59,388 bases of DNA from the IMG/VR virus record IMGVR_UViG_3300037245_003140, positions 1-59,388 of that record. One strand, 5' to 3'. This stretch comes from a virus (lineage: Duplodnaviria; Caudoviricetes). The first letter of the stretch is position 1. Each line of letters begins with the position of its first letter. Positions 1-59,388 of this stretch are shown here, piece by piece. The position numbers and the translations under genes are program-made. Below the pieces are notes generated by a model. It did not search any database and was not told the DNA's origin. It worked only from the letters and a program-made list of their open reading frames with translations.

Positions 1-127
1 AAGTGAAAGAGCGGGAATTATTTCCAAGGCGGCAGAGGATGCAAAAGAAGCTGAAAAGCTTGCAAAGGCAAATGAGGAGACTTTCACGTCCAATAGTGGG
101 CAAGTAATCATGAAGTCAGAGCATGGC
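1..127. repeat. Terminal direct repeat (circular assembly overlap), left copy
   Basis: Bases 1-127 are identical to 59262-59388; 127 is a common assembler k-mer size. Confidence 0.95.
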
Positions 128-556
128 GAATCAACTTTTAGAATCCTCAAAGATCAAGATGAGCAGATCAAAAAGGGTGCCGAGGATGTAAAGATTGAGA
201 AAGAAAAAAGAGAGATTCAGGAATTTTCTAAAAGAGCAGAAGATCTCTTTCCAAACCTTCCAGGTGACCCTATGAAAAAAGGTCAAATTCTCAAGTCAAT
301 TGAGGAAATGACAGACAAAGACGCTGCTGCAACCATGATGGCTATGTTGAAGTCAGGGAACGAAACCAACTCTGTTTTATTTAAAGAATTGGGCGTGGAT
401 GGCGATGGTGATGTCGGTTCTGATGCTGAATCAAAGCTAAATAAAATGGCTGAAGAAATCGCAAAAGTTAAAAAAATAACCTTCGCAAAGGCATATGTTG
501 AAGCCCTTGCAACCGAAGAAGGTGCGGATCTTTACGAAGAAATTGGAGGTAAATAA
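1..556 (+). CDS. 3' part of putative scaffold/head-assembly protein that starts at 58735 and crosses the junction
   Basis: 58735-59261 (527 nt) plus 1-556 gives 1083 nt in one open frame (360 aa). Charged and helical; lies between the prohead protease and the capsid genes. Confidence 0.75.
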   Translation, partial: SERAGIISKAAEDAKEAEKLAKANEETFTSNSGQVIMKSEHGESTFRILKDQDEQIKKGAEDVKIEKEKREIQEFSKRAEDLFPNLPGDPMKKGQILKSIEEMTDKDAAATMMAMLKSGNETNSVLFKELGVDGDGDVGSDAESKLNKMAEEIAKVKKITFAKAYVEALATEEGADLYEEIGGK

Positions 557-939
557 TGTCATATGAAGAGAGTTTAAAATGTATAAGCTTACCAGCTTCG
601 GCGGATTTATCTGCCTCTCAGTATAAGTTGGTAGACGTGGCATCAGATGGGGAAATAGCAATTATCACCTCAAAAGGTGCAAAATTTGCCGGTGTTCTCC
701 AGGATGCCCCGGATGCGGTTGGAAGAGTCGGCGCTGTCGGTATTGACGGAGTTACAAAGGTTAGAGCAGGAGCAGCAGTTACGGCAGGGGCGAATGTAAT
801 AGGAGACGCTACAGCAAGGGTAATTGCGACCGATGCGACAGATCAGTTTGTTTTGGGACTGGCCCTTGAAACTGCAACCGCAGCCGATGACGTTATCGCT
901 GTTTTAATTGACAAGTTTCAAACATCAGTAACCGCATAG
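556..939 (+). CDS. Capsid cement/decoration protein (DUF2190-like)
   Basis: 127 aa, Gly/Ala/Val-rich (GVLQDAP, GVTKVRAGAAV, GLALETATAADDVIAVL); directly upstream of the major capsid gene. Confidence 0.75.
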   Translation: MSYEESLKCISLPASADLSASQYKLVDVASDGEIAIITSKGAKFAGVLQDAPDAVGRVGAVGIDGVTKVRAGAAVTAGANVIGDATARVIATDATDQFVLGLALETATAADDVIAVLIDKFQTSVTA

Positions 940-946
940 GAGGCGT

Positions 947-1936
947 GTGATGGGAAGAATAATTAAATATGCCCCTCTTAAGGGCGATGTACATGTTAAC
1001 ACCCCACTGAGCAATGTATCAGTGGCTTTTCTGCAGGATGCTGAGAATTTTGTAGCCGGCAAAGTCTTTAAAAATATTCCGTCTACAAAGCAGTCTGATA
1101 GATATTTCGTATATGATCGAGGTGAGTTTGCGCGTGACCAGATGAAATTAAGGGCGATGGGAACGGAATCAGCTGGCGGTAGTTATGACATCGATAATAC
1201 ACCAAACTTTTTTTGTGATCCTTACGCGATTCACAAAGATGTTCCTGACCAATTAAGAGGCAATGCTGACGATGCCATTTCTCTTGATTCTGAGGCTACG
1301 GAATGGTGCACAGAGCAATCCCTGATTCGAAAAGAAAAGATCTTTGCAGCAAAATATTTTGTTACCGGTTTATGGGGAACAAGCCAGACAACCTCTAATT
1401 GGGGCCCATCCGGTACAGCTACAGACCCTAATACAGATATAAGGGCTGGGAAAACCAGTATACTACTTAAAACAGGTAAAAGAGCTAACACTTTAGTTTT
1501 AGGGCAAAATGTATACGATGCTCTTGCTGACAATGCAGATGTTATTGAGCGTGTTAATGCAGGTCAGACACCAAACGGTCCTGCCGTGGGAACAATTAAC
1601 GCTATGCGCCAGTTGTGGGAGATCGACAATATATATGTTATGGCTGCTTCTGAGAATACAGCTAAAGAAGGTCAAGACCCTTCCTATAGCTTTATAGGCG
1701 CAGACAATGCTCTTCTTTGCTATTCTGCCCCACGTCCTGGAAGAATGACCGCTTCGGCTGGCTATACATTCTCATGGACTGGGTATCTTGGAGCAGGTGC
1801 AGAGGGTGGTAGAATAAAATCGTTTTACATGAAGAGCTTATCGGCTGATAGAATTGAGATGGAAATGGCATTTGATATGAAGCTTATTGCCGCAGACCTT
1901 GGGTATTTCTTTCTTACTCCAATTACTTCAGCTTAA
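947..1936 (+). CDS. Major capsid protein
   Basis: 329 aa with the N-terminal HVNTPLSNVSVAF motif seen in lambda-E-like capsid proteins; GGAGG RBS; expected position in the head module. Confidence 0.85.
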   Translation: MMGRIIKYAPLKGDVHVNTPLSNVSVAFLQDAENFVAGKVFKNIPSTKQSDRYFVYDRGEFARDQMKLRAMGTESAGGSYDIDNTPNFFCDPYAIHKDVPDQLRGNADDAISLDSEATEWCTEQSLIRKEKIFAAKYFVTGLWGTSQTTSNWGPSGTATDPNTDIRAGKTSILLKTGKRANTLVLGQNVYDALADNADVIERVNAGQTPNGPAVGTINAMRQLWEIDNIYVMAASENTAKEGQDPSYSFIGADNALLCYSAPRPGRMTASAGYTFSWTGYLGAGAEGGRIKSFYMKSLSADRIEMEMAFDMKLIAADLGYFFLTPITSA

Positions 1937-1955
1937 TTAAATAACGGAGGATACA

Positions 1956-2465
1956 ATGAGTTTAACCAGTAAAAAAGAACCTGTTATCGCCCTTGGTAGC
2001 TTTAGGTATAGAGGACGAAGCTATAAGGAGGGCAGCTATCTTGACCGAAGACGGTGCAGGATGCCACAGAGTAAGTTAAACCGTATGATCCTTTTTGGGA
2101 AAGTTACAATGGCAAGAGATCTTACACCCGACCAACTTAAAGATTATGGTTGGGTGTATGATCCCCTTCAACCAAGAATTAAATTGATTAAAATCAAGAG
2201 AACAACACAAGAGAAGAACCAACGAATTATTAACGAGCTTATGAAAGAAGGTCCAGAGCCTAACGAAACAGAAGCTCTTGGTACCACCACATCTGAAATG
2301 TCGATGGAAGATCCAACATCACCAAAAAAGCCAAAATACCACATATATGATCGTGGTAATAAGTGGTTTGATGTTATGGAAGGTGAAAAGTTCATTAAAA
2401 AAAGAGTGAGAAAAAAATCAGCTGTAGAAGTTTTGAAAGAGCTTGAAGGTGGCAAAAATGGCTAA
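1956..2465 (+). CDS. Hypothetical head-module protein
   Basis: GGAGG RBS; directly follows the capsid gene. Confidence 0.55.
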   Translation: MSLTSKKEPVIALGSFRYRGRSYKEGSYLDRRRCRMPQSKLNRMILFGKVTMARDLTPDQLKDYGWVYDPLQPRIKLIKIKRTTQEKNQRIINELMKEGPEPNETEALGTTTSEMSMEDPTSPKKPKYHIYDRGNKWFDVMEGEKFIKKRVRKKSAVEVLKELEGGKNG

Positions 2466-3018
2466 AAGAATGATTGCGGCGGATGGTACTCAAAGGTTCC
2501 CGCTATTGGATGACTCAAACAATTCTCAAATAACTGTGGATTTAGCACATTTCAAATTACACCACGGAGATTCATTTGTTGTAACTGATATAGTGGAGTC
2601 ACTCACAACAACAAAAAAATGGATGTTAACCACAGCGGATAGCCTCTCTCTGCCCCACATGATTTTCGATGACAATACTACCGGAGAAAGCTCGATAATA
2701 ATCACAGAAGGTGGGGACAGGATAGGCACCACCTCAATCATACCAGTAAACAGGAACAGATCATCAGCCAACACTACAGGGGTTGTAGTACACAGAGACG
2801 TGAGTGGTGGAACGACTGATGGGGATGTAGTAATATATAGCAATAGGAAAGGATCAACAGGGAACCCCTCAAGAGGCCAAACCCCAGGAGCCCCAAGGGG
2901 TATTCAAGAGTTTGTCTTAAAACCAGACACAAAATATCTAATAGCCGTGACAACGTATGCGGATGTTTTCACAACCCTTGATCTAAATTGGTACGATAAT
3001 GTCAAAAGGACTGGATAA
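2458..3018 (+). CDS. Hypothetical virion protein
   Basis: ATG at 2458 overlaps the end of the previous gene; Thr/Gly-rich sequence within the structural operon. Confidence 0.5.
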   Translation: MAKRMIAADGTQRFPLLDDSNNSQITVDLAHFKLHHGDSFVVTDIVESLTTTKKWMLTTADSLSLPHMIFDDNTTGESSIIITEGGDRIGTTSIIPVNRNRSSANTTGVVVHRDVSGGTTDGDVVIYSNRKGSTGNPSRGQTPGAPRGIQEFVLKPDTKYLIAVTTYADVFTTLDLNWYDNVKRTG

Positions 3019-3030
3019 TAGAGGTTTCTA

Positions 3031-3456
3031 ATGGCTGCAACAGAAGAGCAATTAAGATTATTATTGAATGACAATGGGGTTGTAGAGATACTTTCCTCAA
3101 CCGATTACGCTTTGATAATAGGCATTGAAAGTAATGTATATGCTGCAGCTTCATTGGGGGCATCAACAATTGCTGCAAAATTTGCCCTGAAAGTCAGTAC
3201 AACGACCGCGCCTGTAAAGATTGCACACCAGCAAAAATTTGATCATTATATGACCCTTGAAAAAACATATAATCAGAAAGCCGATGCAGGAAAAGGCGTT
3301 GATGAATCAGAAATTTCCGGTAATGAAGGTTTACCAATCCTTACAGGTGCTAAGAATTCAGATATTGCAGCAGCGAGAGAAGATACAGACAGGTATCAAG
3401 AAACTTTTTACCGTGGGATGAATGATAATCCCGGAACTTACCCGGGAGATAATTAA
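3031..3456 (+). CDS. Head-tail adaptor
   Basis: Size, synteny and the LRLLLND...NVYAAA...IAAKFA pattern. Confidence 0.6.
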   Translation: MAATEEQLRLLLNDNGVVEILSSTDYALIIGIESNVYAAASLGASTIAAKFALKVSTTTAPVKIAHQQKFDHYMTLEKTYNQKADAGKGVDESEISGNEGLPILTGAKNSDIAAAREDTDRYQETFYRGMNDNPGTYPGDN

Positions 3457-3842
3457 TGGGCAATGCAGACTTAGCAGTAGACCTAATCCAAGCTGTTGCT
3501 GATAACATGGCAGAGGTTGGAACAACAAGAATACTCAGGTTATTAACTGAAAGCGCTATTGATATTAACGACCCTGGGGCGCCTCCGACAATTACCCTTG
3601 AAGATATTCCGATTGAATGCTTCTTGTTTGATTTTATTCAGGAATATATGCCTAATGCCAGCGTGATAAATGGCGGAACTATGGCCCTTTTAGATATGTC
3701 GGGATTAACAGAGGCTCAATACGATCAAATAGAACCAGGCAATGAAATTGTCGATGGTTCGGATGTGTTCAATATAATTTTAACAACAAAAATAGAAGCT
3801 GATGGTGTTCCAACAATGTTTATAGTCCAACTAAAGGGTTAA
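3456..3842 (+). CDS. Head closure/stopper protein
   Basis: 128 aa, TAATG-coupled to the adaptor gene; synteny. Confidence 0.55.
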   Translation: MGNADLAVDLIQAVADNMAEVGTTRILRLLTESAIDINDPGAPPTITLEDIPIECFLFDFIQEYMPNASVINGGTMALLDMSGLTEAQYDQIEPGNEIVDGSDVFNIILTTKIEADGVPTMFIVQLKG

Positions 3843-3843
3843 C

Positions 3844-4227
3844 ATGGCACAATCTGGCGACATAATGAAACAATTCATAAAATCAGTTGAAAAAGAAGCC
3901 ATAGGTCTTGTTTTAGATATACATGGCAACCTCGTTGAAGATACACCAGTTGATACGGGGTGGGCCGAAAATAACTGGTTACCGTCCGTTGCTGCTCCTA
4001 TTGATTCCACGGCAGGAACGAGAGAGAGCGTTGATACAGCACAGCAAAACGCAGGAATCGGGGAAATCTTAAGGTGGAGATTTGAACAGGGAAACGCTTT
4101 TTTATCAAACAATGTTCCTTATATTTCAAGGCTAAATGCAGGGAGTTCAGCACAAGCTCCAAGAATGTTTGTGGAGGCTGCTATTCAAAAAGGCGTGGCT
4201 AAGTTTGGAAAGGCTAAATTGAAATGA
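3844..4227 (+). CDS. HK97 gp10-family neck protein
   Basis: TPVDTG..NNW and NNVPYI.RLN.GSS.QAP..FVE motifs. Confidence 0.85.
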   Translation: MAQSGDIMKQFIKSVEKEAIGLVLDIHGNLVEDTPVDTGWAENNWLPSVAAPIDSTAGTRESVDTAQQNAGIGEILRWRFEQGNAFLSNNVPYISRLNAGSSAQAPRMFVEAAIQKGVAKFGKAKLK

Positions 4228-4649
4228 AGCTAATTGACGCCAGAAAAGCTATAACATCAAGGTATTTAACAGAGTTTGCCTTGTTGTATCCAGCTATTCC
4301 TATCTTCATTGACAACAAAGGGGATAGCAGCAAAGGCACAGCAGATAAAGGTGATTCATGGGTTAGGATAACAGTGATATCCACATCGCCAAATGGGCAA
4401 ACATTAGGGAAGCCAGGGAATCGAAAGTATAACAAATTAGGTTTTATAAACTGTCAAATATTCACCTCTATAAACCAGGGAACGAATGCTAACGACGAGA
4501 TGGCAGATGCGAGTAAAGAACTTTTTGAAGGTGTTAGTTTCGCCTCTAAATTATGGTGTTATGATGGAAGAGTTGAAACCATAGGGTCAGACGGTGAATT
4601 CTGGCAACAAAACGCAATTAATGTATTTGAATATGAATATACAAGATAA
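4224..4649 (+). CDS. Tail terminator protein
   Basis: 141 aa directly before the tail tube gene; WVRI and G.I..QIF..G.G patterns. Confidence 0.7.
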   Translation: MKLIDARKAITSRYLTEFALLYPAIPIFIDNKGDSSKGTADKGDSWVRITVISTSPNGQTLGKPGNRKYNKLGFINCQIFTSINQGTNANDEMADASKELFEGVSFASKLWCYDGRVETIGSDGEFWQQNAINVFEYEYTR

Positions 4650-4660
4650 GGAGACAACAG

Positions 4661-6133
4661 ATGGGTGGTAGAACATTAACAAATGCTTCAGGATGGCAGT
4701 TTTCGAGGGAAGAAACACTGGGAAGTCTTCCGGGATCTCCTGTGTGGAAAATATTGGAGCCTAATGATATATCAAGCTTCGGGGCTAGTATTACAAAAGT
4801 GGCCAGAAGTCCTATATCTAAGAACAGGCAGGAAGAAAAAGGAACAGTCACTGACCTTGATAGTGCGGCTGAATTTGCGGTAGATACCACCATGGACCTT
4901 ATTGAAGATGTCGCAGAGCCGTTTGTTTTTGCTAATTTTATTGGTCAAGAAAAAATGAAACCTACTGCAGCGACTGTTTCAGCTTACACAATACCTGCAG
5001 GGACGGCACACCCAGAAAATACATTGGTTGTTGGTTTCGGATTCTTTAACAGCGAAAATAACGGTCTAAAGCTTGTGGATTCTGGAAGCACAACAACAAG
5101 TGTGCCTGTAGTCGAAACACTTGTGGCTGAAACCCCTGCCACTGAAAAAAACGTATCCCTTGAAGTAGCCGGTTTTAGGTTTGCTTCTGGGGATCTCGAA
5201 GTTGATTCAAACGGTGACTTAATAACAACTGTTAAAGATCTTACAGAACTCGGTTTAATACCTGGACAAAGCTTATGGGTCGGTGGTGACGAAACTGCAA
5301 ATAGATTTGACACGGCTGAGGATCGTGGATATGCAAGAGTTGTCTCAGTGGTCACAAATAAAATAGTTTTAGAAAACAGGCAACAAGATTACACGTTGGA
5401 TGATGGAACAGGAAAACTAATCGACCTTTATTTCGGAAGATTTTTGAAAAATGTACCTGTAGGTGATGCAAATTATTTAGAGCAATCAATTCAATTTGAA
5501 GCTGCATATACCGACATAGAAGACCCTGGAGACGCTTACGAATATTCAGAAGGTGCATACTCAAACGTATGGGCCCTTGACCTTCCTTTAACCGACAAAT
5601 CCGTATCTACTATAGGGTATGTTGGGACAGATACTCCAATCCCAACCACTGTAAGAAGGACAAACGCAGCTACTCCGCTTGTCCCTGTTAAAACAACAGC
5701 TCTTAATACTTCTCAGGATATCGCAAGGTTGAGAATACAGGATGTTGATGAGAACGGAATCACCACTGATTTTAAGAGTGCGAATATAACACTTGATAAT
5801 GGTGTTTCCGGGGAAAAAGTATTAGGTATTTTAGGTCCTAAATATATGAACGTTTCTAATTTTAAAGTAGGCCTTGATTCCGAATTGTTATTCTCAAATA
5901 TAGCGGTCCCTGAGGCAATAAGAAACAATGAAACATTAGGTCTTGATTTCGCACTAAGAAACGAAGACGGGGCGGTTATGTTCGATATACCGAGCATGAC
6001 CCTTGAGGGTGGGGATAAGTCATTCCCTGTAAACGAATCAATTAACATATCAGTAACGGCAAATGCGTTTAGAGATGAAACATATGATGCGTCAATTATG
6101 ATTTCACTGTTTCCGTATGTGCCAGTATCTTAA
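4661..6133 (+). CDS. Major tail tube protein
   Basis: 490 aa; N-terminal LEPN..SSFG...VARSPI...RQ..KGTVTDLD pattern of siphophage tail tubes; no sheath gene present. Confidence 0.85.
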   Translation: MGGRTLTNASGWQFSREETLGSLPGSPVWKILEPNDISSFGASITKVARSPISKNRQEEKGTVTDLDSAAEFAVDTTMDLIEDVAEPFVFANFIGQEKMKPTAATVSAYTIPAGTAHPENTLVVGFGFFNSENNGLKLVDSGSTTTSVPVVETLVAETPATEKNVSLEVAGFRFASGDLEVDSNGDLITTVKDLTELGLIPGQSLWVGGDETANRFDTAEDRGYARVVSVVTNKIVLENRQQDYTLDDGTGKLIDLYFGRFLKNVPVGDANYLEQSIQFEAAYTDIEDPGDAYEYSEGAYSNVWALDLPLTDKSVSTIGYVGTDTPIPTTVRRTNAATPLVPVKTTALNTSQDIARLRIQDVDENGITTDFKSANITLDNGVSGEKVLGILGPKYMNVSNFKVGLDSELLFSNIAVPEAIRNNETLGLDFALRNEDGAVMFDIPSMTLEGGDKSFPVNESINISVTANAFRDETYDASIMISLFPYVPVS

Positions 6134-6152
6134 AATAAACTTGGAGTATAAA

Positions 6153-6623
6153 ATGGGTAATTTTTCACATTTAAAAAAATTAAGCGTCAAAGGTAAGACT
6201 GCGGAGTTTCCAATCTCATTAATAAGGTTTGAAAAAAAAAATGGGGATGAAATCGAAAACGTTTCTCCTGTTTTAATAGTCAGCCCAGCAACAAGTATTA
6301 ATAAACCCTACATTAATGCTGCTTTGAGGAAAATGAGCAAGAAGCTTAAGAGAGCTGCTAGCACTGGGATTGTTGGTAAATCTGAAAACGACGAACTTAG
6401 AAAAATATCAATCCAGCTATACCCTCAATATGTGATTGAGGGATGGGAGGATATGCCGGATTCAGATGGGAATTTTGTGGAGTTTACAGAAGAATCATGC
6501 AGGGATTTTTTAGAGGCATACCCTAAAGAGTTGATGGATGAACTTATTGATTTCTGTTCAAAAAATTCCAATTTTGCAGAAGTCCTTGACATGGAAAGTG
6601 CTGGTGAAATAGCAAAAAACTAA
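6153..6623 (+). CDS. Tail assembly chaperone (gpG-like)
   Basis: Lies between tail tube and tape measure genes; GGAG RBS before ATG 6153; ends GCA AAA AAC TAA. Confidence 0.85.
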   Translation: MGNFSHLKKLSVKGKTAEFPISLIRFEKKNGDEIENVSPVLIVSPATSINKPYINAALRKMSKKLKRAASTGIVGKSENDELRKISIQLYPQYVIEGWEDMPDSDGNFVEFTEESCRDFLEAYPKELMDELIDFCSKNSNFAEVLDMESAGEIAKN

Positions 6624-6961
6624 AAGCCCGGCTCATATGGGAACTTCGATATCATAAACAGAAGTTCTCAATTGATGCCGGGATTCGAAAGGGTCGCCCA
6701 CTTCCAAAATGGTATCTTGACGAACCAGATCTTATTTTAGGTGGGGAATTCTATTTAACAGCTTTTTACAACCTTAGTCCTGATCGTCACATAGGAGAGA
6801 TTCAAGGACCTATACCTTACACAAGCATAGCGTTGTATGCAGATAGAAGGGGCCTTGAAGAAGATGTAGCAGAAGCATTCGAGTATATTATTAGAATGAT
6901 AGACGACGAGTACTTAAAATGGTCAAAACCCAAAAAGACTTTAAAAAAAACAGGGAAGTAG
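6614..6961 (+). CDS. Tail assembly chaperone -1 frameshift extension (gpT-like), absent from the ORF track
   Basis: Slippery A AAA AAC at 6614-6620; the -1 frame is open (LKARLIWELRY...GPIPYTSIALYA...TGK) to TAG 6959-6961, abutting the tape measure ATG at 6962. Confidence 0.85.
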   Translation, partial: KKLKARLIWELRYHKQKFSIDAGIRKGRPLPKWYLDEPDLILGGEFYLTAFYNLSPDRHIGEIQGPIPYTSIALYADRRGLEEDVAEAFEYIIRMIDDEYLKWSKPKKTLKKTGK

Positions 6962-9412
6962 ATGGCTGATTTTAGAATTAGAATAATAGCCGATCCAAAA
7001 GGAGTTGTCCAAGGGGCTGATAAGGCTGATAAGGCTTTAAAGAAGGTTGAAAAATCCTCTAATAGTCTGGCCAGTTCCTTAAAGTCAGCTTTTGGGTTTC
7101 TGAGTGCCGGGTTGATTGTTAGAGAACTCGTAACTTTAATTGATACTTTTACCAACCTTCAAAACAGATTAAAAGTAGTAACAAAAGATGAAATAGCCCT
7201 AACCACAGCAACCGAAAACCTTTTTAAAATATCTCAAAGAACAAGGTCAAGTTTTGCCGGGTCGGTGGAGCTATATTCAAGGCTCGCTTTAGCCACAAAA
7301 GATCTTGGGACAGAATCTAAGGAATTAGAACAATTTACAGAATCTCTAAACAAAGCTGTTATTCTTTCCGGAGCTTCTGCGCGAGAAGCAAACGCCGGAA
7401 TTATTCAGTTATCTCAGGGTTTAGCATCAGGAACGTTAAGAGGTGACGAATTAAGGTCTGTCCTCGAACAATTACCAGTAGTGGCCGATGTCATCTCAAA
7501 GAGTCTGGGTATTACCCGTGGACAATTAAGAGAGATGGGTACTCAGGGAAAAATAACAGCCGAAGTTGTTTTAAAAGCTTTCAAAGAAGCTAGGGAAGAA
7601 CTTGATAAAAGATTTCTTAAAACAGTTCCGACTATTTCTCAATCATTCCAAGTCTTAAAAAATAACATGATTAAATTAACTGGGACTTTTGACAAAAATA
7701 CCGGGATAGCAGCTCAACTCTCAAAAGCAATCATGTTTTTGTCGGAAAACCTTGAAACGCTAACGAAAGTAACGGCAATATTTGCAACTATGCTAATCAC
7801 TGTTTTAGCAGGAAGAGCAATCCCGGCAGTAACATCGGCTTTTAACACATTAACAGCAGCCATACTCGCTAATCCTTTTGGGGCCGCTGTCGTAGCGATC
7901 ACGGCTTTAACATCTGCAATGTATCTATTCGGTGACTCTGTATCGATCCAAGAGGGGAAACTTGCCACATTAAGAGATGTAGCTGTAGCACTTTTTAATA
8001 AAATGCTTGAAACTTTCAAGGCTGTAGTTAGATATGTTAAAAAGAATTTTCCAGATGTCTCAGATGTTTTTGATCGAGTTTTTGGGGATATCGAGCTTAG
8101 TTTTAAAGGCATAGCCACATTAATACTAACTCCTATAGGCAGCGCAATTGGAATATTTAAAGGTTTTGCCGCTGTGGTAGGTGTTATATTTTCTGATGGA
8201 ATAGCAAAGGCAATACCAAGAGCTTTCAATTTAGCTTTTGTGTCTGCTATCAAATTGGTACAGATAGGCCTCAACAGTATGATAGGTCTTGCAAATAAAG
8301 CCTTAGCGATATTCGGTGAAAAGGGTTTTGCAAAAATAGATTTCGGCGCCAGTTTAGCAGCTAAAACATTAGAAGCAGAAGTCGCTCCAATGTTTGACGC
8401 ATTCAAAAAAGGATATGCTGAAGGTGCTGTTGGTGTCAATAACTTCATAAATGAGATTCAAGAAAACGCTGAAACTATTGCAATGATTAGAGAAGAGGCC
8501 AACGACCTTGCGTTATTCGAGCAAGAGGCATTCCAAGACGAAACACTAAAAAGTAAAAAAATATTTGACGGCAAAATGTCTCAAGCCGATTTAGCTCTCG
8601 CAAAGCAAAGAATGAAAAGCGCCACTAATCTCTTCGGAGTCCTAAGAGAAATAGGAGGCGTGGATAGTGCATTGGTAGATCTTAAAACCCAGTTATATGA
8701 AAGACAAGCCATAATAACAGATTCTTTAAGGCAAAATATTATAAGCGAACAAGAAGCCCTTAATATATCCCTTGCAGCTAGAAAGGATTATAACAATCAA
8801 TTAATGCAGCTTGAGCTACAAAAAGCTCAAATGATGACTCAGAGCTCTTCAAATATGTTCGGATCGCTTGCGGATATTTCCAGGAGTTTCGGAGGGGAGC
8901 AGAGTAAAACATACAAGAGGTTATTTGCACTTCAGAAAGCCTTTAGTCTTGCATCGTCACTTATAGCAATAACTACCGGTACAGCAAAAGCGATGGAGTT
9001 GGGATGGCCTGCAGGGTTGGCCGCTGCGGCTTCTGTTGCAGCTGCCGGAGCTAGTATAATAGCGAACTTAGCGTCAACTGATTATGCTGGGGCGTTCCAA
9101 AATGGTGGATCTTTCAGAGTTGGAGGCGATGGAGGAACAGACAGCCAAATGGTATCCTTTAAGGCATCACCCAACGAAACAGTATCAGTCACAACCCCGG
9201 GGCAGGAATCTGCCAAAAACAGAAGTAGTGTTCAGGTACAGCAACAGATTAAAATAGAAGTTATAAATAATAAACAAGACGTACAAGTCCAAACCCAAAC
9301 ACAAGCTGATGAGTTCGGAAATGCTGTTATATCAATTATGATAGATGCAATTCTCAGAAATAAGAATGGAGCCAGTAACGTAATTCAATCAGTTGCAAGA
9401 AGGAAAACATAA
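6962..9412 (+). CDS. Tape measure protein
   Basis: 816 aa; IQLSQGLASGTLRGDELRSVLEQ tape-measure motif; Ala-rich hydrophobic helices. Confidence 0.92.
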   Translation: MADFRIRIIADPKGVVQGADKADKALKKVEKSSNSLASSLKSAFGFLSAGLIVRELVTLIDTFTNLQNRLKVVTKDEIALTTATENLFKISQRTRSSFAGSVELYSRLALATKDLGTESKELEQFTESLNKAVILSGASAREANAGIIQLSQGLASGTLRGDELRSVLEQLPVVADVISKSLGITRGQLREMGTQGKITAEVVLKAFKEAREELDKRFLKTVPTISQSFQVLKNNMIKLTGTFDKNTGIAAQLSKAIMFLSENLETLTKVTAIFATMLITVLAGRAIPAVTSAFNTLTAAILANPFGAAVVAITALTSAMYLFGDSVSIQEGKLATLRDVAVALFNKMLETFKAVVRYVKKNFPDVSDVFDRVFGDIELSFKGIATLILTPIGSAIGIFKGFAAVVGVIFSDGIAKAIPRAFNLAFVSAIKLVQIGLNSMIGLANKALAIFGEKGFAKIDFGASLAAKTLEAEVAPMFDAFKKGYAEGAVGVNNFINEIQENAETIAMIREEANDLALFEQEAFQDETLKSKKIFDGKMSQADLALAKQRMKSATNLFGVLREIGGVDSALVDLKTQLYERQAIITDSLRQNIISEQEALNISLAARKDYNNQLMQLELQKAQMMTQSSSNMFGSLADISRSFGGEQSKTYKRLFALQKAFSLASSLIAITTGTAKAMELGWPAGLAAAASVAAAGASIIANLASTDYAGAFQNGGSFRVGGDGGTDSQMVSFKASPNETVSVTTPGQESAKNRSSVQVQQQIKIEVINNKQDVQVQTQTQADEFGNAVISIMIDAILRNKNGASNVIQSVARRKT

Positions 9413-9774
9413 TGGCTACATGGCCTTTTGATGATAACTATACGAATTTAAAGAAACGGATTATAAAACCGGCAAACCTACAAACGTCAAGTGCTGGCTA
9501 TACAATGTCGTTCCCTAAAGGGACTGTAAAAAAAAGAGCGTGGGTTATGGAGGTTTCTTTTTTATCTTTGGACCAAGCTGACGTCTTAGAGGCTTTTTTT
9601 GATGCAAATCAAGGATTAGGGTTTGACATTCAGAATCCTGACCCAAACCTTACAGGTTCTATAGGGGTTATTTTCGATCAGGACGAAATAGAATTAAAGT
9701 ATGTTGATGTGTCCCAAAATGGCACACCTACAAAAGGTGAATACAAGACTTCTATAAATGTGAGAGAAATATAA
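9412..9774 (+). CDS. Distal tail protein (lambda gpM-like)
   Basis: 120 aa after the tape measure gene; LEAFFDANQG..F pattern. Confidence 0.65.
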   Translation: MATWPFDDNYTNLKKRIIKPANLQTSSAGYTMSFPKGTVKKRAWVMEVSFLSLDQADVLEAFFDANQGLGFDIQNPDPNLTGSIGVIFDQDEIELKYVDVSQNGTPTKGEYKTSINVREI

Positions 9775-10643
9775 TGTTAGAAATAAGTTCGGATGCCATA
9801 TCCGAGAAAAACAAAATAACCTCTGACGGGACGTGGTTAATATTACTTGAAATCGCATATGAAGGCGACACGCCGCTTTATGTATGTCTAAATAACGAAT
9901 CAATAGAATGGGATAGTAAAACATGGATACCTGCAATATTCAAACTATCAGGTATACAGGAATCCAGAGACGCAGAAGTTCCAAACATTAACTTAAGTTT
10001 CTATGATCTAAGCAGATCAATCATTCCTATATTAGAAGAGCTTAACGGCGCTATTGGAGCTATCGTAACAATAAGAATAGTACATTCAAAATTCCTATCA
10101 AATACAACTGCCGAGCTAACTGAAGTAACGGAAATTATTAATACCTCAGTAACCGACACGGCACTTGTTAATTTTGTGCTAGGGGCCGCAAATCTACTAA
10201 ATAGAAGATGCCCTATGCAAAGATACTTAAAAAATAATTGTAGATTTGTGTTTAAAAAAGCTCAAATGAATTTTACAGCAGCTGGCACCATCGATCTAAA
10301 TTCACCTTATTACATAAAAGGAGATGCGTCCGGGAACAAAGGGTTGATCAGAGAGGCTCAGATAGAGTCTGGAGATTATGCTGGCAATACTGCAGCTGGC
10401 TTGTTAATATTTTCAACTATATCCGGCCCGTTTCAAACCGAAACGATCTCCCTATATAGTGATTCGGATTTCACAATATTAGTACAAGCGGCAGCGGCAA
10501 GCGTTACGGTTTCAAATGGAAATTGTGGCTATACAGGAAGTCAAACCGATTGCAATCGGTCTTTTTCAAGATGCCAAGAGCTTAATAACTCCACTAGATT
10601 TGGTGGATTTATTGGTGTAGGAGTTAAGGGGTTAATAAAATGA
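9774..10643 (+). CDS. Minor tail/hub protein (lambda gpL-like)
   Basis: C-RFVF...CGY....C.R....C....N..RFGGF cysteine signature of gpL-like proteins. Confidence 0.75.
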   Translation: MLEISSDAISEKNKITSDGTWLILLEIAYEGDTPLYVCLNNESIEWDSKTWIPAIFKLSGIQESRDAEVPNINLSFYDLSRSIIPILEELNGAIGAIVTIRIVHSKFLSNTTAELTEVTEIINTSVTDTALVNFVLGAANLLNRRCPMQRYLKNNCRFVFKKAQMNFTAAGTIDLNSPYYIKGDASGNKGLIREAQIESGDYAGNTAAGLLIFSTISGPFQTETISLYSDSDFTILVQAAAASVTVSNGNCGYTGSQTDCNRSFSRCQELNNSTRFGGFIGVGVKGLIK

Positions 10644-11023
10644 TATACAACGATTTGATAGGAATTCCGTTTAGTGCAGAGGGAGATGTGGGGATCAACT
10701 GTTACAACCTCCTAAGGAGGGCATTTAAAAAACACGGCATAAAGGTACCTGAAACAAATATTTCTGTTTGTGCTTGCCGAGAAGCGAGTAACAAGGAAAT
10801 CGCAAACAATGTGTCAAAATATTGGCTCAAAATAAAAAAACCTAAGACCCCGTGTGCCGTTGTTATTCGTTCGACAAATCCCGACTTTGCAAACCATATT
10901 GGTACTTACGTTGGATCAGGGCGCATACTACACGTTGCTCAAAATATTAATTCTGTGATAGAGAGAATGTATCCTAAGTATGAAAACAAGATCTTAGGGT
11001 TTTATGAATTTGTGGGAGAATAG
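10640..11023 (+). CDS. NlpC/P60-family tail assembly protein (gpK-like)
   Basis: DLIGIPF..G.NCY...HIG.YVG.G..LH, carrying the catalytic Cys and His. Confidence 0.85.
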   Translation: MIYNDLIGIPFSAEGDVGINCYNLLRRAFKKHGIKVPETNISVCACREASNKEIANNVSKYWLKIKKPKTPCAVVIRSTNPDFANHIGTYVGSGRILHVAQNINSVIERMYPKYENKILGFYEFVGE

Positions 11024-14000
11024 ATGTCTGTAACAGTAACAACAATTAAAGATCCACTTAATCCACTTGTAAATAAAAAGGAGTTGTTGAATTACGAAAA
11101 AAACAACCCTGTTTCTCACTACGTCAAAAATTTGATTGTTGGAATGGATATTACCTATATTATATACGTAAATGGAAACCCTGCAACTGAAAAAACAATA
11201 GTGAAAGATAACGATATAATAGCAGTTGTCGCAAAAATTGAGGGCGAATGGGTTGCTGTTGTTGCTATTATTATTTATGCTGCCTGGCAAGCTGGACGAG
11301 GCGTTTATACTGAAATACCAATTATTACGCCGATATCAGAAACCGAGCAAACCTACGGATGGGGAGACCCAAAACAAACAAATCGAGAAGGCGTTGGGAT
11401 ACCTTATCTTTTCGGGGACAATAGAGTTCCAGGCCATGTAATAAATCAATTCGTCAGTGTGGAAAATAACAATGATATATTAAACGTCCTTTTAGGTGTT
11501 TGCGATCATCCTGTTGACTCAATAACTGACATAGAAATAAATAAACAGCCCGCTTCTAATTATAGGGGAGTGACAGCAAAGACAAAATTGGGTTTAAATA
11601 ATGACTCTCCCATTCCCGGATTCAATGAAATTATAAACCAGACAACTGTAGGTTCAAGGCTAAATAAAGACGTTCCGGTAATTTCAACAACTGGGGGAAA
11701 TTTTGTTGAAAAAATTAGAATATTCATAACAGCTCCAGCTGGATTGTATTTTTCAAACGATACCGGAGAACTTGAATCAAGATCTGCAATATTTAAAATT
11801 GAATACAAGCTTTCTTCAAATCCTGCATGGACTCTTTTTGGTTCCAAGACTATAAATGCTGCTACAGTAGAAGCGCAGAGAAAAACATACGATATAGACA
11901 GTCTAACCCCAGGGCAATATAACATTAGAATAACACGAACAAACGCTAGGGAAGAAAACTTCAGAGGTCGGTCTGATATCGATTTTACTTTATTCCAAGA
12001 GATAGTTAAACAAGAACTTATATACCCAAGACTCGCCGCTTATTCAGTTGAAGCCATTGCAACTGATCAACTGAGTGGCGGGACTCCATCGTATTCAGCA
12101 TTAGTAACAAGAAGCACAGTGAGAGTGTTCAATGAAACAACTGGTTACTGGGAATCTAAAAGGGCAACCAACTATGCATGGATGTGCTACGCCCTCTTAA
12201 ATGAATTTTCGGAAAGAGATAAGTCGGAAATAATATGGGATGATTTTCTTGAATGGGGGAATTATGGCGATGATATTGTCGACGGTGATTATAGATTCAA
12301 TGGAAATTGTATTGTTATTGATGACGGTGGAAGTTTTTGGAGTGAGATTCAAAAAATAGCACGATACGGATTTGGTGAAATCGTAAGGCGTGGGACTCGT
12401 TATGGCGTCTATATTGATAAACCACAGGGCACTGTATCTGATATGTTTACAATGGGAAACATAATAGAAGGAAGCTTTCAGATGCAATACCTGCCGAAAA
12501 AGGACAGGGCAAATGCAATTGAATTACAATATAACGATCGCGACAGAAACTATAATCGTCAAGTTGTAACAATATACTCAGAAGATTACTTAGAAACCGG
12601 AATAACCCCTATAAAATCAACATTGGCACTTGAGGCTTCAATATCTCAACCCGAAGCTATAAGACAGGCAGTAAGAAGGATAAACACAAATAAATTTGTA
12701 AATAGAACGATCACCTTTAACGCTTTTGTGGATTCATTTGCTGCCACAATTGGCGATTTAATATACTTCCAGCACTTTATTCCATCTTATGAAACAGGGT
12801 TAGGTGGAAGGATTTTAGATGCTGGAAATGATGATGGATTCGGAAATCCATATTGTGAAATTGATCAAGAATATACTTTTGCAATAGGCCAAATATACAC
12901 AGTTCTAGTAAGGCTTAACGATGGCTCACTGACAGAAAAAGTCATAAACAACGCAGGGGGTACAACATCAAATATATTAACCCTAACCACTCCATGGGCT
13001 ATTGTCCCTGTAGTAGATAATACGGAAAAACCTGTCTATACATTTGGGGAAGTTGCCACAAACAAAAAAATATACCGTTTATCCTCAGTATCAAGACAGG
13101 ATGATTTCGTTAGATCTTTAGTTGCAACTGAATATATCCCAGAGATCTATACTAATAACGATGGATTTATAATAGACGAGATAGTTGACGAAGATATAGT
13201 TCAAAGAGCGAACGAATTAACACTTGAAGAAAACGTTACATTTCAAGAAAACGGGGCTTATTTCAGCTCTGTAGCGATTGCATGGATCCCGATCCAAAGC
13301 GGTGGATTTGATTGGGTTGTGTGGCTCGAAGACCTTACAAGTGGAATTGATCCAATTAAAGTTATAACAACCGGGTCAACAACTGGAATTATACCAACTG
13401 GGCAGATAACAACAGGGCATAGCTATAGGGTTTATATAAATACAGAAGAAGAGGGAGCTGTAAATTTCTTTTCAAATTCAGGGACTATAACTATTGTAGG
13501 CAAAGAGGTTTTGCCTGAAGATGTTACAAAATTCTTTACCCAAGATAACCAATTAACTTGGGAATACATAGGCTCTATCAGTGAGATATCAGGCTTTAGA
13601 ATAAAACAAGGATTCGGGGATAACGTTTCTTGGGCCGAGGCAACATATCTCAACAACGGAAACCTCGTAAGTTCACCATATCCAATTGAAGCCAATGGTG
13701 TAACAACAACATATATGATAAAAGCCTTTGATAACGTTGGAAGAGAGAGCGAGAACCCAGCAATTGTAATAACCAACTTGGGTGATATAGATACCTCTAA
13801 TATAGCGGAAGAGGAAATACTTGCCCCTTCATTCAGTGGGACTATTGTTAACGGAACCGTTATATTCGATGAATTATTTTCCAATAACAGTGGTAAGTTC
13901 TGGACAGGGGAAGAGAATAATGTTATCTGGTCAGGAATTCCCGGTAATTATTATTTTACGACTAAATATTTAGAAATGAGCTATACTTTTAGATTTACTC

Positions 14001-14515
14001 CTAAATTCATGGGGGTTCCTGTAATATTTAAAGTTGATACTGTTTCACCTCAAGGATATCAAATATATTATAGGGAGGTGTTGCCTGCTATATATTGGTC
14101 AGGGAATCCCAATGCTGTTTTTTCGATTGCTTGGAATGGAGAGGACACAAGCGAATTCAAGTTATTACCTCCTTCAACGATCCTAAAAGAGCAAGAATAC
14201 GAAATAAAAATTGTTACAAATACGGGGGCTGAGCAATCAAAAATAAGCGAGATAAAAGTTGCTTATGATTTCCCGGACATAGTGGAGACGTTTGAAGATC
14301 TATCTATAAGTGCGATGGGAACAAGAATCCCAATAGCAAAAGAGTATCAATTGATAAAAAACGTTGGGCTTACACTGCAAACAGCCGGTGGGTCTTCTGC
14401 AACAAGCCTATTGGTTGATGATAAAGATCCAGATTTAGGTCCACTAATATTTGCAAAAGATAAAGACCAAGTAAATGTCACAGCGACTATTGACACAAGA
14501 ATACAAGGATATTAA
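11024..14515 (+). CDS. Tail tip/host specificity protein (gpJ-like)
   Basis: 1163 aa; G..IPYLFG and YP.LA motifs; beta-rich C-terminal half; synteny. Confidence 0.85.
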   Translation: MSVTVTTIKDPLNPLVNKKELLNYEKNNPVSHYVKNLIVGMDITYIIYVNGNPATEKTIVKDNDIIAVVAKIEGEWVAVVAIIIYAAWQAGRGVYTEIPIITPISETEQTYGWGDPKQTNREGVGIPYLFGDNRVPGHVINQFVSVENNNDILNVLLGVCDHPVDSITDIEINKQPASNYRGVTAKTKLGLNNDSPIPGFNEIINQTTVGSRLNKDVPVISTTGGNFVEKIRIFITAPAGLYFSNDTGELESRSAIFKIEYKLSSNPAWTLFGSKTINAATVEAQRKTYDIDSLTPGQYNIRITRTNAREENFRGRSDIDFTLFQEIVKQELIYPRLAAYSVEAIATDQLSGGTPSYSALVTRSTVRVFNETTGYWESKRATNYAWMCYALLNEFSERDKSEIIWDDFLEWGNYGDDIVDGDYRFNGNCIVIDDGGSFWSEIQKIARYGFGEIVRRGTRYGVYIDKPQGTVSDMFTMGNIIEGSFQMQYLPKKDRANAIELQYNDRDRNYNRQVVTIYSEDYLETGITPIKSTLALEASISQPEAIRQAVRRINTNKFVNRTITFNAFVDSFAATIGDLIYFQHFIPSYETGLGGRILDAGNDDGFGNPYCEIDQEYTFAIGQIYTVLVRLNDGSLTEKVINNAGGTTSNILTLTTPWAIVPVVDNTEKPVYTFGEVATNKKIYRLSSVSRQDDFVRSLVATEYIPEIYTNNDGFIIDEIVDEDIVQRANELTLEENVTFQENGAYFSSVAIAWIPIQSGGFDWVVWLEDLTSGIDPIKVITTGSTTGIIPTGQITTGHSYRVYINTEEEGAVNFFSNSGTITIVGKEVLPEDVTKFFTQDNQLTWEYIGSISEISGFRIKQGFGDNVSWAEATYLNNGNLVSSPYPIEANGVTTTYMIKAFDNVGRESENPAIVITNLGDIDTSNIAEEEILAPSFSGTIVNGTVIFDELFSNNSGKFWTGEENNVIWSGIPGNYYFTTKYLEMSYTFRFTPKFMGVPVIFKVDTVSPQGYQIYYREVLPAIYWSGNPNAVFSIAWNGEDTSEFKLLPPSTILKEQEYEIKIVTNTGAEQSKISEIKVAYDFPDIVETFEDLSISAMGTRIPIAKEYQLIKNVGLTLQTAGGSSATSLLVDDKDPDLGPLIFAKDKDQVNVTATIDTRIQGY

Positions 14516-14532
14516 AAAAATAAGGAGTAAAC

Positions 14533-15726
14533 ATGTCACTATTACCAGATATAAATTTTTATAATACGGCTAAAACTGAAGGAGAATCGAACATAGGTTG
14601 GTTCTTAAAAGTTAGGAGCGTAATAACAGAATTACTTGGGGGGGCTGAGAGCTTCCCCACATACACTATAGATACAGGTGTTATAAGTCCGGCCGTTGCT
14701 ATTTTTGATATTGCGACCGAGGGTGCAGCAGCTACAGACGAGCTCTCCCAAATTTCTATAACAGTTGGTACAGAGTGGGCAGAAGGTCGAATAATAATTA
14801 TCAGTATTAATAATGATGCACAGGCAGTCCTGCTTAAACACGAAGGCGGTGGGTCTGGGCAGATGTCCTTTACTGATGGGGTGGATGTTCTTCTGAACAG
14901 TACTAAAAAACGGGTTGTCCTTATACTTAAGGGTACAGTTTGGGAAGAATTCAATTTTGTTCCCTATGGAGCTAATAGTGAAGCACAAAGCATCAGTGCG
15001 AGTGTTGTAGGAAGTGCCTTAACAGTAGGTTTAAAAGCTAAAAACCTTAAATTTAGAAAAACTGATTTAACAAATGGAATCTATGATAATATATCATTCT
15101 CTGATTTATCGCTTATAATTCCTAGTGGTGCTACCCTTGGTACCATTAACTCGGTCGAAAGCGAGTTAATCTTAATTGCAATTAATAACGCTGGAACAGT
15201 AGAGCTTGTAATTGTAAATATTGCAGGGGGTAATGACTTATCAGAAACTGGATTAATAACCACAGTTGCTATTAGTGCAGCAGCCGATAGTAACAATGTT
15301 TTTTATTCAGAATTTGCAAGGGTTGGGGTTCCCTATCGTGTTGTAGGTTCTGTAAAATCAACACAAGCCACAGCAGGAGCATGGGCAACTACTCCAAGTG
15401 CTGTCCAGGGTTATGGCGGTCAGGCTTTAGCCTCGATGTCAAGTGTTGGGTATGGACAGACAGAACAAATCCTCACGGGTTCCAGGGCTTTTGGTGTTAC
15501 ATATTACACCCCACCTGGTAAACCTATACACGTGAGTGTATGGGGTAATGCTAGTGCTTCAAACCAAGATTTAGTTATTACAATTAATGGTTCGGCTTTT
15601 TATGTGGGGGCAAAATCATATGCTATAGGAGTTCAAATAAGTGTAAGCGGGTTTGTGCGTGGTGGTGTGAGCTATTCAGTAAATGGAAGTGGTGTCAGTT
15701 TATCAACTTGGAAAGAATCAAGATAA
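14533..15726 (+). CDS. Tail fiber/receptor-binding protein
   Basis: 397 aa, Gly/Ser/Thr-rich; C-terminal GYGQT....SRA.GVTY...GKPI motif common in fiber tips. Confidence 0.75.
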   Translation: MSLLPDINFYNTAKTEGESNIGWFLKVRSVITELLGGAESFPTYTIDTGVISPAVAIFDIATEGAAATDELSQISITVGTEWAEGRIIIISINNDAQAVLLKHEGGGSGQMSFTDGVDVLLNSTKKRVVLILKGTVWEEFNFVPYGANSEAQSISASVVGSALTVGLKAKNLKFRKTDLTNGIYDNISFSDLSLIIPSGATLGTINSVESELILIAINNAGTVELVIVNIAGGNDLSETGLITTVAISAAADSNNVFYSEFARVGVPYRVVGSVKSTQATAGAWATTPSAVQGYGGQALASMSSVGYGQTEQILTGSRAFGVTYYTPPGKPIHVSVWGNASASNQDLVITINGSAFYVGAKSYAIGVQISVSGFVRGGVSYSVNGSGVSLSTWKESR

Positions 15727-15741
15727 GAGGAGGAAAAAAAT

Positions 15742-16284
15742 ATGACGTTATACGGATTGCCAAATAATGAAATACACGATGATGGTGGAAGAGAAGATAT
15801 TAAAGAAAAGATTCTTTCAAAGAATCCAGGTGCTGAAATACTTGACAGATTACCAAAAGATAACGAATCTTATGTATTTGGAGAGGGTTTTCTTTTTCAA
15901 TATATTCCTTGTAGAGAATCAAGGTGTGATGAAGTAGATAGATTAAGAGACACAAAACAGTATGAGGGTTTCATTTATGGGGGGAAAACCTGGGATATAA
16001 GACCTCTTGATATAATGAATATCCTCGGGAGGCAGGCTTACGCTCATAATGGTTTAACAGACGATACTAATTATCCATGGACAACTGAGAAGAAAACATG
16101 GTGGGATAGAGAAAACATTGATCATGTATTCATTACAAGACAAGATTTTATAGATTTTGCTTTAGCTGTTGACGTGTTTATTAGTTTATTATTCAGAAAA
16201 GGTATGGATCATAAAAGAGCCTTAAGGTTACTGACTAACTATGAACTAATAAGAGACTATGGTATAACTACAGGGTGGGAATAA
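15742..16284 (+). CDS. Tail fiber assembly-like protein (DUF4376-like)
   Basis: Follows the fiber gene; LRD....GF.YGG..WD...W..DREN pattern. Confidence 0.6.
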   Translation: MTLYGLPNNEIHDDGGREDIKEKILSKNPGAEILDRLPKDNESYVFGEGFLFQYIPCRESRCDEVDRLRDTKQYEGFIYGGKTWDIRPLDIMNILGRQAYAHNGLTDDTNYPWTTEKKTWWDRENIDHVFITRQDFIDFALAVDVFISLLFRKGMDHKRALRLLTNYELIRDYGITTGWE

Positions 16285-16423
16285 TGAAAAAAAGGCGACA
16301 AATAAAACGGGGTTCCAGATCTTTGGGTCGTAATTATGGGTTTACAACTACTAGTGCTGCACTAAATATACCTCCTGTATGGTCTCCTAAACCAAATAGA
16401 CAGCCAGGAGAAGGGGTTTACAC

Positions 16424-17110
16424 GTGGTAGAATTGAACAAAAAATTAATATTATGCTTGTTAATATCCGCTGTATTGCAAAGCCTTCATAACTTTAAATT
16501 CGGCAATGCAAACCCATGGGATATTAACTATATTGCAACCAGATTAGAAATAGCTGTGTGGATTGCCTTCTCTTTCTCGATCATTCCGTATAAATACCTG
16601 TTTACAAAATCATGCCTATTTGGTTTATGCCTAATAGAGATCCCCGAATTTTTAATATATCTGTTTAATCCAAACGTCTATCTAATATGTGGGATTCGTG
16701 GACTTATGTTTATAATTGGAATGGCCTATATTTTTTCTAAAAGTTACACTTCAGATATTAAAGAACTGGACGAAGAGCATTTTTTCATCGTAGGAATTAA
16801 ACCCAAAAAACTTACAGGGTTTCACTTTATACTCTCACTATTCCATAAAGATCCATACGGCGGTGTGGGCGTATATGCGGCAGGAAAATTCTATCACTAT
16901 AGAAGAGATTGCATAACCATAGAAGATAGAAAATTCATAGAATCAAGGCCGTTTAAATACAGAATAATTAAAAAAGGGAAACTGGACCCTGGAAGATTGG
17001 AACAATTAAAATCATTAAAAGGCTCTAAGCGTGAAAAATGGTCCTTAAAATATAATTGTATGACAGTACTTGAACCTATACTTTCTAAGCGAGGGAAACC
17101 CCTGATATGA
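16424..17110 (+). CDS. Multi-pass membrane protein with a basic C-terminal domain
   Basis: About four hydrophobic segments in the N-terminal 105 aa. Confidence 0.6.
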   Translation: MVELNKKLILCLLISAVLQSLHNFKFGNANPWDINYIATRLEIAVWIAFSFSIIPYKYLFTKSCLFGLCLIEIPEFLIYLFNPNVYLICGIRGLMFIIGMAYIFSKSYTSDIKELDEEHFFIVGIKPKKLTGFHFILSLFHKDPYGGVGVYAAGKFYHYRRDCITIEDRKFIESRPFKYRIIKKGKLDPGRLEQLKSLKGSKREKWSLKYNCMTVLEPILSKRGKPLI

Positions 17111-17364
17111 ATTCTGAAAACAGACCTGCATCTGTGGTAAGAACAGAAGATACACCGTTGATTAGATGGGAGAAAAGAATATTAAATTGGTTTATAGCTG
17201 TAGTTGTTGGAGCAATGTTCTGGATGGCCGTTGATTTTAAAACCGATATTGTTGTGGTTGTTGGAGCTGTAGCAAATAATGTAAAAAAAATAGATAAGCA
17301 TGAGGCAAAGCTTGAAGACCACGAAAAACGATTAATAACCGTGGAAGTGTTTATTAAAAAATAA
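17107..17364 (+). CDS. Small membrane protein with coiled-coil tail (holin/antiholin-like)
   Basis: One TM segment, then HEAKLEDHEKRL; last gene of the late operon. Confidence 0.45.
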   Translation: MNSENRPASVVRTEDTPLIRWEKRILNWFIAVVVGAMFWMAVDFKTDIVVVVGAVANNVKKIDKHEAKLEDHEKRLITVEVFIKK

Positions 17365-17366
17365 AT

Positions 17367-17392
17367 AAGTGGGGCTATTAGGCCCCTTCTTT
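17367..17392. terminator. Terminator between convergent operons
   Basis: GGGGCT-ATTA-GGCCCC followed by TTCTTT. Confidence 0.65.
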
Positions 17393-17520
17393 AATAATCC
17401 CAGCCCACCGTAACTGTCAAAGCATTAATCTTACAATGTTCACAATATGCATTAGTAAACGGACTCTCTGTTCTTTTAGTAATCATATAATTAATATTAA
17501 CACATGCCAAAATGGAACAC

Positions 17521-17802
17521 CTATTTAAAAATACCACAGAACGCCGCCATAAATAACCCACCAAAACAGATCCCAAAGACAAATATCAAAACTTTACCTT
17601 TGAAATTATCCGTATTGAATCCTGATAAGAAATTCATAACCCTTAAGCCTAATGGTGGTTTACACCAAATAAACTTATGGTTAGATTCTCTATAATGTTC
17701 ACATTTCATCACACAGGCATTAGAACCCACTCTTGCAAACTTATTAAATGGGCAAAACCTTGTTTTAGTTCCGCAATTTGATTGTATTATTTTTGTTCTC
17801 AT
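17521..17802 (-). CDS. Cys-rich hypothetical protein with C-terminal TM segment
   Basis: GGAGG RBS; leftward operon. Confidence 0.55.
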   Translation of the reverse strand: MRTKIIQSNCGTKTRFCPFNKFARVGSNACVMKCEHYRESNHKFIWCKPPLGLRVMNFLSGFNTDNFKGKVLIFVFGICFGGLFMAAFCGIFK

Positions 17803-17811
17803 AATCCCTCC

Positions 17812-17840
17812 TTGACAATTAGATGGTTTATCTATATTCT
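17812..17840 (+). promoter_or_regulatory. Sigma70-type promoter, antisense to the leftward operon
   Basis: TTGACA-17 nt-TATTCT. Confidence 0.6.
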
Positions 17841-17871
17841 AATTACTATTCTTTTCTTTCATTATTGGTTT

Positions 17872-17902
17872 GAAAAGCGCTGGAGTTATTCAGCGCTTTT
17901 TC
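17872..17902. terminator. Bidirectional intrinsic terminator
   Basis: AAAAGCGCTG-GAGTTATT-CAGCGCTTTT. Confidence 0.75.
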
Positions 17903-18088
17903 TGTTTATAGCCTCAATACTCAATACACCTTCTTAAGAGTTCAACAGCTTTTCTTGCCTTGGTGTCTATATTTTTAATGGCCATTATTAAAGAATCCTT
18001 GCTTTCAGATTCAGGATCAAAACCGCAATCATCAGTACAGCACTCACATATTAGTTGGTCTATCTCTTGTAGGGTTTCTGTTTTTAAC

Positions 18089-18391
18089 TCATGTGTTGCC
18101 AATTTGCCCCTCCTCTTTTACATTAAAAGATTCCTCTTCCCAAACGTCAGGGCCTGGAATGGCTAAATGTTGACCTGTTTTTTCTAAAATAACCTCTCTA
18201 CCAAACTCATGTGGAGAGCAGAGTTTTAACCCCATTTCATCAGCGGTAGGTTTTGATTTTTCAACCCACTCCAAACATTTTTCTTTTGTCGGATACTCAC
18301 CAAACTGGAGATCTATGTTCATTTTCCCTATCTTCTCGCCGTCTGTAAAATAAACTGTCATTTGGAATGTTGCTGGTATTTCAAAATGCAC
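18089..18391 (-). CDS. Hypothetical protein
   Basis: AAGGAGG RBS before a GTG start. Confidence 0.6.
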   Translation of the reverse strand: MHFEIPATFQMTVYFTDGEKIGKMNIDLQFGEYPTKEKCLEWVEKSKPTADEMGLKLCSPHEFGREVILEKTGQHLAIPGPDVWEEESFNVKEEGQIGNT

Positions 18392-18639
18392 TTTTGCCTC
18401 CTTTATTCTTTACAATTCCCTAAATATAAACTATGCTTTTCTCAACACAATTTTATATCGTTTAAACCCGGCGGCTCAAATTGTTTGAGTTGGTCGGGTT
18501 TATGTTTTAAAGCTTCTCGACTGGACAATAGACAATATTTCTAATCTCTTCGGCTTTTACCTGGAAATCACTCTCTGAATAAGCAGCAGCTTGAGCAGGA
18601 TAATCTCTTTGTTTGTTTTCAATTTTCATTTCCTTCCAG

Positions 18640-19068
18640 TTATTTATCAACTACTTTTATATGTTGATGCCTTGTTCCAATATTAAGTCGTTGGTTGTCG
18701 TTTTCAGCTACCCAACCACCTACATATTCATAGGAAAAAACAACAGTTGAGGTATCTTTGGACCACACTCCGTTGTGATATATTTTAACAAGATCCCCCT
18801 CAAATATGCGAACATCATTAACATCTTTTAGTCCTGTATATTGACCTATTGTTTTTGGGTCAACCTCAGCATAGGTCCAATCCCGTTTCCAGTCTTTTTT
18901 TTTATCTCTGTATTTATCGAAATTAGTCATATGCTTAAAAGGTAATGGGTATAATATTTGGTATTTTATTTTATCAATACCTTTGTGTTGGTTTTCTTGA
19001 ACCATCAAGGAGCCTTCTGCCAATTCCCCATTGTCAACCCGTGTACCCCTGAACAATATTTCTCTCAT
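18640..19068 (-). CDS. YopX-family protein
   Basis: MREILFRG...GQYTGLKD....IFEGD signature. Confidence 0.9.
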   Translation of the reverse strand: MREILFRGTRVDNGELAEGSLMVQENQHKGIDKIKYQILYPLPFKHMTNFDKYRDKKKDWKRDWTYAEVDPKTIGQYTGLKDVNDVRIFEGDLVKIYHNGVWSKDTSTVVFSYEYVGGWVAENDNQRLNIGTRHQHIKVVDK

Positions 19069-19936
19069 TTTATTTATCCCTCAATCTTTCTTGCTTCTCA
19101 TTGCAATAGTTTATAAATTTGCAAAACTCATTATGTTGATTACAGAAATATTCTCTTGTAATTGCGTTTACCTCACCTTTCTTGCATTCTTTTACTTCAT
19201 AAGCCATTTTACTTATCCCTCCTAATTGTTTTCACCTTCTTACCTGTGTAATCTTTTATTATAGTCGTCTACGTGAATAAGTTTATTAACGCTGACAAAC
19301 TGGTCTATTGTCCCGCTTTCATATGTAACGATAAAACCTACTGGTAATGGTAAAAAGCTTGCCTTATCCAACATTTCCTCTATTTCATTCTCTGTATATT
19401 CATCTAATAGAGACTCTGTTATATCCTTAATGTCTTTCTTGTCCATTTCAGTTATGTTCATAACCTCATATATATCAGCCATATTTTCCTCCTTTATTTC
19501 CAGAATATTTGAACCACTTCTTTGTTCAGTGAGTCTCGCCTTGAAATTTCATTTCCATCACTATCGATTATTACAATAAAGAAAAGATCTACAAAATCCA
19601 GTGAGCCTTGGATTTGTTCATAATGAAAAATAAACCTCTGTCCTTCTTCTGGGTTTATTTTTAGAAAGCTATCGTGACTATTGAATGATTCTATTTCTCT
19701 TCCGTGGAAATCTGGTAAATTCTTAATGTTCAATTTAACTCCTCCTTTTCAACTTCCTTTACAGGCATCGTCAGGTTGTTCTAAATCAAGGAATATGGCG
19801 TGGTTGTTATTGGCATCAACTTTGCGTATTTCCAACATCATATCTTGATATAAATAGCACCCTTTTAACGGCATATCGCCACGGCCATCTTTGGACAGAC
19901 CATCTAAAATCTTTTTTAAATCGTTTACTGTTTCAA

Positions 19937-20116
19937 TCATACAAGACCCTCCGATTCCAGTTCTTTCCAATGGTTATAAACAGTCCTCCAACTAACACCA
20001 AGCGCTTTTGAGCATTCCATTTTTGACCTATCAGGGTACTTTATAGAATAGTTCAGAATACGCTTTTTTAGTTTCTGCTTTTTAACCACAAAGTGATAAC
20101 CTCTTTTATTTTTCAT
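19937..20116 (-). CDS. Small HTH protein (59 aa, not in the ORF track)
   Basis: MKNKRG...SKMECSKALGVSWRTVYNHWKELESEGLV; stop overlaps the next ATG; first gene of the leftward operon. Confidence 0.7.
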   Translation of the reverse strand: MKNKRGYHFVVKKQKLKKRILNYSIKYPDRSKMECSKALGVSWRTVYNHWKELESEGLV

Positions 20117-20231
20117 TCGATATCCTTATTTAATTAGCATTCTACACAACTCTAAACAAATCTATAAACAATGTCAAGTTAAAAAGAAATTATATATGTG
20201 AACTAATATGAAAGAAGATAAGAAAAAAGAG

Positions 20232-20260
20232 TTGACAAACAAAACACGATTTAATATTAT
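20232..20260 (+). promoter_or_regulatory. Sigma70 promoter of the rightward early operon
   Basis: TTGACA-17 nt-TATTAT; a divergent TTGACA lies on the minus strand near 20172-20177. Confidence 0.75.
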
Positions 20261-21273
20261 GAATTATCATTAATTTAAAGGAGAGAAAATCAAAATGGAA
20301 AACTCGCTACTATGTCCACCCGATTGTAAATATATTTGTTCCGATAATATAAACTGCACAAAATACAATGTAAATTAGAAACCGAAATATGGAAGGAAGA
20401 GAAACGATTTATAAAGGCCACTAAGTGGGGTAAACCTTGTATAGCATTCGGATTGCCACTTTAGATTATTAAAACAAGGGGTAGCCTATTGAAACCTGAA
20501 ACCAAATGAAAGCCAAATATAAGGGGTAACGAAATGCCAGAAGATAAAGCAAAAGAAGCATTAACAAGAGCAATGAAAGAAGCTGTAAAACAAGGTATTT
20601 TCCCAAAGCATGGGAGCATGCCAGAATGTTATAAAAATTGGCAACAACTGGAAAAAGTTCTTACAGTTGCCTTTAAGCCTGAATAGTAGATATTGAATTA
20701 TCATTAATTTAAAGGAGTAAAAGATGCCAGAAAATAAACCCAAGTTTGAACTTTCGGTATTAGGTATCAGGAAACTTGGTGTATCTGAGCTTATCTCAAT
20801 TATTAACGGTGTAACATACGGAGAGTGTACGGTTGCAAGAGCAAGGACAGCCCTTACAAACATTGACCCAAACTACAAAATAACAGGTCATTTAATAAAG
20901 GAGAAAAACACAAATCCACCTGACTGTTTTTCAAGGGCAGAACATGAGGGTAGGGTTTTTGATAATTGTAGATATATCCATGTGTGTAAAGATGTAAAGC
21001 TCATATGTGGAAATCATCCTATATAGATAGAACAAACCAACAATGGAGGGAAAGATGGAAATTGAAATTGATCTTTTAAAAGAAATAATATCGGGGATGG
21101 TCGAAGATGTTAAAGGAAGGTGGAAACTTCTGGGTCAAAAATAGGAGTTATTAAGGGGTATCATAAAGGGCCTATTGTAATAAACCTAATTGCAACATGT
21201 GATCCTGAACAAATTGAGAATGACGAAATGCCGGGTCAAATTTGCATACACGATATTTAAGGGGGTTAATAAA

Positions 21274-21900
21274 ATGGATGAAGAGAAAACAGGGCTACAA
21301 CAACTCTTAGAGCTTAACGTTAATGAGTTTACTGAGCAAAAAAAGAATCTAACTTATTTAAGTTGGGCGCATGCATGGAAAGAATTTATAAAGATACACC
21401 CGGAAGCTACATATGAAATATTAAAAGATAAAAATGGGCTTCCATATTTCGGAACTGGTGAAATGGGATATATGTGCTACACAACGGTTACAGTTGGGGA
21501 GTTGACACACCCAATGTGGTTGCCTGCTATGAATGGGGCAAATAAAACCATGCTCGATAAGGCTTATAAATATAAAACAAAATATGGTGATAAATCAGTT
21601 GAACCAATCAGTATGTTTGATATTAACAAAACTATAATGAGGTGTTTAACAAAAAATCTCGCCATGTTCGGTTTGGGTCTTTATATTTATGCAGGTGAAG
21701 ATCTGCCCGAGCAAGAACCAGAGCCCCCAGTAAAAACAATTGTGTCACCTGAATATGAAAAGATATGGAAAAGTGCAAAGGTGGCGTTTATAAGGGATGG
21801 CAATTTTAATGAAATAGAGAAAATAGGAACTATTTCAAACGAACATAAAGAGTTAATGCAACAAGAAGTTAACGAAGGGGCGAATGAAAACAATGGCTAA
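21274..21900 (+). CDS. sak: Sak-like ssDNA annealing protein (DUF1071)
   Basis: LTYLSWAHAW...INKTIMRCLTKNLAMFGLGLYIYAGEDLP signature. Confidence 0.9.
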   Translation: MDEEKTGLQQLLELNVNEFTEQKKNLTYLSWAHAWKEFIKIHPEATYEILKDKNGLPYFGTGEMGYMCYTTVTVGELTHPMWLPAMNGANKTMLDKAYKYKTKYGDKSVEPISMFDINKTIMRCLTKNLAMFGLGLYIYAGEDLPEQEPEPPVKTIVSPEYEKIWKSAKVAFIRDGNFNEIEKIGTISNEHKELMQQEVNEGANENNG

Positions 21901-22537
21901 ATTTCATGACGTAGAGCAAAATACAGAAGAGTGGTTTCAGTTAAGATGTGGCAAAATTACCGGGTCGGCGGTTTCTGATATTATGGTGAATTGTAAAAAA
22001 CTCGAAGATTGCAATAAACCTAAATGGGGCGAGGGGGCTAAAAAGTACGCCTTAAAGCTTGCCCTTGAGCGTATTACTGGAAAATATATACCAAGCAGCT
22101 ATTCAAATGCGAGCATGGAAAAAGGCCACGAGATGGAGCCTATAGCAAGAGATCTATATGAAAAAGAAACTTTTAATGTCGTAACTAATGGCGGTTTTTA
22201 TGACAACGAAGATAATAACTGTGCTTGCTCTCCTGACGGCGTATTCGGGTCGGGGCGTTTAGAAATTAAAAACGAAGCGTATCACTTGTTTTTTATGACA
22301 AAAAAAATGGACAGGGCCGCAACTAATAAAAGGTGGCAAATTCCTTTTAATCTTAAATATTCAGATGGTGAGTGGATTGATTACGCAGGTTATTGTGAAT
22401 CTTACCCAGAAGATAAACAATTATTTATAAAACCCTTCACTTTGGATGATTGTGTTGATGATTTTAAAATGCTTGATGCCAGAATTGAATATTTTGAAAT
22501 GCTGATTGAATATAATATTAAAATAATAAACGGTTAA
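21884..22537 (+). CDS. YqaJ/lambda-exonuclease family nuclease
   Basis: EQNTEEWFQLRCGKITGS, G.E.EP.AR..YE and SPDG..LEIK motifs. Confidence 0.9.
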   Translation: MKTMAKFHDVEQNTEEWFQLRCGKITGSAVSDIMVNCKKLEDCNKPKWGEGAKKYALKLALERITGKYIPSSYSNASMEKGHEMEPIARDLYEKETFNVVTNGGFYDNEDNNCACSPDGVFGSGRLEIKNEAYHLFFMTKKMDRAATNKRWQIPFNLKYSDGEWIDYAGYCESYPEDKQLFIKPFTLDDCVDDFKMLDARIEYFEMLIEYNIKIING

Positions 22538-22579
22538 AAACAGGAACCGAACTTATAAAACAACTTACAGGAGAATAAA

Positions 22580-23812
22580 ATGCCAGATAAAAAAGAAAAG
22601 AAAACAGCCGTGGCAATATTAAGTGATACACAGATAGCATTAAAGGGTCTTTTTTTTCAGGCTGTGACTGATGTTGAAATAAAAGAGTTTATAGAAAAAT
22701 ATGAAGGTCTTGAGATATCTGGAAAGGGCAAAGAGAGAACTGAATCATATGATAAAATTAAAGATGCTCATATTCACATTAAAAAAATATACGCTGATAT
22801 AGAAAAAGAACGAAAAGGTTACGCCTCAACAATTACCAAGTTCGGGAAACAGGTAAAGGGAACTTCCGATAGATTAAAAGAGGCCCTGGAACCACTCGGG
22901 GCTGAATTAAAAAAGAAGAGAGATGCAGAGGATAAAATAAAAGCTGAGAAAAAAGAAGAGAAAGACAGGATAGAAAAGGAAAGAGTAGAAGCTATAAAGA
23001 AAGAGATTGCTGTATTTGAGGGATTTTGTACTGAGGTTCTTGGAAATATCAATGTAGACTCTGAAACGATCAGAAAGGCCCTGGTTCACGTTGAGAATTA
23101 CTCAACAGAAGAGGAAACGTTTCAAGAGTACGCTCCTGAAATAACTATGAAAAAAGAATCTTCCTTGAAATTAATACAGGGAATGATTGATAAAAAAGTT
23201 GAGCAGGAAAAAGAAGCAGCTGACTTAAAAGCAGAAAAAGCAAGACAGGCCGCTGTAGAGGAAAAGCAAAAAGCTGAGAATAAAAGGCTTGAAGAAAAGG
23301 CCAAAAAGGATGCCGCAAAATTAAAAAAAGAACAGGACAAAATCAAAGCTGATCAGAAGACAGAATCTGATAAGTTAGCTAAAGATAAAAAAGAATTTGA
23401 AGATAAAAAAGCAGAACAGGCCGAAAAAGTAAGATTGGAAGATGAAAGAATCCAAAAAGAGAAAGACGATATTGAAGCTGAAAAGAAAAGGGTTAAAAAA
23501 GAAGCTGATGACAAAAAACAGGCTGATATAAAAGAGGAAGAGGATAAAAAGAAAGCTGAAAAAGAAAGGCTTGCAAAAATCGAATCCGACAAAAAAGCAG
23601 CCAAAGAGAAAGAAGATCTTGAAATAAAAAGAAAAGAAAAAGAAGAATTATTAAGGCCAGATAAAGAAAAGCTTTTGAATCTTGTTAAGTCTTTTAAATT
23701 TGAATATATTGAACTTAAGAATAAAGAGGCTGTTGATTTGTTAAACAACTTCAACAATGCTCTTGAAATATTCTTACAGGATTATGAAACCAAAATAAAC
23801 GAAGAGTTATAA
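22580..23812 (+). CDS. Long coiled-coil, K/E-rich protein (possibly DUF1351-like)
   Basis: 410 aa, highly charged; sits within the recombination module. Confidence 0.55.
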   Translation: MPDKKEKKTAVAILSDTQIALKGLFFQAVTDVEIKEFIEKYEGLEISGKGKERTESYDKIKDAHIHIKKIYADIEKERKGYASTITKFGKQVKGTSDRLKEALEPLGAELKKKRDAEDKIKAEKKEEKDRIEKERVEAIKKEIAVFEGFCTEVLGNINVDSETIRKALVHVENYSTEEETFQEYAPEITMKKESSLKLIQGMIDKKVEQEKEAADLKAEKARQAAVEEKQKAENKRLEEKAKKDAAKLKKEQDKIKADQKTESDKLAKDKKEFEDKKAEQAEKVRLEDERIQKEKDDIEAEKKRVKKEADDKKQADIKEEEDKKKAEKERLAKIESDKKAAKEKEDLEIKRKEKEELLRPDKEKLLNLVKSFKFEYIELKNKEAVDLLNNFNNALEIFLQDYETKINEEL

Positions 23813-23813
23813 A

Positions 23814-24251
23814 ATGGAAAAATTAATAGTTCAATGGAATGGTCAATGATATGTCCCTCACTCTCTACAGGATGTAGATAAAAGTAAATCATTCCAGAAA
23901 AACAAATTATTAAAAGCTGATATCCGGGGCGCTCAAAAACAAGCGTCCTTGGTTCAGTTAAAAACATACTGGGGAGCCTGTCAGATCGTTTCAGAAAATA
24001 CAGATGATCCGAACTGGAAAACCAGAGAAGATGTTGACTTTCAATTAAAAGTAGCATGTAGGCATTATAAAAGAATGTCAGTTGTTGGGAATCAAGTTTT
24101 CTTAGAGCCAGCTTCTATATCATTTGATAATCTGAAACATATTGAAAGAAATAAATACTTTGATAAAGCTTTCCAGGAAATGTCAGAGAAAATTGGAGTT
24201 CCTGTTGATGAGATTATTGAAGAGGTTAAAAAAGCGGCTGGTCATATATAA
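23814..24251 (+). CDS. NinB/DUF1367-like protein with in-frame TGA at codon 12 (candidate Sec recoding, or nonsense allele)
   Basis: ATG 23814 lies 1 nt after the upstream stop; MEKLIVQWNGQ*YVPHS... runs in frame into ORF 23949-24251; ASISFDNL...YFDKAF C-terminus. Confidence 0.6.
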
Positions 24252-24298
24252 AACACAAAACATATTTTAAAACAAAGCCTATCAGGTTTAAAGGTAAG

Positions 24299-24538
24299 TT
24301 GCTCAAAGATATATATAAATATGTTTTTGAGCGTGATGATAACACTTGTCAGTGTCCATTTTGCTCTGGATTAACATCACTGGAAAGGTCACCACACCAC
24401 ATAAAACTTAAAAGTCAAGGTGGAGAAGATCTACCAGAAAACCTAATTGTTTTATGTATGGATTGCCATTGGCGAGTACATCAGAATTTAATTAAAATCG
24501 ATCTTGAAACTAAAGAGTTTAGCATAAAGGAAAAATAA
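24299..24538 (+). CDS. HNH endonuclease
   Basis: RDDNTCQCPFC...HHI..KSQGG....NLIVLC..CH..VH. Confidence 0.9.
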   Translation: MLKDIYKYVFERDDNTCQCPFCSGLTSLERSPHHIKLKSQGGEDLPENLIVLCMDCHWRVHQNLIKIDLETKEFSIKEK

Positions 24539-24763
24539 AATGCCTAATATGATAAAATACCAAGTAACATCTGCAAATGTTTCCAGGGAAATAACAACAA
24601 GAGATATGCACTTTAGGTCAGACATACCAGTTCTTGAATTAGTTTCGAAAATTGAAAGAGTGGGCGCTCCGATGGATATGGTAGTTTTAAAAATAGAATC
24701 CAAAGGGGTGGAATTGTTTAATTCTAAACATTAACCCCGCAATCTGAGGGGTGAAAGGTTAAA

Positions 24764-25000
24764 ATGACACCAAAACTAATAAAAAAACTAAGACACGATA
24801 TAGGATTCACTCAAGAATTAATGTCTAAAACTTTAGGAATGAAAGAGAAAGCCCTTCAAAAAATGGAAACCGGAAAAAGCCCAGTTCCCAGGTATATTTA
24901 TAATTCAGCAATGACCTTAAATATCTTAAATGAAAATAAGTTACTTAAGCAACACCTTAAAAATATAGGGGTGGATCTGAAGGAGAAAAAAGATGCCTAA
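24764..25000 (+). CDS. XRE-family HTH regulator
   Basis: IKKLR..IGFTQE.MS..LG.....LQKMETGK. Confidence 0.85.
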   Translation: MTPKLIKKLRHDIGFTQELMSKTLGMKEKALQKMETGKSPVPRYIYNSAMTLNILNENKLLKQHLKNIGVDLKEKKDA

Positions 25001-25535
25001 AACGAAATACGACAATATCATGTTCGATTCCGAGGAAGAGGTTGAAGTTTATATGTGGATCATTGAGGCAAAGGGGCATGGAATAGTTGATAGCTTTTTA
25101 TATCATCCTGACTCGTATCTACTAACCCCTAAACAAACACGTAATAAATATAAACAACTAAAAAACAAGGAAAAACTAATAGTTAGAAGCGTGTTCCAAA
25201 AACATGAATATACATCAGACTTTCGAATATGGTTTAATAAGCGTGTTTGCCCATTCAAATACACGCCTTCTAAGCATGCGGAATATAATGACTGTGTAGA
25301 AATAGACGTTAAAGGGATGCACCAAAAGCATGGAGGAGATAAAATATTTTCTATCAACCAAAAGCTCGTTTATAATGAGTACGGTGTTTATATAAATAAA
25401 ATAATCCCCATAAAACTTTTTTCAGAAACCTGGAGGCCAGCGCAGGCAGGATTAACAAAAGTACATAAAGATGTACAGAAGTCATATAAGGATTTTTTAA
25501 CGATTGATAGATATTTACAATTACGGGATGCATAA
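24993..25535 (+). CDS. PD-(D/E)XK nuclease-like protein (DUF1064-like)
   Basis: FDSEEE...YTSDF...IDVKG motifs. Confidence 0.7.
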   Translation: MPKTKYDNIMFDSEEEVEVYMWIIEAKGHGIVDSFLYHPDSYLLTPKQTRNKYKQLKNKEKLIVRSVFQKHEYTSDFRIWFNKRVCPFKYTPSKHAEYNDCVEIDVKGMHQKHGGDKIFSINQKLVYNEYGVYINKIIPIKLFSETWRPAQAGLTKVHKDVQKSYKDFLTIDRYLQLRDA

Positions 25536-25925
25536 TGGAATCACTAAGAATAATATCAGAAAATATAAACATAATAGCGACAGAACTATACTTGTTTATC
25601 GTTATTTTAGATAGGGTTACAGTTTATATTGAAAGAGAGATGGGACTATGAAAAATATCGATTTAAACAAATATCCAAAAATTAAAGAGCATTTCAAAAA
25701 AGTTATTACAATGTGGAAAGATATTTCAACCGGAAAACTGAAAGTTAAAAAATTCAGCGTTGCACACTTAAGCCTACTTCTTAAAAAGCAAAGAATAAAT
25801 ATAACTTGCCCTTGGTGTGGTGAAATACTTTCAACCGACAAAAACGAATTAACAAACATGGGTAAAAACTGTAAATATGGTGCTCTTCTGACCGACCAAG
25901 GCAACGCATATAAGAAAGGGAAATA

Positions 25926-26083
25926 GTGAAAGTCATAGACAACGAACCTAGGTTCGAGTGCCAAAATGTGACCATAAGATCGGAGAAAGTTCACATAAAC
26001 ACGGTATAGGGCGTGGTGAATATTTAATTCCTTATTGCGTGTGTGGGGCATGTTGGACAGAATTTGAAAAGGAGGAAGTATGA
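25926..26083 (+). pseudogene. Frameshifted small zinc-ribbon gene
   Basis: GTG overlaps the upstream stop. Adding one base at ~25961 gives FE-CPKC...CGAC...EEV, ending in ATGA overlap with 26080. Confidence 0.55.
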
Positions 26084-26629
26084 ACGGATGTAAAATAATA
26101 ACGATATGTGAAGTTAAGGATGATAAGTGTGATTTTTTCGAGCAATATATGGGTATAAAAAAAATTAAATGTAAGTATGCTGTTTTAAATATGGATTCAA
26201 TTTCTAATCTTAAAAAAGAATTTGTATGTTCTTGTAAAAAAGCAATATTTGATAAAATATCAGAAATATTTTAATTTGAAATAAATGCAATTTAACAACT
26301 GGAGGAAGTATGAACGATAAAAAAGAATTTATCCCATTTAATGGAGAGTGGGAAAAAGAAATGATGCAGCATTCTAAAAAACAATTAATTGCATTGTTAA
26401 AATGCGAGTGGATTAACGGGGATAAGAAAGAGAAATGCCGTTGGAAAATTATGGAGAAAGATTATAATCAAACTGGCTGCGGTGATGCTTTTGGACTTTC
26501 AAAAGAGTCTTTGAAATTTTATAAGTATTGCCCTAAATGTGGAAAAGAGATTGAACTTATATTTATATAGTGCAATAATAAAACTGTAAGCCTTGAGAAA
26601 GTTTACATACAATCATTCCACACATTATG

Positions 26630-26729
26630 AAGCTAATTTTAGCGGGATTTATAATTACTTGTGTGTGGAAGGGTAATTATAGATATTCTAGGGGAACTCA
26701 ACCTCTACCCGCTAATTTTAGCTTTTTTT
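26630..26729 (+). ncRNA. Candidate three-way-junction RNA
   Basis: Closing stem AAGCTAA..TAGCGGG / CCCGCTA..TTAGCTT encloses two hairpins and is followed by a T-tract. Confidence 0.5.
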
Positions 26730-26930
26730 ATTGGGAGAAAACTATGAACGAAAATCAGAAAACAGCGATAACAGCCTTGGTGGTTTCATCTTTTATGCAT
26801 ATGCAAAAAGGTATTGACTCTACTCCACCTACACCAGAAGAAACCAAAAAAGAATATTATAAAAACAAAGATCTTAAATTGTCGGTTGATTCTGTTGTTA
26901 TGGGAATTGGAATAATTATAGATATGATAT

Positions 26931-26961
26931 AAAAAAGGGGGCTACTTAAAGTCCCTCTTTT
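26931..26961 (+). terminator. Intrinsic terminator
   Basis: AAAAAGGGGG...CCCTCTTTTT after ORF 26744-26932. Confidence 0.6.
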
Positions 26962-28191
26962 TAAGTTTTGGATTTTTTATTTTTAAAAGGAGATAATTAT
27001 GTTTGAAGATAAATTTATTATAATTAATAAAAAACACCTTAAAAAACTAACGGTCACCCCAGAGCGCAATCTACAGAATATTCTAAAAGAACTTAATAAT
27101 AAAAATAAATATTATGTTGTTAATCAGGACGAACCTTATTCAAGTCTTATTATTGATTTAATACTAATATTTGAAGATCTTAAAAAAACGAATTATTTTA
27201 TAGGTTTGTATAATAAAATAAGATCTGTTTTTAATGTTATAACAGATCTTCATCAAAATTATAGAAGTGAATCTGACTTTACTAACTCTCATACACTTTC
27301 ACAATTAGATAAAAATAGAATATCAGAAGGCGTAAAAGCTTCTGTTGTATGTGGACTTATGTCTGAAGATGATTTGAAAAACATTAAAAAAATAATGCAT
27401 TAATTATCACATGTGGGAATAACCGGAGGGAAAATGCACGACAAAATAAAAACAGCCGTTGGTATTGAAAAAGCAAATTGCGAGACATGTCTTCATTTAA
27501 GTAATGATTGTGACGGGGGCGAGCCTGAATATTCTATTAGTTGGGATATATGTGATGAATTCCCAAATTATCATAATTTAAAATCTTTCCCTTTTAAAAC
27601 AGAAATGAAGTGTTGGAGGCCTGATTTTTGGGCCTCTTCTTTTCCTGGGTTTATAAAAACAGGTAGTCATAAAGAGGTTATGGATGCTTTAAGGCTTTAT
27701 AATACAGCTATCTTTATCGCAACTTTAGATAGAGATTTTCGTCACATGTGGGAATAGGAGAACTGTATCAAATGGAATGGATAGAATATAGAATAAAAGA
27801 GAGATTAACTATGTTTTATTGCTATAGTTTTGAAAATGGTTGGGTTGATTCTCAAGGACATATATTAAACCCTGAAAAAACAAAAACTATAATCGAAAGT
27901 TGGCAATATTTTCAAAAAGATTTATAGAATATTATACATTTAATGGATAGATAGGAGGTTTTAGTGGATATTTTAGGCAAGATAAACAAAGAACACCTTA
28001 CTTACATTATGGATCATAAAAAGAACGCCAAATTTTGTTATTTAGGGCAAGCTGAAGCTGGAGAATTCTGTAAAAGAATGCAAGCTTTTTTAGATCTTGA
28101 AGAAGAACCGAAAGTTTCACAAGGTTTGGAATTTATAGGATTGAAGATCATTGAAGTTGCCAACGGTGAACATTTTAATATTGGGTGAATT

Positions 28192-28929
28192 ATGTCTGGA
28201 TGGATCTCACTACATAGGGAGCTTTTAAAAAAATCAATTTGGAAGTTCTCAACCCCTGCACAAAAAACTATATTAATAACCCTTTTACTTATGGCAGATC
28301 ATCAAGAAAATGAATGGGAATGGAAAGGGAAACAATTTAAAACAGTTCCCGGTCAATTTGTAACAAGTTTAGGTTCTATTGTTAAAAAAGCAGGAAAGGG
28401 AATTTCAATAAAGATGGTTCGCACTTCGCTCACTAAATTTGAAAAGTACGGTTTTCTGGCAAACAAGTCGGCAGACACAGGAAGGCTGTTAACTATAATA
28501 AATTGGGAGTCTTACCAAGATCGAGAAATAAAGAGGGCAAAGAAGAGGGCAAAGGCAGGGCATAGTAAGGGCAAAGGTAGGGCGCCTAACAATAATGTTA
28601 ATAATGTAAATAACATAATAAAAAGATATGCGTTTCCTTTGGAATATTCAGAAAAGTTAATAAAGACATTTGCAGATTTTATAATCAATAGGGGAACTTT
28701 AAAAAAGCCAGTAACAGAAAAAGCCTTTACAGGACTTGTTAACAAACTTAAAAAAATATCTAATAGTGAAGAAGAATCTATTTTAATTTTAGAAGAATCA
28801 ACGATTAATGGATGGAGTGGAGTTTTTCCGCTTAAAAATTCAACCCAAAAAGAAGGGATTAAGCACAATGGATTCGATAAAGAATATTATGAAAAAGGGA
28901 AATCAGACGGTCCAGAGCCGAACTTCTAA
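28192..28929 (+). CDS. Phage replication initiator (replisome organizer)
   Basis: MSGWISLHR...GQFVTS...TIINWESYQ N-terminal domain; internal iterons; upstream of a DnaC-like gene. Confidence 0.85.
   Translation: MSGWISLHRELLKKSIWKFSTPAQKTILITLLLMADHQENEWEWKGKQFKTVPGQFVTSLGSIVKKAGKGISIKMVRTSLTKFEKYGFLANKSADTGRLLTIINWESYQDREIKRAKKRAKAGHSKGKGRAPNNNVNNVNNIIKRYAFPLEYSEKLIKTFADFIINRGTLKKPVTEKAFTGLVNKLKKISNSEEESILILEESTINGWSGVFPLKNSTQKEGIKHNGFDKEYYEKGKSDGPEPNF
28531..28620. repeat. Iterons plus AT-rich tract: probable replication origin
   Basis: AGGGC(A/G) at 28534, 28546, 28557, 28568 and 28579, followed by AATAATGT repeats. Confidence 0.7.
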
Positions 28930-29653
28930 CTGCCCAAAGCACGGGGATTATAAATCATCTAAAATCGGTAATGAAAAGTTTTCAATATGGTCAATGTGTC
29001 CTGAATGCGAAAAGGAAAGAGTTGATTTTGAAAAAGACCGAGAAAACAGAGAAAAAAGACAAAAAATAGAAGTTCTCAAAAGAAAAAGCAATATCGGGAA
29101 AAGATATATAAATTCATCTCTAAAAAATTTTAATTGTGAAAATGATCACCAAAAAAACATTGTAAACACAATGAATAATTATATTGAAAGGCACAAAGAG
29201 CTTGTAGAAAAAGGAGTTTCGTTTATCTTTTCAGGAAAGCCAGGAACCGGAAAAACCCACCTTGCTTGTGCTATAGGGAACGCTCTAATTAATAAATTAA
29301 TAGAAGTTGGATATGTATCTATATTTTCATTGATTACCAGTTTAAAAGCTTCTTTTGATAAAAATAGCGGTGATTCTGAGGTTAATATAATTAAAAAATA
29401 TACCTCTGTTGACTTTCTTATTATCGATGAAATTGGGGTTCAATTAGGTTCAAATTATGAGAAGTCAATAATGTTTCAAATTATAAACTTCCGGTATGAA
29501 ATGATAAGGCCAACTATTTTAATCACCAATCTGAATGAAGAACAATCCAAGGAAATTATAGGGGAAAGAATTGTGGATAGATTTTATGAAAATGGTGGTG
29601 GTTTTTATAGTTTCAATTGGGAATCTCACAGAAGAAAGCGAGTTGAAAAATGA
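28868..29653 (+). CDS. DnaC/IstB-like helicase loader ATPase
   Basis: CPKHG..CPEC Zn motif; Walker A GKPGTGKT; Walker B LIIDE; TNL...GERIVDR. Confidence 0.92.
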   Translation: MDSIKNIMKKGNQTVQSRTSNCPKHGDYKSSKIGNEKFSIWSMCPECEKERVDFEKDRENREKRQKIEVLKRKSNIGKRYINSSLKNFNCENDHQKNIVNTMNNYIERHKELVEKGVSFIFSGKPGTGKTHLACAIGNALINKLIEVGYVSIFSLITSLKASFDKNSGDSEVNIIKKYTSVDFLIIDEIGVQLGSNYEKSIMFQIINFRYEMIRPTILITNLNEEQSKEIIGERIVDRFYENGGGFYSFNWESHRRKRVEK

Positions 29654-30177
29654 AGTGGAGAGATGTAGAGCCTTACATAAAAGGTGGAGAGCATGAATTT
29701 AACGTTGCTCTTTCTTTTTTATTAACATATATCGACCAGCTTAAAAAAGAGGGACTACAGTTAAATCCTGATTTTCAAAGAGGTCATATTTGGACAGAAG
29801 AACAACAAATCTTATTTTGTGAATATTTCTTTAAGTGTGGGAAATCAGGAAGGATAATATATTTTAATAATCCTGATTGGGATCAAAACTGCTCAACAAG
29901 TTATAGAGATTTTGTTTGTGTTGATGGGTTGCAAAGATTGACAGCTTTAATGAAATTTCTAAATAATAACTTGCCTGTTTTTGGTAAAAAACTAAACGAA
30001 TTTGAAGGGCGATTAAGAACGAGCAGAGCGCATGATTATTTAAAGATAAATATCAATACACTTCAAACTAAAAAAGAGGTTCTTGAGTGGTATGTCCAAA
30101 TGAATTCAGGTGGGACAGTTCACACCACTAAAGAGATTGATAAAGTTAAAAATATGATCAATTTGGAGGTAAAATGA
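29650..30177 (+). CDS. DUF262 (ParB/Srx-fold) protein
   Basis: PDFQRGHIW and VDGLQRLT motifs. Confidence 0.85.
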   Translation: MKWRDVEPYIKGGEHEFNVALSFLLTYIDQLKKEGLQLNPDFQRGHIWTEEQQILFCEYFFKCGKSGRIIYFNNPDWDQNCSTSYRDFVCVDGLQRLTALMKFLNNNLPVFGKKLNEFEGRLRTSRAHDYLKININTLQTKKEVLEWYVQMNSGGTVHTTKEIDKVKNMINLEVK

Positions 30178-31097
30178 AGTGTATAGAAAGAAACATAAAC
30201 CAACTATCCGGAAATTCCGGTGAGTTGGAAAAGGAAAATGTCATATCGATTAATTCAAAAAAAGAAGAAAAAGAAAAAGAAAAACGCAGAAAGAGAATTA
30301 AAAAAATATGTGAATATGCTGATACTTTAAAATGGTAAATTAGAGGGGTAATTATGTTTGTAGTAAAAATAGATGATTATTGGCTTGCAGATTGGGAAGG
30401 TGATCCTGGGAGAACGCTTGTTTTAAACAATGCTAAAATATTCAGTAATAGATTATCCGGGGGAAGGGCTTTGAGAAAAACAACAAAACAAAACCCACAT
30501 AGGAATATGACAAAATGTAGAGTTCTTGAGGTTTTTTTAACTGAGACACCCACCGAAACAGCAAAAAAACCTTATGAAATCGTAGATGATCTAACAGGAC
30601 AGTTATAAATTATGGGCTTTATATGTAGTTCTTCACAATTTAAATATTGGAGGGGATAATGGAAGAAAAAAAAATAACATCAAGTGAAGCTTACAGTGAA
30701 ATAAAGAAAATAATAACCACTATTGAGTCTATTAAAGGCGCAAAGGGATTAAATAGGGTTATGTTAACAAAAATGCGCAGGGCTTCGAGTCTATTAAAAA
30801 GATATTTAACCGATGGCGAGAACCTTCCAGGGTTATTGTTAAAAGAAACTCAGGAAGATTTTAAAAACATGAAACAGCCAGTTGAAAAGAAAAAGAAAGG
30901 TAAATAATGGATAAAACATATGAAGAAATAATGGTGGATGAGATGAATTACAAAGTTAAAGATAATAAAGTTGAAAACGACAAAGACGGGTGGTTTTGTA
31001 ATTGCCCGAATTGTAAAAAAGATCATCGCATTGGAATGTCTAAATTTATAAAAATGTTCATATGTAGTTTTTGTGGTAAGTCGATAGAGGTGATAGA

Positions 31098-31334
31098 ATG
31101 AAAACAGAAAAGTATTGCAGAAAATGTCGCAAGAAAAAACCTCTAACAGAATTTTATAAACACGGATCAACTAAAGATGGATATGTAAACCAGCGTAAAA
31201 CGTGTAAGAGAAAATATTCAAAAGGGTATAGAAAATTAATAATCAAAAACATTATTGTTAAACATATAAAACCTGTACAAGTAAAAAACAGGTTAATTTT
31301 AGATGTTAATAATGCGCCAGTGATCACATTCTAA
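31098..31334 (+). CDS. Zinc-finger-like protein with one Cys ligand replaced by Arg
   Basis: CRKC..KPLTEFYK....DGY..QRKTC; CGT stands where TGT is expected. Confidence 0.55.
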   Translation: MKTEKYCRKCRKKKPLTEFYKHGSTKDGYVNQRKTCKRKYSKGYRKLIIKNIIVKHIKPVQVKNRLILDVNNAPVITF

Positions 31335-31789
31335 AATAAAAGGGGTATAGAATGAAAAACTTTATCATACCAGACAATAATAAAATAGTACCTGCAAAAA
31401 AAATAATATCACTTGCTTTATCAGAGCTAATTAAAAATAAAATCCTTGATAATTTATCAGTTTTAAAGATAAAATCATTAATAAATATCGTGGAAAAAGA
31501 TTTTCCCGATACGGTTATTGTGAATATTAAAGAGGAAGTTTCGAGATGTTAAATCAGCACTATAAAGATTATGAAATAAAAAAGTTAATCGAAAAGAGTG
31601 GCAATTTTGAGCTTGTGAAAGCAGAATTGAAAGTAATTAAAACAGGCAAAACGAAAATCGGTTATCTTGTGGAAGATAGGACAGATAAAAAAATGAAAGT
31701 TGAATTGTTTTTCAAGGAAGATAAAGCGAGAGAGTGTTTTGAAAAGAAAAACCCGGTTGATTAGTCCGGGTTAGGGTTTAATAACTCAT

Positions 31790-31963
31790 CTATCTCCAAA
31801 GATTAGAAGCTTTAAAAAACCGTCTTCCCCTTTTCCAGAGATGAAGTTCAAAACATCCTAAATAAAATTCAACACATAGCCATCCATTGAATTTTGGTGC
31901 AATGATCTTGAACCCTACTCCAAAACTTCTAATAAGCACGATATGTATTTTATATGTTAACAT
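31790..31963 (-). CDS. 57-aa hypothetical protein, duplicate of 43972-44145
   Basis: GGAGG RBS; 157/174 nt identical to the other copy by manual alignment. Confidence 0.75.
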   Translation of the reverse strand: MLTYKIHIVLIRSFGVGFKIIAPKFNGWLCVEFYLGCFELHLWKRGRRFFKASNLWR

Positions 31964-32009
31964 TCTTATCCTCCAATTCATTTCCCAATATGTTTATATT
32001 GGGCTATAT

Positions 32010-32423
32010 TTATTCAAAATCTAATTTAGTTTCTCGGTCCCAATTATCATGTATACAAGAAGGAGAGTGTCCATATCTTGGATTGCATTTACAACCGCAT
32101 ACGTATTTTAACTTATACCATTTATCTGGTTTTTCTAAAAAACTAATAATTTTATCATTCAATAGTGCATAATGAATTTCGTTACATGTGGAAAGCCCAA
32201 TATAACCACCTGGGTTTATAACTAAAATTTCACTACTTATATCAATTTTTTTAAAATGTAGTTTATCCAGATCTGATTTCGTTTCTAAAGTTAAATTTAA
32301 ATCTGATATATGACCAAAAACACCGACACTTAAAACTATATTTCCTTTTAAAGTCTCTTTTTCTGTTATCTCTTCAAATTTATTTTTGAATTTTGTTGAG
32401 CCACATAAGGTTATAATTTTCAT
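32010..32423 (-). CDS. Conserved phage protein, possibly nucleoside deoxyribosyltransferase-like fold
   Basis: ITLCGSTKF...LH.KKID.S..I.VIN.GGYIG.ST..EI.YA pattern. Confidence 0.6.
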   Translation of the reverse strand: MKIITLCGSTKFKNKFEEITEKETLKGNIVLSVGVFGHISDLNLTLETKSDLDKLHFKKIDISSEILVINPGGYIGLSTCNEIHYALLNDKIISFLEKPDKWYKLKYVCGCKCNPRYGHSPSCIHDNWDRETKLDFE

Positions 32424-33690
32424 TTATCTATTCTCCCAATACCAGCTTTTTCTGGAATAACTCCCTTTAGGGCAGTCTATTTTATCAAGAATATCATTAA
32501 GTAGGTCAATTTTCTCCATAAGAGTATGTGAAAACGTGACTTTCTGTTGAATTATTCTTAAAATAGTTATATTAGGGTCTTTACCATAATAAAGCTTAAT
32601 GGAAACATTCAAGTCATCAAGTTCATCTTGAAATTGGCTACGTTGATCTAATATAATTTCTCTTATGTCCATCTTGTCCATCCAATTATTATAGCCCAAT
32701 ACATCGATATTGGGCGGGTTATTATTATCTTTTATTTCTATATTGAGGGAATTTAACCCAAATATCGCACCCTTTATCTATAAACGCCTTAAGCCTCTTA
32801 GTGATAAAACTTTCATAATAGGCTTTATATTCAACGCTCTCAATATATCTTAATTGTGTCCAATGGTAAGACCATCCATATCTTAGTGAAAAAGAATTAT
32901 TATTAGGCATTATTCCCTCTCTTCTAATATTTGTGTTTCGAGTTTTCTCTCAACAGGCTTACTAATTAAAGTATAAATATCAATATAATCAGTTACCCAT
33001 ACCGCATATATAGAAACTGATTCAGTAACGCCATTTTTAGGCTCTGGAGCTTCATATTCAAATTCTATTGAAAGTGAGATTCCCATATGATTTATTATTT
33101 TCTTTACCACTTAAAACCCTCCTATCGTTATTCCCCAATAAATCCCATTAAATATAATAAGAAAATTTAGGGTGAATGAATAGAATATCATTTTCCCAAC
33201 TTTCTAGTTTCGGTAAATAATAATTTTAAACATGTGTAAGAAATACTAAAAGGGATAGCAAAATCCTTTATTACCTGTTTTCTGGAATTATATTCGCCCT
33301 GGCATATAGCAATCAGTATTAAGAGTTTTTCAGCTAAATAGACTACTATTAACATACAGGCTAATGTTTTAATTATTGTTTCAAGTATCATATATCCTCC
33401 ATAACTCTATGTAATTATTCAATTGTTATTTCCCCACCGCAAAATAAACAAAACATAATTTTGTTAGAATCAAGGTCACCATTGCCGACAAAAAAGCTCC
33501 TTAAACAAGAAGTGTTGTATTTAAGGCCTTCTTCTTCGAACTCATCGACACTCCAATTGCAGTAATTTTCTTCTGGTTCTGGTGGCGGTTGTTCCCATCC
33601 GCACGAACAATCTTGATTTTCACCTGTGCCGCCTTCAAGATAAGAGTTACATTCTGGGCAGTATAAAAGTGACATAATATCCTCCGTTTT

Positions 33691-35021
33691 ACACCTTGAT
33701 CTCTCAGGGTGTTTGGTTTATCCCTCAAGAATCTCTATTTTATTTTCTAGGTCTTTAATCTTACGTTTCAATGTCTCATTTTTTTTCTGAGTCTCAAATT
33801 TATATCTTTCGTTTGTAAAATGGGTTTTAAATTTATCTCTTGCTACTCTCAAGTCTATCAGATTATTCCCATCTTCTTTCAAAGATGATTTTAAAAGACC
33901 ATATTTGAAAGTATTTTTATGTATCTTTTTTTCTAAATTAAGAACATCGTTGTTAAATGCTATCATATCCAATTCCATCTCTCTCATTCTATCTGGCATC
34001 TCAAATCTCCTTGTTATAATTAAACCACTTAACAATCTCAGGGCATTTGGAACGATATTCTCTATATAATGCTCTAGGGTTAAGTGGCTTAATACATACC
34101 CTGATCTCTTAGGGTGTTTGGTTTAACTACATCTAAGAATGTAAATGTTTTTTCTATAGTCAGGCTGTTGACCCTCGAAACAATGGTCAACAACAGTTGT
34201 TATTTTTACCTTATGTATTTTAAAAGGGAATTCTGACATTTGATCTAAAATATTTTCTTTAATTGTTATGGAGTTTGGTTTTTGGTGATTCCAATCGTAG
34301 TGGCTAAAATAATCTATCTTGTCTACAATATAAACACCACTATTTTGGGATATTATTTCAGCCTTCACACTAAATCTGTCGTGCCCCCATACTATTTGTG
34401 TAATCGTAATCTTGAGGAGGCGTTTTTAATATGGGGTGTTCTTTTGTTATATTGATTGAGTTCATCTCACAATCTCCTGTATTAATTAAACCCCCTTAGG
34501 GGCGGTTGGTTATTTAGTATTCAGAAGGGTTTACAGCTTCAGTACAACCCCTATATCCTGTATTTTTAAATCTTTTCAGGTTCCAAGAACATTGGTTCAT
34601 TTTATCTTGGTAAGATTCCATTTCTCCTTTAAAATGCGGAGAAGAATATCTATTTCCAGTTGCAGAGCTTCCATAAAAATAATAAGCTACAAGTAGGTCA
34701 TAATTATAGATAAGCTTAATAGAGCTTCCCGCAACGTTTCCACTTCCCGGAGCATTCCAAGAATAAGAAACTATTGTAATACTTTTTTTACCGTTTTTAA
34801 GGTTCCAAAATTCAAGCTTATTCATTTTTTTTAAATTCTTCAAAACTTTAATCCCGTAATCTTCAGACGGTGTTGAATAATCATTCCCAACACAATCAGA
34901 AGGATTCAAAATATTCAAACCTGATTTAGTTTTGCTTACTATTTCTTTTCCACTTACTGTTTTTTTTCATGAGTTCAATCTCCTAATAGTATTTAATCCC
35001 CTTTTCAGGGGAGTTGGTTTA
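33691..35021 (-). repeat. Four related intergenic AACCAA-plus-hairpin elements
   Basis: At ~33691-33720, 34096-34125, 34487-34516 and 34995-35021; each directly follows a TAA stop. Confidence 0.7.
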
Positions 35022-35649
35022 AATTGTGAAACAGTTACTTATTACTTCGTGCTGATCAAGGTCAAGAACGTTGATCTCGTCAATTGAAAACATATTAATA
35101 TTACCGTCTCTATCGATTACAACTCTTTTACCCGAAGGAGCGTTTTCGATTGCTTTTCTTATTTCATTTTCAACATCGCACTTATCACAGCTATTAAACT
35201 CCGCTACATCAAGATCAATTTCTTTTCCGCATATTTCGCAGATAACAGGTTCTTGAGGTGTAGAATTTTTCCAAGATTCTGTTATTATATCCATTGTCTT
35301 ACTTACTATTTCAGTGTCTGTCATTTTTTTATTTGAAGTTGTTTTTGTCATTATATTTTCCTTTGTTTTGGTTATTTATTTGCTCTTAAAACCCTTGCAA
35401 CTGCCAAATTTAAAGCACCTTGATCATCGTCAGAAAGATTTAAATCTGAAATTATTCCTAACCATTTTCTATTTTTATCTTTTCTATCTTTGATCTCGTA
35501 TTTATCAATAATTATTCCGGCTTTTTCTTCAAGGCAATCTGCGGAATCGGAAACTTTTTTGAATTCTTCTGATATTTTCTTTATGATTTCTATAGTAACT
35601 GGTTTCATTTTGTTTTCCTTTGTTTGTTTTTGTTAAGCTCTTAAGTACT

Positions 35650-35750
35650 ATACTACAGGATGTTTTATATGTTGTCAAGTTCTTTTTTACAATCTGTTTA
35701 ATATAATAATTAATAATCAACTTGACAATATGATTTATATAGAATAAGAT
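35650..35750. promoter_or_regulatory. Divergent sigma70 promoter pair
   Basis: Minus strand: TTGACA (35678-35673)-17-TAGTAT. Plus strand: TTGACA (35722-35727)-17-TAAGAT. Confidence 0.75.
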
Positions 35751-35757
35751 CTTAGAT

Positions 35758-35940
35758 ATGAAAATCATAAACAAAACAGGACACAACAAAATCAAAGAAG
35801 CAGAGGAAAACTTTAAAAGAGTCAAAGAGTATTTTACTGCGAATAGGAATAATTCAAAAGCGGAATGCTCAAGAGATCTTAAATTAAGTTATCCAACGGT
35901 ATTAAAGTACGCAAGCCAATTAGAAAAAGAGGGGGAATAA
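35758..35940 (+). CDS. Small HTH protein
   Basis: SKAECSRDLKLSYPTVLKYASQLEKEG; ATG only 7 nt after the -10 box, so probably leaderless. Confidence 0.7.
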   Translation: MKIINKTGHNKIKEAEENFKRVKEYFTANRNNSKAECSRDLKLSYPTVLKYASQLEKEGE

Positions 35941-35941
35941 G

Positions 35942-36109
35942 ATGGAATATACAATAACTTTGGCAAATAACGTCTTTGAATTAGAAACAATTGTAAGAAT
36001 GAATATTAAAGAAGGTTGGATTCCTCAAGGCGGTGTTTTTGTTGCTGAAAGTTCACAAAGCAACGCATTCGGTCAGGCAATGATTAAGACAGATAAATGG
36101 GATGAATAA
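35942..36109 (+). CDS. DUF1737-like small protein (55 aa, not in the ORF track)
   Basis: EGWIPQGGV...FGQAMIK motif. Confidence 0.65.
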   Translation: MEYTITLANNVFELETIVRMNIKEGWIPQGGVFVAESSQSNAFGQAMIKTDKWDE

Positions 36110-36110
36110 T

Positions 36111-36766
36111 ATGGGAGAGAGTGGCGCAATTAATAATCAGCTATTAAACAGATTAATATTATCATGTGGAGCTTTGTGTCACACAGACCCGTAAAATTGT
36201 CAGTGTTTTGGGCCGATGACTCAAAAAGAAGCTGATGACATAGGTATGGATCTGGAAGATGTTAATAGCCATATATTTTACACAATGGAAGAATGTTTGC
36301 ATTATGATAAAGAATCGTACAATTTCGATAAGGAGAGAGAAGAGGATATCGCTCTTTTAATAAAAATGATGGGAGAAGAATTTACAAAAAAGAGGTTTTA
36401 GAACTATTTAAAAAAATAGAAGACTCAGGTGAAACATTACAGGACAATATACATTTCCTAGCGACCACTAAAGCTTTTAGAAGTGCATTTGGAGATAAAT
36501 TCTCAAACACAGAAGGGTATGTGTATTTAATCTATACTAATATTGGGGTTAAAATAGGCAAATCTATAAGCCCAAAAGAAAGAATAAAAACATTATCCAA
36601 AAGCTCTCCTGTAAAATTCATAGGTTCTGATATTTTTAAAGTTAAAAACATGCATCAAACTGAAGCTTTGCTCCATAGGAAATATAAAAACCGTCAAATA
36701 AATGGAGAGTGGTTTAATTTAGAAAAAGAGCAAATTGAAGATATTCAAGAGGCGTTGAAAGTATGA
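36111..36766 (+). pseudogene. Interrupted gene ending in a GIY-YIG/T5orf172-like domain
   Basis: In-frame TAA at 36192 and a -1 frame change at A AAA AAG (36386-36392) leading into GYVYLI...KIGKS..P..R...GEWF. Confidence 0.6.
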
Positions 36767-38456
36767 TGAAATATTTGATTAAAACCGGGAAAGTTTACGG
36801 GGAAATTAAAAAGGATTTAAATAATATATTTAGATCTATAAAAATGGAGAAAATAAAATGTTAAAAACAACCCAATATTCAGAAAGATATTTTAGGTACC
36901 TTTGGGAAAAAAAGCAGATATCATTTGCTGAACTTTCTCACTGTTATCCTTGTTGTATGGTAGCGACTAAAAAAGAGTGTTTAAGATGTCGATTGAATCC
37001 TGATTGTAAGTTGTTTGGGCAAGTCGAGCCGTCAAAAATTATAAACAGAGACGGGACAAGATTTGCTTTAGCATCACGTATTAATAATTATGGTTGGGAT
37101 TTTGCAGAAAAGAAGCTTACTGGTTTTTGGGATATTCTAGCAGAATATTTCACGGCATAATCAAAACCCGATCAAGAAAGGGATTTGCCAAGTTGACAAA
37201 GGGTAAGAATATGATTTTAATTTAATTGTATTTTCAAATAATTAAGGATTGAATAAAATGGATGGATATAAGAGAGCTAATAAAGTTTCACCATCAGAAG
37301 CCAAGAAAATAGGAAGAGAAATAAGTCAAGATGATCTTGGAATTATGTTTGATAATGCTAAAAAAGGAGTTTCAGACTGGGGGAAACCTAGCAGGGTGAA
37401 TAATTCTTTTTCTACAGGGTGGGCGTGGAATAAATTTTATAAACCTTTTATCCTTGGAAACCTCACCCATAACCTTGCAAAAAGGAACGCTGTGTGGGAA
37501 TTTGGGGAATTTTTACCAGAAGAGTTAAAGCCTTGGCGGTACGTAAGAAATAAATCAAAAACACCAGTACACCACGAAGAGCCAATATTTTAATAAAAAA
37601 TTGAATAACAGGAGGGACAATGGAAATATCAAAAGAGCATACCGTGTGGGTGGAAGATTTTTATTTAAAAAAAATGTACAAAGCTGGTCACTGTATCGAA
37701 GCCACCGACCAAATGGTTAAAGAGTTCCCTGAATTAAAGAAAGTTAGAGGGATGATTTCTGCTCACTCGAAAGATAAAAAGCGCCAACACTGGTGGTGTA
37801 TAGACCCAAATGAAAACATTATAGACCCTACTAATTACCAATTTAGCCATATAGGTACAGATTTCTCATACTTTCCAGTGGATGAATCTAAAAACCCTAC
37901 TTGGATATGTTGTAATTGTGGCGATGTGGCTTATAATTATAATTCCACATGTGGTGATAAATGCTCTAAAATAATGAAAGAATACTATAAAATCAACTAA
38001 CTATGTGAATAACAGGAGGGATTATGAGTGATTTTAGACCAAAGGATAAAGTTTATGTTGATGGAACGGGTGAAGCGACAACAATTGATGACAGCGACCA
38101 CGATGAGCCAACCGCAATTGGGTTTATATGGATAAACGATTGCTACGGTAATAAATGCGTTTTATTAAAATCAGTCCATCACGACCCTGACAGACTCGTA
38201 AGAGAAGCAGTTAAGGAAGCTATAGAGAAAACCAGTAAGCAGCCTAAAAGGAGGGTAGATAGGTGGTTTAATTTATTTGTAGATGATTCCGGTGGGTCCA
38301 GATATTTCTCTTACTCTTCAGAAGAAAAGGCTATAAATGATAGTTTTGATTGTTCAGGGTTAAAGTTTATCGCCATAGCTCAAAAGATAGAGGTAGAAGA
38401 ATAAAAGAGGGGAAAGGCCGAAATGAAAACCACTAAACATATTCGAGGTTAAAAAA

Positions 38457-38657
38457 ATGGAATGGATTAACATAAAAGATAGTTTACCAGAAGAAAAGCC
38501 ATATAGGTTGGAATGTGTTTTAATGTCTCGAATAAACGGGCCAGTGTTCGAAGGGTTTTTTAATACTAAAACAAATGATTTTATGAGTGTGGAATTTATA
38601 GTGGTTAATCATTTAGTAACTCATTGGATGAAAATGCCAGATCCACCTGTTAAATAA
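38457..38657 (+). CDS. DUF551-family protein
   Basis: MEWINIKDSLPE...VTHWMKMPDPP. Confidence 0.85.
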   Translation: MEWINIKDSLPEEKPYRLECVLMSRINGPVFEGFFNTKTNDFMSVEFIVVNHLVTHWMKMPDPPVK

Positions 38658-38724
38658 ATTCATTGTTAAAACAACCATATGTGATATAGTTCAGATTATT
38701 AATATAATTAATCAAGGTGCTTAA

Positions 38725-39144
38725 ATGAGAGAAATAAACAAAGCAATTATCCATTGTTCAGATTCGACATGGGGTGATTCAGAAGTAATAAATTACTGGC
38801 ATGTCATTGATAAAGGATTTGATGAAATAGGATATCACTATGTAATTCTAAATGGTCACAGGTTCGGTAAAAAATACAGGCCGGAAGATAATGGCCTTAT
38901 TGAGACAGGAAGAAATATAGAAGTTATTGGGGCTCATTGTAAAGGCTACAATACAGGATCAATTGGAATCTGCTTAATCGGGAAACATCATTTTTCCCAA
39001 AAGCAACTTGAATCGTTTTCAGGTTTAATTGCAGAGCTAAGAATTAAACATAATATAACATCTGCTGACGTTTTCGGGCATTATGAATTTTCAGACGAAA
39101 AAACCTGCCCAAATATGACATCAGAATTTTTAAGGAGATTATAA
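38725..39144 (+). CDS. Endolysin, N-acetylmuramoyl-L-alanine amidase (T7 lysozyme-like)
   Basis: IIHCS, IGYHYVI, GAHCKGYN..SIGICLIG, GH....KTCP. Confidence 0.93.
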   Translation: MREINKAIIHCSDSTWGDSEVINYWHVIDKGFDEIGYHYVILNGHRFGKKYRPEDNGLIETGRNIEVIGAHCKGYNTGSIGICLIGKHHFSQKQLESFSGLIAELRIKHNITSADVFGHYEFSDEKTCPNMTSEFLRRL

Positions 39145-39729
39145 ATGGGTAATATTTGGAAGAGCATATCAGAAGGTATTGCAGACTTTGCCCCGACAAT
39201 TGCAAAAACAATTCTACCTGGTCCAATTGGTGGAATTGCTTCTCTTGGAATAAAAGCTCTAACCGATATGTTAGGATTAACATCAGAAGAAGCAAAAAGC
39301 CCTAAAGCTATTAAAAAGGCAGTTGAAAATATGACTCCTGAATTAGCCTTGGAGCTTAGAAAAGAAAATAACTCATTCCTAACAAAAATGAAGGAATTGG
39401 GTATAGAAGAACATAAGCTTTTTAACGATGGAAGGGCAAGCGCAAGAGATAGAGAGGTTAAAACGGGGCAGAGTATAATGCCTATTACATGGGTTTTTAT
39501 AGTGGGGTTTTTTATAACTATTATGGCAATCCCCTGTATGATAATATGGGGGAGTGGTTTAAAACCAATGGTATTCACCGCTTTAATGTCTACTTTGAAT
39601 CTTATTGTTGGCTTACTTGGTGGTAAGGTTGCGCAGATTCTCAGTTATTATTACGGAGATTCCGAAAATGGTAACACAATGGGTAAACAGCTGACAAAAA
39701 CCTTAGATAATAATTTGACAAACAAATAA
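39145..39729 (+). CDS. Holin-like membrane protein
   Basis: Follows the amidase; DGRASARDRE, two TM segments, ILSYYYGDS. Confidence 0.7.
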   Translation: MGNIWKSISEGIADFAPTIAKTILPGPIGGIASLGIKALTDMLGLTSEEAKSPKAIKKAVENMTPELALELRKENNSFLTKMKELGIEEHKLFNDGRASARDREVKTGQSIMPITWVFIVGFFITIMAIPCMIIWGSGLKPMVFTALMSTLNLIVGLLGGKVAQILSYYYGDSENGNTMGKQLTKTLDNNLTNK

Positions 39730-39798
39730 AATAATGCATTAATAAATTAATCTCCTTTAATATAGTGGAAGAAGATTAAACTTGATGTCCCACAAATT

Positions 39799-39833
39799 AA
39801 AAGCTCTTAGTGTAAAAACTAAGGGCTTTTTTT
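39799..39833 (+). terminator. Intrinsic terminator
   Basis: AAGCTCTTAGT-GTAAAA-ACTAAGGGCTT followed by a T-tract. Confidence 0.8.
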
Positions 39834-41247
39834 GTCTACAGCAAAATATACCTTGACATTATATACGTATACGTATAATTATAAAACAGACTTTAAATAA
39901 TAATTTTCTACTCGTTGAGAAGAAAGGAGGAACCTATGAAGCTATATTTTTAATCTAATATAGTGGTGAATATGTTGATTATTAATAGCTTTACTAAAAC
40001 ATTGAATCAGAATATAAATCAACCCGTCGGTATATGATGCGCATATTATAGAAATAAGTATATCTGTTAGTTCTTTAAAAAATGAAAACAAACCGGCGGG
40101 TAAAATAAAAAAAAGGAAAAATTAAGTGAAATGTCCTCACTGTAAAGAGCCAATACAAAACAAATGCAAACACTGCGGAAGAAAATGGGAACCTCGAAAA
40201 GATATCTCAATTTGTCCAGACTGTAAAAGATCAGATTGGAACGAGTTTCCTTCTCCAAGTCCAAAAGGCCATATAGGGAGGCCAGTTGCAATATATATAT
40301 GTACTAAAACATGTGAGCACCCACACAGTGAAGAATGCGACGTTTGCTCTAAATCCCCTAATTATTCTCATTGGAAATAGGTTAATAACTTGAATCAAGA
40401 ATTTAAAGGATTGAAAGATGCTTAAAAGAACTATGAGAGCGGAAATAAAAAAAGATGAAAATGGCGATAATATTTGGGATATAGACATTGAGGATAATAG
40501 AGACACTCCGGCGCAAGCTGAAATATTAATAAAAGCAGTTTCTTTTGAGAGAGGGTCTATTATTCATGTTTATGAAGAGATTGAATGAAACCATACCTTA
40601 CAAATATTAAAAATCTTTGGTTTTGTTTACACGATAAATGTTGCCACTTCTTCAACAAAAATTATAATAATAAAAAGAAGTTTTATTAAGGAGAAATATG
40701 AAAGCGGAAAAGTTAGCCAGATTCAAAAAAATAGGTATGTGGTCAGATAAAGATTATATCAGCCCTGGGATATGGAGAAAGAAAAAGAGGTCAAAAAAGT
40801 GAAGATTAAAAAAATCATATTTTATATAATAGCTTTCTTTATTATTTGCCCTACAGCATATTCAGGAAGCAAAGAAACAGCAAGAAAACTCGGTAAATAC
40901 CTATACAAAAGCGTAGTTTTAAACTACATGTGTAAAGACTATATAGGGCCAGAGCATTACGAGATATCAAAAATAAAAGCCATTATAATATATTCCAAGA
41001 TTACGGGGAATAGAGAAGAGGCAGTTCTCCAAATATCTAAGATTGAGGAAAAGTTAAAGACAGGCAATTTAAACAAATCATTAAAAATTAACTTCGACAA
41101 AAGAGGTTTAAGCAATAAAGAAAGAAAATCGATTTGCCTGGAAATGATATCTAAGAATAATAAGATAATTAACTCTCTTGTGAAGAAGTTGAAAAAACGT
41201 AAAAAAATCAAAAAGCCAGCAAATAATTTTAACAAGAGCACAGACAT

Positions 41248-41556
41248 ATGAAATTATTATTAATATTAATCCTAACCCTATTATCTTGCACTCAATACGA
41301 CTATTCATTATGGGAACAAGTAGAAGGGCAAATAATAGAACATGAACATATCCCAGAGACTTGTATTGCTGACGAGTGCGACCCTGCAATATATGAAACA
41401 ACTGTTAAGATTGAAAACGCTTTTATGTTGAATGAAAGCAAGAAATATTATGAAGATCATCATCAATGGCAATATGTAATAGTTTTAAAAAGAAGTGTCC
41501 ATAAGATAAAGAATGGGCATAGGGTATTTTTAAGGAACGAATATAAATTTGAGTAG
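41248..41556 (+). CDS. Predicted lipoprotein
   Basis: MKLLLILILTLLS-C lipobox-like signal. Confidence 0.6.
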   Translation: MKLLLILILTLLSCTQYDYSLWEQVEGQIIEHEHIPETCIADECDPAIYETTVKIENAFMLNESKKYYEDHHQWQYVIVLKRSVHKIKNGHRVFLRNEYKFE

Positions 41557-42878
41557 GAGTGGAATGAAAACATTAAAAAAAATATTCTTCAAAGAGGTAA
41601 AAATAACACCAGGCATTTATGCAGAAATCAAACGCTCTATAAGAAAATCCGACCATCTGGAAGAAAATATGATGGAGTTTCTAAAAGCAACTGTCTACTT
41701 GGTAAAAAATAAGATCTGCAAACCGAGAGATTTTGAGAATTTCGGAGGATGGTGTATCTCAGTAGATCAAAGTTGTTATTTTATATATCCCGAAAATATC
41801 ACATCAGTTAAGAAAAAAATATTACTCAATATTTCAACTGGGGAGATCACTCGAAATAAGAAAGTATTGAAAAAGGGAGGGCAAGTTGACTAATTTAATG
41901 GTGGATAGATTCTGGGTTACAACAAAAACATCACCAGAGCAAAGAAACTTTATAGCCAACCAAAACCAAAGATTCAATCTTTATAATAAAAGAGACCTTA
42001 CACCCTTAGAGATCAAAACTCTTAATAAAATAACCATCAAAACATGCCTCACACGTTCTGATGTCTACGATGCTTATTTAAATTATATTTTTAAAGACCA
42101 AAAGGTGTTTGTACTATATAATAGATACGGGCACCAGTTCATAATTGACGAATTCTTTCTCCTGGCAAATTACGGAAAAATTGAAGCCATCAGAAATTTA
42201 AAGAAAAGAGTTATTTCAATGTCAGGTATAGAGGATATTAAAGAGCTTTCTGCGCAAATGAGGGTTTATAATAAAAAATATAAGCCTGTCAAAAATTCTG
42301 GAATGTCAAAAGCTGCAAAAAGCTTTAAAAAATCAATAGAGGCGTTGGGTAAGCTGAGTACTAATTTGGTATTGCTTCAATAGTTTTAGAATCTTTCAAT
42401 AATCCAATGCCAACACTAAAAGAAAGGATATTTTCATTGTGGAAGAAAATACAGCAGTAAACGGATTCCCAGCATGTTATAATCCAGAATGCCCGTATCA
42501 CCACATAGAGCTAAGTGACAACCTTCAAAATGATTTTGTTGTAGTAAGTGGAGTCGTAACTATAAGAAGGCATTTATATAAATACAGATCCAAAGATACA
42601 ATATTTTATTGCGATCGTTGCCATGGGGCTATTCAGCACAGTGTCGCATGTGGAAAACAACCCTAAAGGATAGTTTCATTATGGAAGAAAAAAAGAAATG
42701 GGTAATAGTTAAAGAAGGCCCAGTGGTATGGGATGACACTTCCAAGGAAAATGATATTTTAAAAGACATCCAAGATGCTAAAGATAAGATTTATAAAGCA
42801 ACAGGTGTCCAACCAAATGTGTTTATGGTTGGCGTAGGATCTGAATCTGAAAAGCATTAAAAGAGGCTGGAGTTTTAG

Positions 42879-43253
42879 ATGGATATAAACATGATGGAGA
42901 AGGTAGATATGTCAAAAAATAAAGTTGAAATTCAAAACTGTAAAAATTGCACAATGGAATTATCTGGGTGCGATCTTGAAGAAGAGAGAAAACCTAAATT
43001 TGGTGCAATTGTCGCCTGTGGGAAGTGGGTATGCTCACCAAGAAACAAGATAATTTCCATAATAGAACAAGTAACAGAAATACAACCTGGCTTAATTCAA
43101 GAATCTGACACATTTGAATTTTTAAACATGGATTCATTGTCAATTACCGAGGCTAAGGTGATGATAGAAATAGAGTTTGATATTGAAATCGGTGACGATG
43201 TCCAACTATTGACTGTAAAAAACTTAATTGATGTTGTGGAGGTTTCACGATGA
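42879..43253 (+). CDS. Acyl-carrier-protein domain fused to an N-terminal Cys-rich segment
   Basis: LNMDSLSITE..VMIE.EFDIEI.D....TVKNLID matches the ACP consensus, with the DSL serine present. Confidence 0.85.
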   Translation: MDINMMEKVDMSKNKVEIQNCKNCTMELSGCDLEEERKPKFGAIVACGKWVCSPRNKIISIIEQVTEIQPGLIQESDTFEFLNMDSLSITEAKVMIEIEFDIEIGDDVQLLTVKNLIDVVEVSR

Positions 43254-43552
43254 AAAAAATATTTTTAATAATTCTTATATTAGTTATGGTTTATGGGTGT
43301 GATGATTCCTTAAAAATAACCAAGGGCGGTGTGTACACCGTGAATGTAGGTAAGTCTATAGGGGCGGGTAACCCATATGAAGACATAAGGTATTGTGGCA
43401 TGATAAATAATAAAGTGTTCTCGTTGTCAGGTACGTTTAGGTCGAGCGTTAACTTATATTACCCAATAAATACTAAGTATATTAATATCAACGGGGATAT
43501 ATTTAAGGTTGTAAGTGTAGATAACCACAAGATCATATTAGGATCTGAATAA
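43250..43552 (+). CDS. Predicted lipoprotein
   Basis: MKKIFLIILILVMVYG-C signal; YCGM motif shared with 51299-51646. Confidence 0.65.
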   Translation: MKKIFLIILILVMVYGCDDSLKITKGGVYTVNVGKSIGAGNPYEDIRYCGMINNKVFSLSGTFRSSVNLYYPINTKYININGDIFKVVSVDNHKIILGSE

Positions 43553-43971
43553 ATACTCACCAGTTAAGCTATTAGGTATGGTGATAAATAAAGGAGAATC
43601 CATTGAAAATCCATAAAGTAGAATTATACATTGTTGACCATGATGAGGTTGGAGCGCATGATATTGAAATGGTTATGGAACAGGTAAACTATCCAAACGA
43701 TTGTATTACGCCTCATATTATCAGCATTAAAACCGCTGAAATCGACTACACAGATGAACACCCGTTGAATTATTCAGATGGGCGAGAGGTTGAGGCATTT
43801 AATAAACTGTTTAAAGACATAGGTTAGATTTGATTAAACAGTGGAACTATGCTAAAATATAAACAATTAAAAAGCAGATCAGGGCAAGCACCCGAAAAGC
43901 CGGACTCGTTCCCCGGCCCCTCTGTGAAACCTCTCAGGAACGACAATCTTTTGAACGGAGGATTAAGAATA

Positions 43972-44145
43972 ATGTTAACATATAAAATACATATCAAGCT
44001 TATTAGAAGTTTTGGATTAGGATTCCAAATTATTGCACCAAAGTTTAATGGATGGCTATGTGTTGAATTTTATTTAGGGTGTTTTGAGCTGCATCTCTGG
44101 AATAGGGGAAAACGGTTTTTTAAAGCTTCTAATCTTTGGTTATAA
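43972..44145 (+). CDS. 57-aa hypothetical protein, duplicate of 31790-31963
   Basis: GGAGG RBS before ATG 43972. Confidence 0.75.
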   Translation: MLTYKIHIKLIRSFGLGFQIIAPKFNGWLCVEFYLGCFELHLWNRGKRFFKASNLWL

Positions 44146-45082
44146 TAAACTATTTAAACAATATGAAATAAAACATAGAATGTTTCTTTTAAATAGGAAT
44201 TATTTTAATATTTCTACAGGCAAAAGAATTCAATAAAGAGGGGTAGCGTAGTGCAAGGAATAAAGATGAAACCTAAAGACATTGGCTTATTCATGGATGC
44301 TATAAGGAAAATAAACAAAGATGAAAACAAGAAATTTGAATTCCTGACAGCGATCTATAACGTGAAATCTATTCTTGAAAATGAGCTTGTTGTTGGGAAT
44401 CTGAAGAAGACTTTTGAGAAAACGGATATGGATGGTAATTTTATGGATTTTTTCAAACAACCACATTGAAGGGAAATTGTGAAAAATTCTATAACTATTG
44501 AAATAATAGCACCTTCTGGTGTGTTTATTCCATCAAAACAGCAAATTGAAAATTGTAAAACTATAGCAATTAGATGTAGTTCAATATATTCAAAGGAGAT
44601 CCCTATGAAAACAAAGCACGAAGGAGTAAGGCCACTCTACGCACCTCATTTTTTAGAGCAAAGCCATTGTAAAAAAGGATTTGAAATATTTATAAAGCAC
44701 TTTGGGTTTTATAAAGAGGTTCCATGGACTTTTGATAACGAAATATGGATTATAAACAATATTAAGGGTGGTATAGAGTGGCTTGTTGGAAATGGCTATA
44801 TAAAGAAGAAATCTCCGCATGGGGATTCTGTTGCCTATATTCCCGGTAAAAACTATATCTTTGAAGAGTCCCCAGGATCTATAAGGGCCCTTAAAATGAA
44901 AGGCGTAAACAGATATGTATGGGTTTCACTTAATACAGTTGATTACACAAGCTTGCGAGAGGGAACGGAATTTGATTTAAAAACCTATCCATCAGGATAT
45001 GACGCAATTCTACATGTTGAAACTAATCACCAAGTGTATAGAATGGATTCACTAAAAGAACTTGCCGAGTACATTTTAGAAA

Positions 45083-45382
45083 ATGAATATTAAAGACAAA
45101 AGCCTATTAAACAGAATAGAGCTAAAAGGAAAATGTATAGGCTGTGGTAACTGTTGCCGTTTAAATTGGAAATTCGGGTATATTGTAGATGGCGAAGTGG
45201 TCGAGAAAGAAAACAACCGAAAGAAACCAGAAGATTATACTGAATGCAATTCCTTTGATTCTGAAAATAACAAATGCCTCATACATGAAGATAAAAAACC
45301 AGATGTTTGTAAATATTGGCCTTTCTTTAAAGAGGATCTTGAAGACGTAAACTGTCCAGGGTTTACATGGGAGGGTGAATGA
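45083..45382 (+). CDS. YkgJ/CxxCxxCC Zn- or Fe-chelating domain protein
   Basis: CIGCGNCC...C..FD....CLIHE..PDVCKYWPF. Confidence 0.85.
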   Translation: MNIKDKSLLNRIELKGKCIGCGNCCRLNWKFGYIVDGEVVEKENNRKKPEDYTECNSFDSENNKCLIHEDKKPDVCKYWPFFKEDLEDVNCPGFTWEGE

Positions 45383-45721
45383 GCTTGTTTGATATATTTA
45401 AAAAGAAGAAACAAACCACAATTGGCGAAGCTATTGATCTATTAGGATACAAGTTAATAGGGCAGGTTGATAATATCCTTCTCACTGATAAAGGTTTGGT
45501 TTATATCTCATTTCAAGAGAAAAAAGCGTGGGATAAAGATTTAAATGAGATAGACACAAAAGGGCTAAACCTATGAAAACAATAAAACTCATAGCTACTC
45601 TATTATGTATTATTTCGATGATAGCACTTTCTTTTTATGGAGGAACAATCAGCTATAAACTATTTTATGAAAAACAAGTCAAACAAACAATAATTGAATT
45701 AGTTAAAAAGGATTCTTTAAA

Positions 45722-46435
45722 ATGAAAATCAGTAATGAAGTTGCAGACGTAATAGCTAGCTCAAAAGTTGAAGGTGATAAGCTTTATCTTCCAGACACCC
45801 AACTCGACAGAAAGCTTTATACCTCTGTGAATAAAGTTCTTGTTGCTATCGGCGGGAAGTGGAACAGATCCGCAAAAGCCCACATATTTAAAACAGATAT
45901 AGAGGAAATAATAGAAGAGATACTTGCTTCTGGTGAATATACCAGCGAAAAGAAAGATTTTCAATTTTTTGAAACTCCACCAGATGTAGTTGATCAACTT
46001 TTAGATCTAGCAGATATTAGAAAAGGAGAACTTGTTTTGGAACCCAGTGCAGGTAAAGGGAGGATAGCCTCAAGGGTTCCTTGTTGTGATTGTGTCGAAC
46101 TTAATCCAATTAATAGAGAATATCTAAAATCAAGCGGTTATAATGTTGTTGGTGAAGATTTTCTTGAATTTTCAGGAGAATATGATGTTATAATTGCAAA
46201 TCCTCCGTTCTCCAAACAACAGGATATTTCCCACATTATCCGCATGGTAAAACTTGCTAAACGAAGAGTAGTGTCGGTTGCTTCGGCCTCTATATTATTT
46301 AGAACTAATAAAAAAACAGAGGCTTTTAGGAAGTTTGTAGATGATATGGGCGGCACGATAACACCACTTCCGGAAAAATCATTTAGTAAAAGTGGAACCA
46401 ATGTAAATACCTGTATCGTGTGTATTGACATTTAA
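45722..46435 (+). CDS. SAM-dependent (probably N6-adenine DNA) methyltransferase
   Basis: FFETP, VLEPSAGKG, NPPF and F.KSGT.V motifs. Confidence 0.88.
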   Translation: MKISNEVADVIASSKVEGDKLYLPDTQLDRKLYTSVNKVLVAIGGKWNRSAKAHIFKTDIEEIIEEILASGEYTSEKKDFQFFETPPDVVDQLLDLADIRKGELVLEPSAGKGRIASRVPCCDCVELNPINREYLKSSGYNVVGEDFLEFSGEYDVIIANPPFSKQQDISHIIRMVKLAKRRVVSVASASILFRTNKKTEAFRKFVDDMGGTITPLPEKSFSKSGTNVNTCIVCIDI

Positions 46436-46528
46436 TATTAACTTGACACACCTTAAAAAACCATAGTATTTTATGTTATCGTTTTAGAAGTAATTGAATT
46501 GAATTTATTTAATCCAAAAGGAGGAAAC

Positions 46529-46855
46529 GTGCAAAAGATTTTATTTGTATTATTCCTATTGTGTTTTAGTGTTACAAACACGGCCTATGCTGTGGATATG
46601 GACAGAGGTATTGACTCTTTTGTAGAAAAGGTTGATAAACCGGCAATAGTGAGCACAAGTAAAGCGCTTGATGTGCCTTGCTTTGATTTCGGTATAAAAG
46701 GCTATAGAGCTTATAAGCTCGAAAGATTGGGTTCAGTCTCCCAATTCCATATTGGTAATTTCCTGGTAAACAGTATTGTGGGAAAATGGGTCTGGCGTAG
46801 CTCTTTGAAAGATCCTATAAGATATAGAAATATAAATCAGCTAATTAATGCATAG
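46529..46855 (+). CDS. Exported protein in a moron-like unit
   Basis: AGGAGG RBS; signal peptide ending AYA; TTGACA at 46443; terminator downstream. Confidence 0.55.
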   Translation: MQKILFVLFLLCFSVTNTAYAVDMDRGIDSFVEKVDKPAIVSTSKALDVPCFDFGIKGYRAYKLERLGSVSQFHIGNFLVNSIVGKWVWRSSLKDPIRYRNINQLINA

Positions 46856-46885
46856 TTGATAAGTTAAGAAACAGGCTATTATCAG

Positions 46886-46914
46886 AAGCACCGGGATTGG
46901 CCCGGTGCTTTTTT
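46886..46914 (+). terminator. Intrinsic terminator
   Basis: AAGCACCGGG-ATTGG-CCCGGTGCTT-TTTT. Confidence 0.85.
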
Positions 46915-47112
46915 AAAAGCAAATCCTAAAAGGTCTAATATGGCAAAATTAGAATCAATAAATATCAATAAGGTGAGTAAGAAACTTACTTTAACGATTA
47001 AATTAAAAGGCACGAGAAGGTTTAATCTAAGGATGTGGTTAAGGACAGTTATTTTGAAGATTGGCGGGTTTATATTACCTTGTAAGGCTGAAATAGAGAC
47101 AAGTGAATAGAT

Positions 47113-48273
47113 ATGGCATATAAACTCACAAACAAAAATATATCTGATTTAATTCCATACGTAAGCAACAGCCGCACCCACTCTGAAGATCAAATAACCC
47201 AAGTTGCTGCAAGTATTTCAGAATTCGGATTTACAAACCCAGTATTAATTGACGAAACAGGTATGATAATTGCCGGGCATGGCAGATGCCAAGCAGCTAA
47301 AAAACTAAATATGGAAGAAGTTCCCTGTATTGTTTTAAAAGGGTTATCAGAAGCTCAGAAAAAAGCCTATATTATTGCAGATAATAAGCTCGCATTAAAT
47401 GCCGGGTGGGATGACGAACTTTTAAGGGTTGAGCTTGAAGGATTAAACGATCTTGATTTTGACTTAGATTTATTGGGGTTTAGTAAAAATGAACTTGACG
47501 AATTATTAGCAGAAAAAAAACCACCGGGATTAACAGATGAAGATGATGTTCCAGAGCCACCAGAAACTCCCGTCAGTGTTTTGGGGGATGTTTGGATTTT
47601 AGGGAATCATAGGTTGATGTGTGGGGATAGTACAAACCCTCTTGATGTTATGATGTTGATGGACGGGGACTACCCTAAATTAATACACACAGACCCGCCA
47701 TATGGAATGAACGCCGTTACTAAGTCTGGTGTTTTGTCTAAGAACTATAAAACCGATATTATAGGAGATGACAATCCCGATATAGCTAAAAACGCATTTG
47801 CATTGATACACGGACTATATCCAGAAGCGAAACAAATCTGGTGGGGTGCTAATTATTACTGTAGCGTTTTGCCTGATAGCGAATGTTGGTTGGTGTGGGA
47901 TAAAAATAACGGTAGTTCAGATCAAACAGATTGTGAGCTTGCGTGGGCCAACTTCAGGAGTGTTGTTCGCCAATTTACACAGGCAAGTGAAAAAACAAAC
48001 AGAGTTCATCCAACACAAAAACCGGTATCTCTGGTAGAATGGATATTAAAACGATTTAAATTTTCATCAGAGAGTATAGCAGATTTTTTTGGTGGGTCAG
48101 GATCTACCCTTATTGCTGCAGAAAAGCACGGGTCCACGGCTTTTATAATGGAATTCGACCCAATTTTTATAGATGTAATAATAAACCGCTGGCAAAACTT
48201 CACAGGAAATCAAGCAATCCATATTGAATCAGGCAAAACATATGATGAAATGAAAGCAGAAAGAGATCTATAA
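47113..48273 (+). CDS. ParB-like domain fused to an N4/N6 DNA methyltransferase
   Basis: SI.EFGF..PV...IIAGHGR...IADNKL; DPPY; HPTQKP; DFFGGSGST. Confidence 0.92.
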   Translation: MAYKLTNKNISDLIPYVSNSRTHSEDQITQVAASISEFGFTNPVLIDETGMIIAGHGRCQAAKKLNMEEVPCIVLKGLSEAQKKAYIIADNKLALNAGWDDELLRVELEGLNDLDFDLDLLGFSKNELDELLAEKKPPGLTDEDDVPEPPETPVSVLGDVWILGNHRLMCGDSTNPLDVMMLMDGDYPKLIHTDPPYGMNAVTKSGVLSKNYKTDIIGDDNPDIAKNAFALIHGLYPEAKQIWWGANYYCSVLPDSECWLVWDKNNGSSDQTDCELAWANFRSVVRQFTQASEKTNRVHPTQKPVSLVEWILKRFKFSSESIADFFGGSGSTLIAAEKHGSTAFIMEFDPIFIDVIINRWQNFTGNQAIHIESGKTYDEMKAERDL

Positions 48274-48785
48274 TGGCAAAAAAAAGAGGAAGACCGTCCC
48301 TTTATGAAACCCGTGTACAACCCAGACTCGAAGAGATAAAAGCGTGGTGTCGTGACGGTTACACAGATATAATAATGTGTGAAGCTCTTAAGGTTTCAAT
48401 AGCCTCTTTCTGCAAATATAAAAATGATTTCCCCGAATTAAAAGAAGCCTTAAACGTAACCAAACCTATAGCAGACTTAAAAGTGGTTAATTCTCTTCAT
48501 AAAAGAGCATTAGGGTATGAGTATGAAGAAGTGACAAAAGAGGTTAAAACCGATAAAGCAGGGGCTATAATATCCAAACACATAAAGTCAGTAACAAAGT
48601 TTCTTCCTGGAGATGTAAAAGCACAAGAGGTTTGGTTAAGAAACAGAGATCCGAAGAACTGGAATCAAAAACAAGGCGTAGAGCTTTCGGGCCCAGACGG
48701 AAAACCAGTTGAGGTAATTAATCACGACATGGACCCAAAAGAAGCAGCTAAGATTTATTCACAAATGATTAAAGGAGATGAGTGA
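48273..48785 (+). CDS. terS: Terminase small subunit
   Basis: GRPSLYE, HTH, SL.KRALGY, D..A...WLRNR.P..W, ELSGPDG.PV; upstream of terL. Confidence 0.85.
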   Translation: MAKKRGRPSLYETRVQPRLEEIKAWCRDGYTDIIMCEALKVSIASFCKYKNDFPELKEALNVTKPIADLKVVNSLHKRALGYEYEEVTKEVKTDKAGAIISKHIKSVTKFLPGDVKAQEVWLRNRDPKNWNQKQGVELSGPDGKPVEVINHDMDPKEAAKIYSQMIKGDE

Positions 48786-49397
48786 TGGATAAAAAATGGG
48801 TAGCCTGCATGGTGATGTTGGTATCTTTTTGTACCGGATTAACAACAATGGCTCTCTTGCTATGTTTTGGACTGGCCCCATTACCGTCTGAGCTAATACC
48901 AGAACGCCTGTTTGCTGTACTCATCCTGATTCAAATACCTTTTCTGGCTTCTTTATTGTATATTATGAAACACAAGACAAATTTAACTGAGCGGTCTACA
49001 TTTCAAATAAAAACCCCGTAAATTTTTATACTTTGGATAATTGAGAATGCAAATTGAAGGTAAAAACAAACCGACTCCACCAAAAGGCAGGACAGTATAT
49101 TACGGCCCTAATGCAAATATTATGTTCCTTTTTGTATTTGTGGTTTTTTGATAGCTATGGCTGTTTGTTACTTCACTTAATGATAATAATTGAGGTTCAT
49201 ATGGATAAAATAATTAAAAGTGTAGTTGATGTGATAAAAGATGATATTTCAAAGAAAATTGACGAACAAGATAATAATTTTAAAAACCTTAAAGTAGAAA
49301 ACTCTATACCATCTACAATTTCAAATAAAATAAAAATAGATCCACCTAAATCATCAGGTGTTGGGTTTATGTCTTTAAATGTTTGTAAATAAAATTT

Positions 49398-51068
49398 ATG
49401 TCAACAATGCCCTTACATAACTGGCCCCCCAATTACACCAAAATTCTCCAAAACAGACAAGAGAATTATCTACGCATAAAGGACAATCCAGAAGCTCAAC
49501 AGGCATTAAAAATATTTTACAAAGACAATCCGGTTAATTTTATCAACGATTGGTGTATTGTTTACGAACCAAGAAATGCAATGAAACCAAATGCAACAAC
49601 CTTGATGCCTTTTAGATTATTCCCCAAACAAGTTGACTTAGTGGAGTTTGTTTATAGCTGCATCCACGATCAAGAAGAGGGTTTAATTGAAAAGTCAAGG
49701 GATATGGGGGCTACTTGGGTATGTGTAGCAATCTCTACTCATTTATGGTTGTTTCACGAAGGTTCCTCAGTAGGATGGGGATCACGAAAACAAGATTATG
49801 TTGACGAGATAGGCAACCCAAGTTCTATATTTGAAAAAATCCGGATCGGTATAGATTATATTCCCGATTGGCTGAAGCCTAAAGGATTTGATAGAAAAAG
49901 AGATCTAACTTTCTGTAAATGCATAAATAGAGAAACCGGTTCTACAATAGTAGGAGAAATTGGCGACGATATAGGAAGAGGTGGAAGGACCACTAATTAC
50001 TTCCTAGATGAAAGTGCCCACTATGTAAGACCTGAAAAGATCGAAGCTGCTATAAGCGAAAATACCGATGTTCCCATACATATTTCATCCGTTAAAGGAG
50101 TGGGAAATGTTTTCTATAAAAAAAGACATACTGGAGTTATTTGGGACCCTAAAAACAAACCTCCAAAAAAATACACCAGAGTTTTTATTATGGATTGGTC
50201 AGATCATCCCGCTAAAGATCAAGAATGGTATGACCTGAAACAAGCAAAAGCAAAACGTCAAGGGCTTGAAAACCTATTTGCTCAAGAAGTTGACCGGGAT
50301 TATACCAGTTCAGTATCAGGAATTCTTATTCCTGGCAAATGGGTAAAAGCCGCAATCGATGCTCATATCAAATTGGGATTTGAGGCAGAAGGTAAAAAAA
50401 GGGCTGGGTTTGATGTATTTGACGAGGGTAAAGATGCTCATGCTCTATTCATAATCAAGGGTTCAGTCGCTCAGTTTGCAAAAAAATGGACTAATGGTGA
50501 TACTGGACAGGGAACTAGAAAAGCTATAAGACTCTGCAAAGAAAACAAAACATTTCATTTTCAATTTGATAGTATCGGAGTCGGTGCCGGGGCAAAATCA
50601 GAAACAAACCGAATGAAAGAAGAGGGTAAGCTCGAAGGTTTTGAGGTAATTAAGTGGGCAGGATCTGCAAAGGTTCAAAATCCAGAGGAAAATATTATAC
50701 CTGGTGATATCGAAACGCCAAAGAATAAAGACTATTATAAAAACTTGAAAGCCCAGGGTGGTTGGCAATTAAGATTAAGGTTTGAAAAGACTTACAAAGC
50801 AGTGACCCAGGGCGCAAAATACGACACATCTGAATTAATAAGCATTCCTTCAGACCTTCCGGAAAGAACAAGGGTTGAAGCAGAATTAAGTCAGCCGACA
50901 TATATAGAAGACGGATCAGGAAAAATAATTATAAATAAAACTCCTGATGGCACCAAATCACCTAACTTATTTGATGCCTTTGTAATGTCAGCTTTTATAC
51001 TTAAAAAACCAGAACCTCAAATGGGTGCAGCTATGCCTGGTGGGTTTAAAAATACAGAGAGCTATTGA
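49398..51068 (+). CDS. terL: Terminase large subunit
   Basis: EKSRDMGATW (Walker A), GRGGR...FLDESA (Walker B), and nuclease motif SPNLFDA. Confidence 0.93.
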   Translation: MSTMPLHNWPPNYTKILQNRQENYLRIKDNPEAQQALKIFYKDNPVNFINDWCIVYEPRNAMKPNATTLMPFRLFPKQVDLVEFVYSCIHDQEEGLIEKSRDMGATWVCVAISTHLWLFHEGSSVGWGSRKQDYVDEIGNPSSIFEKIRIGIDYIPDWLKPKGFDRKRDLTFCKCINRETGSTIVGEIGDDIGRGGRTTNYFLDESAHYVRPEKIEAAISENTDVPIHISSVKGVGNVFYKKRHTGVIWDPKNKPPKKYTRVFIMDWSDHPAKDQEWYDLKQAKAKRQGLENLFAQEVDRDYTSSVSGILIPGKWVKAAIDAHIKLGFEAEGKKRAGFDVFDEGKDAHALFIIKGSVAQFAKKWTNGDTGQGTRKAIRLCKENKTFHFQFDSIGVGAGAKSETNRMKEEGKLEGFEVIKWAGSAKVQNPEENIIPGDIETPKNKDYYKNLKAQGGWQLRLRFEKTYKAVTQGAKYDTSELISIPSDLPERTRVEAELSQPTYIEDGSGKIIINKTPDGTKSPNLFDAFVMSAFILKKPEPQMGAAMPGGFKNTESY

Positions 51069-51298
51069 TAAACCCATTTATAACATAGTTGCAAAAGTTA
51101 TTTATTCCCACATATCATAATATTTGCGCCAATATACTCTGTAAATCTTTGTAGCCATTCTTTCGGCATATTTATCTATTAATTTCTCTAACATATCGTT
51201 CCATAATCTCTGTTTTTCTTTAAAAAGTGTATAGGTGCCACATTCAGAAAAATCTATCGTAATGTCCATAAAAACTTTTATTTCAGAATTATTCATAA

Positions 51299-51646
51299 TC
51301 AATACCTGCTTGGTTTAATTTTAACTACCTCAACGGTTATTTTGTTCATATCAACATTTAAAACATTGAAAACAACGTCTCTTGATGAGTATAGCGTAAT
51401 CCTTCTTGATTTTATGTTATAAAATACGTTGTGTCCGTTTAGCGCTACGATAAATGTTTTTTGGTCAGGCATACCACAATATGTTATAGATCGCCTTACT
51501 CCTTGCGGTAAATAAACATGTATATATTGCCCAGTATTAAGAGTTATTTTGTCTTTATCTTTTAAAATCCCATTTGGACCAGAACACCCAAGCAAAAAGA
51601 ATATAGATATAATACAAATACACATTATTTTTTTTAAAACCTTCAT
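51299..51646 (-). CDS. Predicted lipoprotein
   Basis: FLLG-C lipobox; YCGM motif. Confidence 0.65.
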   Translation of the reverse strand: MKVLKKIMCICIISIFFLLGCSGPNGILKDKDKITLNTGQYIHVYLPQGVRRSITYCGMPDQKTFIVALNGHNVFYNIKSRRITLYSSRDVVFNVLNVDMNKITVEVVKIKPSRY

Positions 51647-53147
51647 TTAACCTCCTTTTTATGGTTAAAACATCAACATTTAAAACCTATTCTATCTCAA
51701 TATAAACATTATCACCTTCGTCTTTATAGGGTGTAATGGTTATACCACTTGTCAACCCACAACCAAGTTGATCTTCATCATTAAACTTTTCAAGAGCTTC
51801 TTTAAGGTCAGATACATCTTGAATTATAATTGTTTCTCCGCATTTTATCATTTTATCCTCCCTCTTATCTTTCAAACTCTTTTATTTCTTCATATATAAA
51901 TTGAGGATTATCATCAAGTGACCAACAATCTTTTTTGGTAAATATCTTTCCTTTTGAGCAAATCTCTTCGGCCTCTTTTTTAGTTAAGACATATCCTTTT
52001 GTTTTATAACCATGAACATCCCTGTTCTCCATCCAGTCAAACCATAATTCTTTAATTAAAAAGATCAATTTATTTTCCCTCATTTTTAAAAGATTCGACT
52101 ATCAATGTTATTGTCAACAGCCCAATTAAGTGTTGTTAACCAGTTCTCACAAACGCCAGTTATAAACTCACCAGTGTTTAAATAATACCATTTTCGATAG
52201 GAATCCTCTTTAAAAAACACCATGGGCTCTTTCTCTCTAAATAAGCCTTTTAGTCTTATGCGAAATACATCATTGTTAAGTCGTTTAAATTCTAATATTT
52301 TCATAGCTTACCCCTATCCCTTTTTAAATAGCACCATCAATCTTTAACGCAATTCCCCACCCAACAATGAAAACAATAACCCAAAAAAGAGCCCCAATAT
52401 TAAACATATCTTTAAGCTCTTCCCAATCCTCATACACATTAAAAGGAAACCAAATAATGCGTAGTCCTATACCCAAAACCGCTATTGTTGACAATATGGT
52501 TCCTATGAACCATATCCAGATAATAATTAGCTTAAAAATAATCACTTATCCTCCTTCTTAACATATCTAAAAGGTTGAAGTGATTTATTCCCAAAAGGAT
52601 GAGATAGCTTACGAGAAAGTAAGTCAGGTAAATTGTCAATTATTTCAAACTCATTTTCACTCCACCAAGAGTTCTTCTCTAAATTAAATCTATCTTCATT
52701 AAATGTGTTTAAAAATTCTACAGAGGCTGAATGTACACCTTGTATTGTAGAAACTTCAGTTATCATTCCTATATTGCCTGATGGTGTTTTTATAAAATCT
52801 AAAGGTTTCATTTTATCCTTCCAAAGATCGTTTAAGTTCTTTGTACGCAGCTTCATAATCCATCCATGATTTCTTTTCACATAACGGACAATCTGCAACT
52901 TTGTCAGCCAGAAAAACAGGATTGTCGTATCCGACAGATCGAAAGTCCTTTTTACAATACCCACAGTGGAATGGTAGGCCAACCTCCTTTTCCTCCTTTT
53001 GGACCAAAGGTGCATTCTTTTCATACTTCTTAATTAACAATTCTTGTTCTTTGCTCCATTTAATGCACCCTTTTGGACAAATAAGACACCTTCCAGTTAG
53101 TTCTGTTGCGCATATTGGGCAGATCTTAAAATCCCTTTCACCTTCCA

Positions 53148-53345
53148 TCATTCACCATCCTTCTTAATCATACATTCCAATAACAAAACCATCCATTTTT
53201 GAACTTTGCGATCACCGGCACAGAGTTTTTTAACATAGCTCTCTGACTTTTGAATTAGCTTTGCGAAACTCTTTTGAGTGTGGCCTGAACCTGTAAATGA
53301 ATTTCTAATTGTTTTTATAAAAGAGATTATTCTTTTTTCTTTCAC
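53148..53345 (-). CDS. XRE-like HTH protein
   Basis: TQKSFAKLI.KSESYVKKL..G.R. Confidence 0.7.
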   Translation of the reverse strand: MKEKRIISFIKTIRNSFTGSGHTQKSFAKLIQKSESYVKKLCAGDRKVQKWMVLLLECMIKKDGE

Positions 53346-53642
53346 TTATCCTCCTTCTTAACATAAGCTCTTTTAGGTTTATCATCATTAGTCAGCCCTT
53401 ATAACAGAACCGAATACATTATTTAGAACCTCTTTAATCTCACCAAGAATATGATTCTAACTTATTCCACCATTTATAAATCTTAATAGGTAGATAACAC
53501 CAAAATAGTAAAAGCAACATACTGTTGCAACATAGGATAATTTGGAGTATCTCGGATTTTTCATTGACTATATATGTCAATGAAACCCAATAGCCGAATC
53601 CGATTGAATTAATACAATATAATAAATATAAAAACCATTTAA

Positions 53643-54281
53643 TCATTTTCCCTCCAGTTTCACAGACCCAAATATATTATTTAAATCTTCTTTAATATCT
53701 CCGTACTGTTTCCCGGTTTTAATTAAAGATTTCATCATGCTTTCGATGTTCTCAACCCGTAAAAGATCATCTTTATTTAAGTTATCGCGGAACACTTCAC
53801 CTTTTGGTGGCTTAACATATTTAATCCCTGCAAGCTTATAAGCAAGTTTTGTATACGTTGAAAAACCGTGGCCTTTCATTCTGTCATTTTCACCAGAGTC
53901 TTTAATCTCATCAGTCAAAACTTTTCTGGTTTCCACTCCGACCTGTCTGACAAAAGATTGATCCTTTAATCTCTTTTCCATGGAATTAAAAGCATGAATA
54001 AATTTAACTTTGAACTGAATGGCTTTTGATCCAGTGAAAGACATTGCTAAAAGAGAGAAACCGTCTCTTGTCATTAAATAGTTTCTATATTCTCTATTTC
54101 TGTTGTTCGTAAATGTTGATTTTACAAAGTAATCTTTCACGGCCGCATTTTCGGCCGTGAGTTCCTGAACTATCCTATCAATTGATTCAAGAACATGTTT
54201 ATGCTCTTTCTTGAATTTTGGACCGACTATTTGACTTTCAGTAAATGCCGTACCGTCTAAAGATTTTACAATTTCATTCAT
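53643..54281 (-). CDS. rha: Rha-family phage regulatory protein
   Basis: F.KEHKHVL..I...Y.MTRDGFSLLAMSFTG.KA..FK..FI.AFN.ME. Confidence 0.92.
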   Translation of the reverse strand: MNEIVKSLDGTAFTESQIVGPKFKKEHKHVLESIDRIVQELTAENAAVKDYFVKSTFTNNRNREYRNYLMTRDGFSLLAMSFTGSKAIQFKVKFIHAFNSMEKRLKDQSFVRQVGVETRKVLTDEIKDSGENDRMKGHGFSTYTKLAYKLAGIKYVKPPKGEVFRDNLNKDDLLRVENIESMMKSLIKTGKQYGDIKEDLNNIFGSVKLEGK

Positions 54282-54292
54282 AGAGGCCTCTT

Positions 54293-54988
54293 CTAATAAG
54301 ATTCTTCTTTAAGGGTTAGTTCACATTCATCAGGATCAAAACCTTCGATTCCTGTAATTATTGTACCAGCCGCATAAAGCTTGAAAACATATGCTTCGTG
54401 CTCACTAAAACATGTAGGGTTAAAAGAATGGCTGTGATTGATTCTTAACTCGCCTTTGTTTATGTATAATTGAAGATCTGCTGAATTAGATCGTGAAGAA
54501 TAACCAGAACTTTCTTTTTGTTTCCACATATTAAGAGAAATTCCACCATAGTCGTTAGTTTCAATTTCAACGGTGGCATAATCGTCAAGATCGTCAGCAT
54601 CCCAAGGTTCATCTGTTTTCCAGAATTTAGCTATTGTTTCTACAAAATCCTCAATTTTAATCTCTTTTGGCGCTGGATCAAGGATTTTTTCAACTTCTTC
54701 CATGAATTTTTCAGCTGCTAACCCTTTGAACATGTTCCCTAATCTTTCTTTTATAAGGACCATCATTTGTTTATTATAACTTTCAAAAGGAATAACAGAA
54801 GTATTGACTTTTAATCCTCCATCAATAGATTTTTTTATTTGCTCTGTTATGTTACCATAAGACTCGAATTGGCTCTTTATAGCTGATCCAATTGCCTTTT
54901 CAACGCCTTTATTGATAGATTCTTCAATTGATCCATCGCTAACCATAGTTGCTACTCTTGCGTTTACTATTTCTTCAATACTTTTCAA
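54293..54988 (-). CDS. Hypothetical protein, first gene of the leftward cassette
   Basis: 231-aa ORF with GAGGAG RBS. Confidence 0.7.
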   Translation of the reverse strand: MKSIEEIVNARVATMVSDGSIEESINKGVEKAIGSAIKSQFESYGNITEQIKKSIDGGLKVNTSVIPFESYNKQMMVLIKERLGNMFKGLAAEKFMEEVEKILDPAPKEIKIEDFVETIAKFWKTDEPWDADDLDDYATVEIETNDYGGISLNMWKQKESSGYSSRSNSADLQLYINKGELRINHSHSFNPTCFSEHEAYVFKLYAAGTIITGIEGFDPDECELTLKEESY

Positions 54989-55160
54989 TTTGATTACTCC
55001 TCGGTTTTAAGTTTAGGTTAATACAATTATTAATATACAAACTGTATAATGTCAACTATTATCTTCAATATAAAAAGTATTGACATCAAATGAACATTAG
55101 GTATACAAATAATCTAATCATTGAGAACGATAACTTTATTATTAGGAAATATCATAATTA

Positions 55161-56603
55161 ATGTGGCCCTTCAAAAAAAAAGAATCCCCTGAAGAAATTC
55201 CAGATACAGAGCAAGAGTCCAACGATAAAGATCGAGGCTTCGAAGAACTCGGTGTCGCCGGCGTCAAAATGTCAGGCGGCTACGTATACGAAGAGTTCCT
55301 GGTTAAGCTTCAAGGTTCAAAAGGGCGAAAAGTTTACCGTGAAATGCGGGATAATGACGCTACTATTTCCGCAATTATGCACGCAATTGAGATGACTATC
55401 CGTGGTGTTGAATGGAATGTTATTCCTTCAATAATCCCCGCAGATAAAAACGCACCCATGACCGATGACGAACAAAAGGCCCAGGATGCTGCCGATTTTC
55501 TTGAAAGTGTCATGTTCGATGATATGTCTCATACCTTTGACGATTTTATAGCCGAAGTACTGTCGATGCTTACATTCGGATGGGAATACACAGAAATTGT
55601 TTGGAAAAGAAGATTAGGCCCAAATCAGTTAGATCCTTCTAAGCGATCTGCTTACGATGATGGATATATAGGAGTGAGAAAGCTCGCAAACAGAGCGCAG
55701 GAAACTCTTGATAAATGGCAGATGGACGAAAACGGTGGAATTGACGGTCTTTGGCAATATCCCCCAATGTCAGGTGGTTCGAGATATATACCTATTGAAA
55801 AAGCTCTGTTATTCAGAACCACAATGCTTAAAAATAATCCTGAAGGTAAATCAGCATTACGGGGATCATATGTGGCGTGGTGGTACCTGAAAAGAATTCA
55901 AGAAGAGGAAGCTACCGGGGTAGAAAGAAACCTAAATGGCTTTCCTGTTATAATAGCTCCTAAAGATGTGCTTGACGCTCAAACGCCATTAAACAAGCGA
56001 AAAAGACAAGCCTATATTGAGATGGTCAGAGATATGAAAAACAATTCTCAAGGGGGGGCTGTTATTGAGTCTGATCCTTGGGTAATCGATGGCAAGGCAA
56101 CCAACATGCCAAGGGTGGATATTAAGCTACTATCAACTGATGGTGGATCAACTATAGATACCGGAGCAATAATATTAAGATATCAGCACGACATAGCCCG
56201 AACACTTGCACAGGATGTTATGATGCTTGGTTCTGGTTCTGGTGGTTCGTGGGCACTAAGCAAAGATAAATCAGCTCTTTCTATTAGATCGATTGAGGGA
56301 TGGTTAGAATCAATAGCAGCAACTTTAAATCGGTTTTTAGTTGTAAGGCTATGGAGAATTAACGGATTTGAGCAAAAATATATGCCTTATTTGAAACCTG
56401 ACCAGATCGCAGACGAAGATTTGGAAGCATTAGGTAATTTTGTGTCATCTCTTGCCAAAGGAGGGATTATGCTTAACGACCCTGAAACAGAAGACGAGTT
56501 AAGGGCGGCGGCTAATCTTCCACCTAAACCGGACGATATGGAAGACAATATAAGTGGTGATGATATGATTGACGAAAAACTAACTCAAAATAGTGAGGTA
56601 TAA
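55161..56603 (+). CDS. Portal protein (DUF935/Mu gp29-like)
   Basis: Y.EMRDND.TI, ML.FGW...EIV, NPEG.S.LR..Y..W, GS.AL motifs; 480 aa. Confidence 0.9.
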   Translation: MWPFKKKESPEEIPDTEQESNDKDRGFEELGVAGVKMSGGYVYEEFLVKLQGSKGRKVYREMRDNDATISAIMHAIEMTIRGVEWNVIPSIIPADKNAPMTDDEQKAQDAADFLESVMFDDMSHTFDDFIAEVLSMLTFGWEYTEIVWKRRLGPNQLDPSKRSAYDDGYIGVRKLANRAQETLDKWQMDENGGIDGLWQYPPMSGGSRYIPIEKALLFRTTMLKNNPEGKSALRGSYVAWWYLKRIQEEEATGVERNLNGFPVIIAPKDVLDAQTPLNKRKRQAYIEMVRDMKNNSQGGAVIESDPWVIDGKATNMPRVDIKLLSTDGGSTIDTGAIILRYQHDIARTLAQDVMMLGSGSGGSWALSKDKSALSIRSIEGWLESIAATLNRFLVVRLWRINGFEQKYMPYLKPDQIADEDLEALGNFVSSLAKGGIMLNDPETEDELRAAANLPPKPDDMEDNISGDDMIDEKLTQNSEV

Positions 56604-56614
56604 AAGTATATTTC

Positions 56615-56758
56615 ATGAAGGAAAAAGAGTTAAAAAAATATGTGCCACCAAAATATACAATAGAAAAACAAATGTTATTTATGTATGATTTTATGAAAAC
56701 AGATAAGGCCAATAAAATGGCGTGTCGTCAATGTTCATCGTGCCACGGATGTAGGTAG
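56615..56758 (+). CDS. 47-aa peptide ending CRQCSSCHGCR (not in the ORF track)
   Basis: Open frame fills the gap between the portal gene and 56772; terminal CxxCxxCxxC. Confidence 0.6.
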   Translation: MKEKELKKYVPPKYTIEKQMLFMYDFMKTDKANKMACRQCSSCHGCR

Positions 56759-56771
56759 AGGACGGTATAAA

Positions 56772-57104
56772 ATGAAGTTTAAAAATTACTTTATAGATGA
56801 AGATGGTAACATATGGAAAGAGAAAACACTTATTGAAGCCTCAAAAGATTTGGTAATATTCTCCTTTGATCTCGGCAATATTTCTCTTGATGAACAGATA
56901 TTGTGGCAAACAAATAATGTTCGAGATTATACTCTGCATTATAAGAGATTAGCAGAGTGCAATCTCAAAGAGCCTATTATCTTAAGGTCTGATGGATATC
57001 CCATGGATGGATGGCATAGAATTATAAAGGCAATCAGTAAAGGAGTGAAAACCTTACCTGCAAGAAGATTTAAAATTGACCCTAAACCGGATATTAAGGA
57101 ATAA
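56772..57104 (+). CDS. Small ParB/Srx-like protein
   Basis: PIIL..DG..MDGWHRI.KA...G motif. Confidence 0.7.
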   Translation: MKFKNYFIDEDGNIWKEKTLIEASKDLVIFSFDLGNISLDEQILWQTNNVRDYTLHYKRLAECNLKEPIILRSDGYPMDGWHRIIKAISKGVKTLPARRFKIDPKPDIKE

Positions 57105-57106
57105 AA

Positions 57107-58153
57107 TTGGCTGACCAAGCATTTATAATAGCAGAATCATTTGAACCTAAAATAGGACTGGCTATGCTCGAAGCTTTTGCCGCTATGAAGGATTCTGTGA
57201 CATTAAACCAGCTTGAAACAGTCTTGAGAAATCAGGGTATCGGGGGAATGCAAAGACTCCTTGCTGATATGCAGATTGAGGGAATAATAGAAAGCAGCAT
57301 TACCGATGATCTTAACGAGGCTATTATGGAATCCGGTAGGGCAACATTTGCAGCAATACCAGACGGGCTGAAAACAGGTCAAGTATTCAGATATGATCTA
57401 ATTAACCCTACTACAGCTCAATATGTAAGAAACTATGAGTTAAGCCTTGTGCAGAAGATCAGTGCTAATACCAGGGAAGCTATAAGAAATAATATTGAAG
57501 CTTCCGTAATTTCCGGGCAAAATCCAAAAGTCACGGCTCGAAAATTCAGAGATACAATAGGACTAACACCGAATCAAGAACGAGCAGTACAGAACTATGA
57601 AAAAGCTTTGAGAGATATGGATAGTAGTTCTCTTAAAAGAGCATTGAGAGATAAGCGTTTTGATAGTACCGTTTTGAGATCCATAAAAAACAATCAGCCA
57701 TTGTCAGAAGACCAAATCGAAAGAATGGTCACAAGATATAGAGAGCGATATATTAAATATAGAGCCGAAACCATTGCAAGAACAGAATCATTAAGGGCGG
57801 TTTCTGTTGGTGATTATACATCAGCACTTCAGGCCGTGAATGAGGGAGCAGTTGAGCGTGAAAGATTAAAAAGATTTTGGGTTTATACCAGGGGTAAGAG
57901 GACCAGGCCACCGCACAGGCAAATTCCATCTATGAATCCATTAGGGGTTTATATTGATGAGCCTTTTCAAACTCCTTTAGGTCCGTTGATGTTTCCAAGG
58001 GACCCCAACGGGACGGCGGCTAACACAATTCGCTGACGTTGTGCCGTAAGGTATAGGCTTGTAGAGCCTGACACGCAAACAGTAAATGTACCAAGAACAA
58101 AAGTTGAGATTAGAAAAATGTCGTTGACACCTAAAATAAGGAAAGCAGCATGA
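57107..58153 (+). CDS. Head morphogenesis protein (SPP1 gp7/Mu gpF-like) with in-frame TGA at 58034-58036, candidate selenocysteine
   Basis: RAETIARTE, W......RTRPPH, and FPRDP...ANTIR*RC. Readthrough adds 39 codons to TGA 58151-58153, which overlaps the next ATG. Confidence 0.8.
58037..58080 (+). promoter_or_regulatory. Bacterial SECIS-like hairpin
   Basis: AGGCT-TGTAG-AGCCT (58055-58069), extendable by further imperfect pairing; loop begins at +24 after the TGA, with G then U at loop positions 2-3. Confidence 0.6.
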
Positions 58154-58333
58154 GTCATAAATGCCTTTTCAATACCGATTTAAAACAAAACGATTCTTCT
58201 GATATTCATATAGGAGTCTGGGGAAAGACCATATGTTTAAATGACGATTCCCGTGATGAAATTAATATTGACACCGAAAATATAGATGAATTTATAAAGA
58301 TCTTACAGGGTATAAAAAAGGAGATTCCAACCA

Positions 58334-58735
58334 ATGGGTAAAAAAAGCATATTCAAAGCCCAATGTTCAGTCGTAAAAGTAGACGAACCTCTTGGAATTG
58401 TGTTCGGTTGGGGAATGATTACAGATGTTGACGGAGAGCCATATTATGATCTTGACAACCTTCATATTGATTCAGAATTAATGATGAAGGGAACATCGGA
58501 GTTTATGGAAACAGAGAGAATAAGCAACGATTCCCACACAGAGAATGACATTGGAATTGTTATTCATAGTTTCCCATTAACACCAGAAACAGCATTAGCT
58601 ATGGGTGTATTTAGCAAGATTAACGGATGGATGGTTGGAGTAAAGCCAGACAAAGAGAACCTTGAGAAGTATGCATCTGGTGAATATAAAGGATTTTCAA
58701 TAGAGGGTGAAGGTATTGTGGAGGACGAAGAATAA
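58334..58735 (+). CDS. XkdF-like prohead serine protease
   Basis: VKVDE..GIVFGW...D.D...H...SFP...GWMVG...GEYKGFSIEG. Confidence 0.82.
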   Translation: MGKKSIFKAQCSVVKVDEPLGIVFGWGMITDVDGEPYYDLDNLHIDSELMMKGTSEFMETERISNDSHTENDIGIVIHSFPLTPETALAMGVFSKINGWMVGVKPDKENLEKYASGEYKGFSIEGEGIVEDEE

Positions 58736-59388
58736 TGAGAACAGATGGGAAAGACACTAAACAAAAAGCTCAAACCTTGACAATCGGGAAGCTCTCTTGT
58801 GTTGCAAATCCAGCGCACGAAGGCGCACTTGCAAAGCTCTTAAAATCCAAAGCTATAACCAAGGGTGATATTGAAAAGCAAACCTTCATGGATGCCTTAA
58901 GAGGGGAGCAGATTGAACAGATTACTTATGAGTTTATGGATCAGATCTGGGATCTCAATTATGCCTTGAAAACATCTATAGGCAACACCATAAAAGATGA
59001 AGAAATTGAAGATAAAAAACAGGCTATACAAAGTAATATTTCGGATTATGTAACTGCAGTAACCACAGTGGTTAATTCGGCTACATTTATTAAATCAGGA
59101 GGAGAAGCAGAGATGGGCGAAAAAGCACTACAAAAGCAGCTTGATGATTTACAGGCAAAGCTTGACCGGTCAGAAAGTATCAACAAGATGGATGGGCCTA
59201 CAAAAACCCATTTCGATTCTCTTGATACCGACAACCAGGATAGTTTTCTTGCTAAATCAGAAAGTGAAAGAGCGGGAATTATTTCCAAGGCGGCAGAGGA
59301 TGCAAAAGAAGCTGAAAAGCTTGCAAAGGCAAATGAGGAGACTTTCACGTCCAATAGTGGGCAAGTAATCATGAAGTCAGAGCATGGC
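58735..59388 (+). CDS. 5' part of putative scaffold protein (continues at window start)
   Basis: TAATG-coupled to the protease gene; MRTDGK...KLSCVANPAHEGA...; open to the end of the window. Confidence 0.75.
   Translation, partial: MRTDGKDTKQKAQTLTIGKLSCVANPAHEGALAKLLKSKAITKGDIEKQTFMDALRGEQIEQITYEFMDQIWDLNYALKTSIGNTIKDEEIEDKKQAIQSNISDYVTAVTTVVNSATFIKSGGEAEMGEKALQKQLDDLQAKLDRSESINKMDGPTKTHFDSLDTDNQDSFLAKSESERAGIISKAAEDAKEAEKLAKANEETFTSNSGQVIMKSEHG
59262..59388. repeat. Terminal direct repeat, right copy
   Basis: Identical to 1-127. Confidence 0.95.

Follow-up and report, generated by a model that had tools for sequence, protein, structure and literature searches.

Both cells and a few animal viruses are known to decode selenocysteine. 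UGA codons also lie within reading frames outside this system, as in Q-beta, where leaky reading of a UGA generates the C-terminally extended virion protein A1, a process for which we know of no requirement for a SECIS-type hairpin. The prototype of the bacterial selenoprotein genes is fdhF of E. coli, which contains its SECIS element within the ORF and is decoded through SelB. According to a 2026 review on the prokaryotic selenoproteome (PMC13188914), the bacterial element (bSECIS) consists of a stem of at least 4 bp and a loop of 3–9 nt located 16–37 nt after the UGA, with a G in the first two loop positions and a minimum free energy (MFE) of -7.5 kcal/mol or lower. A table in the same source includes the thioredoxin-like selenoproteins Sec.1 (CxU) and Sec.2 (UxC), as well as the Cu/Zn efflux transporter SO_0444 (UxC). 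This review nowhere contains the words phage, prophage, virus, viral, capsid, head, MuF or PF04233, and no bacteriophage selenoprotein was found in full-text searches of the literature, where supplementary lists could still name the family. With respect to the phage proteins considered here, Mu F and SPP1 gp7 are present in the virion, according to PMC5512222.

The locus and its genomic context

The window, i.e., the whole stretch of 59,388 nt that was analysed, is the record of a complete 59-kb phage genome with direct terminal repeats from marine sediment, and its GC content is 35%. A head-morphogenesis gene of the Mu F/SPP1 gp7 type (hereafter, the MuF gene) was called on the plus strand at 57107–58036, with a TTG start and a product of 309 aa that ends in ...GTAANTIR before a TGA. 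The part preceding this TGA (57107–58033, codons 1–309) is identified by the ORF list, Pfam and PHROG, passing the gathering score of PF04233 (32.6 bits, cut-off 29.6) and matching phrog_3517, annotated as 'head morphogenesis', with an E-value of 5.8e-70. When the TGA is read through, the product reaches 348 residues, the PF04233 score increases from 32.6 to 40.3 bits and the coverage of the profile from 95 to 111 of its 112 positions. The gene is located, on the same strand, between those of a portal protein (55161–56603; Portal_Mu, PF06074, E 9.8e-30) and an XkdF-like prohead protease (58334–58735; PF14550, 26.3 bits, cut-off 24), with three small ORFs intervening. Comparison of the head module with the phage collection gave no match, and neither the PDB sequence search nor NCBIfam returned anything for the MuF product.

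The in-frame TGA and the open frame behind it

The in-frame TGA at 58034–58036, followed by a C, falls in the column of the first Cys of a C-R-C motif and constitutes the candidate selenocysteine codon 310. The preliminary description of this DNA had stated that the frame goes on for 38 codons and that its terminal TGA overlaps the next ATG, like other coupled genes of the phage, and both points were corroborated. The translation of the plus strand behind the TGA (58037–58150; RCAVRYRLVEP...) comprises R311, C312, the last beta-strand and a basic tail, opens directly with the conserved RCxVxYRxI and runs up to the TGA at 58151–58153, which overlaps the ATG at 58150 of the next ORF. Six further ATGA overlaps are found elsewhere in the window (junctions 4224, 10640, 17107, 29650, 41248 and 43250). 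The tail has 38 codons, versus about 10 in most relatives, and LVEPDTQTVNVPR is the predicted tryptic peptide beyond the UGA.

Single-base errors occur in metagenome assemblies, and the phage sequence is listed in one run only, possibly the source sample, which consists of contigs only and is accompanied by no listed RNA run; the real codon might then be TGT or TGC. However, the TGA stands in an independent assembly made with a second assembler, since a Logan contig of 47,099 nt with a depth of 26.7 is identical over 57800–58300, where no variant contig occurs. Moreover, the same 309-aa product is recorded on three JGI contigs and one Logan contig, and an error of sequencing or assembly is, thus, very improbable.

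The low GC content and the uncultured host would also be compatible with a genome-wide reassignment of TGA, either through code 4 or 25 or through a recoding of late phage genes, although this is scarcely credible. TGA serves as an ordinary stop that ends 20 of the 82 ORFs of at least 100 aa and takes part in the six ATGA overlaps, a usage that contradicts codes 4 and 25 and led to their rejection. In addition, just two candidate in-frame TGAs occur in the window, the phage carries no suppressor tRNA, and Trp or Gly would be implausible at an invariant Cys. The second of these in-frame TGAs (23847) is located early in a NinB-like gene, for which one distant homologue shows no Cys counterpart, and it hints at a general leakiness of UGA.

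The C-R-C motif, its homologues and its structural setting

The MuF product has 407 homologues. In an alignment of 105 sequences, C310 and C312 do not vary and R311 is conserved in at least 90%, so that the C-R-C ending previously ascribed to MuF-family proteins holds for this subfamily, and the TGA was placed, as had been proposed, in the C310 column, which is a column of Cys. A distant member, L073, presents D-R-C, and the first Cys is therefore not absolutely required there. Three further proteins end at the motif, two of them (P0017 and P0029) just before the first Cys and one (P0060) just before the second; these are protein ends only and were left out of the count of TGA forms. P0124, from the cluster of P0017, presents C-R-C, and a viral scan with P0017 returned just a 47% relative. 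The PF04233-type family comprises 26,558 representatives at 50% identity, and of the best 150 of these, 141 were new, with none that ends at the motif and at least seven that carry an intein at it.

The closest relative on record (P0123) belongs to the same cluster, with at least 90% identity, and carries a Cys at the position of the TGA. Its sequence runs ...NTIN, followed by an intein of 322 aa, CRCAVRYKLVEP and, at the end, ...KIRKAA, with identities to the window product of 284/309 upstream and 33/38 in the tail. Since a cluster mate this close carries Cys, the TGA of the window is young. P0123 contains a Lys where an Arg codon of the window gives stem bases of the hairpin described below and, to judge from the protein sequence only, it would therefore be unable to form the same hairpin. 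The feared case of a Cys-bearing relative with the same hairpin does not seem to apply to this protein.

The AF2 model of the MuF product (pLDDT 93.8) sets strand 313–318, with a pLDDT of about 95, inside the folded C-terminal domain, while residues 321–348 are modelled at about 60. A product cut at 309 would therefore lose this strand. The polar residues that do not vary in the C-terminal domain are H270, D299, C310 and C312, on account of which it may be guessed that the C-R-C centre is a metal or redox centre. Structure matches of the full model were discarded as helical-bundle look-alikes, and no structural relative was found for the C-terminal domain alone (pLDDT 92.0), for which the best Z was 2.2 and the Foldseek E-values were above 6.

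Recurrence of the TGA in other phages

A degenerate pattern scan of IMG/VR yielded three further TGA forms, i.e., L084, in which the TGA occupies the first Cys (U-R-C), and L088 and L090, in which it occupies the second (C-R-U). In all three, the frame stays open and encodes a tail resembling those of the family, at GC contents of 66%, 56% and 33%, respectively. Together with the window, four TGA forms were counted, all of them recorded as shortened proteins. Four of the five IMG/VR matches of one U-R-C pattern scan turned out to be copies of a single unrelated sequence, a U-R-C match in JGI metagenome contigs (L086) was dismissed as a chance match, and the U-R-C pattern was not found in GTDB genomes.

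In the same scan, a stop or Trp codon at the neighbouring codons 309 or 311 was found in 0 and 0 loci, controls that are low in power, with 90 single-step paths to a stop vs 320 at the two Cys codons. Furthermore, there are no clear internal stops in 21,609 upstream codons of 120 unbiased Cys-form loci. How far stops are in excess at the Cys codons depends on N, the total of Cys-form matches, which was estimated at about 1,680 (95% range 575–8,146), and the probability of finding at least four is 0.001 at this estimate and 0.18 at the upper end of N. A plain, non-recoded stop (C-R-TGA-TGA) is present at the same codon in L089, a broken remnant.

This last case bears on the idea that the TGA of the window is a private nonsense mutation, in which a TGY codon recently became TGA and cut the protein at 309, the phage being defective or the loss tolerated, gp7-type proteins not being strictly essential. 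A single base change is enough for this, the nearest relative has Cys and indicates that the change is recent, a recent stop would also leave the tail intact, L089 provides a dead copy with a stop at this very motif, and the sequence comes from one run, maybe the source sample. However, the genome is complete, with its direct terminal repeats, and the cut product would lack a core strand as well as an invariant Cys. The tail still ends in the ATGA overlap without drift. Three other lineages exhibit the same pattern with open tails and, moreover, neither the association with hairpins nor the codon bias presented below finds an explanation, rendering a private nonsense mutation unlikely.

The hairpin downstream of the TGA

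A hairpin formed by AGGCT and AGCCT, whose loop, TGTAG, begins 24 nt downstream of the TGA, had been described in advance and is present in this 5-bp form. In its extended form, the hairpin (58054–58070, plus strand) has a 7-bp stem with two G-U pairs (58054–58060 / 58064–58070), the loop GUA at 58061–58063 and a spacing of 24 nt. The core of the earlier claim thus stands, whereas the pairing from +2 to +44 that accompanied it was recovered in one alternative fold alone, with an ensemble frequency of 0.065. The resemblance to SECIS elements was also sustained, since the loop, stem and spacing fit the bSECIS geometry given in the review, and the MFE over 50 nt is -11.9 kcal/mol. A role as a terminator was rejected, no terminator-like site being found in 57600–58500.

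The same published geometry describes a hairpin behind all four TGAs, with spacings of 20–31 nt. The best hairpin energies are -6.8 kcal/mol in the window and -7.5, -8.7 and -9.2 kcal/mol in the other TGA forms, with the loops GUA, GGGUGAG (CGU in the MFE fold), GGA and GUC in the same order, and the 50-nt MFE is -7.5 kcal/mol or lower in 4/4. Since the bSECIS model is loose, the significance of these hairpins rests on the comparison with 181 distinct Cys-form loci, where -6.8 kcal/mol is attained at 6 loci when measured from the first Cys and at 7 when measured from the second. The hairpin was, thus, specific to TGA-bearing copies, as anticipated, with 4/4 TGA forms at -6.8 kcal/mol or better vs 13/362 Cys-form reference points, a threshold for the Fisher test that was chosen after the data were seen and with n = 4 TGA forms. 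A Mann–Whitney comparison of TGA and Cys forms gave p = 3e-4, and p = 1.1e-3 when restricted to the three loci found by the scan.

Codon choice was considered by synonymous resampling, which reached the observed hairpin in 24 (window), 367, 135 and 1 of 2,000 recodings, with a Fisher combined p of 6.6e-5; the perfect hairpin of L084 was reached by 18% of the synonymous recodings. Within the window, the hairpin ranks in the top 19 of 2,147 TGA triplets and is the best among 14 terminal TGAs of ORFs of at least 120 aa, and no SECIS-like hairpin lies behind the terminal TGA at 58151–58153. The whole 50–60 nt fold of the window is no stabler than its shuffles (z 0.0 to -0.5), and this whole-region comparison is null in three of the four TGA forms (z 0.0 to -0.7), with z = -3.0 in L090.

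Leaky termination would need no such element. Low-level reading of UGA-C by a near-cognate tRNA, that for Trp, Cys or Arg, would yield a few full-length molecules, sufficient for a minor head protein, and the hairpin would be incidental or would slow the ribosome. The base after the UGA is indeed a C, a context in which termination is weak; if tRNA-Cys misread the codon, the normal protein would be restored; and the NinB-like gene carries its early in-frame TGA at a position without a Cys counterpart. Nor does the repeated appearance of TGA at Cys codons call for a special mechanism, because one base change always suffices to turn a Cys codon into TGA. Nevertheless, leakiness leaves unexplained why positioned hairpins with a G in the loop accompany 4/4 TGA forms vs 6–7/181 Cys forms, and why codon choice favours them, and the SelB route is the only hairpin-dependent decoding of UGA in bacteria known to us. 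Leaky termination is, therefore, considered improbable.

Selenocysteine machinery, host and proposed decoding

Searches of the whole phage record for tRNA, tRNA-Sec, SelA, the SelB wing domain and SelD found none of them, in agreement with the initial observation that the phage has no selA, selB or tRNA-Sec of its own, and no tRNA-Sec was found in the records of L084, L088 and L090, which are 10–28% complete. Among 17 related loci in genomes, a single one exceeds 50% identity. This relative (53%) is found in a Deltaproteobacteria MAG, the only organism-labelled genome with a match of this level, which carries SelA (512 bits) and tRNA-Sec (77 bits). The MAG gives weak evidence, a hint at most, because its copy is a Cys form on a binned contig of 6.5 kb.

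Because a TGA stands at a Cys position, the frame continues behind it and a hairpin follows, the phage most likely makes a selenoprotein by means of its host. The UGA at codon 310 is, thus, probably read as selenocysteine through host SelB and tRNA-Sec, which is the best supported reading, the checks that were run having come out in its favour. Late in infection, host SelB carrying Sec-tRNA(Sec) would bind the hairpin 24 nt downstream, and selenocysteine would be inserted at codon 310, giving a U-R-C version of the C-R-C motif. Translation would then continue to the TGA at 58151 to form a virion protein of 348 residues. We infer this decoding, together with a dependence on host selA, selB, selC and selD and a role of the motif.

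On balance, it is plausible that the MuF/gp7-type head proteins are a selenoprotein family, in which lineages would repeatedly swap either Cys for selenocysteine, each with a SECIS hairpin of its own. Selenium would then be present in virions, and infectivity would be tied to the Sec machinery of the host and to the supply of selenium. The C-x-C motif, a hot spot for inteins, would act as a redox or metal site in head assembly or DNA ejection, and the NinB-like gene may contain a second selenocysteine site.

If the selenocysteine reading is true, production of a phage structural protein relies on a recoding system of the host, one absent from many bacteria, and this would limit the host range and link phage fitness to the availability of selenium. 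Moreover, gene callers would routinely shorten such genes, and the C-x-C motif would be marked as chemically active in a very large and poorly understood family. The locus would also offer a compact natural cassette of UGA plus hairpin that is directly testable.

Comparison with known systems

Like A1 of Q-beta, the MuF product would be a virion protein extended beyond a UGA, although, to our knowledge, the UGA of Q-beta is not located at a conserved Cys. The MuF product resembles Mu F and SPP1 gp7 (PF04233) in its Pfam and PHROG matches, its location in a head module and its C-terminal C-R-C, whereas its first Cys codon is a TGA and its tail is of 38 instead of about 10 codons. Compared with the bacterial selenoprotein genes and the bSECIS model of PMC13188914, the locus is alike in its UGA at a Cys column, the coding sequence that continues after the UGA and the hairpin 16–37 nt further on, as well as in the G followed by G or U that opens a loop of 3–9 nt and in the MFE of -7.5 kcal/mol or lower. 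It differs from them in that the protein belongs to a phage virion or its head assembly and is not a cellular redox enzyme, no sel genes are found in cis, the stems are short (6–8 bp) and the case is so far known from sequence. Finally, Sec.1, Sec.2 and SO_0444 are cellular proteins with folds unrelated to that of MuF and, according to the table of that review, they provide precedents for selenocysteine as the first or the second residue of a C-x-C pair and, in the case of UxC, for its occurrence in a metal-handling protein.

An in-frame TGA at an invariant cysteine of the head-morphogenesis protein

The window is a complete 59,388-base virus record with direct terminal repeats, a GC content of 35%, and an origin in a marine-sediment metagenome. 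Its ORF at 57107-58036 is a head-morphogenesis gene of the Mu F/SPP1 gp7 type (MuF; PF04233, 32.6 bits; phrog_3517, E = 5.8e-70), located in a head module downstream of a Mu-type portal gene (55161-56603) and followed by a 63-aa ORF and an XkdF-like protease gene. Between portal and MuF genes, within 56615-57104, lie a Cys-rich 47-aa ORF with a CxxCxxCxxC run at its end and a 110-aa protein of phrog_17560 with no Pfam match. As the preliminary description stated and the translation bears out, the called ORF is ended by an in-frame TGA (58034-58036), past which the frame stays open for 38 codons up to a TGA (58151-58153) that overlaps the ATG at which the next ORF starts. This overlap had been likened to that of other coupled genes, and ATGA overlaps indeed occur at six other gene pairs of the genome.

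For the MuF protein, 407 homologues were found, the best 120 of which were listed and 105 of those aligned. Both C310 and C312 occur in every one of these 105 sequences, and conservation is at least 90% for R311, H270, W258, R267, N277, P297, and P300. The TGA aligns with C310, a column suggested earlier for inspection and occupied by Cys in all aligned homologues, and the RCAVRYRLV segment after it matches the family consensus. Moreover, with the TGA read through, the PF04233 match reaches profile position 111 of 112 instead of 95. More distant members vary the C-R-C motif to C-Q-C (protein P0178), C-K-C (protein P0080), or D-R-C (locus L073, 3400-3503), where Asp replaces the first Cys, which is thus not indispensable everywhere.

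The closest relative on record, P0123, belongs to the cluster of the window protein (at least 90% identity) and carries a 322-residue intein exactly at the first Cys, followed by CRCAVRYKLVEP...KIRKAA. The window protein shares with it 284 of 309 residues upstream of the TGA and 33 of 38 residues beyond it; on this comparison, the tail is evidently coding sequence. In an AlphaFold model (pLDDT 93.8), residues 313-318 make up a strand within the folded C-terminal domain, and confidence is low over residues 321-348. A 309-residue product would, therefore, lose both the invariant Cys and this strand.

The stretch was found in one public run, possibly the source sample, where an independently assembled contig of 47,099 nt (depth 26.7) is identical to the window across 57800-58300 and the assembly contains no variant contig for this interval. 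TGA terminates 20 of the 82 window ORFs of at least 100 aa and, thus, is a normal stop in this genome. Beside these observations, a sequence error or a changed genetic code appears an unlikely origin of the interrupted frame.

Recurrence of TGA at the C-R-C motif

IMG/VR was scanned with a degenerate pattern covering the 16-codon motif. TGA at the first Cys was found in locus L084 and in four copies of one unrelated sequence, and TGA at the second Cys in loci L088, L090, and L089. The tails of L084, L088, and L090 are open, family-like, and end near the next gene, and the GC contents of these loci (66%, 56%, and 33%, respectively) mark them as separate events. L088 (reverse strand, TGA at 4216-4214) encodes a portal-MuF fusion of ~750 residues. 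L089 (7308-7355) is a MuF remnant that reads C-R-TGA-TGA, is preceded by stops, and has a long ORF running on in another frame; in this broken remnant the TGA is a plain stop, so that plain stops at the second Cys codon do occur.

This last locus bears on the explanation that the window TGA is a recent nonsense mutation that is tolerated. When the stop or a Trp codon was instead required at codon 309 or 311, the same scan gave no locus; this control is weak, because these codons offer 90 single-step paths to a stop versus 320 at the two Cys codons. No clear internal stop was present in 21,609 upstream codons of 120 unbiased Cys-form loci, i.e., loci retaining both Cys; the HMM envelope contains seven stops, each within ~25 codons of its N-terminal edge and read as upstream of the true gene starts. 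Capture-recapture estimates ~1,680 Cys-form matches in IMG/VR (range 575-8,146). With ~1,680 matches, the background has a 95% upper bound below the four stops seen at two codons (p = 0.001); with the largest number in the range, the four lie within it (p = 0.18). A tolerated recent nonsense mutation is rather improbable. Among JGI metagenome contigs and GTDB genomes, the pattern with TGA at the first Cys (U-R-C) had no real match. The recorded proteins P0017 and P0029 (54% and 57% identical to the window protein) end immediately ahead of the first Cys, P0060 (51%) ends immediately ahead of the second, and C-R-C is present in P0124, a cluster mate of P0017.

A hairpin downstream of the TGA

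In the text of PMC13188914, the bacterial SECIS model comprises a loop of 3-9 nt with G in its first two positions, a stem of at least 4 bp, a UGA-to-loop distance of 16-37 nt, and an MFE of at most -7.5 kcal/mol. Each site was given as its score the energy of its best perfect hairpin with this geometry, and synonymous-codon resamplings that kept the protein and reached the observed energy were counted out of 2,000. The window gene scores -6.8 kcal/mol (loop GUA, spacing 24 nt, 50-nt MFE -11.9, 24 recodings), L084 -7.5 (loop GGGUGAG, CGU in the MFE fold; 31 nt; -19.3; 367), L088 -8.7 (7 bp, loop GGA; 20 nt; -11.1; 135), and L090 -9.2 (loop GUC; 22 nt; -14.4; 1), with a combined p = 6.6e-5 for resampling over the four sites.

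Whether a hairpin is restricted to TGA-bearing copies had been posed as a test in the preliminary description. All four TGA forms reach -6.8, versus 6 (from the first Cys) or 7 (from the second) of 181 distinct Cys-form loci (Mann-Whitney p = 3e-4, or 1.1e-3 for the three scan-found loci alone; Fisher p = 3e-6, with a threshold chosen after the fact). Likewise, a Cys-bearing closest relative with the same hairpin had been named as an objection; P0123 has the Cys and, judging from its protein, would be unable to form this stem, since Lys replaces the window Arg whose AGG codon gives two stem bases. Within the window, -6.8 is reached at 19 of 2,147 TGA triplets and -6.5 at one of 131 in-frame Cys codons, and the MuF TGA ranks best among 14 terminal TGAs (ORFs of at least 120 aa). 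No terminator-like site is present within 57600-58500. Whole-region MFE is better than that of shuffles only in L090 among the four TGA forms, which counts against the hairpin case.

Probable selenocysteine insertion and possible leaky readthrough

Because the hairpin goes with the TGA copies, the TGA aligns with Cys as expected of a Sec/Cys pair, and the tail is needed, selenocysteine insertion by SelB and tRNA-Sec of the host is the best explanation of the TGA and a probable one. The whole phage genome contains no tRNA, Rfam family match, tRNA-Sec, SelA, SelB wing domain, or SelD, in line with the earlier reading that the first three Sec components are missing. The sole labelled genome with a relative more than 50% identical is a Deltaproteobacteria MAG carrying SelA and tRNA-Sec, only a hint of a Sec-decoding host. 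No phage selenoprotein was found in a full-text literature search, and the searched text of a 2026 review mentions neither phages nor the MuF family (PMC13188914).

A second in-frame TGA bears on leaky readthrough of UGA. A NinB/Orf-like gene (23814-24251) starts at an ATG (23814) one base past the upstream stop and has TGA as codon 12 (23847-23849), after which the frame continues into the ORF as called (23949-24251). The phrog_319 match covers residues 8-143 of this frame, and the alignment to the single distant homologue begins at residue 19, ahead of the called TTG start (23949); that start drops ~45 residues partly covered by the homologue. The homologue has no Cys at the TGA position. 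A 6-bp hairpin with loop GGA lies 20 nt downstream and is weak (-3.7 to -4.5 kcal/mol), its energy being matched by 90 of 2,147 window TGA triplets and 48 of 2,000 recodings. A second Sec site and general UGA leakiness would each be compatible with this TGA; for the MuF gene, where the hairpin accompanies the TGA copies, leakiness is rather improbable and selenocysteine remains preferred.

Role of the C-x-C site, inteins, and C-terminal extensions

Four polar residues (H270, D299, C310, and C312) are invariant in the C-terminal domain, for which no structural relative occurs in the PDB, and the C-x-C site may serve as a metal or redox centre. Besides P0123, inteins are located exactly at the first Cys in many relatives and lineages (loci L017, L023, and L054; proteins P0022, P0131, P0148, P0206, P0240, P0166, P0193, and P0229), and intein insertion usually marks a critical site. 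The window allele lacks the intein and differs from P0123 at the preceding residue (R vs. N) and the Cys codon.

Many relatives (P0082, P0083, and other matches of 500-1,600 aa) carry long C-terminal extensions past C-R-C, two of which contain an ADP-ribosylating-toxin Pfam domain. MuF proteins are described in PMC5512222 as head components often fused to injected effectors, and the toxin-bearing extensions fit the picture of MuF proteins as effector carriers, as far as drawn in that text.
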